In this document: piece by piece, positions 1 to 48,155 of the stretch
Position numbering within the stretch: position 1 is the first letter of the stretch
Layout of the letters: every line of letters begins with the position of its first letter
Assembly (NCBI RefSeq): GCF_000315625.1
Contig: NW_005434544.1
Span: forward strand, 136,244-184,398
From: Guillardia theta CCMP2712
Taxonomy: Eukaryota; Protista; Cryptophyta
Reading direction: 5' to 3'
DNA: 48,155 nucleotides
Notes under the pieces: model-generated
Database searches by the model: none
The model's input: only the letters and a program-made list of their open reading frames with translations
Told to the model about the DNA's origin: nothing
Program-made: the position numbers and the translations under genes

Positions 1-8
1 CGTCCTAG

Positions 9-1548
9 TCGGCTCCGTCTGCTGTCTTCCTTGCTCACGGCACCCCGCTGGTGTCTGTCTTTCACTTGCCGTTCATGTTAGTCTTTCTGCCTCCTCCTCC
101 TCCTCCTCCTCCTCCTCCTCCTCCTCCTCCTCCTCCTCCTCCTCCTCCTGCTACTACTTCTACTACCTCCCACCTCCTACCGCCCGATCCTCTTCGCCTG
201 CTCCTCCTCCTCCCCTTTCTTCCCTCTTCCTCCTCCCTGACTTCCCACAGGACGCGCTCGTTTGCCGCCCATCCCTTCCGCACCAACCTCATCATGTACA
301 TCCTCTGGCCGCTCTGCCTCCCCCTCCTCCTCGTTATCCGCCTCATCGGCCGCGTCTTCATCGCGGACAAGCACAAGCTCCTTCAGCATCGCATCGAGAC
401 CTGGGTCACCCCGGCCTTTGCCATGGAGTTCTTCTTCCGCAGCCAGTGGCCCCGCATCAACAGCTACATCGAGGACGCGATCATGTCGGCAGACGCGGCA
501 GGCGTGAAGGTCTTCGGCCTCGGAGCTCTCAACAAGAACGAGGCGCTAAACGGAGGAGGCTCGCTCTTCGTCAAGAAGCATCCTGACCTCCGCCTCCGTC
601 TCGTCCATGGCAACACGCTCACTGCCGCCGCCGTCCTCCACAAGATCCCCAGGGGAGTGGAGGAGGCGTTTGTGGTGGGAGCGACGTCCAAGTTGGGACG
701 GGCGATCTCCCTGTACCTGGCGAGGAAGGGGGTCAAGGTCACGATGATGACGCAGTCACGCGAGAGGTTCGAGGGCATCAGGTCAGACTGCCCGGCCGCC
801 TACAGGGGGAACTTGAAGCATTCGCTGAGCATCGAGGACGGGAGGAACTGCTCCTGCTGGGTCGTTGGGAGGTTCTTGACCCCCGCAGAGCAGAAGGTTC
901 CTACCACTCCTCCTTCCTCTCCCTCTCGTCCTTCTTCCTCCCTCTCCATGCACTTGCTCTTCCCCAACTTCCTCCTCCCCCTCCCCCTACCCTCTCACTT
1001 CCCCCTCCTCCTCCTCCTCCCCCTCCTCCAGCCTCTGACCGGTCTTCAGGTCGCTCCCCGCGGCACGACCTTCCATCAGTTCGTCGTTCCTCCTCTCCCA
1101 GAGCTCCGCAAGGATTGCAGCTACACTTCCCTCCCCGCCTTCACTCTCCCCGACTCCGCCACCGGCTTTCGCAGCTGCGAGATGACGATGGAGCGAAGGA
1201 ATGTGCATGCCTGCCATGCCGGGGCCCTCGTGCATCTGCTGGAGGGATGGACACACCATGAGGTGAGAGGAGGGGGGAGAAAGGGGAGGGGAGGGGAGGG
1301 GAGGGGAGGGGAGAGAGGTAGAGCACGCGAGAAGGGAAGAGGAGGGAGAGTGCTGGCAGTGTGGGATGGGCGGGAAGCGAGAAGCGAGAAGCGAGAAGCG
1401 AGGAGATTACTGAAGGGGGAGGAAGGGGAGGAGGAAGAGCTGAGCATGGCGGCAGGTGGGAGCGATCGATCCGGATCGGATCGACGTGACGTGGGAGGCG
1501 GCTGAGCGGCATGGCTTCCGTCTCGTACCGGACAAGAAAATTTGCTAG
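9..1548 (+). CDS. CER3/CER1-family (WAX2 C-terminal domain) very-long-chain acyl-CoA reductase/alkane-forming protein; 5'-partial, 4 exons (9-76, 251-896, 1050-1262, 1456-1548)
   Basis: Spliced translation gives AVFLAHG..FHLPFMTRSFAAHPF, GVKVFGLGALNKNEALNGGG, VHGNTLTAA, GATSKLGRAISLYL, FHQFVVPP and [41 protein letters not shown], all hallmark plant CER3/WAX2 motifs. GT-AG introns keep the frame and TAG is at 1546-1548. Confidence 0.92.
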
Positions 1549-1715
1549 AAGACATGTACGATATCGTTTTTCACACACAGTAGTAGTAAGAGGAGGACAG
1601 AGAGGAGGAGGAGGAGGAGGAGGAGGAGGAGGAGGAGGAGCGGGAAGAGCTCTACCACGATTTATTGATTATTCATGTGCTGTCCTTCACGATGGGTAAA
1701 GCTCGTGTATCACGA

Positions 1716-4700
1716 CTAGACTCTCAGTTCTTCCTCTTCTTCTTCTTCTCTCCTTCCCCTTCGACTGCTTCCCTCCCTGAAGTTCAGGTCACTCACACAA
1801 CTTGCTGTCACCTCTCTTGCTCCCCTCCCCTCCCCTCTACTGCCCTCCCTCCCCTCTCCTCTTCCCTCTCTTCTTCCCTCTCCCTCTCGCTCCTCCTCAC
1901 CTTAGCCGCCACGTCTCTTGCTCGCATTCCTCGCTTGTCCTTCGCTTCGGCATCACAACCCGCGCTGAAGGGCAAAGTAAGAAAACAACATCCCCTCCTC
2001 GTCCCCGTCTCCTCCTTCCCTGCTCTCCCCGCTGCTCTCCCCACTGCTCTCCCCTCGTCCTTCACTTACTCGAGCAAGATTTTCCTCATCTCAGGCCGTT
2101 GGAACTCATAAGCCCACCACAGAGGTCCTCGTCCGTCCTCAGCTCTCACGTGAACCTGTCCACTGTCAGTCTCCTCTAACCCCTCCTCCTCCTCTTCAGG
2201 TTTCCTACCACTGTCGGCGCCGCCTTCACGAGGGCTCGCATGGTCCTCACGTCGTTGTTTCGGATGATGGCCCACATCTGAGTCGTCAGCTCCGTGTTCT
2301 CCCAGCTCGCCGACGCCTTGCTCTTGGGTGCGTACGCTGCCAGGTACCTGCCCTTCTCTTCAGTCGCCTGCTCCTGCTCCTGCTCCTGCTCCTGCGCCTC
2401 CCTTTCCTCCTGAATGCCTTTCTCCTTACCCCTGCTCCTTCCCTTCCCACCTTCTTTTCCATCCTCCTCCTCCTCCTCTACCTGATGGTGGCATCCTCGT
2501 CTTCTTCACTGATCGCCTCTCCGTTCATTCTCGACATGTATTGTTTCTATGCTTTCAGTCAGCATCCGCAAAGCATATAGACCAATCCTCCTCCTCCTCN
2601 NNNNNNNNNNNNNNNNNNNNNNNNNNNNNNNNNNNNNNNNNNNNNNNNNNNNNNNNNNNNNNNNNNNNNNNNNNNNNNNNNNNNNNNNNNNNNNNNNNNT
2701 GTACTCAGAGTCTCCTCCTCCACGGTTGAAGTCTTCAAGCTGCGACATCCGTCAGCCAAAGTCAAAGCCTTCAACAAAGCTTCTTCCTCCTCACAACCGT
2801 CTACTAACTGCTCTCCTTCCTCCTCCTCCCNNNNNNNNNNNNNNNNNNNNNNNNNNNNNNNNNNNNNNNNNNNNNNNNNNNNNNNNNNNNNNNNNNNNNN
2901 NNNNNNNNNNNNNNNNNNNNNNNNNNNNNNAGAGAGGGAGAGAGAGAGAGTCAGCATTTTTCTCCACTTGCCCCTGTCCCTCTTACCGATGGTGGCGATG
3001 TGCTCGTGGTTCCATGTGTTGCCGTCTGCCAAGGTCGTTCGCTCGCCGATGCCAGTGATCTGCACGAGTTCCGATCACCACCAGCATGCTCGTGCTCCGA
3101 GAACAGGACGAGGGGAGGAGGGGGAGGACGAGGACGAGGGAAAGGCACCTCTCCCCGCTATCCTTCCTCCTCCCCCCTTTTCACCTTCTTATTCACCTCC
3201 TCTCCTTAACTTCCACCTATTTTCAGATTCTCTTGTCCTCTATCTTCGCCTCTGCTCTGCTCTGTTGTGCTCTCCTTCCTTTCCTTTCCACTCCGTACCT
3301 GATAACCGTAGTCCCACCATGCCATCACTCTTGCCTCCTTGGGGGTCTTATCTCTCAACCAGTAGTATGCCTGTTCTCTCGGTCAGCTCCCCCTCCCCCT
3401 CCCCCCAAAAAACCCTTTTCCTCCTCCTCCATTACCTCCAGGTAGTCGTTGACCACCACAACCTGCCCGTTGTTCGTGTGGGCCTGCGGCTGGTCAGACC
3501 TGCACCTGGGCGTCTGGTGGGGAACACCTTGAAGACGATGGAGGGGTTGGACATGCCGTGAGCGAGCTGATGGCAGTAGCTTTTGAACTCGAGCGCGTAG
3601 GGTCTCAGGTAGTAGACGAAGAAGATGGCGAAGACGATACGGGCAATCTTGGCCGGGAAGCTCTCGTAGAAGACCGAAGACAAGCTCTCCCCCTATAGAG
3701 ATCGAAGAGTGAGAAGGAATTTGAAGTGGAAGGAGAGGAGCAAGATGAGTGAGGACGGACAGGGTGCGAGGAGAGTGAGGCGGAGGGAAAGGGATCTATT
3801 CAACAAGAAACATGAGGGAAACAAAATGACTCGTGGAGGAAGTGGGAAGGGTAGATGGGGAGTGAGGAGTGGGGAGGAGAGATGAAAGGAACAGGAGAGG
3901 AAGAGGAGGGGGAGAGGAGAGGGAGTTACCATGCTGTACATCTGGTTGAACTGCTCCTTAGTCGATTCGCTGAGCCAGGAGGCGCGTGATGCTCCTTTCT
4001 TTGCCTTGCCTGACTTCTTCTGCTCTCACACTCTCAGTCTCACTTCTCCTGCCTCTCTGGCCTCCTACCTTGTCCTGGTCCGACTCCTCACCTGCGGTAG
4101 GGGGGAGAAGGTCAGATCGTGAGCATGCGAAGATAAAGAGAAAGAGAACCGGCAGCAGCATCCTTGGAGTCCTAGCACGCCCGTAAGATGGAACATAAGG
4201 TGCAGGAGCACAAACGTACCTCAGTCTCCTTGCTCGGTGAATCATCCAAAAACCAGAGCAACAGGCAGAGCTGTGGGTGAAAGTTAGGACGTGCTTGTCT
4301 GGCCTCCATTCTCCTCCTCCATCTCCGCTGCCGCCGCCCTCTTCTTCCTCCCTCCTGCTTCCTGCCTCCTCCTGCTTACCTGGTGAACTCCCCACTCGCC
4401 GAAAGCTCCAAGCGCAATGCCGGCAAGGGCAGAAGTGATGGGACCCATGAGAAGCACCAAACGAACCTGCTCGTGGTTGAGAAGAAACAAGGATGAAGGA
4501 AAGGAACGAGCGAGGGGGGAGAGGCTGAGAAAGAGGGCGTGACAGAGAGGAGGGAGTGAAGGAAATTAGGAGAGTCTGAGGAGGGAGGAAGCCAAGGAGA
4601 GAGAGGGAGAGAGAGGGAGAGAGAGAGGGAGAGAGAGAGATACACAGCAGGAGGAAGGGGAAGGGAAGGGGGAGGAGTTTCACCATTTTCAAGGAAAAGA

Positions 4701-6544
4701 AGTAGCCGATGATTCCGTAGAGGACCAAGAAGAACTTCGCGTCAGCTCGGCAGTTCCACCACCACTCCGAGGCCCCGCACATCTTCGACACCTTGGCGAT
4801 AGGGGAGACGCGGGCGAGGCAGATCAGGAAGCCAATGGGGGCCCAGTAGCAGGCGTAGTGGAGGTACTGCCAGTAGGCCTGCTGGCTGGCTGGCTGGTGC
4901 TCAGCCACTGAGTCAACGAGTGGATTTCCCGTCCTGGTGTGCTGCACGAAGAGGCCGCGAACACGGGCGGAAAGGGGCCCGAAGTAGCCCGTGGGGTACA
5001 GGAGCATAGCAACGCCAGCCAGGGCAGCAGCGACGACGGAGAAGGAGGCAATGCGGAGCTTGAACTGTCAAGAGAGGAGGGTAAGTGTCGGAAGTTGGAG
5101 GAGAGCGAGGGTTGATGTGGAGGACTGGAAGCTGGGGATGGGAGACAACCAGGCATTACAGGATGACAAGACAGGAAGGATGTGGAGAGAGGGAGAGAAA
5201 GAGGAGACGGGCAGTAGGGAGAGAGGGGAAGAAGCAGAGGGGGATGTCGCCTCGTACAGTTTGCAAGCTCGTCAGCCCTTTCTTGCGCCGTTGGATCTCA
5301 CAGAACTCAAGCACCTGCTCCCCGTCAGAGGTGTCCCATGCTCTCAAACCACACCCTCCTCACCTGCATGATGACAAACACACCGAAGGGACCCAACTGC
5401 TCCAAGCTCTTCAGCGGCGACAATCCCACCACGGGAACCCTGGTGGCTCCAGCGGTTCCGATGACGTAGAAGAGGGTGTAAGCCCTGTGAAGCTTCGAGG
5501 TGAAGCATCCAGTGAAGACGACGGCAATCGCGTGAGCACCGACCATGTTGAGGACGAAGATGTAGCCTCCCCACACCATAACCTGACAAGACATGTTAAC
5601 CCACTTGTTTGCCTTCCTTCGTCTTCGCCGGCAGCTCTCACCATGTACACGTACGCCAGACCGGCAAATGCTCCAATCCACCACGAGTTGTCGTTGCGCA
5701 ACGAGCGGCACCAGAAATAGAAGGTCATGCACATGGCAGTGATAGCCACGCTCTCGTTGTCGTATCCTCCTGCTACTGATCGCATGATGTGCGCAGGGAT
5801 GATCGACATGAACTGTCATAACGTTGAGGATCAGCTATAACTTCTCCTGAGAAAATAGGAAGCGAACCAGCGCGGCTGCCGTTCCTGCCGCCATGAAGCC
5901 AGCGCACTCCCAGGTCAACAAGGCCAGGAAGGTTGTGGCTACAACACCGAACCTTGACAAAATTTGTCATTGGACCAACAAGGTGAAATGACTCTCACCA
6001 TGCAGGAACATACACGCAAACATCGTTCAAGGACATGTTGATGCCAAACCAGGGCAAGACCTAGCGTCGACACGAGCGTTTCAGTGAGAAGCAGGCAACT
6101 CTTCGATCCCTCATCACCTTCCAGATCACCACCGAGGTGATCTGCATTCCCGGATAGATGGTGGTTCCGACCGGTCGACCCACTGGATACCAACTCATGT
6201 AATCGTACCTGCGACGGGTCAGCCATTAGAACGCTACTCTCAGAGAAGTAAACCAATGAAAGAAGGCCGTCCATCCATTCTCAGCCAGGTACTTGGTCGC
6301 ACGGAAGTTGAACCTGAAGCAACGTCAGGCATCCAGCAGGGACCGCCGTCTCATGTCACCATGGATCGAACTCGTGGATGAGTAGACCATACTCCTTGAC
6401 AGCATAAAGACGAATGTTGAACGCCTCTCTGCATGCGTAGATGAACATCTGCACCAAAAGTCACATCGCACGGCAGGCCTGGATGCGTCTCACCGAGATC
6501 TGGGCAGCGACCCATGCAACCCAAACGACCGTTGGCATGGCCAT
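1716..6544 (-). CDS. STT3: Oligosaccharyltransferase catalytic subunit STT3 (multi-exon, spans two gaps), with an apparent C-terminal ankyrin-like extension
   Basis: Motifs IHEFDPWFNFRAT (~6300-6390), [39 protein letters not shown] (~3300-3325), [26 protein letters not shown] and LEDFNRGG (between the gaps). Start and last exon are approximate. Confidence 0.95.
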
Positions 6545-7389
6545 GTTGAAGACTGCAAGAAAGATATGGTGAGAATGAGGGGGAATACGACCTCATGCAA
6601 TATGGAAAATATGTATTTCGATCCTTGGGACAAAGGAGATAGAGGAAAGGCAAGCTCAAGCTCTACGAGGCGTTCTAGTTCTCAGAGTAGGAAGTAAAAA
6701 GTACGACCATTATCAGGCATTCAAGACCATGCCAAACAAGGCGAGAGGAAAGAGGAGGAGGAAATCGACGAGTGTTACAAAAAGGTAAGGGAAGGCAAAG
6801 AGGATTTCAGGACAAGGGGTGAACATCTACCAAAAATAAGGACTAGTATGTTAAGATGCGTGGGGTGCAGAAAGAGCAAGTGTATGAGAATGAAGGGAAA
6901 ACCTGATCATAAGAAGCAGGAAAGAAGACAAAGAAAGAGGAGGCAATGGATTGAGAGGTGTGGAAAGATGTAGTGGAGCGAGAAGATAAGAGACAAGAAG
7001 GAAGTCGACGATGAGGAGGAAGACGAAGACGAAGACGAAGACGAAGACGAAGGGGAGCATAAGGACGAGAAGGATGATCAAGACGAGGAGGAGGATGACG
7101 AAGAGGAGGGAGCAGAGGCAAGGTCGAGGAGCAGCCATCGTTGTTGGTTCTCAAACATCCATAGAGCCTTCGGCGTGCGCGGAGAATCAGGGGGACAAGG
7201 GGGGTTCGATAGGAACCCTGAGATCTCAGGGGGGTAGGGTACATAAAGTACCCGTATTTTTCATTAAGTAATGGGGTACTTTTGGGTCCGATCATGCCTT
7301 GGACACCTCTGTCAACGGGTAACATGGTGGGGAGTGGAGAAAAGTGGGGGTAGGGGTGGTCAAGGCCACATCACCCAATGCCGGGAAAC

Positions 7390-7850
7390 TACTCGCCGAC
7401 GAAGCCTCAGTCACGGCCACGGTTGCTCAGCTGAGCCGGGCCCTGCTAGGCCCTGCCGGCCGCTAGCCGCGCGGCCCCCCGGGCCGGGCACCGTGGCAGA
7501 GGGCGCTGAGACGTGGCCGCGGCCCCGGCCCGCCCAGTCACTGAGTGCCGCGGCCCCGCGGGCAACCCGGCCGCAGCCTGCGGCCCGGCTGTGCATTATC
7601 CGAATCACGGGCCCGACGGGTTGTGAGTGACAGTCGGAAGCCAGACACCGAGCGGCCGTGACTCACTGTCAGTGAGAACCGCCGGGGTGACCGGGGGAAT
7701 TCGCCCCGGGGGCTCCGGCCGCATCCCCCCTCCCAACCCCCGGACGGCCTCACTGCCGTAACCAGCTCAGTAACTAAAGAGGCTCGATGGACAGACAGTC
7801 CTGTATCACTGCCGCTGGACCCTTAAAACTAGCCTGAGTCACGGTTTGAT
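7390..7850. other. GC-rich palindrome-dense intergenic island 1
   Basis: Dense GGCC/CCGG/GGGCCC and CTCAG/CTGAG/GTCAC/GTGAC/GAGTC words, with no spliced-gene signature. Confidence 0.6.
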
Positions 7851-8016
7851 ACGAGATATTCACATCGGGGTTAAGCAAGCACACGGGTTGGTGACTGTAA
7901 AGTACAAGAATGTAGTTCGATCTTTCATGCGCCTCCCCTCCCCTCGTTCGTCTTGTTGGTGTTCCTGGGCAGCTCTCTGACCTCCCTGGCAGCTCAAAGT
8001 CCGACGGCCCTCAAGT

Positions 8017-10849
8017 CTAGGCATTGACGGCCTTGGCGGCTCTGATCAGCTCTTGCGCGTGCTCGAGCGCCTGCGGATGAGGTCAGGCGAGGAGCGAGAC
8101 TGAGCACCTGCCTTGAGGTCCCCGGGCAGATCGCGCTTGACCATCTTGACCAGCTCCGCTTCATGCGCCTCCAACTTCGACTGCAGCAGATCCGTGAGGG
8201 GAGAGGAGAGATGAGCAGAGGAGGAAGAGAACATAACATGCCTGGAGCTTAGACAACATGTCGAGCGATGATGCTGATGCCTTGCTGCCAAACCTGGCTT
8301 GCCATGTCAGATACATCGAAGGCAACAAGCAGGAGCGACCCGATGGTAGCCCATAAGTGCCGCAGCAAACCCTGAAAGCAAGTCACGCGAGCGACCCTCC
8401 TGCCGCCCTCACCTTGATGACGCTCTCCTTCTTCCTCACGTCCTCCCCGATGGGCTCAGCTCGTGACCCCCTCCCGCTCTTGCCTGCGGGGAGCGCATTG
8501 AGGTCGCTGAAGCCGGCAGGCGACGGAGCGACGGATCGGCGAGACTTAATCTTCCACTCCTCGACGGGGCTGGAGGAGGAGAGCTCTCCGTTCCCCCGCC
8601 TCTCCCTGCTGGCCCCGTTCTCCTTAGTACGCGAGCCCTTGGCTAAGATCTGCATCTTGTCCACCTTCAACTCTCGTCCCGTCGCCCCCTCCCTCGTGTA
8701 CATGTCGCTCTCTCGGAACGCTCCACCTAGCGACTCCTGCCAGCTTGCATGCGTCGAGCTGCCCGCACTGACCTGCGGCTCCTCCGCCCCATCCCGGGTG
8801 GCCTCCATGTCAGACTTCAAGGTCTCCACCACTGACGCCTGATGGCGATTCACTCGCTCTACCACCCGACTCGGATCGCTATTCTTGTCCGCTACGCTCC
8901 TCCCTGACCTCGCCTCCCACAGCAGCTTCTGCCTTTTTGTCACAGGGCCGCTCGCGAGCCCGGCCCCGCGCGGACCTCCGTAGAAGTCGCACAGAGGCAG
9001 GATGGCGGTTAGGTTGACGGACCTGTGCGCCTGCAGGATGCGGCATGAGTCTCAAGAGGAGAGAGGGAGAAGGATAAGGAGAGGAGGGATGGGATGGGAT
9101 GGGATGGGAGGGGAGAGATGTCACCTGACAAAGGGCTCTCTTCATCTTCTTCTGTTCATTCTGATTCGACAGGTTGTTCGCGTGCTCAAAGACCGGCTCA
9201 AAGATTTGCTGGTTCTTCGAATCCACCAGTCCCGTCTTGCCGTTCTCCAGATAATCGTAGAACCCAGTGAAGAAAGCCGTCCTCGATAGCTTCCCCGAAC
9301 CAACAAACTCCTCCTCCCTCGCCTTGAGGCTCGGGAAGTCGAGGTACAGCTTGTGGATCTGTCCCTCGTCCAGCGTCACCTTCACCTCCGTGTTGGTTCG
9401 AACCATGTCGGTCATGGTAGGGATCGCGGAGGGAACGGGAGGATCGATACGAGGAGGAGCACGACGGGAGGAGTCCAGTTTCTCCGTCCTCTGCCAGAAT
9501 TCTTCCTCGCTCATGATCCCGCTCTGCAGAGAAAATGATCACCCTGAACGAGAAGGAGAGGGAGAGAGTGAAGCACAGGGCGAGGAGGGAAAGTGAACAC
9601 GTGGAAGAGTGAGGTAAGGGAAAAGGATCTGGGTTCGACAGCTGTGCAAAGGGAAGGGAGGGAGGGAGGGAGGGAGGGAGGGAGGGAGGAGGTGGAGAAA
9701 CAGCAAGATCAGGTGCAGGGCAGGGTGGGGGTTGACGAGCAGCAGGGGAGAGGAGCAGGGAAGGACTTCACACCAGCACGAGCTCTTGTCGCAGTGCAAA
9801 CACGAAGTTATCCTTGCCGAGCTTCGCGATCGCCGCAGACGTCTTCTCCATCGCAAGCTTGTCGTTACCTTGTGTCGCCTGCCCCCCCCCGCCAGTTGTC
9901 GTAGCCGTCTTGGGCATGTGGGTGAGGATGGCGTTCTTCACGCTGTTCATTCTCCGCTCAGCATCTCCCTCAGCCTGAGCCCCCGTAAGAGAGCAAGACA
10001 AGGGGAGTGGCGGCTACTTGGGTGAAGTCAAAGATGACATCTTTCTTCGGTGGCCTGCAGCAGTCCGTCAGGTCGTGTTAGAGGTGGAAGAAGGAGGTAA
10101 ACAGACCTTCCTCGAACTTTGAGTAAGTACTTGCTCGTGCTTGCCATCGGCTTGAGCTGCATGTTCGTTAGCTACCTCCTGCTCCTTCGTCCTTCCCCTG
10201 CTCCTCCTCAAAATCGTTTCCTCCACACTACTTGCTTCCCACTCCTCCGCCTCCTCCCCAGCTCACCAAGTCTTCAGCTGGCCAGGTCACATTGAATTCA
10301 GAACTGTACCCGGGAGGAGTATCAGAACTTTGAAATGGCCAACAGCTCAGCAGACGTCACCTTGAGCAGGCAAAGGAGAAGCCTTGCTCGTTCACAGAGA
10401 TTGTTCCTTGTATCAATGGCCTGCAAACCACCCATGATCAGGCAAGCAGGATCGTTCTCCACTAGGTGATGTAGTGGTAGTTGCAAGGTTGATTGCAGTT
10501 GATGGTTGTGACGGTGATAGTGAAGGTGCGAGGAGGAGGTGGTTAAGGTAGTGATGGTGTAGTAAGTAGGTGGCGGTTGTAGTGGTTGTGGTGAAGGAGG
10601 AGGAGGGAGAGGAGATGAAGGTAGAGGAAGTAGTAGCAGAGGTAGGAGTAGTTGTGATAGTGGAGGAAGTGCAGGAGGTGGAGAGTAGATGGTGGTTGTG
10701 GAGTACGAGTAGGAGAAAGACAAGTACGAGTATGAGTATGAGGAAGGAGGAAGATACAGGAGGAGGAAGATGCAGGAGGAGATGCGGAGGAGGAGGAAGA
10801 TGCAGGAGGAGATACGGAGGAGGAGGAGGAGGAGGAGGAGGAGGAGGAG

Positions 10850-10884
<35 letters not shown>

Positions 10885-11014
10885 GGAGGAGGAGGAGGAG
10901 GAGGAAGGAGGAGGAGGAGGAGGAGGAGGAGGAGGAGGAGGAGGAGGAGGTTCCATGCTCTTACGCATCTTTCGGTCGTCCCTCCGCCCGCATCCATCCC
11001 TCTTCCGTCGCCAT
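8017..11014 (-). CDS. GTF2H1: TFIIH subunit 1 (p62/Tfb1)-like: PH-like N-terminus plus BSD-like domains
   Basis: Phase-compatible exons give MATEEGWMRAEGRPKDA-PLIQGTISVNEQGFSF..-LTNMQLKPMASTSKYLLKV (PH-like), then LRQELVL..IMSEEEFWQ and VTLDEGQIHKLYLDFPSLKAREEEFV..LSRTAFFTGFYDY (BSD-like). The sequence is divergent. The 3' end is ambiguous (8017 or 7994). Confidence 0.62.
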
Positions 11015-11178
11015 GAAGGATCCCAAAACAAAATTTCTATGGGGGGTAGGGGTACTCATGCCTTCCATACACCCAGGAAGTACCCACCTTTGGTATACAA
11101 AAGTTTGATAAAGTACCGGGTCCTCTAAGTTCTGTCGTAAGAAGGGGGTTATAACCGGCTTACCAAGGGTGGTCGACC
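11015..11178. promoter_or_regulatory. Probable compact bidirectional promoter (164 bp between divergent ATGs)
   Basis: Lies between inferred ATGs at 11014 (-) and 11179 (+) and contains GGGGTAGGGGTAC, GTACCCACC and GGGGGTT motifs. Confidence 0.55.
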
Positions 11179-11780
11179 ATGTCCAAGATGCATGGGCTGG
11201 CGTGTTTGCTCCGGGGAGGAGCGACGATAGCGAGAAGCAGGTGAGATGAAGAGATGAAGAGATGGAGAGATGGAGAGATGGAGAGATGAAGAGATGGAGA
11301 GATGGAGAGATGGAGAGATGAAGAGATGGAGAGATGAAGAGATGAAGAGATGGAGAGATGGAGAGATGGAGAGATGGAGAGATGAAGAGATGGAGAGATG
11401 AAGAGATGAAGAGATGGAGAGATGGAGAGATGAAGAGATGAAGAGATGAAGAGATGAAGAGATGATGAGCAATGATGATGATGACGACGATGACGACGAC
11501 GACGACGACGATGATGTTTGTTGGTGTTGGTGTTGGTGTTGGTGTTGGTGTTGGCAGTCAAGACGATGACGATGCTGATGATGATGACGACGATAATGAT
11601 GACTTAACTTTGATGATGTTTTTTGTTGGTGTTGGTGTTGGCAGTCAAGACGATGGTCAGCATTGTAGTATTGGTGCGATCAGGATGAGGTCAGGGAGCA
11701 GGGTGATTGGGAAGGAAGCAAGTACGTGTGATCCATGATGGTAGTCAAGTTGGGGAACGAGGAGAGCAGGGAGCGCAAGA

Positions 11781-11845
<65 letters not shown>

Positions 11846-12876
11846 CCCAGCAAGATATTAGAGGAACTCTCCGGAGAGCTGACAAGTGATCTTGATTAAA
11901 GTCTTGCTTGTGTCAGCATCAACAAGTTACCCGGCACGTCGAGGTGCTTTAGGACCTCACAGACCAAATTAGGCATCTTCGACTCGTTGAAGGAGACATG
12001 GCAAGGAACCAAGGATCAGTATTCGGCCAAGAAGCAGCAAGAAATGTTTCATGCCATGGTATTGCGCGTGTGCCTCCCTTCCCACTTCCCTCACCCCTTC
12101 CTGCAGGTGGGGCAGCTGATCAAGAAAGAGAAGTTCGATCTTGATGACCTCCATGATATCTTCAAGTCAGATCTCCTCCTCCTCCTCCTCCTCGTCCTCC
12201 TCCTCCTCCTCCTCCTCCTCCTCCTCCTCCTCCTCCTCCTCCTCCTCCTCCATTGACGAGCTCTGCCCAGGCAAGGCGCCGAGCAGTCCGGCGTGAACAG
12301 CTGGAGGCAGCACCTGCCGGGAGTGAAGAACTCACCGGAGATGCTGCAGCTGTGAGTGTGTCCTCTGACCGCCGGGCGACGTGACTATCCTGCCAGTCAA
12401 GAGACCATGAGCGTGCTCGACGTTATCCCTCCCGAGTTCCGCCGCGAGCCCGACAGGCTGAAAGCTGAAGAGGTGCTGGGCTGAGCTTGTCAAGGCATCG
12501 AGCTGAGGCTGTTGAGCAGAAGGCGAGGCTGGCGAAGTCGACGGGGAAGTCAGTGATGGAAATCAACAAAGTGCTGAAAAGATTCGACGTGACCTCCCTG
12601 CTCCACTTGTTTTCCAGCTCGCTGACGTGTCAGGCAGGAGCTGAAGATGCTTCACGGCTGGCTGAGGAAGCGAGCTCTTTCTGGGAAGCCGCTGCCTACG
12701 GTAGCTGGGGAGGTGCTGGGAGCGCAGAATTCTTAACTTTGAGAGCAGAACAGCAGGGAGTTGGCGATGATGGCGATGGAACCTGTGAGTGTTGTCGTGC
12801 TGTTCGACTCAGAGCATGCAGTGATAGCAGCTTGCAGGGGAGCGGCTTCCAGATGAAGACGAAGTTCAAGAGGTGA
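11179..12876 (+). CDS. Small protein: mitochondrial-type presequence plus stand-alone SRP54/Ffh M-domain (mL105-like); 9 exons
   Basis: Spliced: MSKMHGLACLLRGGATIARSSINKLPGTSRCFRTSQTKLGIFDSLKETW...KFDLDDLHDIFKQ..HLPGVK..MSVLDVIPPEFRREPDRLKAEEKARLAKSTGKSVMEINKVLKRFDELKML...GSGFQMKTKFKR*. It aligns by eye with the Ffh M-domain pattern FxLxDF..MxPG..IIxSMTxxERxxPxxIxxSRxxRIAxGSGxxVxEVNxLLKQF. All introns are GT-AG and in phase. Confidence 0.75.
11242..11850. repeat. Compound microsatellite intron: (GAGATGGA/GAGATGAA)n, (GAT/GAC)n, (TGTTGG)n, (GCAGGA)n
   Basis: Directly visible, filling intron 1 (11241-11916) of the M-domain gene. Confidence 0.95.
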
Positions 12877-13142
12877 GGGGAGGGATAGGGGACAGCCTCT
12901 TGGTAGAAGTTGAAGAGTTGAGAAGAGCGATTGAAAGCAAGCTCTTGGTAGCACAAGTAGTTGTCGGTGAGTCAATCTCGTCCGTTGATGGGTCTATACT
13001 TCCTTCCCCCAGCAGCACAGTCTCTCACGCAGCATCGTCATCGCCCTTGTATTACTCTACACCTTGTACACATCGCATTCGACCTCCCTAGTTGTCGTTA
13101 CAACCCCTCGCCCTCCCCACCTCCGGCCCAGCAGCTCGCACG

Positions 13143-13905
13143 TCAAGAGGAGCTGAGAACTCTCGGGCTCCTAGTGACTTCCAACTTTCTTGCTGACTTA
13201 GGGGGACGAGGAGAGCTCTTCGACCTCTCTGACGGAGGAGTGGGAGGGGGCCGGGCTCCCCTCAAGCAGCTGATGGAGAGCAGGACGTTGAAGATGGTGT
13301 CTTTGTCGCTGCCTTCCCCTCCTATCAGCAAGTTCAACGAGCTATCTGCTGCTCGACTCAGGCTCAGAGCAGGGAGGTGGCGAGGAGAAGTTGTCTGCGA
13401 CAAGCTCCTTCCTTGTGTGCTTGCAAGCATGTGCTTCAGGTACAGGTCCCTCATCCCTTCCAACTTTGCAAGCGTCACATCCTCCGGCTCGTTCGTCCCC
13501 TTCGCCCCGATCGACTCTCTGATCCTGCTGCGCTTCATTCTCACCTCCTCCTCAGCAGCTGCAGCCATCTCCTCGTGACCCCCCGAGCTGTTCCAGTCGA
13601 AGACGCTGCAGAACTCCTTGAGTCCGATCAGGTTGCTAAGGCCGACCACGTAGAACAAGGTCGACCCCTGCAACTTCTTCATCCCGCACATCTGCAGCCC
13701 CGCGGCGAGAGCGAAGGGCGAGATCGCCTTGGCGTCGTCAGGCTTTAGCAGCATGAACGCCTGGGCCACGTTGCGGAAGAGGCAGCGGAGCACGAGTTTG
13801 ATCCTCTCTACCACCTGCGACTTGAACTCGTCCGAAGTTCGGCTCTGCTCCTTGAGGTACTTGTTGGCTTTCGGGCTTCTCGGCACCTTGCAGCTGAAAA
13901 CCGAC

Positions 13906-13940
<35 letters not shown>

Positions 13941-16900
13941 CGGGAGGTAGTTGGACAACCTAAGCGCTTCTCTGTATCTCTCAAGCTTCACGCTAATACG
14001 GTCCCCTCCTTCTTGCCGCCCGCTCGCGAAGGAGGCAGATCTGGAGGCGGCGGGTCGGACTGTGACGGTGTCGGGGGAGGAGCACAGGTCCTCCTTCCCC
14101 TCCTCGAGCGTGTCGACATGCGAGAGTAGCGCAGCTGAGCTCGACCACCTGGTGAAGCTTGCGGAGGTCTTGAAGGAGAGCGACTTGCCGAGCTTGCCCG
14201 GCGAGCCGTTCTTCCCCTCCTTCTGTCGTTGGATGTCGGCGACGCTCCACCTCCGGTCTCGAGGCCTGGCGTCGCCTCTGCTGCTCCCTGCGCATGGCAT
14301 CAGGTCCAGCTGGCCTCCAGCTCGACTCACCCACGGACGACTCGAGGCCCGGAAAGATGGGCTTGGTGCTGACTGAGAGAGCGTGAGAGAGCGACAAGGA
14401 CGAGAGGGAGGGGTCATGCATGCGTGAGGGAGGGGTCAGGCATGCGTGAGGGAGGGGTCATGCATGCGTGAGGGAGGGGTCAGGCATGCGTGAGGGAGGG
14501 GTCAGGCATGCGTGAGGGAGGGGTCATGCATGCGTGAGGGAGGGGTCATGCATGCGTGAGGGAGGGGTCAGGCATGCGTGAGGGAGGGGTCATGCATGCG
14601 TGAGGGAGAGCATGGTGGAGGGAGGGGTCAGGCATGCGTGAGGGAGGGGTCAAGCATGGAGAAGGGAGGGGTCACCTATCCTGAGGGTAGGAGAGGTCTC
14701 GCGGTTCGAGGTGGTCTCATCGGAGCCGGAGGCTTGCTTCTTGGATTCTTCGAGAGCGAAGTACTTGGGCATGGCGCTGTCAGCGACGTACTTGGCGACC
14801 TTCTCAGCTTGCTTGAAGCTCAGCATGGCGTGGAATTCCAAGAAGCTGTCGTAGCTGATGGACGCAACCTCGCAGTCGTAGTGCGCCTTGATGGTGGCCG
14901 TGCGGGTGGAGCAGAACTGGTCGATCAGCCCGAGCTCTCCGATCTCCTGACCCCTCGAGATGTAGGCGGCGACGTTGTTGTTGATGACTATGAGAGCGAT
15001 GCCGCTGAGCAGGATGAAGAGATTGTCCGCCGACTCCCCCTGCCGGCACAGGATCTCCCCCTGCTTCAGCCTCTGGTACGTCGAGATGGCTGCAAGGCTC
15101 CTGATCTCCGACATGGTGAACAGCCCCAGGATCCCCTTCCTCCTGCTCATGAACTCCAGGTAGCAGATCTCGATGCTCTTCGCCGCGTTCCCGTACTGCG
15201 ACCAGTTCTCCCTCCCGATGGCGTCAGAGTGCGCCAGGTACGACCGCAAACCGCTCTCAAACTTTGCCCCCAGCAGCCTCACGTAGTCCGCAAACTTCTG
15301 GTACTGGAAGAGCAGCACAAACGTCACGACCTCAGCTCGGAACGAGGCCCCTCGCAGCTGCTCCATGCCCGGTGTCATCAGCCCCAGGTCACCGAAAGCC
15401 TGCCAAGCCTCTCATGCTCGGAACCCTCCTCCTCCCTCTGCTAGCTCCCATCTCCCCCGCAAACTCGAGCTGGTTCTCACCTGGCCTCTGCTGAGGTTGG
15501 AGACTTCTCTGCGGTTGTAGAGGACCTTGATGCATCCTGACGGGCAGTCAGCGTGAGAGAGGAGGAGGAGCAGCCGACCTGTCAACACGAACCCAAACTC
15601 ATCCCCCTCGCTGTTCTGCTCCCAGATGAACTGCTCGCGGTCGAAGCCTTGCAGCACGCAAATCTCCATTAGGCGGATCACGTCCCACGCCGACAGGTTG
15701 GCATGGTCCAGGATCTTGAGCAGCCCCGTCCCGTGCTGTATTTGATCCACCAGGTACTTGAAGATGGCCACCTTGGCTGCGGGAAGGAACTGAGAGCTGT
15801 CGGGGACGTCGAGGCTAGCAAGGAAGTCAAGGGTCAAACTTTTCTCAGCTCGAGAGGCACCTGCGAGGCAACTTCATGACGAGCTCGAGCTCGTTCAGGG
15901 GGTTCGATGCTTCTGACATCATCTCCTGCAGGTCCTCAGGAGTCTTGTCGTTGTCGTACACCTCAAGCAGCGACTTCTCGATGATTTCTCGCCGCTCAGC
16001 TATCGGCATCTCGTTGCTCTTGGAAACGGTTCGGCCGAGATTCTCCAGCGGCTCCTCCTGCTCGTTCAACGCTGCTGGCTGGTCGAAGACGGAGAAGTTC
16101 TGGTCCCCCAGCTTCTCGTAGGCCACATGCTGTAGCAGACTCCAGAAGTCGAGGTCCTGCAGAGCGGTCATGCAAGCGCAGGCGATCTCCTCCCCCACCT
16201 GGTGGCTCATGTTCTCGCAGGCATCCTCCAGCTCGATCAGGACGACGTGCATGTACTCCATCTTCTTGGACTGCTGCTGGAGCCGTGCCTTCCGCAGCTG
16301 AACGAACCTGAAGCTCTGCCGGATGAGCCTGAAGGTCAAGTCCAACGTCTCCTGCTGCGACTCGATGGATGACATGAGTCGGCTGGACGATCCAGTCAGA
16401 GCCAGAACAAGCTCATAGCATAACAAGCTCATAGCATAACAAGCTCATAGCATAACAAGCTCATAGCATAACAAGCTCATAGCATAACAAGCTCATGGCA
16501 TAACAAGCTCATAGCATAACAAGCTCATAGCATAACAAGCTCATAGCATAACAAGCTCATAGCATAACAAGCTCATAGCATAACAAGCTCATAGCATAAC
16601 AAGCTCATAGCATAACAAGCTCATAGCATAACAAGCTCATAGCATAACAAGCTCATGGCATAACAAGCTCATAGCATAACAAGCTCATAGCATAACAAGC
16701 TCATAGCATAACAAGCTCATAGCATAACAAGCTCATAGCATAACAAGCTCATAGCATAACAAGCTCATAGCATAACAAGCTCATAGCATAACAAGCTCAT
16801 AGCATAACAAGCTCATAGCATAACAAGCTCATAGCATAACAAGCTCATAGCATAACAAGCTCATAGCATAACAAGCTCATAGCATAACAAGCTCATAGCA

Positions 16901-19900
16901 TAACAAGCTCATAGCATAACAAGCTCATAGCATAACAAGCTCATAGCATAACAAGCTCATAGCATAACAAGCTCATAGCATAACAAGCTCATAGCATAAC
17001 AAGCTCATAGCATAACAAGCTCATGGCATAACAAGCTCATAGCATAACAAGCTCATAGCATAACAAGCTCATAGCATAACAAGCTCATAGCATAACAAGC
17101 TCATAGCATAACAAGCTCATAGCATAACAAGCTCATAGCATAACAAGCTCATAGCATAACAAGCTCATGGCGTCACCTGGTTGATTCGATCTCGCGGAGG
17201 AGGGCGTTGACGTTTTCCTTGCAGGTCTTGGCGTAGGACCGTCGCTGCCTGAAGTTGGAGAGCGTGTTGGCTTCAGCCTCGATGATCCTCGAGAACTCGG
17301 AGAACATCCGCCCGAAGTGCTCCTGCGCCTCCTGGCTGCTCTGAATGAAGTCAAAGTCAAAGTCAGGCGACTCCTCCTCCCCCGCCATCTTCGATCGGAA
17401 TATCCCCGCAGAGAGCTCCGCCTGCGAGATCTCCCGCATCTCGTTGTTGATCTCCTTGATGACGTCGTTGAGGCTCACTTCCGACAGGTGCGTCTTCTGA
17501 CTGCACAAGTCCATCGTCTTGTCGTGCAGGTTGACCTCGAAGCGAGCGTCGCAGTACTCGCACAGCTCGTAAATCAACATCTCTTGGTAGGCTCGCTTCT
17601 TCTCGAAGTCCAAGAAAGTCTCAACTGCTTGCAACACATTGTTCTGCGCGTTGGAAAACTCCTGCTCGGCTTCATCCTGCAAGGTCTTGCTTCTCCCCAG
17701 CTGCTTCTTCAGCGCCTTCTTCTCCAAGTTGAGGTCGTCTTTCTCAGCTGACAGCTCGTCCAGCTGACCCTTGACATTTTCTGCGTCCTGCATGCCGACT
17801 TATCAACGCCTGCAGCAGCGCCCCAGCACGAGACCTCAGCAATGGCAGCAGCTTGCTCAGAATACTCGATCATGGCCCTGTGAACGAGCTGCCGCACCTC
17901 CTCGCTCGTCTGGCAGCCCTCAAGTCAGCAGGCACGCACAAGGCAAGAGCTGCAGGACCTTCAACAGCTGGCGAATCCTCAGGGCCAGGTAGTGCACCCT
18001 CCCGCGATGACCTCTGAAGTGCCTCTGAACCCTGTTGGCGGACTGGAGGAGCACGGGTCAAGGAGGGAGGGAGGAGGAGGGAGTGACATGGATCATGAGC
18101 TCGGAGGAGAGGTCGATGGGAGAATGATTCTCTATCTTCTTCTCCAGCTGCAGCACTCTGAAGCATCACCGTCAGGAGTACAAGACCAACGAGCCATGGC
18201 AGACTCGCCGCTTCATCGACTTGAGATGCTCAAAGTCAAAGATGTTGCTCTGAGCAAGAGGAGCGATCAGGGAGGAGGCAGACTCGTCTTGACGCTCTCT
18301 CACCTGACTTTCTTCCCACCAGTTCTTGGCTGGGTTGCGGCTGAGATAACGATTCCACCGGCACTCGTTCGCTACGTCCCGAAACAGCAGGAAGTATCTG
18401 TTGAGAAGGACCAGCTCGTCCTTCTCGTCCTTCTCCCTGTTGCTAGCTCCTGCCAGCCACACAAGCGTGAGAACAGAGAGCAGCCCAGTGACGTTGCGGA
18501 CTTCTCGAGCAGATCTTCTCCAACAGCTCTTCGTTGCTGAGACATCTCGGCAGGTCTGGCTTGAAACTCCCGTCATAAACTAGTTTCGTGCCGAGGCGCC
18601 TTGGAAACCCGCCAGACCGGACACTGGGTCTAATCAGAGGGAGGAAGACAGCAACTCGTTCACTACACCTGCTCGTCATGCTGGAAGTAAAGGAAGGGCT
18701 GCTGGTCCTTCTCATAAGAGGAGATTTCATGTCTTGAATCGATCTTTGAAGGACGTAGGCTGTCAAGGTCATCAGCCCCTTCCATGTCAACCCGATCGCT
18801 TCACCAGGTAAGATCGACGAGCCCACTCTATTCAACTTCGCCGAGTATTTCCAGGAAAGCGACAGCCTGTAGTTGTTGGAATTTCCCATCTTATCCTTCA
18901 TCGCTTGCCACTCTGCTTTCGGGCAGAAGTCCAGGGCAGGAACAATGACGATCCTGGGGACAAGTGAGGGAGTCTCAGTCTCTGCCAGCAGACCTCACCT
19001 GCATATCCCGATGTCCACGTTGTTCTCACTCAGCCATTTCTCATCATCATTGGATTCAACTCTCGACGCCTTCAGCTCGAACTGTACTTCCTTGTCTGCT
19101 TGAAATACGCGGAAGTACAACCCCTCCCCCCATGCTCCCGCCTTCTTGATGTCCCCTTTGGTCAGGATGGACTTCTTTCTGCTGTACTCAGCCGTGACCA
19201 TCTCAGCGGAGAGAAGAACTCGACCCGTCTGCTCCAGCATCATCAGCATGCTCCATGGCAAGCCGAACCACCTCTTGATGCGACTTGTCGTCCAAGTTCA
19301 CCAGCCCATGCACCCTGAAGTGAAGATGACCCATCTCTCCCTGTCATGCTTCAGAAGGCGAAGCAAACACGTACAGTGACATTCGTCACCATGTCTGAGG
19401 TGAAAACCGTCTCCTTGGTCTGCTTCGCGTTTATTCTTCTCATCTCGTCTTGGCGCAGACTGATGACACTATCAACACTTTGAGCATCGTTGTTGTCTGA
19501 GTTCAGGGTCTGCGTATCAAAGCGCGTCAGGCGAAGAGACGGAGCACGACAGCCAACTACAGCGGGTTTGTTTGATTTCATCCAATCACCAAGCTTCTTT
19601 CTCGTCTTCCCCTCGTTGGGATCTTTTCGTTCGTTCATGTGGTCGTCAATGCCATAAGCGGAAGCGGATCCTGGCCTGCTTGCTTCTTGGTTGGGCTTCA
19701 GTCCGTACTGAGACGCTCTAGAGTCAGCTCGTTTCTCCCACATCAACACACGTCAGATTCACACGAGCAGAGCATGCTAAGGCATGGAGAGAAGGATTAG
19801 CGACAGCGAAGGTGGGCAGATCGAAAGAGCAGGAAGGAATGGGTGAGGAGAGGGAGGGAGAGAAGAGGGAGGAGGGAGGAGGGGAGGAAGATGTGCGTTC

Positions 19901-19978
19901 GCATCCAACCTTCCTCTGCTTCAGCATTGTCTTCTTCCTAGTCAAGATCGCATCCGCCATGCCCTCCTCCTCCAACAT
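13143..19978 (-). CDS. Large multi-exon protein with IQ motif, coiled coil, two cyclic-nucleotide-binding domains and a C-terminal EF-hand-like region (could be more than one gene)
   Basis: IQ-like ANRVQRHFRGHRGR (~18000-18040); coiled coil at 17180-17790; CNB1 IWEQNSEGDEFGFVLTG..AFGDLGL..RGAS; CNB2 LCRQGESADNLFILLSG..IGELGLI..RTATIKA; EF-like NVAQAFMLLKPDDAKAISPFALAAGL. Confidence 0.7.
14404..14660. repeat. 22-bp intronic minisatellite GAGGGAGGGGTCA(T/G)GCATGCGT, about 11 copies
   Basis: Period of 22 is directly visible. Confidence 0.95.
16407..17171. repeat. 16-bp intronic minisatellite GCTCATAGCATAACAA, about 47 copies
   Basis: Period of 16, near-perfect, with occasional GCTCATGG variants. 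It lies inside a minus-strand GT-AG intron at about 16383-17176. Confidence 0.97.
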
Positions 19979-20369
19979 GGCGACGGAATTCCGTAAACAA
20001 GCTATATGGATAGATGTAGGTAGGGTGGTAATTCATCTGGAATTAAACCCCTCATTTTACTATTTCTGAATGAGGTGGGGTGGTGTCATGATGGGGTAGG
20101 GTACTTCTGCGGCCCTAACCGTACATGTGACTTTTTCAACAGATCGGGGTAACAGGGCAGAGCAGGGAGGGCGAGAAAAGGGAGGGCAAGAAAGGGGAGG
20201 GGAGGGAGAAGAGGGGAGAAGAGGGGAGAAGAGGGGAGAAGAGGGGAGGGAGGGGAGAAGAGGGGAGGGAGGGGAGATGAGGGGAGAAGAGGGGAGAAGA
20301 GGGGAGGAAGGGGAGGGAGTGAGTGTGATAGGATAAGATGAATACATGTCTGAGGATGGCAATCTGTAC

Positions 20370-21890
20370 TAAGATGCGAAAGAGTTACAGGAATTATACT
20401 TTTGGCATTCAGTTTGTTTGCCACAGATCTCTCAAGACATTTTGTCTCCGCAATGTCGTACGAGGAGAAAAAAGGTGCAGACATTGAAATCAGAGGTTTA
20501 TTTCTTCTTACCTTCTTGTAGTGGTTCTGGATTCTTTAAGACAACAAACTCTGAGAAGTTGTAGCCAGATATGTTTCTCTTCTCCGTTGCATTCACCAAC
20601 TGCCCTACAATCTCGCCCTTGATCACCTGAGACACAATCTTCATACAAACAGGCTTCGAATCAGGTTCCTCACGCTGAATTGAACTCCTTTCGTCCCATG
20701 GAAAGTGAAGCCGTCGCCCTGTAAGGGATACAAGTGCAGGGAGGGAGAGGGAGTCAGTCAGGAAGGGAGAGACGGGGAGGGGAGGGGGAGAAAGACGGAA
20801 GGAGGGAGGGCGGCATAGACGTGAGGTAGGGAAGCAGGGAAGGGCGAACGAATGAGGGAGGAGAAGAGGGGAAAGAGGGGAGGCAGTGGAAGGCTGGGTG
20901 AGGGCTTTGGAAATCCATCACTTACATGCAGTTGGATCGAGACGGGATTCAACGCATTCCTGAAGGTGATAACTCCATCTTTCATGCTTGCTATCCAGAA
21001 CACCTTGTTGTATCTGAGTTGAGTGAAACAACCTGTTATCGACACTTCGGTGGAAAGAAACAAGACCTGATACCTGTTAAAGAACCTGTACTTTGGAATC
21101 CCCCTTTTCGTGGATTTCTTGAGCGAGCTTGCGAGATCATCACATGCGAGCTTGTCTTGAAACTCCACCGACCCATCTTCCCACACCCATCTGCATCAGC
21201 AGGCATCACATCCTGCAAAGTGGTTGATCGCGAAGGCTTGCCGCGGTTGTTCGCTATCCCTCGTTCGGAAAGCAATGCCTCCTCCGCTTCCATGCCCAAA
21301 CTCCACTACCGTATCGTACATGACATGCCGATAAGAGGTGCAGTTGACCCGCACCACCATGTCCTGTCGCCCCTGATGGTCAGAGCGCTTGGCGGTCAGA
21401 GGCCTCGCACATGATGGATCACCTTCCCTTCTCCGTACCCCCAGACCCAATTCGATGACGTAGTCTGATCGCTTCCATCGCTCTCACCGAAATCCTCACC
21501 CTTGTTGCTCACATGTGTGAATGCCACTGCCAGCGCAATCGAAAACACGACAAGAAAAGGAACGTGGACGATTTCATTCACGCGCCTGTAGTAAGTCATA
21601 GCGCTGATTGGAGGAGTGTGAATCAGAAAGCCATGCGGTATAGAGTCAGTGAGCAAACCTACGAAAGATGCTTTGTTTTCCTCGTCTTGATGGAGGGCGT
21701 CGGACCTGATTAAAATACAAACATTGGAAACTCGCCAGCACACCAACAAGAAGAGGAAGCCGACAGCAGTGTTTAAGGAGCGAAGAGACAAGAGGGGAGG
21801 CGTAAGAGAGTATAGCATAGGACTTACAACGCTCTTGTTTTCTTTCTCTTCCTCCTCCCTCCCCGCGTTCCTCCTCCGACTTTCTTGCAT
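20370..21890 (-). CDS. Hypothetical multi-exon protein with one predicted TM segment; ends uncertain
   Basis: Open exons are joined by ~50-nt introns, including a GC-AG at 21191-21241. Hydrophobic stretch IVHVPFLVVFSIALAVAF. No recognised family. Confidence 0.45.
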
Positions 21891-21939
21891 GACGTAACCC
21901 AGTGTCAAGCTTAGCCCTCATCCCCGCCACCCCCCGAAA

Positions 21940-22580
21940 CTCCGGACCGTGGTGTGAACTTCCGAACCGTCGGTCCGAGTCCCGGGCATCCCGGCCCGCC
22001 GGGCCGGGCGGGCCGGAACGGGCCAGCGAGGCTGACGGTCGCCGGGCCGCGCCCGGCCGTGTATGCCTATGCGGGGCCGATCCCGGCGGGCACACTCAGG
22101 CTCAGCGGCGGGGCGGGCTAGGCTGACTCGGACGCCGGCCGGGGGCCCGGCGGCCCGGGCCCGGCCCCCCGCCTGGCGCCGGCCCCTCACCGTAGCACTC
22201 AGTGACTGTCAGGGCATGCGGCCCCACCCCCCGAATCCCCCACTCGGCCGCGCCCCGCCGGCCCGCCGGCCCCTCAGGCTGGCGGCCGGGCTCAGCGGCG
22301 CGCTGCGGCAGCCGGCCGCTGAGCTGAGTCGGGCCGAGCCGGACCGGGACTCTGTCCGCCGACCGTATCGGACTCAGTCACGGCGCCGGAGTCACTGAGT
22401 TACCGACGGTGCGGCGGCATCACACTGTGACGCGGGGGCCCGGGCCGGGCGGAGAACTTCGGAAGTCCGTGGTCGCCGCCGCCGCGGTGCGCCCTCAGCT
22501 GACTCAGGCAGTGAGGGAAGGGGCCCGGGGGCCCGGGGGGTTCAACGGTTCCCGTTCACTGTCACTGACACAGTGTTGGC
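21940..22580. other. GC-rich palindrome-dense intergenic island 2
   Basis: Same word composition as island 1. Confidence 0.6.
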
Positions 22581-23833
22581 TGACGGACAACCCCTATAGA
22601 TAAGATAGAGTAGTGGATAGGGGTGGTGACGGTGAATTATAAGGGCGGGGAGGTAGATACGGTTGTAGTCCCGCATTGGAAGAGAGGTGGTTTCGTCTTG
22701 CTGAGGGAACGAGAAGAGTCTCGGGGATGTAGAGGATCGATCAGAGGGGTACTTTAAGAGGGATAGAGGGGGGTGCAAGAGAGGAGAGGGTTGTTCGTAC
22801 GACTATTGCGAGTTGAGAAGATGTAGCACGACCCCCACCCACCCATAAATACCCACCCCCAGTTGGTGTAACCGGAACACCATCACCCCTATCCACTCTT
22901 AGAGTTTTTTAGCAATCATCGGGTCACCCACCCCTGGTCTAAAGCCCTTTTACCTACCTCACTGAACCCACCGACTCCTGCAAGCTGATTTGACTAATAA
23001 ATTTCATTTTACATGTTCCGCCCGATCATTCAGAGGGACCCCCGTACCCTCATGATTACCCAGACACTACCCACCCCTCACTGGACACTCTACTTCCATA
23101 TTAAAAAAGAAGTCCATGTAAGATAGCAACGTTTCGTTTGACCACCCCTTCTGTATTGTCCCACCCCGATACGGAAGTCTCATCATTGCACTTTGACCCC
23201 TCTGCCCTCCACCCCCACCTCATACGCTGTACCCCAACCCACGGCAATCTCCGATTGCTCCTATTCTACACCTAATCTGAAAGTGGATGTGATTTCATCT
23301 TTGGGCAGGGCGATAAAAGAAGGGGTGCTGACAGTTTTTGTGGACCCCTCACCCCCTTTTGTGACCCCCACTGTCCTTTGACCCCTCCATATTTCTCCAC
23401 ACCCACCCCGTTTCCTCCCCCTCACCAATTATTCTTACTATTTTGACTACCCCACCCCAACCGCTCACGACCATTTTTAAGGCTCCGGAACGTCTTCACC
23501 ATTCCCCACGTTGCCCATATCGTTGCCTCCACCGCCGCCTCCCGTTCCGCTCAGAGACTGAGGGACCCTTCTCCCTCCCTCCCTCCCTCCCTCCCTCCTC
23601 CTCCTCCTCTTCTCTGCATACATCCCACTATCCTCTCCAATCCTTGAGCCTCGGGTACGGTTGTAAGGGTCTGCCTGAGCGGCAAACGAATTTCTTTGTT
23701 GGAGCAAGTTCGTACCCTTGTGGTACAGACCTACCTGCTCCGTGCGGCTGCAACGTGCTTGTGAAGTTGTTTGTTCGCACCCTTTCTATATCTCAAAGAT
23801 ACCGCTGACTTGTCTTCATTCGTGGAAGATAGC

Positions 23834-26800
23834 ATGCAATACAAACTTGTTCTGGTCGTTTTTGCGCTGCTCTTTGCAGCAAACCTTAGCACAACCTCGG
23901 CGGCTGTGCTCAACATCTACGGAGCTGGAAGTACCTTCGTGCAGGACGTGTATGAAGGAGCTGTCTATACGTACCAGTTCGTGAACCCCAACGTGAAAGT
24001 GCACTATCACCCGACGGGATCAGGAGGAGGGTTGAAGCGTATCATGCAAGGAAGCACGATGTCGCCTGATTCGCACGGACCTCCTTACGACATCGACTTC
24101 TGTGGCTCAGACGAGATCCTGACACCTGATGACTACAAGAAGTATCCTGACATGCAGCTTTACCCTGCTATCGCAGGAGCAGTCGTTCCCATCTACAACA
24201 TCCCTGAGCTGCCAACAAATCTCGACCTGATTCTGCACATGCAGACTATCGTCGACATCTTTGCCGGGAAGATTGAGTACTGGAACCATCCCAGCATCGT
24301 CGATAACAACAAGGGAAACAATGGAGTGGACGCCATCCTGGCTACAGTCAACCAGAAGATCAAGGTGTTCGTCAGGTCTGATTCTTCCGGTACCACCGAA
24401 ATCTTCAAGAATACCCTCTCTGACGTCGACCCCATGTTCAATGTCTACTTCGGCATCGCAAACAACTCCAACACCGCCTGGAAGTCTCCCTACCTTGGCA
24501 ACAACTACACGCATGCACGCGATGGGAACCCTGGGGTGGCTTCAGGGGTAGTTGCCACACCCTACGGCATCGGTTACTCCGTGCTCAGTGACGCTGTGAG
24601 AATCGGGCTGCGCATGGCGAGCGTGGTGAAGCCAGGAAGCACGCAGGTCGTGAAGCCAACGGAAGAAGGAGTGGAGTTCGCCGTGTCGGAGAAGGGGATG
24701 GGTAGGCTACTGTCTCCTCTCTCGCACCTCCCGTGCTGACTTCCCTTGCAGACTTTGGCAACAACGGCGACAGCCCCGACCACCTGACAGCCAACGTGTT
24801 CAACGCCAAGGGTCTGCTTGCCTGGCCCATGGCTGGATACTCCTACCTTGCCATGAGGAAGGATACCATTCGCACCGGAGGGTCCTGCGAGACTCGCGCG
24901 GCGACTGTTGCTTACTGGGAGTGGTTCCATACCTCTCCTGCTGCCAACGACATCGCACGTACCCACGGCTTCTCTCCCCTGCCCATCATCGTGAGGAACA
25001 CAGTGCTTGCTCGCCTCAAGGAGGACATCCTGTGCAAGGGAGTCCCAGTGGTCAAGCCGACGCCCTTCCTCGACGTCAACCAGTCCACCATCCCTGCACT
25101 CTCTCCCTTCATGACCATCCTCTCCCAGTCCTACTCGGTCAGCGAGTCGTCAACTGCTCCCTGCCCCTCGCTGACTTAACGTGCAGGACATCAACGCGTC
25201 TGCGATGCTCGTCAACTTCGAGAACAAGAGCTCCAGCGTCTCTCTGACCTACGGCTCCAAGGACCGCGCGGGCATCTCGCTTGTTCGATCCTCCCAGTAC
25301 GTCTTGGAGTGCAGCTGTGAAGCAAGCCTGACAAACACTTCAGGTTGCCCTCCAACACCAAGTCGCAGTACATGCAGGCGCCTCTTGCTGGCGTTGTCTT
25401 CGGTCTTCTCTTCAACCTCTGCGGCAACGCCAGGCTCACGGACACGTGCAAGTACAAGAGCACAAAGATCTCCGTCAGCGCCTCCACCATCTCCAAGATC
25501 GTCAGCTCACCCACGGTGACGTGGAAGGATGTCGACCCGTCGCTTCCCCCCGAGATCCTCTCCTCCAAGCTCACCGTCCTGTGCCCGACCAAGGGCTCGG
25601 AGATGCAGACAGTGGCTACCGAGTATCTTGCGAGGGAGAACAAGTCCTTCACCATGAGCTCATGGAACTGCGGCTCCTCCAACCACTTCCTTGACACGCA
25701 GACCATCTACGGGTACGTCACTGAGCGATCAGACATCGTTGCACTCTCCTCGCTCGTCAGCCTGCCCTCGGGGCTCAACGTGGCCTCCCTCAAGAACGGA
25801 TCGGTCGGCCCCGTCGACTTCTCCCTCGTCGCTGTCATGAAATGTGCTACCCCGCAGACGCTACTGCCGGGAGGCGCCGGGTACAATCTCAACGAGGGGG
25901 ACATGTCAAAGGGCTGCTACCCCTTTGCCGAGTCGTACAGCATCATGACTCAGCTCCAGTACAAGAAGGATCTCCAGCTGAATCTCACCTGTGAAGGTAA
26001 CGACCCTGTCATCACCATGCAGGAGTACCTCGGGTGGATCTACGGGCATCCCCTAGCGACGGGCTACATCCAGGGCCTCAACTACAACTCCAGCTTGACC
26101 GGGCAGGGCCTCGCTCCCATCGCCTTCGCCGACATCCAGAAGAGCCACCAGCTCGTGCAAGCCATCTCCTGCGACGGGTTTAGCCTCCTCAACCCCTCCT
26201 CCCTCCAGCCCAACACGACTGCCTACATCCTCCTCGGAGCCGTCCTCTTCGTCGCCGCTCTCCTCCTCGGCTCCATCATGTTCGCCGTGCGCAGCGGCAA
26301 GGTAGACATCAACAAGGTGCTCGCAGCCGTCTTCGCCGAGGTGATAGCGTACATCTCATGCCAGCGCAGCAGCTGACGAGTTTGCGCAGGAGATCTGCAT
26401 CCTTTCTGACTGCGTTATCAACGTGGCCGACGTTCTCTCCTTCATGCTCACCATCATCATCAACGTCGTCGGCAGGTTTGGCGCTTGTGCTGATGTGTCA
26501 GCGGCAGCTGGGGAAGGGGGAGCTGAACGTTTTCCCGCAGCAAGAGCCTGATCAACATCCTTCCCGTCTGTATCCTCTGCTCGGCCGCCAGCTGGATCGC
26601 GACCTTCTCGACGCTGCGACTTTCGTTCCTGCAGTTCAAGCACATCATGATCCAGAGGGACAAGAACAAGCACGACCACTTCATCATGAAGCACACCAAG
26701 AACGTCATCGACGACATGTACCCCGAGACAAAGAAGCTGAGGAAGGAGACGTCCACCTCCTCCCGCATCTCCCCCTCCCCCGTCCCCGAGGACCCGGAGA

Positions 26801-27603
26801 TCGCCATGCTCGAGAAGAAGATTTTCCGTCACTTCACCGTCCTGCGCGAGAGTTCCACCACCATGGGCAACATCAGCAGCCTGGACCTCCTGGAGGACCT
26901 GCAGCGCGAGGCTGCGCGTCTCAAGGGCGATCTCTTCATGGTGGCGTTCGAAGTTGTTCCTACCGCAGCTCTCTCGCTCAAGATCATGCTCACGCTCGAG
27001 CAGACCTCAGCTGTCAACTTGGCCTCCCTGCTCCTCTCCACCGTCGTCTTTGGCATGAAGACCAGCGGCCTGTCTACCTACCCGTCGCTCCTTCGCGATA
27101 TCAACAGAGAGAAGTAAGTCTCCCATCTCTCTCCTTCTCCCCTCCTTCTCCCCTCCTTCTCCTCTTCTCTCCCCTCTTCTCCCCTCCTTCTCTTCTTCTC
27201 TCCCCTCTTCTCCCCTCCTTCTCTCCTTCTCCTTCCCTTCTTCTCCCTGCTCTCTTTCCCTTCTCTTCTGTCCTCCACCTTGTCTCCTCCCTCCTCTTTT
27301 CTCTCGTCTCCCCTTCTCCCTTCCCTCTCTTCCTCTCCTCTCTTCCCGGTCTTGACTTTCCTTCCCTCCTCCATCCATTCACTCTCCTCACTTCTTCTTT
27401 GCAGGATCCTCATTGCCAACGAAGTCAGGATGCTCATGGACGACGTGAAGAACGACCTTGTCATGCCCATCACAGTCTCCGTGGAGGGCAAGCAGGAGGC
27501 GAGCACAGCAGGGGCAGCAGTGAGGCACGAAGTCGACCTATCCAGCACTCCAGTCAGGATGGAGGGAATGTCGGCAGTGGTGCCAGGACCAGGAGCAGAG
27601 TGA
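23834..27603 (+). CDS. Signal peptide + PstS phosphate-binding domain + degenerate second PBP domain + ~5 TM segments (candidate phosphate sensor/receptor)
   Basis: Signal peptide MQYKLVLVVFALLFAA; PstS motifs GAGSTF, TGSGGG, IDFCGSD, GAVVPIYN, IFAGKIEYWN, RSDSSGTT, GNPGV, GIGY and AWPMAGYSY; then a second PBP-like region (~25190-26180) and hydrophobic helices at 26220-27060. Introns are in phase and TGA is at 27601-27603. Confidence 0.85.
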
Positions 27604-27908
27604 ATATGTGGTTTTTATCTTATAGATTGATCGGCATTGATGTTGTTGAATTGTTAAGTTTGTGTTGAATTTTCAAGCGTGTATATACAAGCATACAAGC
27701 TTTTACCCTAATCTATGTATCCTCCTCCTCTTTCACCAGCTCCTCCTCCTCCTCCTCCTCCTCCTCCTCCTCCGCNNNNNNNNNNNNNNNNNNNNNNNNN
27801 NNNNNNNNNNNNNNNNNNNNNNNNNNNNNNNNNNNNNNNNNNNNNNNNNNNNNNNNNNNNNNNNNNNNNNNNNNNGCGTCAGACGCGTCGACTCCTAGCT
27901 GATATCAC

Positions 27909-29735
27909 CTTGAACTTGCGGTAAACCTTGGCAGACTTCCAGTCCCACAGCCAAAGTCGACCTAGCAAACCAGTGAGAAGGGAAACGAGCGAAAGAATGG
28001 AGGAGGAGGAGGAGGAGGAGGAGGAGGAGGAGGAGGAGGAGGAGGAGGAGGAGGAGGAGGAGGAGGAGGAAGAGAGGAGGAGGAGGATAAGGATGAGGAA
28101 GAGGAGGAGGAGGAGGAGAGTGCAGGAAACGCACCATCTCCATCGCCACTGAGGACGTACTTGAGATCGGGCGAAACTCCAACCTGACAGAACACTCAGC
28201 AAACCTGCAAACCATCTCATCGCAACGTGACTCCACCTGGCATGCGTATCCAGCGATCGTGTGCCCCACGAAGAGCTTCTTCTTGTTCAACTTGAACCTG
28301 CGCGACCGTCAAGCACGGGAGGCAGCGCTGGCCGGCCTTACCTGTCTCCACTCATGTAGCACAGGATCTGGTTGTCCAGCGACTGACACAGCAGGTACTT
28401 GGGGTTGCCGTTGTCGAAGGGGGCGGCGGTGACTGCGGGCATGGCATGCATCCAGGGTTCGCTGATGTGCTTCATGGGAGCGGTACCGATGCCGTACTCC
28501 CAGAGGAAGAGCTTCTTGTCGTCGGCCGTCGACACGACCCTCCTGTTCCCGTCGATGAAGGTAACGGTATTGACGGCGCCGAGGTGCTGGATGTACTCTT
28601 GCACCAGCGAGCTCCTGTTGGGGTGCCTTGGGTCCCACTGCAGGATGTTCTTGCAGGAAGAGCCTGCGAGGATGTTGTCGTCGCCTGGATGGATCTTCAC
28701 CGAGTATGGGATACCCTTTGACCTCCAGCTCTTCAGGCAAGTCCCAGTCTCTGTGTCCCAGTACCGCACGACCTTGTCGTAGCCGACGGACGCGAACTGC
28801 CTGCCATCGGTAGAGAAGCAAATGTCTCTCACGGCCTTCTGATGACCCATGTAAGTGCGGAGAGTCTTGCGATTGTTGTAAACATCCCAGATCTTGATCT
28901 TGCAGTCCATGGAAGCAGAGAGCAGCAGATGGCCTGTCTTGGGGAACCAGCGGATCGCCTGAACTCCCTTGGTATGACCAGACCAGGTGTGAACGGAGAC
29001 TTTGGGAATGTAGGATTGAGGCTCAACCGCCTTGATGTCGGTCGGCGCATCGATCCAAGTTCGACCCTGGTAATCCTTTGTCTCCTTTCCATGAAAGATG
29101 CTCGAGGCCTCAAAGATGGAGACCTCTGCCTTCTCCTTCACCGTCTCGGCTGCTTCCTTGGCCGCCTTCTCCGCCTCTTCGATGGCCTTCACGTCCTGAG
29201 CCATCTCCGCAGCTTCCTCTGACGTCATCGCAGTGCCCAGACCAGCGAGCACCTGTTCAGCTGCCGAGTCGTCAAGCTTCCTCTTCTTCGCATCACGCTT
29301 GGTGGCCTGATGGACAGTCCTCCCCTGCATCAGGTTCCATGCCGAACGGTCGCCGACTATGTTGGAGCCGAACATGCTGTCGTTAGCGGCCGAAGGGTCC
29401 ATCGCGAACCCGAAGGTGTTGAAGGTTTGGTGCTGCTCTTCGAAGTGAAAATCTGCCACGTTGGTTCGCTCGATGAAGCCCCCCAGCGTGTTCCGCATGC
29501 CTGGAGTGATGCCGTTCTGGTAGTAGGGGTTGGACGGCCCGGCCTCGGGGGTCCACAGAGCCTCGTAGGAGGGGTTGTAGGTGACCATCTTGGAGTTGTT
29601 CGCCACCATCTTTTGAGTCTCGCTCGTGAGATCTGCCTTGCCCACATCGGGAGCCGCTTGCACTGTGATGGCAAGTGAGCCCTGAGACTTGGACTTGTTG
29701 TCCTCATCCGATCCGTATCCGAACACTGCGTCCAT
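27909..29735 (-). CDS. CDC40: Pre-mRNA-processing factor 17 (WD40); last exon probably lost in gap 27776-27875
   Basis: HTWSGHTKGVQAIRWFPKTGHLLLSASMDCKIKIWDVYNNRKTLRTYMGH, QEYIQHLGAVNTVTF, HISEPWMHAMP, CQSLDNQI, KKLFVGHTIAGYACQ, SPDLKYVLSGDGDG and LWLWDWKS. Confidence 0.96.
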
Positions 29736-31884
29736 AATGCTTTAAATTCACTGATGCTCCGAGCCTCTCTAGTGTGGAGAAGACATCTGCCAGCGATAGA
29801 ATTCTTCCTTGCAATACCTGAGTAAGAGAATCAGGTCAGTCACATGTATGATGATCTCAGTGTTTGGATAGAGAAAGAAGGTCATAGCATTGTACTACTC
29901 TCTCTCGATCTTATGCTACTGCTAGTTTGTGCCTCAACGATGATTCACTCGGCATTTCAACCATCCCAATAGCCATGCTTTCGCATGAATCCCCTCAACG
30001 TGCCAATTTGGGGAAAAACAACACCCCTCTATCACATTGTCACACTAACTCTCCTCATACTACCCGGCGTCCACGACTACCACGACTACTACCACAACAA
30101 CCATTACAACCATCCTCCTACACAACTTCTACTCGTACTCGTACTCGTACTCGTACTCGTACTCGTACTCGTACTCCTACAGCAACTACAACACCTTCTC
30201 CTAGTTTTTCTCAAGCAGATAGTTCCCTCATCCGAGTAGCTCTCGGAGTGGTCATGGTCACCATCTCAAATATGCTCAAAAAAAGAAAACGTGTCGCTCA
30301 TCCAGGGTCCTCAGACACCTATATCATTGTATCTATCTACACGTCAATTTCCCAATGAGCCATCTTGATTCCATCAATCACAGTCTCCTTCTTACTGCCG
30401 ATGCATTTTCTTTCCTCCCCTGCTTTCCCTTCCGATCGCTCTATCCCGTCTGTAGCTGCTTCCATTTTCTCCCTTGCTCGCTGCCTCAACAAACTTCACT
30501 AATCCCCCTGGATGTTTGATCTACTCATTACCCTTCTTCAACATCTCAAGCCCTCTCCTCTCTCCCCTCCCTCTCCCTTCTACCCGCTAGTCCCTGCTGC
30601 TTTCTGCTTCATGGACTCATGCCTCCCTCCTCTCTCCCTTCACTTTTCTTCTACTCCTCCTGTTCTCCCCTGAATATCAATTCTCATCTCATCCTCTACC
30701 TCTTTCCTCTACCTCTCTCCTCCTCTCCTCCTCCTGCCCTCCTCTCCTCCTCCTTCCCCTCTCCCTCTCCCTGCATCTTCCTCGTGCCCTTCGCAGCAAA
30801 GTTAACTAAAAATGCAGGATCGATTCACAGCCAACACTGAGAGTCCGGTCGCCGAACACTGCCGGGCCCGGACCGGGCCCGTCGCCACCGATCGGACCAC
30901 GGCGTGACTGGCACGGTGCCGCCCGGCACTGCTGGTGCTCATCATGATAACTGTAAGTCAGGCTTAACTTTAGCCTGAGCTACTACCTTCAGTTGTCACG
31001 CCTGAATCTTTCGGATCAGTGAGGGTACTGAGAACCGGCGTTGAACTTCCGACTCGTGAACGCGGTGCCTGCAACCGTTGAACGCGGCAGGTTGGCAAGT
31101 TGCCATTGTGCGGTAGGACGGTCCCCCCAGGATGATGGAGAAGGCTGAAGATGGTGGCATTTATCCGGTGGGGCCGCAATGCGGCGCCGGAGGTCAAACG
31201 GAAGTCCATGAAGAAACTTGTCACAGTGGCAGCCACCAAGCTGATGGGCTGCTGCAGTCCATAATTGAGTGCCAGATCTGAGTCTTGCGCTGAGTGTAAA
31301 CGTGATTCGGACGAGTCGTCCTGAGAGCCGTGTGGTGAACTGCCAGTGGCAACAGGATAGCCAGATGATATCTGCTCGTGCATTCCGAGTTCATTCTTGT
31401 CACACCCCGAAGCCTCTTCACGGGTTGCAGACGTCTACAGCGAACTTCTTGATGCTCAAGGTACCTGCGCTGGATCACACACAAACCAGGGTGAGGAGTA
31501 GAGATATGAAGTTTATTTGATAACACGAACACACTATCGATTCGTGGCACACACAGCAAGGGGAAGAACAGACCCCTCGTGGCTGTAAGAGAAGACCATA
31601 GCTTCTCTTTCTGCCCACTCCTGCTCAATGAGATTCCTTCCTGCAGCCTTCGAGCTCACCTTTACAGCAGAGCTCTGATAATCTTCTACGGTGGCTGCCA
31701 AGTCACTGATCGGGAACGATGTCGTATTAACCCGTATTTGAGGATCACGGACGGTTCTCTATCTTCTGGGTATTCCCAGCTGCATGTAACATTCCCATCT
31801 GTGTCTGCATGTAAGATTCCCATCTATGTATTGTGTGCACTATGTACATTCTCCTCCTCTTCAACCCTCTCACACGGCGGCCTC

Positions 31885-32146
<262 letters not shown>

Positions 32147-32442
32147 TAGCACCCCCAGGGGGTGGGGGTGCTAATGAGTCGTAGTGGGGAGGGGTAGTTG
32201 ATACGACAAGGGGGGTGGTATTCCTGTGTGTTTACTTCATGGGTGGGATGGGGTGGGGACTTCTTCTCTGCAGATGTGGGGTACAGAATGTGAAGAGCAG
32301 GGGTAGTAAATTCCAGCAGCTTCATAATTTGGTGCTGGGGTGGGTGATCAAGAGGCAAGGTAATTATGAGGGGGTAGGGGTACCAAAAACTGTTTTTAAA
32401 AGGTACGTGGGTGGTCTGGCAATATCGCTGGATGGTTTCGAC

Positions 32443-34420
32443 ATGGGGGCGCTATGCGGCAAGGTCGACGTGGCGCAGGGGATAGAGAAGAGAGCAGGGA
32501 TCAAAGAGAGTAGGGAGAAGACGAGAGACACTAGCCAGAACTACATAGGAGGGGACAGCACTTGTTACAGCGGAGAAGACCTCAAGATCCAAAGCAAGAT
32601 AGTCGTCAGCGAACAGTGCTTGATCTACGGAGGGTCGGTAAAGATTGAGCGAGGGAGTGAGGAGGAATTCATCAAAGTTTGTGATAATCAAACTAAGATG
32701 GTGCAAGATGCAAGTCAAGTTTCCTGCCCTATCATACCCTTTCTTGACGATGTCGACAAGAATGAGAGAATAACGCACGGGCATCGGTTGGATGGTGATC
32801 AAGGTACAGGGCGTTGATTTTGATTATAACTTGTATCGCGAACTTACTCTGATCTATCTAGAATGTTTTGGACCGAATGCTGATAGACATGACGACCCAT
32901 CCTTGGCGAACAACACGCTGAGCGTGGAAGGAACGATCATGGATGCTTTGAGTGTGAGGGACAAGTCAAGCTATGATTCTCATCCCGGTACCTCAAACGC
33001 AGCTCTATGTGCCTGATGCATGTATGATATGTCCCCGTCTCGTCATGTGACTTCTGCAGATGTTTCATTTGACTCGAGTGTTAGAATGTCGTTCTTCTAG
33101 CTCGATAATCCCTTCCTCGTCCCTTGATCTGTCGCCCTATGTTGAGACATTGCCATGTTTAATTGCCAACCCTTGATTCTTGTGCCCTCTATCCAGATGG
33201 CGACCAAGATTTCAGATCGTCAGAAGAGACTTCAGAACTCAGCTCTGCTACACGTCGAAGTACGGACGAGACAAGCATCATGAAGACACCCTCGGACTGG
33301 CACCGAGCGTTCGAGGAGGAGCGAGCGAGGGCGATGGCAGAAGATAGGATGCGATCGACTGGGTCGACGAATCAGAGCACGGGGAGGTCGGATGGGGAGA
33401 GGACAGCATCAGACTGGCACCGAGCGTTCGAGGAGGAGCGAGCGAGGGCGATGGTAGAAGAGAGGATTCGATCGACTGGGTCGACGAATCAGAGCACGGG
33501 GAGGTCGGATGGGGAGAGGACAGCATCAGACTGGCACCGAGCGTTCGAGGAGGAGCGAGCGAGGGCGATGGCAGAAGATAGGATGCGATCGACTGGGTCG
33601 GCGAATCAGAGCACGGGGAGGTCGGATGGGGAGAGGACAGCATCAGACTGGCACCGAGCGTTCGAGGAGGAGCGAGCGAGGGCGATGGTAGAAGAGAGAA
33701 TGCGATCGAATAGTGACGAGGGCTGGGGCGATGACGTCAGCAAAACGTTTTCGATGCAGCCGGTCATCGCGGAGCTCCCGGATCTTGAGAAGAGCACAGG
33801 TCTGCCTTGTCTGCATTCGGTTTTGCAGTCTCACCCCCATCCTCTCAGCCGACAGCTCAATGATTGAATCCCCGCTCTCGCTGGTGATCCTCCACGTCAT
33901 TCCTCTACCCTTCCTCCTCGTCCTCCACCCTCCTCGATCACCTTGCTCCTCCACCACTTCCTCCTCTTCTCTCGTTGCTCCTCCCCTTGCTCACATTGTT
34001 CCTTGCAGGTCGACGGGGATGAGCCACGCCTGCCGGGCCTCAATCGAGCTCATTCCAACCTAGAAGTGCAGGTAACCGTCCTGCCTCTCCTCCTCTCTCC
34101 CCCCTTCCACCTCTCGCACACGGCGCTCGTGCTCGGTGCTTGCTACTTCAGTGCTCTCCCTGCTCCAGTGAGCTGACTGACTCGTTGTCTCAGCTTGCCA
34201 TCCTGCTCAAGGAGGCCCAGGAGGCAGGAAGCGTCATAATTAGCTCCCCCTTGAGCGTCGACACCGACAACAGCAGTCCGCGATCCAGAGCAGGTCCGAT
34301 CCGCAGCTACTGGGAGTCCGGTGTGGCTGGGGAGCAGCTGGAGGTACTAAGTTGTGTCGCCGTACTGCGGATGCCCCGCTGAACTCGTGGCAGGATCGAT
34401 TTGTGAGAGCAGCACGATGA
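32443..34420 (+). CDS. Hypothetical protein with N-terminal MGxxCGK acylation motif and 39-aa tandem repeats
   Basis: Starts MGALCGK. Coding-like exons are separated by short GT-AG introns, and the repeat exon at ~33200-33800 is open. Exon details and stop are approximate. Confidence 0.55.
33292..33710 (+). repeat. 117-bp coding tandem repeat (39 aa, SDWHRAFEEERARAM.E.R.RSTGS.NQSTGRSDGERTA), about 3.6 copies
   Basis: GACTGGCACC recurs at 33295, 33412, 33529 and 33646. Confidence 0.95.
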
Positions 34421-34619
34421 TTTAACCTCCCGTTGTCGGCGGGATGCGGGGGAAGCAGCAGCAGGAGGAGGAGCCTGAGGACTGACTCAATGAGGGGCAG
34501 TGTAGTAAGATGAATCATGGTTAATGGAAGGGCATCAATGAGACAGGCTTCAGAAGCTAGGGCAGCCTGAGAATCATGAAACTCCGACTGTCAGTGTTTT
34601 TCACGGGGATGTAGGGACT

Positions 34620-35375
34620 CGGAACGACGGTCTCAAGTTTGCCGCTGTTCGCGGCGTCAGTCACACGGCGGCGAAGGTGACTCAGCAGTCTCAACCGTTT
34701 TTACTACCGTCACGGTACTGAGGCCCGGCCCGGTCACCGTACCCGGATCACCGTACCTCGGCGCCCGGGCGCCGGTCAGTCCGAGATGCCGCTGATGATC
34801 ATCATTCCACTGCCAGGTGACCGGCGTCACTACCGGGTACTCCGGGACCGTCGCCGGATCGGACCTCGGACCGGGCCCGTGCCGCGCCCCGCTCAGCGGC
34901 AGCACGGTCCTGACCGTGCCACTGTTCCAGGCCTGGATCACCGTTGAACAGGGCAAGTTTCCGGGTTGAATGACCGCCGCCGGGCCGCGCGGCATCATTC
35001 CGCATGGGACCGGCGTCTGCGGCCGACAACGCCGCCGTAGCGGCCGGCCCGAGTCGGTCATCGGATCCGGCGAGTCGCCGGGGGCCCCCGGGGCCGCCCG
35101 GCGGCGGCGGCGCAAGCCGGCTGACTCAGTGAGCCGCTAATCGGACGGCGAGTCACGGATAAACTGAGCAGTCACGATCGCCATCTCATGCGCCGGAGTC
35201 AGGCTGGCAGCCGCGATAGGCTAGTGAGGCACCGCTCGGAACACTGAAGTGAAACCGGCGGGCCCGGCCTCCGAGCCTCGGAGCCTCAGCGGCGTCGGCC
35301 CGAGGGCGCGGGGCGGCCTAGCCTCAGTGGCAGTGGTGAAATTCCACGGCTTCCAGGGCATCACCGAGTCAAACA
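34620..35375. other. GC-rich palindrome-dense intergenic island 4 (island 3 is the small one at ~30835-30960)
   Basis: Same word composition as islands 1 and 2. Confidence 0.6.
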
Positions 35376-35379
35376 GCTA

Positions 35380-35505
35380 GTAGTTCTATACCATAAAACT
35401 TCTATGTAGTTCTATACTATAAACTTCTATGTAGTTCTATACTATAAAACTTCTATCTGTAGTTCTATACTATAAAGCTCATACTATAAAACTATAAACT
35501 TCTAA
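35380..35505. repeat. AT-rich 25-28-bp tandem repeat TAGTTCTATACTATAAA(A)CTTCTATG, about 4 copies
   Basis: Directly visible. Confidence 0.85.
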
Positions 35506-36350
35506 CGTTTTAGTCATTTAAAGCTGGTCGCCCCCTACGCCGCCGGGCGGCACGTGCGCTCACAGTTCACCCCCTTTTAGCGACCACCCCACCCCCTTTT
35601 GACAACACCTGCAGCACCTGCCCACGACCCTCCGATAGACCGTGGGGGCGGCTTCATGGGTTCATGTGCCCCCAATATGTGTGGCCTGAAAATCACCCGT
35701 GTGTGATGATGAGGGGGGTGGTCAAGTTTGAGGTGGGGTGGGCTGAAGCGGCTGGGATGCAATTGCAGGGTGGGGTTATCCTTTAACATATTTTTAAAGC
35801 TCGAGAAATCCCTGCGATATTTGTACCATGTGCGTTTTACAATATCAATAATAGTTTTATCCATTTTATGCTATTTGAAAAGTGTTTTGACATGAATATG
35901 TATTTATTTATATACATATAAGTTTATCATTTTTTCTACCACTGCATTGCCAATAGCCTGCACAGAACTATTTCAATTTTAGATTATACAAAAAATATTT
36001 TTCTTTTATACAAACAAATACCATACTCCAGAAAAAATAAAACATATATTATATTTTTACTCTCATAGTATCTTTTCTAAAACTTGTACAACCACTTATA
36101 ATTCACCGGTACCGGCCTCGCCTCGTGCGCCAGCCTGAGTTCTTTTTCTATCGCAGGGGGTCCTTTTTCGGTGCTCGTTCTCTGTGTAAGCTCCAATTAA
36201 TCCACATATATTCACTTACATGATGGATGAATTATTAGTCAATATGGTTTTATATACAAAGTAAACCTTCATGACTGATCAAAAGTGGAGAGGGGAGACT
36301 CCTACTGGGAAGAATGGACCCCTGAGTGCGAAAAAAAGGTTTTCGGAGCC

Positions 36351-39327
<2,977 letters not shown>

Positions 39328-39868
39328 GAGGGACAACATGGTTGTTGCCCTGGGTGTAATGTACGTTCTTTCGTATTTGGTGCTGCAAAGATTGTTTGAG
39401 TTGGTGGCGTTTCCGCGCGAAGAGGCGGAGAGAGTGGTTGGCGAGTGGAGCAGCGCACACGTGCAGGGGCTTTGCTATGTCAGCTGGAGCAACGCTTGTT
39501 GAAACTCACCGACGGTTTCTGTGGTGCGTGTGATGTGCGAGCTCCAGCCTTTGCCATCCTCGGCCTCACTGACGTTGGCAAGGGCAACGATGCGCGGCAG
39601 GCAGGATTCAGCCCTAGTCTGCTGTGTCCAGTCTTCTATTCATTACTAGTTTGATCCCACATGGAATTCGCAAAAAAATATCTGCCGAGGTAATGTTTTC
39701 ATATTGCGAGTTCGTTGAAAAACCATAAGAGAAAAACTAAAGAGCCCCGAATAAATAAATATGGGAATCTGACATGTCAATTCCTAGTCAACCTTCACTT
39801 AACCTATTTCAATTCACATGATAGCTACGAGAATTCTCACCATTTAACCCCTAGAGTCTCTTGACTCC

Positions 39869-41841
39869 TCACTTGTTGTCCTTGGAGGAGGAGGAGGAGA
39901 GTAGTGCCTTCTTCCACTCGTTGCTTGTTGGAACTCCGTTCACACCCTCCACAACCAGCGCGAAGTTTGGCTCCGCCTCGACCTCCTTGACCGGAGCCTT
40001 GTGCGATCCACCGTTGATGCCATTAGCGACTGGGTGCACATGGTCCTCCGCACCAGCAGCCTCGTGCTCCTCCTTGTACTTGTCAATCATCTCTCCGTTC
40101 TTCTCCTCCCAGTCCAGCTGTTGCTTGCTCTTCTCTGCCAACTTCACTGTCAACCCCTGCTTGGCCCCGATCGACGGCACGTCAGCTCCGTTTAGCTTGT
40201 CAACTGCTGCATTCGCCTGCTCCGCGTTTGCCAACGTAACGAAGCCGAAGCCTCTGGAGCTCTTCGTCTCGTTGTCTCGCACAACAAAAGCGTCCGTAAC
40301 TCTTCCGTAAGTAGAGAATTCCTCTGCAAGGATCTCCTCAGAGCATCGAAAAGAGAGCCCCCCAACAAAAAGCTGACAGCCACAAGCCACTGCTAGATGC
40401 CTCTTCTCCATTATTTTCTCCCTCTCCTTCTTCTCCTCCTTGTACTGCCGGGAAATCGCGGCTTGTTCTTGCTTCCGCCTCTGCACCACTTGGCGCTCCA
40501 ACTTCTTCTCATACGCAGAAGCGATCTTCTGATACTCTCTGCAGCAGCAAACGATCACAACGACAGACGTCTCACTGCAGATTCTCACCTGTATTCCGCT
40601 AACTTCACCTTGTGCTGGATCGTGGCATCCTTGAGCGTTTGTCGATCAAGCTTCAGCGCTTCGACGAGGAACGATTTCTCTTGGAGGACATCGTTGATCT
40701 TCCCGTTAACATTTCCGCATTCTCCAGCAGAGGAGGGAGCTGCCTTGTCCAGCTGGTTCTGGAGATCCCTCTCTTTCTCCTTGAGCTCATTGATCTCTTC
40801 CAGCTTCTGCTTCCTCCCTTCAAGCAGATCGTCGTGACGCTGAGAGAGTTGGCCCACCGAGTTCTTGCTCTCCATCCATTGCATCACAGCATGCTTCTCT
40901 GTTGCCAGATCCTTCAGGCTCTTGATCATCATTTTCTCAGTCTTGAGATCAGCCTCCCCCTTTTCCAACTTCGTGGTGATCTCATTCATCTCCTCCTCGA
41001 TCACTGAGAGATCTGTTCTAGCAAGTGCATGCATCATGCTCTCTGCTTCAGCCTCCTGACGCAACCGAGAATCAGCATGATTCAAACACATCTCCACCTC
41101 ATCATCTACCTGCGCCTTGGCTGCTTCAGCCGCCTCCTTCGCTTCATCTAACATCGAGTCCTTCTCTGCGGTCAAACTGCGGATTTGAGCTCGAGCATCT
41201 TGCAGTTGTGATCTTAAATTCTTATTCCTCCCATCGCGTTCAGATCGAATCTGTTTCAGACGCTCCACTTCCTGTGTGAGTGCAGCCTGCGGGAATGCTC
41301 AGCACAGTTTCATCAACTCGTGGACGAGAAAGGATTCTAACAACAAAGTGCGCAAGACTACAACAGAGGGTTGAGAGTATGCACAAGAGATGGGCAAGAG
41401 AGATGACAACAAGAATGCGTTCATGCATCAGATGAAATTCAATGGCAGAGCTGGCACCCCTCCGATCAGCTCAGAGATTTTCGAGGCAGAGACTACGCAG
41501 CATGCACGGGAGAGACAACTCACAATCTTCTCTTCCTTCTCCTTGATCCGTCGCTCAACACCCTCCACCTTGGATCGATACTCTTCCTCGTCTGGAGCAG
41601 CGACTGGACTCGGAGCGATGATGTGCTCCGAGGATGAGAGGGCATCCGACACTGCAGGTGACACGGCATGCGACCTCCCCGAGGTTTCAAGGCGCGTGGA
41701 GCCCTTGAGTCCCTTGCTCGAGTTGGAGGAGATCTGACCGCCCGACTTGGAGGAGGAGGAGGAGGGAGCAGAAGAGGACGGGTGGTGCCGAGCTTTGCGT
41801 ACATGCGGAGGAGAAGCAGTGCCGAGGGTAGGGAAGTCCAT
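39869..41841 (-). CDS. Coiled-coil (BFR1/PPI1-like) protein with C-terminal RRM
   Basis: PDEEEYRSKVEGVERRIKE, followed by long heptad-rich exons. RRM RNP2 is LFVGGL and RNP1 is RGFGFVTL. Three exons. Confidence 0.75.
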
Positions 41842-43425
41842 TGCGGCGCACGCACAAGCTAGATTGTGGGGTGGGGGTGGTAAAATTAACAGGGTGGTAG
41901 GCAGCCACCCCCCGGTAGTATTCGAAATTGGAGGGGTGGGGTAAAACACAATAGGGTAGAGGTAGTATATAACACGCAATAGTTATATGAGTCAGGTGGG
42001 TATGCAATGGTAAAAGGAGGGGTCCATGTTTTGATTGTTGTGAAACGTAAGGTGGGGTCATTGATGTATGGGGTCCGGAAAGTAGCGTAGAGGTGGGTAT
42101 TCACCCAAGGCAGTTAGGGAACACTGAGCAGGTAGGGGTCCAAGTAGGTAGGGGTGAGGATGTTAGAAGATAGCCATGGCAGGGGTAGTAAGGAGAACAA
42201 ATAGGGGGTCATCAAGTCATGTGTACCGGTGGTAAGATTTTTCAAGGGGGTAGATGGGATACTGTAACTTCTCATGGGTAGGGTCTGAAAATTTGAAATC
42301 TAGGGGTGGGTGGTTTGGCACCTTATTCAAATTGAGAGACGGCGGGTAGAGGTAGGAAGCGGTTGGGAAGCTGATAGAGGTGGTGGGGTACTAAAATGAG
42401 TTACTAAAATGGGGGTGGGGGTACATTTTGGGATATCGTTTTCTCTTCTGAAATATACTAGTGATGGTGGGTGGTATCTCATGTAAATTAATTTGATGAG
42501 GTTGGGTAGTTTGTATGGGGTGTAGCACCCCACCGGTGTTCGATATTCCACTCAAGTGTTTGGGAAAGGGTGGGGTGGTGAGATGAAAGTGCTGGGTGGT
42601 GGGTGGTACCCGGGGTCTGATCTTGTTGGCTGCCGATGACCTTTTGAAAGAAAAGTCGGCTGTACAGTACCCCTTCAAAATAGTGCTTAAAAAGGGGTAT
42701 CGGTATACTTCGCAGGGGTGGTCCAGTGTTCAGGCGGCAAGGGGGTTCTTTCGTTTGAAAAAAATGCACTAGGGCCATGGGGGCTAGGGGATGGGTAATA
42801 GGGGGTAGGGGTAGGGGGTAGGTATTACATGATTCGGGACTAAGTAACGGATGATAACGTATGTAAGGATCATCTGTAATAATTTGACAAGAGGTTGTAA
42901 ATTCTGATCGGTACCAAAGGGTGGGTACTTTATAGGGAATGTGGGGGTGTAATGCACATATACAGAAACAAGACTAGGAATTAAGGAATTAAGGAATGGA
43001 TCAATTAAGGAATTAAGAAAACAAGATTTCTAGGGGTACGGGTAGTTGAGTAGGTTTTGATCCGGAGGGAGGCTCAGGGGGTGGGGTAGTATCAGAGGCC
43101 ATCGTAGGGAAATGGTTCTAGTCTTGCCGAGATAAGGATGGGTGGGGTAGTAATCCGTAGAAAGGAGGGGTACTTTACAGTCACTGCAAGGGAGAGTGGG
43201 ACCATGGGTGGTTGAATTGGTGGGGTGGTCTTGTAGGAAAGGGTGGGGTAGTCAGTTGGTACATGAGGACGGGAATTTCAAACTTGACGAGGGTGGTTAG
43301 AGGGGAGGAAATGGGGGTAGTACGGCCACTTGTTCAAATGGTAGGGTGGGGGTATTGTGGAGAGGGGTGGGTGTGAGAGGAGGGATCGGGGGGTGCTGGT
43401 GGTTAATTGCGGGCCAACCACTCCA

Positions 43426-47426
<4,001 letters not shown>

Positions 47427-47578
47427 CAGTAGCTGAGGGAGCGAGGGGATGGCCGTGTGCTGTCTTCTTGCACGAGTAAATCTAACCCACCTTGCTCTCC
47501 CTCCCCTCTTTGTTCCTCCCCCCCCCCTCTCGCTATCTCCCTCCTCCCCCCAGCTCCTCTCCAGCTCTCTCCTTCCCG

Positions 47579-47994
47579 CTAGGTGTGGAGCCACGGGAGA
47601 GGAGGAGAGGACGGGGCGGTTGTCTCTCTCCTCAGCTTCTCAGCCACGTGGTAGAGGACGAGGCTCCTACAAGCAGCGTAAGAGGGAGTGGAAGGACGAG
47701 CGAGGGGAGGAGAGCACCTGTCAGGCAGGACGAGGAAGGCCTGGGTTCCTAGCTTCGCTCCTGTTGAGCATGAGTGGGGAAGGAGAAGGAGGGAGGGAAC
47801 CTGTATGGGTGCAGATTGACGTGTCGTCCACCACGATGAAGTCGGACTTGGCGTCGACAAGCTCGTTCTTGACCTGCAGGAGGACAGGACGTGAGGGCAG
47901 GGGAGGAGGGGACAGCAGGAGGAAGGGGAGGGAGTGAGCAGGAGGTAGGGCGCGTTGCCTGCAAGTGCCGCAGCTTCCATAGACTTCGCTCGAT
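47579..47994 (-). CDS. 3' end of a Vps39/Vam6/TGFBRAP1-like protein (Vps39_2 domain); continues beyond the window
   Basis: Spliced IERSLWKLRHLQ|VKNELVDAKSDFIVVDDTSICTHT|GAKLGTQAFLVLPDR|SLVLYHVAEKL resembles the Vps39 C-terminal pattern (L..LQV....V.I.....C....KLG.S.F..P...VVHY). Confidence 0.62.
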
Positions 47995-48155
47995 CTACAG
48001 GACTCCATGAGTCAACCTGTGTTCTCCTCCTCTCCTTCCCCTCCTCCTCCTCCCTCTCTTCTTCCTTTCCTCCTCCTCCCTCTCTTCTTCCTCCCTCCTC
48101 CTCCCTCTCGTCTTCCTCCCGTCCTCTCTCTCCGTCCGTCCTTTCTCCGTCCGTC

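What the first reader, a model, noticed from the sequence alone, without database searches (positions are those of the whole stretch)
11179..12876. Mitochondrion-targeted stand-alone Ffh/SRP54 M-domain protein (SRP relic, mL105-like)
The gene is invisible in the ORF track because it is split into 9 small exons. The product of roughly 200 aa starts with an acid-free, R/S/L-rich presequence with an RCFRTS processing-like site. GIFDSLK follows, reminiscent of the Ffh N-terminus MFDxL, and then an M-domain with no NG GTPase. The SRP-RNA-binding residues are altered (SM to VI, GSG to STG), suggesting loss of SRP RNA. Established background: the ciliate mitoribosome contains an M-domain homologue (mL105), and a few protists retain full mitochondrial Ffh/FtsY. 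This could be a GTPase-less, ribosome-bound co-translational targeting module in this lineage.
Basis: partly seen in the sequence, partly recalled or inferred. Interest (0 to 1): 0.78.

Follow-up and report, generated by a model that had tools for sequence, protein, structure and literature searches.

The report
Guillardia mL105/MAP67 mitoribosome protein gene
This is a real nine-exon gene of the alga Guillardia theta for a small, probably mitochondrial protein descended from the signal-peptide-binding part of the bacterial targeting factor Ffh, but this exact protein was already listed in 2021 as a member of the widespread MAP67/mL105 family, so the finding is correct and not new.

Summary
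Window 11179-12876 (+) carries a 9-exon gene with GT-AG at all 8 introns. Its spliced product is identical to the public Guillardia theta protein GUITHDRAFT_166050 / XP_005822226.1 (208 aa).

The protein matches Pfam SRP_SPB above the curated cut-off (E 4e-9). It has no NG GTPase domain, and its first 42 residues are basic and free of acidic residues.

Its nearest solved structures are the mitoribosomal protein mL105 of Toxoplasma (Z 14.1) and Tetrahymena (Z 11.7). Ffh/SRP54 M domains follow (Z 9-12).

The genome shows no mitochondrial Ffh or FtsY. It has only a cytosolic pair and a single bacterial-type pair, whose FtsY carries a plastid-type leader.

Pyrih et al. 2021 (PMC8321541, Table S7) list this very sequence in the MAP67 family, predicted mitochondrial, and equate MAP67 with mL105. 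The family is near pan-eukaryotic, not lineage-specific.

Two points are not supported or not tested:
- The suggested likeness of GIFDSLK to the Ffh N-terminus found no support.

Localisation and ribosome binding in Guillardia remain inferred.

The parts
11179..12876 (+). Whole coding span of the MAP67/mL105 gene (GUITHDRAFT_166050), ATG to TGA, 9 exons
   Evidence: The spliced translation equals P0001, 208 aa. It is the only match to P0001 found in the genome scan.
11179..11240 (+). Exon 1, residues 1-21 (the last codon is split). It holds the start of the presequence-like leader MSKMHGLACLLRGGATIARS.
   Evidence: ATG with an in-frame stop 27 nt upstream, and donor cag|GTGAGA. Exon 2 has an in-frame stop just upstream and no Met of its own, so an upstream exon is needed. 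Only weak comparative support (AR..SS in Hanusia). No RNA check.
11241..11916 (+). Intron 1, 676 nt, made largely of microsatellites
   Evidence: TRF finds (GAGATGAA)x28 at 11243-11469, (GACGACGAC)x3, (TGTTGG)x6 and (GAGCAG)x11 at 11781-11845. GT..AG ends.
11917..12058 (+). Exon 2, residues 21-68. It holds the rest of the leader (RCFRTS, residues 30-35), the conserved GIFDSLK (residues 40-46, nt 11972-11992) and the pre-M helix.
   Evidence: Residues 38-68 are nearly invariant against Hanusia phi.
12107..12165 (+). Exon 3, residues 69-88. It holds the end of the linker-like helix and the start of the M domain (FDLDDL, from residue 77 = nt 12131).
   Evidence: Pfam SRP_SPB starts at residue 77. 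TIGR00959 aligns from residue 65 to profile position 315. A Tara relative reads through junctions E2/E3 and E3/E4 in one exon.
12271..12351 (+). Exon 4, residues 88-115, the finger-loop region (QGAEQSGVNSWRQHLPGVKNSPEML)
   Evidence: Aligned to the Ffh finger loop 'MKNMGGMASLMGKLPGM'. Low pLDDT at residues 96-106 in the model.
12397..12472 (+). Exon 5, residues 115-140. V124-I125 (nt 12422-12427) stand in place of the Ffh 'SM'.
   Evidence: HMMER alignment to E. coli Ffh.
12520..12588 (+). Exon 6, residues 141-163 (KARLAKSTGKSVMEINKVLKRFD). This is the counterpart of the Ffh SRP-RNA-binding helix-turn-helix. S147-T148-G149 (nt 12538-12546) stand in place of GSG.
   Evidence: The exon alone hits SRP_SPB positions 63-84 at E 0.044. 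Alignments.
12638..12700 (+). Exon 7, residues 164-184. It holds the last M-domain helix (ELKMLHGWLRKR) and the conserved GKPLP.
   Evidence: Pfam match ends at residue 166. Model helix 152-177. Conserved in P0002 and P0003.
12749..12784 (+). Exon 8, residues 185-196, the C-terminal short helix (NSRELAMMAMEP)
   Evidence: Structural alignments to the mL105 chains run to residue 208.
12838..12876 (+). Exon 9, residues 197-208 (GSGFQMKTKFKR) plus TGA. This is the basic C-terminal tail.
   Evidence: Hanusia P0002 and the Tara relative P0003 end at the same position.

Best explanation
The gene encodes the Guillardia theta orthologue of MAP67 / mitoribosomal protein mL105. This is a nucleus-encoded, NG-less descendant of the M domain of the mitochondrial ancestor's Ffh.

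Inferred mechanism, taken from orthologues rather than shown in Guillardia:
- The basic, acid-free leader takes the protein into the mitochondrial matrix.
- There the M-domain fold sits at the polypeptide exit of the mitoribosomal large subunit, where bacterial Ffh would dock.
- The C-terminal tail reaches into the tunnel and meets the nascent chain.
- The protein helps couple the translating mitoribosome to the inner-membrane insertase (Oxa1), without GTPase cycling, SRP RNA or an FtsY receptor.

Guillardia shows no mtFfh or mtFtsY, so this would be the only remnant of the mitochondrial SRP system in this alga.
For: Identity.
- The spliced product equals XP_005822226.1 / GUITHDRAFT_166050.
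- This sequence is printed in Table S7 of Pyrih et al. 2021 as the G. theta MAP67, 'M (3)'.
- The same paper states that Tetrahymena mL105 is a MAP67 orthologue. It cites mitochondrial proteomics for the T. gondii, Arabidopsis and Chlamydomonas members.

Family.
- Pfam SRP_SPB: E 4.1e-9, 37.2 bits against a cut-off of 27, residues 77-166.
- TIGR00959 ffh profile positions 315-423 only, with no NG.
- PDB phmmer: E. coli Ffh M domain at 4e-7, and Tetrahymena mL105 6z1p_AT at 2.6e-5 over residues 30-192.

Structure.
- The AF2 model has core pLDDT of 72-91.
- Best Foldseek and VIA matches: 9i05_AI, Z 14.1, 150 residues aligned, which is T. gondii mL105 TGGT1_254230; 9g6k_Le, Z 12.6; 6z1p_AT, Z 11.7.
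- Also the Polytomella chain 8apn_Ub (Z 9.8) and the Chlamydomonas chain 7pkt_S (Z 8.6).
- Ffh/SRP54 M domains score Z 9-12 over residues 77-175.
- Unrelated chains score Z 3.4 or less.

Mechanism in orthologues.
- mL105 sits at the tunnel exit with its C-terminal helix in the tunnel (PMC7326499).
- It contacts an Oxa1-like density in Polytomella (PMC9576764).

Leader. No acidic residue before position 43, 7 basic residues, and no signal-peptide-length hydrophobic core.

Genome.
- Only four SRP-GTPase loci were found. C4 is eukaryotic SRP54 and C76 is SR-alpha.
- C29 is a bacterial-type Ffh. C31 is a bacterial-type FtsY whose open frame shows a signal-peptide-like hydrophobic stretch followed by F, read by eye as a plastid-type leader.

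Gene model. The Hanusia phi protein is colinear at 78% identity. A Tara Oceans relative with different intron positions reads straight through seven of the eight junctions.
Against: - Nothing shows localisation or ribosome association in Guillardia itself.
- No RNA evidence was obtainable for the exon 1 to exon 2 splice that supplies the start codon and half of the leader.
- No targeting predictor could be run here. The published 'M (3)' is a prediction, and its footnote was not read.
- The structure model is only moderate (mean pLDDT 65.7). It was built from a four-row alignment that includes an Ffh fragment, which biases it toward the M-domain fold.
- The own-genome scans give lower bounds, so a highly divergent mtFfh or mtFtsY could have been missed.
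- The N-terminus of the C29 Ffh-type gene was not resolved.
Confidence: 0.87

Rival explanations
1. It is a MAP67-family protein, but in Guillardia it acts as a free matrix factor or chaperone. It would bind hydrophobic N-terminal segments of mitochondrially made proteins, rather than being a stable mitoribosomal subunit.
For: Pyrih et al. proposed only signal-peptide-like binding and membrane targeting, without requiring ribosome residence. The ribosome-contacting partners (extensions of bL24m and uL29m, rRNA H7) differ between the lineages already solved. Binding is therefore not guaranteed in a cryptophyte.
Against: Every orthologue seen structurally so far (Tetrahymena, Polytomella/Chlamydomonas, Toxoplasma) is ribosome-bound at the same site. 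The model aligns to those chains through to its C-terminal tail.
Confidence: 0.08
2. The first exon is mis-modelled. The true N-terminus differs, for example a bipartite plastid or periplastid leader or none at all, so the protein is not mitochondrial in this alga.
For: The exon 1 to exon 2 junction spans a 676-nt repeat-filled intron and has no RNA support here. Similarity to Hanusia upstream of the junction is only a few residues. Cryptophytes send many proteins to the plastid complex.
Against: Exon 2 needs an upstream ATG exon, because it has an in-frame stop at 11897-11899 and no Met. Exon 1 has ATG, the correct phase and a consensus donor. The Hanusia protein has an equally basic, acid-free leader with no acidic residue before position 29. 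The part of the leader encoded in exon 2 is itself basic and acid-free. Family members elsewhere are mitochondrial by proteomics.
Confidence: 0.04
3. It is a chance or decaying M-domain-like ORF (a pseudogene) without function.
For: None beyond the divergence of the SRP-RNA-binding motifs.
Against: The frame is intact across nine exons with canonical splice sites. Identity to Hanusia phi is 78%, with the core nearly invariant. A more distant marine relative is conserved to the same C-terminus. The Pfam score is above the curated cut-off.
Confidence: 0.01

Closest known systems
MAP67 family / mitoribosomal protein mL105 (Chlamydomonas MAP67, Arabidopsis AT3G04950, T. gondii TGGT1_254230, Tetrahymena TTHERM_000931898; PDB 6Z1P chain AT, 9I05 chain AI)
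   Same: The architecture is the same: a mitochondrial-type leader, a pre-M helix, an Ffh-like M domain and a short basic C-terminal tail, with no NG domain. These are the best sequence and structure matches among mitoribosomal proteins. This exact protein is listed as the family's Guillardia member.
   Different: It is shorter (208 aa) than the ciliate (299 aa chain record) and apicomplexan members. It lacks the SecA-like C-terminal additions of Chloroplastida and Centrohelida described. Nothing was found that sets it apart from the family.
Bacterial Ffh / plastid cpSRP54 (M domain)
   Same: Homologous M-domain fold: helices M1-M5 with a finger loop. Pfam SRP_SPB and TIGR00959 positions 315-423. 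Z 9-12 to solved M domains.
   Different: No N or G domains. The SRP-RNA-contacting motifs are changed (SM to VI, GSG to STG, SRKRR to EEKAR). It has only 4 Met in residues 77-176. It scores far below the ffh equivalog cut-off (33 against 473 bits).
Mitochondrial Ffh (mtFfh) with mtFtsY of Goniomonas, Heterolobosea, Alveida, Hemimastigophora
   Same: Same presumed ancestry, the Ffh of the mitochondrial endosymbiont, and the same compartment. The cryptist Goniomonas has both mtFfh and MAP67.
   Different: mtFfh keeps the NG GTPase and works with a receptor. Guillardia shows no such pair, and this protein is the NG-less paralogue.
Mammalian mL45 (functional analogue)
   Same: It occupies the equivalent site at the tunnel exit and mediates membrane contact, according to the Polytomella structure paper.
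   Different: It is unrelated in sequence and fold, and is analogous only. This statement comes from the paper and was not tested here.

Membership tests
MAP67 / mL105 | Homology to the Ffh/SRP54 M domain along most of the mature protein | tested here: met
   Pfam SRP_SPB at E 4.1e-9, above the cut-off, residues 77-166. TIGR00959 covers residues 65-166. PDB Ffh M domains score 4e-7.
MAP67 / mL105 | Absence of the N and G (GTPase) domains | tested here: met
   The protein is 208 aa and has no PF00448 hit. The ffh profile is matched only at positions 315-423 of 428.
MAP67 / mL105 | Closer to solved mL105 chains than to SRP proteins over the full length, including the pre-M helix and the C-terminal tail | tested here: met
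   T. gondii mL105 9i05_AI: Z 14.1, 150 residues aligned, model residues 55-208. 9g6k_Le: Z 12.6, residues 40-208. Tetrahymena 6z1p_AT: Z 11.7, residues 64-208. Ffh crystal M domains cover residues 77-175. phmmer against 6z1p_AT gives E 2.6e-5 over residues 30-192. The Z margin over the best M domain (11.9) is modest, and the model is of moderate confidence.
MAP67 / mL105 | N-terminal mitochondrial presequence | tested here: inconclusive
   The composition fits: no D or E in residues 1-42, 7 basic residues, and no signal-peptide-length hydrophobic core. No predictor was available here. The published prediction is 'M (3)'. Exon 1 is not RNA-verified.
MAP67 / mL105 | Physical presence at the mitoribosome tunnel exit | not testable with these tools
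   Shown only for orthologues in Tetrahymena, Polytomella/Chlamydomonas and Toxoplasma.
MAP67 / mL105 | Listed by the family's authors | tested here: met
   Table S7 of PMC8321541 prints this sequence under Guillardia theta XP_005822226.1. It is identical to P0001.
Ffh / SRP54 (functional SRP protein) | NG GTPase domain that pairs with FtsY/SR | tested here: not met
   No PF00448 or N domain in the protein.
Ffh / SRP54 (functional SRP protein) | Conserved SRP-RNA-binding motifs of the M domain (SM..., RRxAxGSG) | tested here: not met
   V124-I125 stand in place of SM. S147-T148-G149 stand in place of GSG. E139-E140-K141-A142-R143 stand in place of SRKRR, in the alignment to E. coli Ffh. That these motifs contact the RNA comes from established knowledge of the Ffh-4.5S RNA structures (1DUL/1HQ1).

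The most novel reading that the evidence does not exclude
The conserved segment before the M domain (residues 38-76, KLGIFDSLKE...LIKKEK) may be the remnant of the last G-domain motif (ILGMGD) plus the GM linker of Ffh. MAP67 would then have arisen by simple 5' truncation of an mtFfh copy and gain of a presequence. MAFFT places LGIFD over LGMGD of a bacterial Ffh fragment. BLASTP aligns the region differently, and no profile search reaches it. Guillardia (MAP67 only) against its relative Goniomonas (MAP67 plus mtFfh/mtFtsY) would also be a natural pair for asking what the full mitochondrial SRP adds.
Probability: 0.2. Interest if true: 0.2.

Novelty: already known. Interest (0 to 1): 0.12.

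Why it matters
It matters little as a discovery. The gene, its family, its predicted location and its link to mL105 were published in 2021, and structures of orthologues on mitoribosomes exist from three lineages.

Its value is as a check.

Biologically, the family bears on how mitochondria insert their own membrane proteins co-translationally without a full SRP. Cryptists are a useful contrast. Goniomonas keeps mtFfh, mtFtsY and MAP67, while Guillardia appears to keep MAP67 only.

Tried and rejected

2. Exon-by-exon Pfam scan by reference. Only exon 6 gave a weak SRP_SPB signal (E 0.044), and the other exons are too short. The six-frame scan of the genome with PF02978 did not pick up this locus at all.

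3. Joined model. I did not send the joined spliced model as typed letters to any search tool. The joined frame was built only inside a script from window.fa, to test its identity with the public record. All later searches used that public record by its id, P0001, which had been found with a stop-free window ORF (12487-12873) that holds exon 6.

4. GIFDSLK as a likeness of the Ffh N-terminus. Residues 30-80 and 30-118 alone hit nothing relevant in the PDB. The best hit was a light-harvesting protein at E 0.1, taken as chance. Residues 36-110 hit no NCBIfam model. Rejected as unsupported.

5. First structure model, from a two-row alignment. Its pLDDT was 51.9, too poor to rely on. It was replaced by the second model.

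6. Word searches for relatives. They found only Hanusia phi, two fragments from marine metagenomes and one bacterial Ffh fragment.

7. The large representative search was not run. The protein was no longer open and the operators had flagged its cost. As a result, no family-wide alignment, tree or profile-profile test was made.

8. The N-terminus of the bacterial-type Ffh gene on contig C29 was not resolved.

Full report
WHAT IS THERE

The window is eukaryotic DNA with short introns and many microsatellites. An exon-level protein search identified the organism as Guillardia theta CCMP2712, in line with earlier notes of this scan.

No single ORF covers them.

Nine exons are joined at eight GT-AG introns: 11179-11240, 11917-12058, 12107-12165, 12271-12351, 12397-12472, 12520-12588, 12638-12700, 12749-12784 and 12838-12876. 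Together they give a 627-nt frame. Its translation is identical, residue for residue, to the public 208-aa protein GUITHDRAFT_166050, P0001.

Seven introns are 45-105 nt long. Intron 1 is 676 nt and consists mostly of tandem repeats. The protein matches only this locus in the genome.

HOW THE SEARCHES WERE DONE

There only exon 6 gave a weak SRP_SPB signal, at E 0.044.

I did not send the joined model as typed letters to any search tool. It was built only inside a script from the window file, to test identity with the public record. From then on the public record was used by its id.

SUPPORT FOR THE GENE MODEL

Comparative evidence stands in for them.
- The Hanusia phi protein P0002 is 78% identical and colinear without gaps from residue 21 to the same C-terminus.
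- Tara Oceans metagenome contigs carry a more distant relative whose introns lie elsewhere. One of its exons reads straight through the Guillardia junctions E2/E3 and E3/E4. A second open frame, P0003, reads through E4/E5 to E8/E9 and ends at the same C-terminus.

Seven of the eight junctions are therefore confirmed at the protein level. The first junction is not. Three things support it:
- Exon 2 needs an upstream ATG exon, because it has an in-frame stop at 11897-11899 and no Met.
- Exon 1 has the correct phase and a consensus donor.
- A few residues are shared with Hanusia.

WHAT THE PROTEIN IS

Sequence evidence:
- Pfam SRP_SPB matches residues 77-166 at E 4.1e-9 and 37.2 bits, against a cut-off of 27.
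- The full-length bacterial Ffh model TIGR00959 is matched only at profile positions 315-423 of 428. That is the end of the GM linker plus the M domain, aligned to residues 65-166.
- There is no N or G domain.
- Against the PDB, the best sequence hits are E. coli and Bacillus Ffh M domains (4e-7 to 2e-6). The Tetrahymena mitoribosomal chain 6z1p_AT scores E 2.6e-5 over residues 30-192.

Structure evidence:
- A first structure model was too poor to use.
- A second, from a four-row alignment, has pLDDT of 72-91 in the core.
- Its best structural matches are 9i05_AI (Z 14.1, rmsd 3.6, 150 residues aligned), 9g6k_Le (Z 12.6) and 6z1p_AT (Z 11.7).
- The Polytomella (8apn_Ub, Z 9.8) and Chlamydomonas (7pkt_S, Z 8.6) mitoribosome chains also match.
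- Ffh/SRP54 M domains score Z 9-12 over residues 77-175.
- Unrelated chains score Z 3.4 or less.
- Chain AI of the Toxoplasma mitoribosome is mL105, TGGT1_254230.

- The leader has no acidic residue before position 43 and 7 basic residues in the first 42. It has no hydrophobic core of signal-peptide length.
- RCFRTS is residues 30-35 and GIFDSLK is residues 40-46.
- In the alignment to E. coli Ffh, SM is replaced by VI, GSG by STG and SRKRR by EEKAR. These are the motifs that contact SRP RNA, by established knowledge of the Ffh-4.5S RNA structures. Their loss fits the loss of an RNA partner.
- The suggested likeness of GIFDSLK to the Ffh N-terminus (MFDxL) found no support. The N-terminal segment alone hits nothing relevant.
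- MAFFT places LGIFD over the LGMGD motif at the end of the G domain of a bacterial Ffh fragment. BLASTP aligns the region differently. That alternative is only a lead.

IS THERE A FULL MITOCHONDRIAL SRP IN THIS GENOME?

Six-frame scans with PF02978, PF00448, TIGR00959 and TIGR00064 find four SRP-GTPase loci.
- C4 reads as eukaryotic SRP54 and C76 as SR-alpha.
- C29 is a bacterial-type Ffh.
- C31 is a bacterial-type FtsY. Its open frame shows a signal-peptide-like stretch followed by F (read by eye), the cryptophyte pattern for plastid import.

So there is one cytosolic pair and one plastid pair, and no third pair. These scans give lower bounds, and the N-terminus of the C29 gene was not resolved.

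WHAT IS KNOWN

Pyrih et al. 2021 (PMC8321541) describe the MAP67 family.
- Its members are NG-less Ffh M-domain proteins, predicted or shown to be mitochondrial.
- The family is present in most eukaryotic lineages except Metazoa, Fungi, Discoba and Metamonada, and was probably in LECA.
- It is found alongside mtFfh and mtFtsY in Goniomonas.
- The authors state that Tetrahymena mL105 is a MAP67 orthologue.
- Their Table S7 prints this exact Guillardia sequence with 'M (3)'.

Cryo-EM places mL105 at the tunnel exit with its C-terminal helix in the tunnel (PMC7326499). In Polytomella it contacts an Oxa1-like density and overlaps the site of mammalian mL45 (PMC9576764). It is also part of the Toxoplasma mitoribosome. 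A 2026 preprint takes the distribution of mL105 from earlier work.

VERDICT

The mechanism I favour is import by the basic leader, docking at the mitoribosomal exit in place of Ffh, and RNA- and GTPase-free coupling of the nascent chain to the insertase. It is inferred from orthologues. Localisation, ribosome binding and the first splice remain untested in Guillardia.

Noticed in passing
window 11241-11916 and 12173-12251: Intron 1 is almost wholly microsatellite: (GAGATGAA)x28, (GACGACGAC)x3, (TGTTGG)x6 and (GAGCAG)x11. Intron 3 carries (CTC)x26. The other six introns are 45-53 nt and free of repeats.
   Followed up: partly
window 10758-10950: A run of (AGG)x63 lies about 230 nt upstream of the start codon. 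It gives long spurious ORFs on both strands.
   Followed up: no
window 12487-12876: One frame stays open for 129 codons through exon 6, introns 6-8 and exon 9 (the three introns sum to 150 nt). Retention of all three introns would therefore still give an open frame ending at the same stop. Possibly chance.
   Followed up: no
window 14653-15378 (-): A neighbouring minus-strand open frame carries a cyclic-nucleotide-binding domain (PF00027, E 4e-14). The 424-aa minus-strand ORF at 13146-14417 and the ORF at 8882-9514 have no Pfam match.
   Followed up: partly
G000 contigs C4:528396-530353, C76:326650-327250, C29:677386-681714, C31:610757-611744 (loci L001-L029): This is the SRP GTPase inventory of Guillardia theta: eukaryotic SRP54, SR-alpha, a bacterial-type Ffh and a bacterial-type FtsY. 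The FtsY open frame begins with a signal-peptide-like stretch followed by F (read by eye), the cryptophyte plastid-import pattern.
   Followed up: partly
L030 (Tara Oceans contig, 1034 nt), 148-291 and 353-697: A marine environmental relative of the gene is 38-49% identical in the aligned pieces. Its introns lie at positions other than those in Guillardia, one inside the equivalent of exon 4. The gene caller split it into two products.
   Followed up: partly
P0001 residues 35-72: There is a weak likeness of TKLGIFDSLK... to the N-terminus of a dinoflagellate light-harvesting protein (8jw0_T, E 0.1). Taken as chance.
   Followed up: no

Follow-up and report, generated by a model that had tools for sequence, protein, structure and literature searches.

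What is a PstS-type phosphate-binding domain for when it is built into a multipass membrane protein of a eukaryotic alga? The question is raised by a gene in the window (the whole 48,155-nucleotide stretch of Guillardia theta DNA that was analysed), which encodes a signal peptide, a PstS domain, a second PstS-like domain (PstS') and five transmembrane (TM) helices with a cytosolic loop of ~100 aa. To our knowledge, the molecular basis of external phosphate perception in eukaryotic phytoplankton is not known. Diatoms starved of phosphorus are reported to respond to phosphate with rapid Ca2+ signals, for which we know of no receptor. Here we put the gene forward, with about even confidence, as a candidate dimeric surface receptor for external orthophosphate.

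A single gene of seven exons

The gene lies at 23834-27603 on the + strand, and its seven exons encode a protein of 1,072 aa in an intact frame (Table 1), in agreement with the preliminary description of an intron-containing gene. All six introns have GT-AG ends. Five of the six are short (47-65 nt), four of these five with a CTGAC branch motif, and intron 6 (27114-27404) is a CT-rich 291 nt; if it is left unspliced, a TAA follows immediately after the last exon-6 codon. At the position equivalent to the exon 6/7 junction the paralogues have an uninterrupted ORF reading ...REK-RLHNEIISKVL.... The Pfam search found no catalytic domain in any exon, in keeping with the earlier remark that there is no ATPase, cyclase or kinase.

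Table 1. Positions of the gene features in the window.
Feature	Positions	Strand	Basis
Exons 1-7	23834-24701, 24752-25137, 25187-25296, 25344-26340, 26390-26475, 26541-27113, 27405-27603	+	
Start codon and signal peptide (aa 1-23, MQYKLVLVVFALLFAANLSTTSA)	23834..23902	+	Hydropathy peak at aa 5-23; E. coli mature residue 4 aligned to aa 28
Domain 1, PstS-type phosphate-binding (aa 24-395), split by intron 1 (24702-24751)	23903..25068	+	PF12849, TIGR00975, PDB PstS matches, 1ixh_A residue mapping
Domain 2, degenerate PstS duplicate (aa 396-745), split by introns 2 (25138-25186) and 3 (25297-25343)	25069..26214	+	hhalign
TM1 (aa 747-771), same exon as the end of domain 2; cytosolic RSGKVD follows	26218..26292	+	Hydropathy, AF2, alignments A1/A4
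Exon 5: TM2 (aa ~787-813), conserved intramembrane Asp D801	26390..26475	+	AF2 helix 60-86 of paralogue
TM3 (aa ~817-841), invariant P824, W834	26542..26616	+	AF2 helix 90-128 of paralogue
Cytosolic loop (aa 842-945)	26617..26928	+	AF2 helices 130-151, 170-195 of paralogue
TM4 (aa 946-967, FEVVPT, E953, invariant P956) and TM5 (aa 973-993, invariant G987, K989)	26929..27072	+	AF2 helices 201-239, 245-265 of paralogue
Exon 7: cytosolic C-terminal helix, low-confidence tail, stop codon	27405..27603	+	Sequence, frame, paralogue ORFs

A gene model of this kind could be an artefact in which a secreted PstS and an adjacent, separate membrane protein have been wrongly joined by splicing, and one Hanusia fragment (P0002) does run, at its end, into the equivalent of intron 4. 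The exon structure argues against such a join. Every domain boundary falls within a single exon: the boundary between domains 1 and 2 lies in exon 2, and the last part of domain 2 continues through the linker into TM1 within one exon (ORF 25345-26376); furthermore, intron 1 interrupts the PstS fold of domain 1 itself. Two paralogues encode domain 2 to the C-terminus as a single uninterrupted ORF of 572 or 542 aa, and a Hanusia transcript (P0001) joins domain 2 to all five TM helices, the Hanusia transcripts covering the protein from domain 2 onwards only. Each of the six splice junctions is spanned by intron-free paralogues or by relatives' transcripts, the alignments with the latter crossing every junction, and the domain order is identical in four paralogues and in two foreign genomes. 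We regard a wrongly joined model as very improbable.

Domain 1 retains the residues of a phosphate site

The signal peptide proposed earlier agrees with both hydropathy and the alignment to the mature E. coli protein (Table 1), and since the PstS fold begins straight after it there is no space for a plastid transit peptide. Exon 1 alone matches Pfam PBP_like_2 (PF12849; E 3.3e-24, 86.5 bits against a cut-off of 27), solved PstS structures in the PDB (E 6e-19) and the NCBIfam PstS model TIGR00975 (E 7.3e-39); the last score, 133.7 bits and below the equivalog cut-off of 205, was obtained with exon 1 only, and this exon spans positions 1-230 of the 315 in the profile. Alignment to the E. coli phosphate-binding protein (1ixh_A) equates T34/F35 with T10/F11, S63 with S38, D93 with D56, R181 with R135, D183 with D137, and S185/G186/T187 with S139/G140/T141. 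All eight E. coli phosphate ligand positions are retained, together with D137, and the four ligand motifs picked out in the preliminary description are right, because this mapping places all the ligand residues correctly. Three paralogues retain the ligand positions too, one of them with Glu in place of D137, as read from ORF translations. To judge from these residues, domain 1 is apparently still competent to bind phosphate.

Its ligand could instead be another oxyanion or a phosphorylated compound (arsenate, phosphite, phosphonate), sensed or handled in place of orthophosphate. Identity to bacterial PstS is low, the eukaryotic domain contains insertions (e.g. aa 72-85), and exon 1 scores below the TIGR00975 cut-off, though it spans only ~230 of the 315 profile positions. 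Against a different ligand stands the retention of every position of the E. coli phosphate site, including that of D56, the residue that selects protonated phosphate over sulfate, and we consider this alternative improbable.

Domain 2 is a degenerate duplicate and the genome has no Pst permease

No Pfam match was obtained for domain 2. Profile-profile comparison with domain 1 (hhalign probability 99.0%, E 2.6e-18, 317 columns) identifies it as a full-length PstS duplicate in which the ligand motifs are replaced by NQSTIP, ENKSSS, VRSS and CPTKGSEMQT, which bears out the initial reading of a second binding-protein-like domain with lost motifs. It terminates in a conserved linker, C-D-G-x-S-L-L-N-P, and the window protein has the tandem PstS-PstS' ending in C-[DN]-G-x-S-[IL]-L-N-P and followed by a TM helix.

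The genome contains four PstS-PstS'-5TM genes (5TM being the five-helix membrane module), and its four strongest PBP_like_2 matches are exactly these four. A PstC/PstA-type permease (PF00528, BPD_transp_1) was absent from a six-frame search of the whole 87-Mb genome, whereas 14 of 14 control genomes gave matches; the lack of pstC and pstA first remarked on for the window therefore extends to the entire genome. A partner PstCAB system was rejected for want of a BPD_transp_1 permease, and domain 1 is accordingly a PstS homologue and not a subunit of a Pst system. The genome also gave no match to 7tm_3 in a search that had no working positive control.

A conserved five-helix membrane module

The membrane module was modelled with AF2 on a paralogue (L005) that stands in for the window protein and is ~40% identical to it (pLDDT 84, pTM 0.74). 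The predicted fold runs TM1, TM2, TM3, cytosolic helices, TM4 (with E..P), TM5 and a C-terminal helix, matching the arrangement initially drawn from the sequence, namely three and two TM helices separated by a charged loop, an E..P motif and a soluble tail. TM1 is the strongest hydropathy peak (2.71) and corresponds to helix 19-44 of the paralogue model; exon 5 aligns without gaps to the intron-free paralogue ORFs. The TM3-TM4 loop is Lys/His-rich, with two predicted helices, lower pLDDT between them and a low-complexity Ser/Pro stretch, and it has neither a Pfam match nor a catalytic domain.

Members of the family share a signature that consists of TM1, [RK]-x-G-x-L-D, an Asp in TM2, P...W in TM3, a long loop, E..P in TM4 and G-x-K in TM5. 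The window protein has RSGKVD, D801, P824, W834, E953, P956, G987 and K989 at the conserved columns; the D801 column is Asp in 26 of 28 family members, and the P824 and W834 columns are the same in 28/28. The 5TM family profile matches the window exons with E values of 2.1e-40, 1.1e-10 and 7e-3. Between two paralogues dN/dS is 0.14, which together with the conserved positions points to constraint beyond what an anchor needs.

We looked for relatives of this module in several ways. It belongs to no Pfam family, exons 4-7 being without a match. Searches of the ESM Atlas gave a best value of 0.86 by features, under the 0.9 line, and query-normalised TM-scores of at most 0.39 by shape, the higher target-normalised values coming from short helical bundles. 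The Foldseek comparison proposed in the preliminary description returned no convincing relative in the PDB (best E 0.35), and a wide VIA-align search returned generic four-helix bundles, with Erf2 at Z 11.9 and XKR4 at Z 10.2, both under the threshold of ~13 for helical bundles. A DHHC palmitoyltransferase was rejected: the Erf2 match (rmsd 2.3, 108 residues) ties with designed four-helix bundles below that threshold, and the module has no Cys-rich loop, no DHHC motif in its loop and no DHHC Pfam match. Also rejected were a shortened class C 7TM domain, for which hhalign of 5TM against the homologues' 7tm_3 gave a probability of 0.8% with only the linker and TM1 aligned, and a channel like the ionotropic glutamate receptors, there being no Lig_chan or other Pfam match in the membrane part and no interruption of the binding domains by TM segments.

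The module is predicted to homodimerise. On the paralogue module, ~40% identical to that of the window protein, three runs gave a homodimer score of 0.63, while none of three controls scored above 0.00; at least 71% of contacts recur between the runs, and the partner pLDDT is 66. Among microbial proteins of solved structure the mark for this score is attained by 21 of 30 homodimers and by 0 of 23 single chains, and among eukaryotic ones by 17/29 and 0/30 respectively. The core of the predicted interface is in TM5 (residues 251-266 in paralogue numbering) and includes the invariant Gly.

Ectodomain and membrane module occur with other partners

Marine metagenome contigs from Tara and ENA (L009-L011, 67% GC) carry PstS, PstS' and 5TM in this order on one strand, as does a Logan assembly (L012). 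Besides cryptophytes, two other, uncultured eukaryotes have this architecture, and at least one of the two is marine. On the Tara contig L009, a nearby 609-aa ORF matched unnamed metagenome proteins only. The ectodomain has a wider range. By BLASTP, aa 21-779 of the window protein align to residues 67-854 of P0041 (29.5% identity, 819 aa), P0048, P0042 and P0065 align likewise, and the domain-2 profile gave matches as well. The same double ectodomain is fused to Pfam 7tm_3 in P0038, P0041, P0048 and P0065, with Hondaea and MMETSP represented, and it is found in one-TM Euglena proteins with long cytosolic tails; its presence on these two kinds of protein indicates that it serves signalling modules elsewhere. 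P0065 is a Hondaea protein named 'GABA-B receptor subunit 2'.

The membrane module too has other partners. The search for it on other ectodomains that had been suggested at the outset recovered ~45 further protist proteins, in which it stands behind an unrelated His/Cys-rich beta-sandwich ectodomain; conservation of the invariant Pro/Trp/Gly, the charged intramembrane positions and the structured cytosolic domain extends from cryptophytes to chlorarachniophytes. A homologue search with the 5TM family alignment (A5) returned Hanusia P0001 only, and the genome's own annotated proteins were absent from it. The sister ectodomain is an Ig/Fn3-like sandwich of ~180 aa (AF2 pLDDT 90) and not of the binding-protein fold; it carries the motifs QCYLED..C.VCW, PHANIHSC..RGACTPFV.NTPGLSTHT and YTIIAH.RF and matches only generic Ig/Fn3/macroglobulin-like sandwiches (Foldseek query-normalised TM-score ~0.3-0.4, VIA Z at most 8.4). 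Since the ectodomain and the 5TM module each occur on other partners, both behave as exchangeable sensor/transducer modules, and the original idea of a receptor ectodomain on a multipass module gains from both sides of this exchange.

Possible functions

We infer phosphate binding, surface location, the direction of signalling and its output alike. The protein would be a secretory-pathway membrane protein with a large part outside (or lumenal), made up of a working PstS and a degenerate PstS copy, on a five-helix module that is conserved and predicted to dimerise. On binding phosphate, domain 1 would close its cleft, and this motion would be passed on via the ligand-dead domain 2 and the C-D-G-x-S-L-L-N-P linker to TM1, and then to the four-helix bundle of TM2-TM5 and the cytosolic helices (those of the TM3-TM4 loop and the C-terminal helix), which may contact a putative partner. 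As the 5TM module has no recognisable signalling domain or convincing structural relative, 'receptor' rests on analogy via domain swapping. The conserved intramembrane Asp and Glu would be equally suited to an ion path, which counts against a receptor.

An alternative explanation is that the 5TM dimer forms a path for phosphate, protons or cations that is opened or fed by PstS, as a eukaryotic replacement for PstCAB. The genome has four PstS domains that are ligand-competent by sequence yet no PstC/PstA; an acidic residue in mid-TM2, E..P in TM4 and a Lys in TM5 are conserved; a homodimer is predicted; and the invariant His/Cys of the sister ectodomain resemble a metal site, which would make 5TM a general partner of nutrient-binding domains. 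Each protomer, however, has five helices with no internal repeat and no energy-coupling domain, no relative in a transporter or channel family was found in Pfam, NCBIfam, Foldseek or VIA-align, and elsewhere the same ectodomain is carried by GPCR-type 7TM domains, which do not transport. We consider a gated channel or transporter unlikely.

The protein could also be a tethered scavenger or endocytic receptor in which PstS concentrates phosphate at the membrane or brings it in through internalisation, the way phytotransferrin handles iron, with 5TM for anchoring and trafficking. Transferrin and phytotransferrin have such a layout, with type-II binding-protein lobes in tandem on a membrane anchor, and the ligand site is kept in four paralogues. 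A field metatranscriptome study used 'pstS' transcripts assigned to eukaryotes as markers of phosphorus stress, and they behaved accordingly (10.1101/2025.04.09.648040). One TM helix would suffice as an anchor, however, and here invariant Pro/Trp/Gly, charged positions and a structured cytosolic domain are kept; moreover, with the site of domain 2 lost, binding capacity is not doubled. We give phosphate capture a minor share of the probability, on a level with that of a channel or transporter.

A bolder proposal, which we think rather less likely than either of these, is that the PstS-PstS'-5TM proteins are the external phosphate receptors of marine algae and that the 5TM dimer is a new ligand-gated ion path (for protons or cations, through the Asp/Glu bundle) whose output is an electrical or Ca2+ signal; when joined to its other ectodomain it would respond to a second nutrient, perhaps a metal.

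For the surface receptor that we prefer, the PstS-PstS' family offers concrete, clonable candidates for a sensor by which marine algae could detect phosphate outside the cell. The chemistry of the ligand domain is understood residue by residue, and this domain is joined to a GPCR domain in other protists and to the 5TM module in cryptophytes and two uncultured eukaryotes. The family would represent the reuse of a bacterial transporter subunit as part of a eukaryotic receptor, the transporter itself having been lost or never acquired, and with it comes a new membrane module, one that is combined with at least two different ectodomains.

Comparison with known systems

Domain 1 is homologous to bacterial PstS (E. 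coli PBP, 1ixh) by PF12849 and TIGR00975, with the ligand positions kept and a signal peptide in front. In bacteria PstS is a periplasmic subunit of the PstSCAB ABC importer, either free or lipid-anchored, whereas here it is fused to a dead duplicate and to 5TM, in a eukaryotic gene with six introns and a genome without PstC/PstA.

Proteins with a related ectodomain, Hondaea fermentalgiana GBG31271.1 and the MMETSP and metagenome homologues, share the double ectodomain, the linker and the first TM helix at ~30% identity over ~750-800 aa. These PBP_like_2 + 7tm_3 proteins have a class C GPCR 7TM domain, with no homology to 5TM beyond the linker and TM1. The same domain pair has been noted, without functional work, in the genome papers of Spizellomyces (SPPG_06488; PMC3251606) and Plasmodiophora brassicae (PMC4815078), two proteins that we liken to the others by the reported Pfam pair alone. 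The arrangement had been called undescribed; this does not hold for PBP_like_2 with 7tm_3, and it stands for the 5TM module and its fusion to PstS-PstS', both of which appear undescribed in the literature searched, where no account of a 5TM variant was found. Literature searches on PstS in Guillardia and on PstS with class C GPCRs gave nothing relevant, and a search for phosphate-starvation transcriptomes of Guillardia found none.

The membrane part is shared with the proteins that have the His/Cys-rich sandwich (e.g. Geminigera cryophila EP00277_P005413 and Lotharella oceanica A0A7S2XFV7). In these the same 5TM module, invariant positions included, extends from TM1 through the C-terminal helix, and the difference lies in the ectodomain, a ~180-aa Ig/Fn3-like sandwich without a binding-protein fold.

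Class C GPCRs (GABA-B, mGlu, CaSR) follow the same logic, a clamshell ectodomain on a multipass domain that is probably dimeric, and GABA-B combines one ligand-binding with one ligand-dead clamshell, on two chains. Their clamshell is of type I (ANF_receptor) and their seven helices couple to G proteins, whereas the window protein has a type-II PstS clamshell, both clamshells in one chain, and five helices of an unrelated family; the seven-helix 7tm_3 domain that marks the class is lacking, exons 4-7 giving no Pfam match and AF2 predicting five TM helices. Transferrin and phytotransferrin (ISIP2a) use type-II binding-protein lobes at the surface for nutrient capture, in tandem in transferrin; in phytotransferrin the anchor is single-pass and the ligand is iron, bound together with a synergistic anion. 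Compared with phytotransferrin, it is the phosphate site itself that is kept here, and the anchor is a conserved 5TM module that is predicted to form a dimer.

Gene model

The gene comprises seven exons, placed from the ORF map and raw sequence, both of which agree exactly with the span 23834–27603 of the preliminary description. All six introns are bounded by GT-AG; five are 47–65 nt long and the sixth, which is CT-rich, is 291 nt, and a CTGAC branch motif lies about 12–14 nt 5' of the AG in four of the five short introns. After splicing, the open frame is 1,072 codons long.

Exons of the gene (window nucleotides) and helices of the membrane part (amino acids, window numbering)
Feature	Position	Strand	Basis
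Exon 1	23834–24701	+	ORF map, raw sequence
Exon 2	24752–25137	+	ORF map, raw sequence
Exon 3	25187–25296	+	ORF map, raw sequence
Exon 4	25344–26340	+	ORF map, raw sequence
Exon 5	26390–26475	+	ORF map, raw sequence
Exon 6	26541–27113	+	ORF map, raw sequence
Exon 7	27405–27603	+	ORF map, raw sequence
TM1	aa 746–771		model of L005
Short juxtamembrane helix	between TM1 and TM2		model of L005
TM2	aa 787–813		model of L005
TM3	aa 817–855, extending into cytosol		model of L005
Two cytosolic helices	after TM3		model of L005
TM4	aa 929–967, membrane part from ~946		model of L005
TM5	aa 973–993		model of L005
C-terminal helix	after TM5		model of L005

Intron 6 (27114–27404) is nearly pure CT-rich low-complexity sequence. 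Were it retained, the frame would read GAG AAG TAA (window 27112–27119) and the protein would stop just after TM5 and a short linker, without its 66-aa tail, giving a natural short isoform. Assembly of the 3' UTR and intergenic region is incomplete: just 3' of the gene (window 27730–27960), CCT/CTC triplet repeats give way to a gap of 100 N (27776–27875), beyond which lie long runs of GAG/GAA triplets. The convergent neighbour (window 28338–29735, minus strand) is one 465-aa ORF that by eye looks like a WD40-repeat protein.

A single gene with three paralogues

Domain 1 finishes and domain 2 begins within exon 2, and exon 4 carries the last part of domain 2 together with the linker and TM1; every domain boundary sits within a single exon, and introns interrupt domains but never separate them. 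Three paralogues in the same genome (L005, L006 and L007) have the same order of parts, and in two of them domain 2 to the C-terminus is a single unbroken ORF of 572 or 542 aa, to which exons 4, 5 and 6 align without gaps. The cryptophyte Hanusia phi has an orthologue with 83% identity; its transcript P0001 covers the protein from domain 2 onwards, including all five helices, and a fragment, P0002, shares 83% identity with exon 4. More distant homologues have transcripts whose alignments span the remaining junctions. Judged from these sequences, a false fusion of separate genes would be very improbable. P0002 ends in AVFAEVT, running into the equivalent of intron 4, and lacks EEICIL; in the Hanusia assembly this transcript is thus unspliced or partial.

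In the whole genome (87.1 Mb, 669 contigs) the 5TM profile matches these four genes only, and the same four give the top four matches to PBP_like_2. Two weaker PBP_like_2 matches lie elsewhere, at G000:C69:44204–44533 and G000:C54:489342–489707, both on the minus strand (E about 3e-8 and 4e-8). No PstC/PstA-type permease was found in the genome, nor any 7tm_3 match, the latter in a search without a positive control. L005 and L006 differ with a dN/dS of 0.14 at dS 0.61. L007 carries a one-base frameshift just after GWMFGHPSAVG (L007:5300–5520; G000:C11, minus strand), past which another frame continues as EFTHIDYAAPLQK... and agrees with P0001, the intact orthologue from Hanusia. Either the assembly is wrong here or L007 is a young pseudogene.

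A duplicated PstS ectodomain

On its own, exon 1 matches Pfam PBP_like_2 (E 3.3e-24), the NCBIfam PstS family TIGR00975 (E 7.3e-39, profile positions 1–230 of 315) and seventeen solved PstS sequences (best E 6e-19). Alignment to the E. coli structure 1ixh_A pairs T34/F35 with T10/F11, S63 with S38, D93 with D56, R181 with R135, D183 with D137 and S185/G186/T187 with S139/G140/T141, and on this alignment the phosphate site of domain 1 looks intact. The PstS fold begins right behind a typical signal peptide, leaving no space for a plastid transit peptide; the protein is therefore expected to remain in the secretory pathway, residing in either the plasma membrane or an endomembrane.

Neither Pfam nor NCBIfam gives a match to domain 2. 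We aligned the ectodomain with fifteen homologues, split the alignment at aa 395/396 and compared the halves by hhalign; they match end to end (probability 99.0%, E 2.6e-18, 317 aligned columns), and domain 2 is thus a full PstS duplicate, as the earlier term 'PstS-prime' had proposed. In place of the four ligand motifs it reads NQSTIP, ENKSSS, VRSS and CPTKGSEMQT.

A five-helix membrane module

Hydropathy peaks at about aa 750–768, 780–843 (broad) and 947–965. Since the membrane part of the window gene is split over four exons, we modelled that of L005, where the module lies on a single ORF, from a 30-row alignment (pLDDT 84, pTM 0.74). The model resolves the broad stretch into TM2 and TM3, and TM5 is taken from the model alone; together, model and hydropathy bear out the three-plus-two arrangement first proposed. 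With the ectodomain outside and the segments behind TM1 and TM3 rich in Lys and Arg, we infer an N-out, C-in topology with a cytosolic loop of about 100 aa.

The module has no Pfam or NCBIfam family, scores no better than chance against the Atlas, and has a best Foldseek match of E 0.35; VIA-align returns only generic four-helix bundles (DHHC Erf2, Z 11.9; XKR4, 10.2), below that tool's threshold for helical proteins. We rejected a cut-down 7tm_3 domain, with which hhalign aligns the linker and TM1 only (probability 0.8%).

Conserved columns include a mid-helix Asp in TM2 (26 of 28), Pro and Trp in TM3 (each 28/28), an Arg just before TM4, an E..P motif in TM4 (Pro in 28/28), and Gly (28/28) and Lys (20/28) in TM5. 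Acidic intramembrane positions, and the absence of a Pst permease from the genome, would suit a gated ion or phosphate path, which we nevertheless consider unlikely.

For a paralogue, a homodimer was predicted with a score of 0.63 in three runs, compared with 0.00 for the best of three controls (at least 71% contact agreement; partner pLDDT 66). In a microbial calibration, 21 of 30 solved homodimers and 0 of 23 single chains reach the mark for such predictions; in a eukaryotic one, 17 of 29 and 0 of 30, respectively, do so. The predicted symmetric interface is centred on TM5, including its invariant Gly, with contributions from TM1 and TM4; the independent conservation of that Gly lends mild further support to a dimer, which as a model score on a paralogue falls short of proof.

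Both halves occur with other partners

An exhaustive HMM search with a domain 2 plus 5TM profile gave 65 proteins in two groups. Group A (about 45 proteins of 400–620 aa, including P0003–P0033 and others; alignment A6) matches the 5TM module only, and comes from the cryptophyte Geminigera cryophila, the chlorarachniophyte Lotharella oceanica, other MMETSP and EukProt transcriptomes, and metagenomes. In every member a signal peptide is followed by an ectodomain of some 180 aa, itself well conserved, that carries the motifs QCYLED..C.VCW, PHANIHSC..RGACTPFV.NTPGLSTHT and YTIIAH.RF; the His and Cys residues that are invariant in these may make up a metal site. This ectodomain is modelled as a beta-sandwich (mba2c92ef6562, pLDDT 90); it belongs to no Pfam family, and structure comparison gave no informative match.

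Group B matches domain 2 only, always behind a PstS domain, and the window ectodomain (aa 21–779) aligns whole to these proteins at about 26–33% identity. P0038, P0041, P0048 and P0065 (Hondaea GBG31271.1, named 'GABA-B receptor subunit 2') end in a Pfam 7tm_3 domain. In others (Euglena longa P0036, P0069, P0043) a single TM helix leads into a long cytosolic tail, and Euglena gracilis P0052 and P0056 stop soon after the single helix. The E. longa tail finishes in a stretch (HGATIDKV.YD.VA.HW, GIG.G, FFVVGG) that by eye resembles the catalytic fold of a nucleotide cyclase; it has no Pfam match at E 0.01.

Two matches of exon size, P0034 and P0021, pointed to contigs from other eukaryotes. On Tara and ENA marine metagenome contigs (n = 18, 67% GC, up to 1.0 Mb) and in a Logan assembly (58% GC), the domain 1, domain 2 and 5TM profiles match in order on one strand, so the fusion is not private to one genome. 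The contigs, from uncultured eukaryotes, include L009–L011 (ENA/Tara) and L012–L013 (Logan SRR24079474 and SRR24079482). At least two of the three 67% GC contigs shown come from marine (Tara Oceans) samples and one, of 1.0 Mb, has 284x coverage; their carrier may be an abundant picoeukaryote.

The PstS-PstS' ectodomain is thus found with a GPCR domain, a one-TM tail or the 5TM module, and the 5TM module with either PstS-PstS' or the His/Cys sandwich. The two halves act like interchangeable units, in the pattern of sensor and transducer parts, and for this reason we favour a dimeric phosphate receptor, a reading to which we give about an even chance, over the gated path and over a tethered or endocytic capture protein, which we consider as unlikely as the gated path.

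Comparison with known systems

In such a receptor the ligand-dead domain 2 could serve as a relay or pseudo-partner. One of the clamshells of GABA-B is likewise ligand-dead, the counterpart here being PstS'.

Our literature search found no paper on PstS in cryptophytes. In a 2025 preprint, 'pstS' transcripts assigned to eukaryotes serve as field markers of phosphorus stress, which fits a role in phosphorus physiology; the preprint is silent on the PstS-PstS'-5TM architecture. A PBP_like_2 domain has been listed on a Spizellomyces glutamate-family GPCR (Krishnan et al. 2012; PMC3251606), and Plasmodiophora proteins with 7tm_3 and PBP_like_2 were termed novel putative transporters (Rolfe et al. 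2016; PMC4815078); neither account includes a functional test, remarks on the duplicated domain or contains the 5TM module. The observation in the preliminary description holds and its interpretation is partly supported: the architecture and, through module swapping, the receptor logic are strengthened, and its claim of novelty stands in part, since PBP_like_2 with 7tm_3 was already in the literature. We conclude that the protein follows a known plan, a binding-protein-fold ectodomain on a membrane transducer, with a new membrane module.
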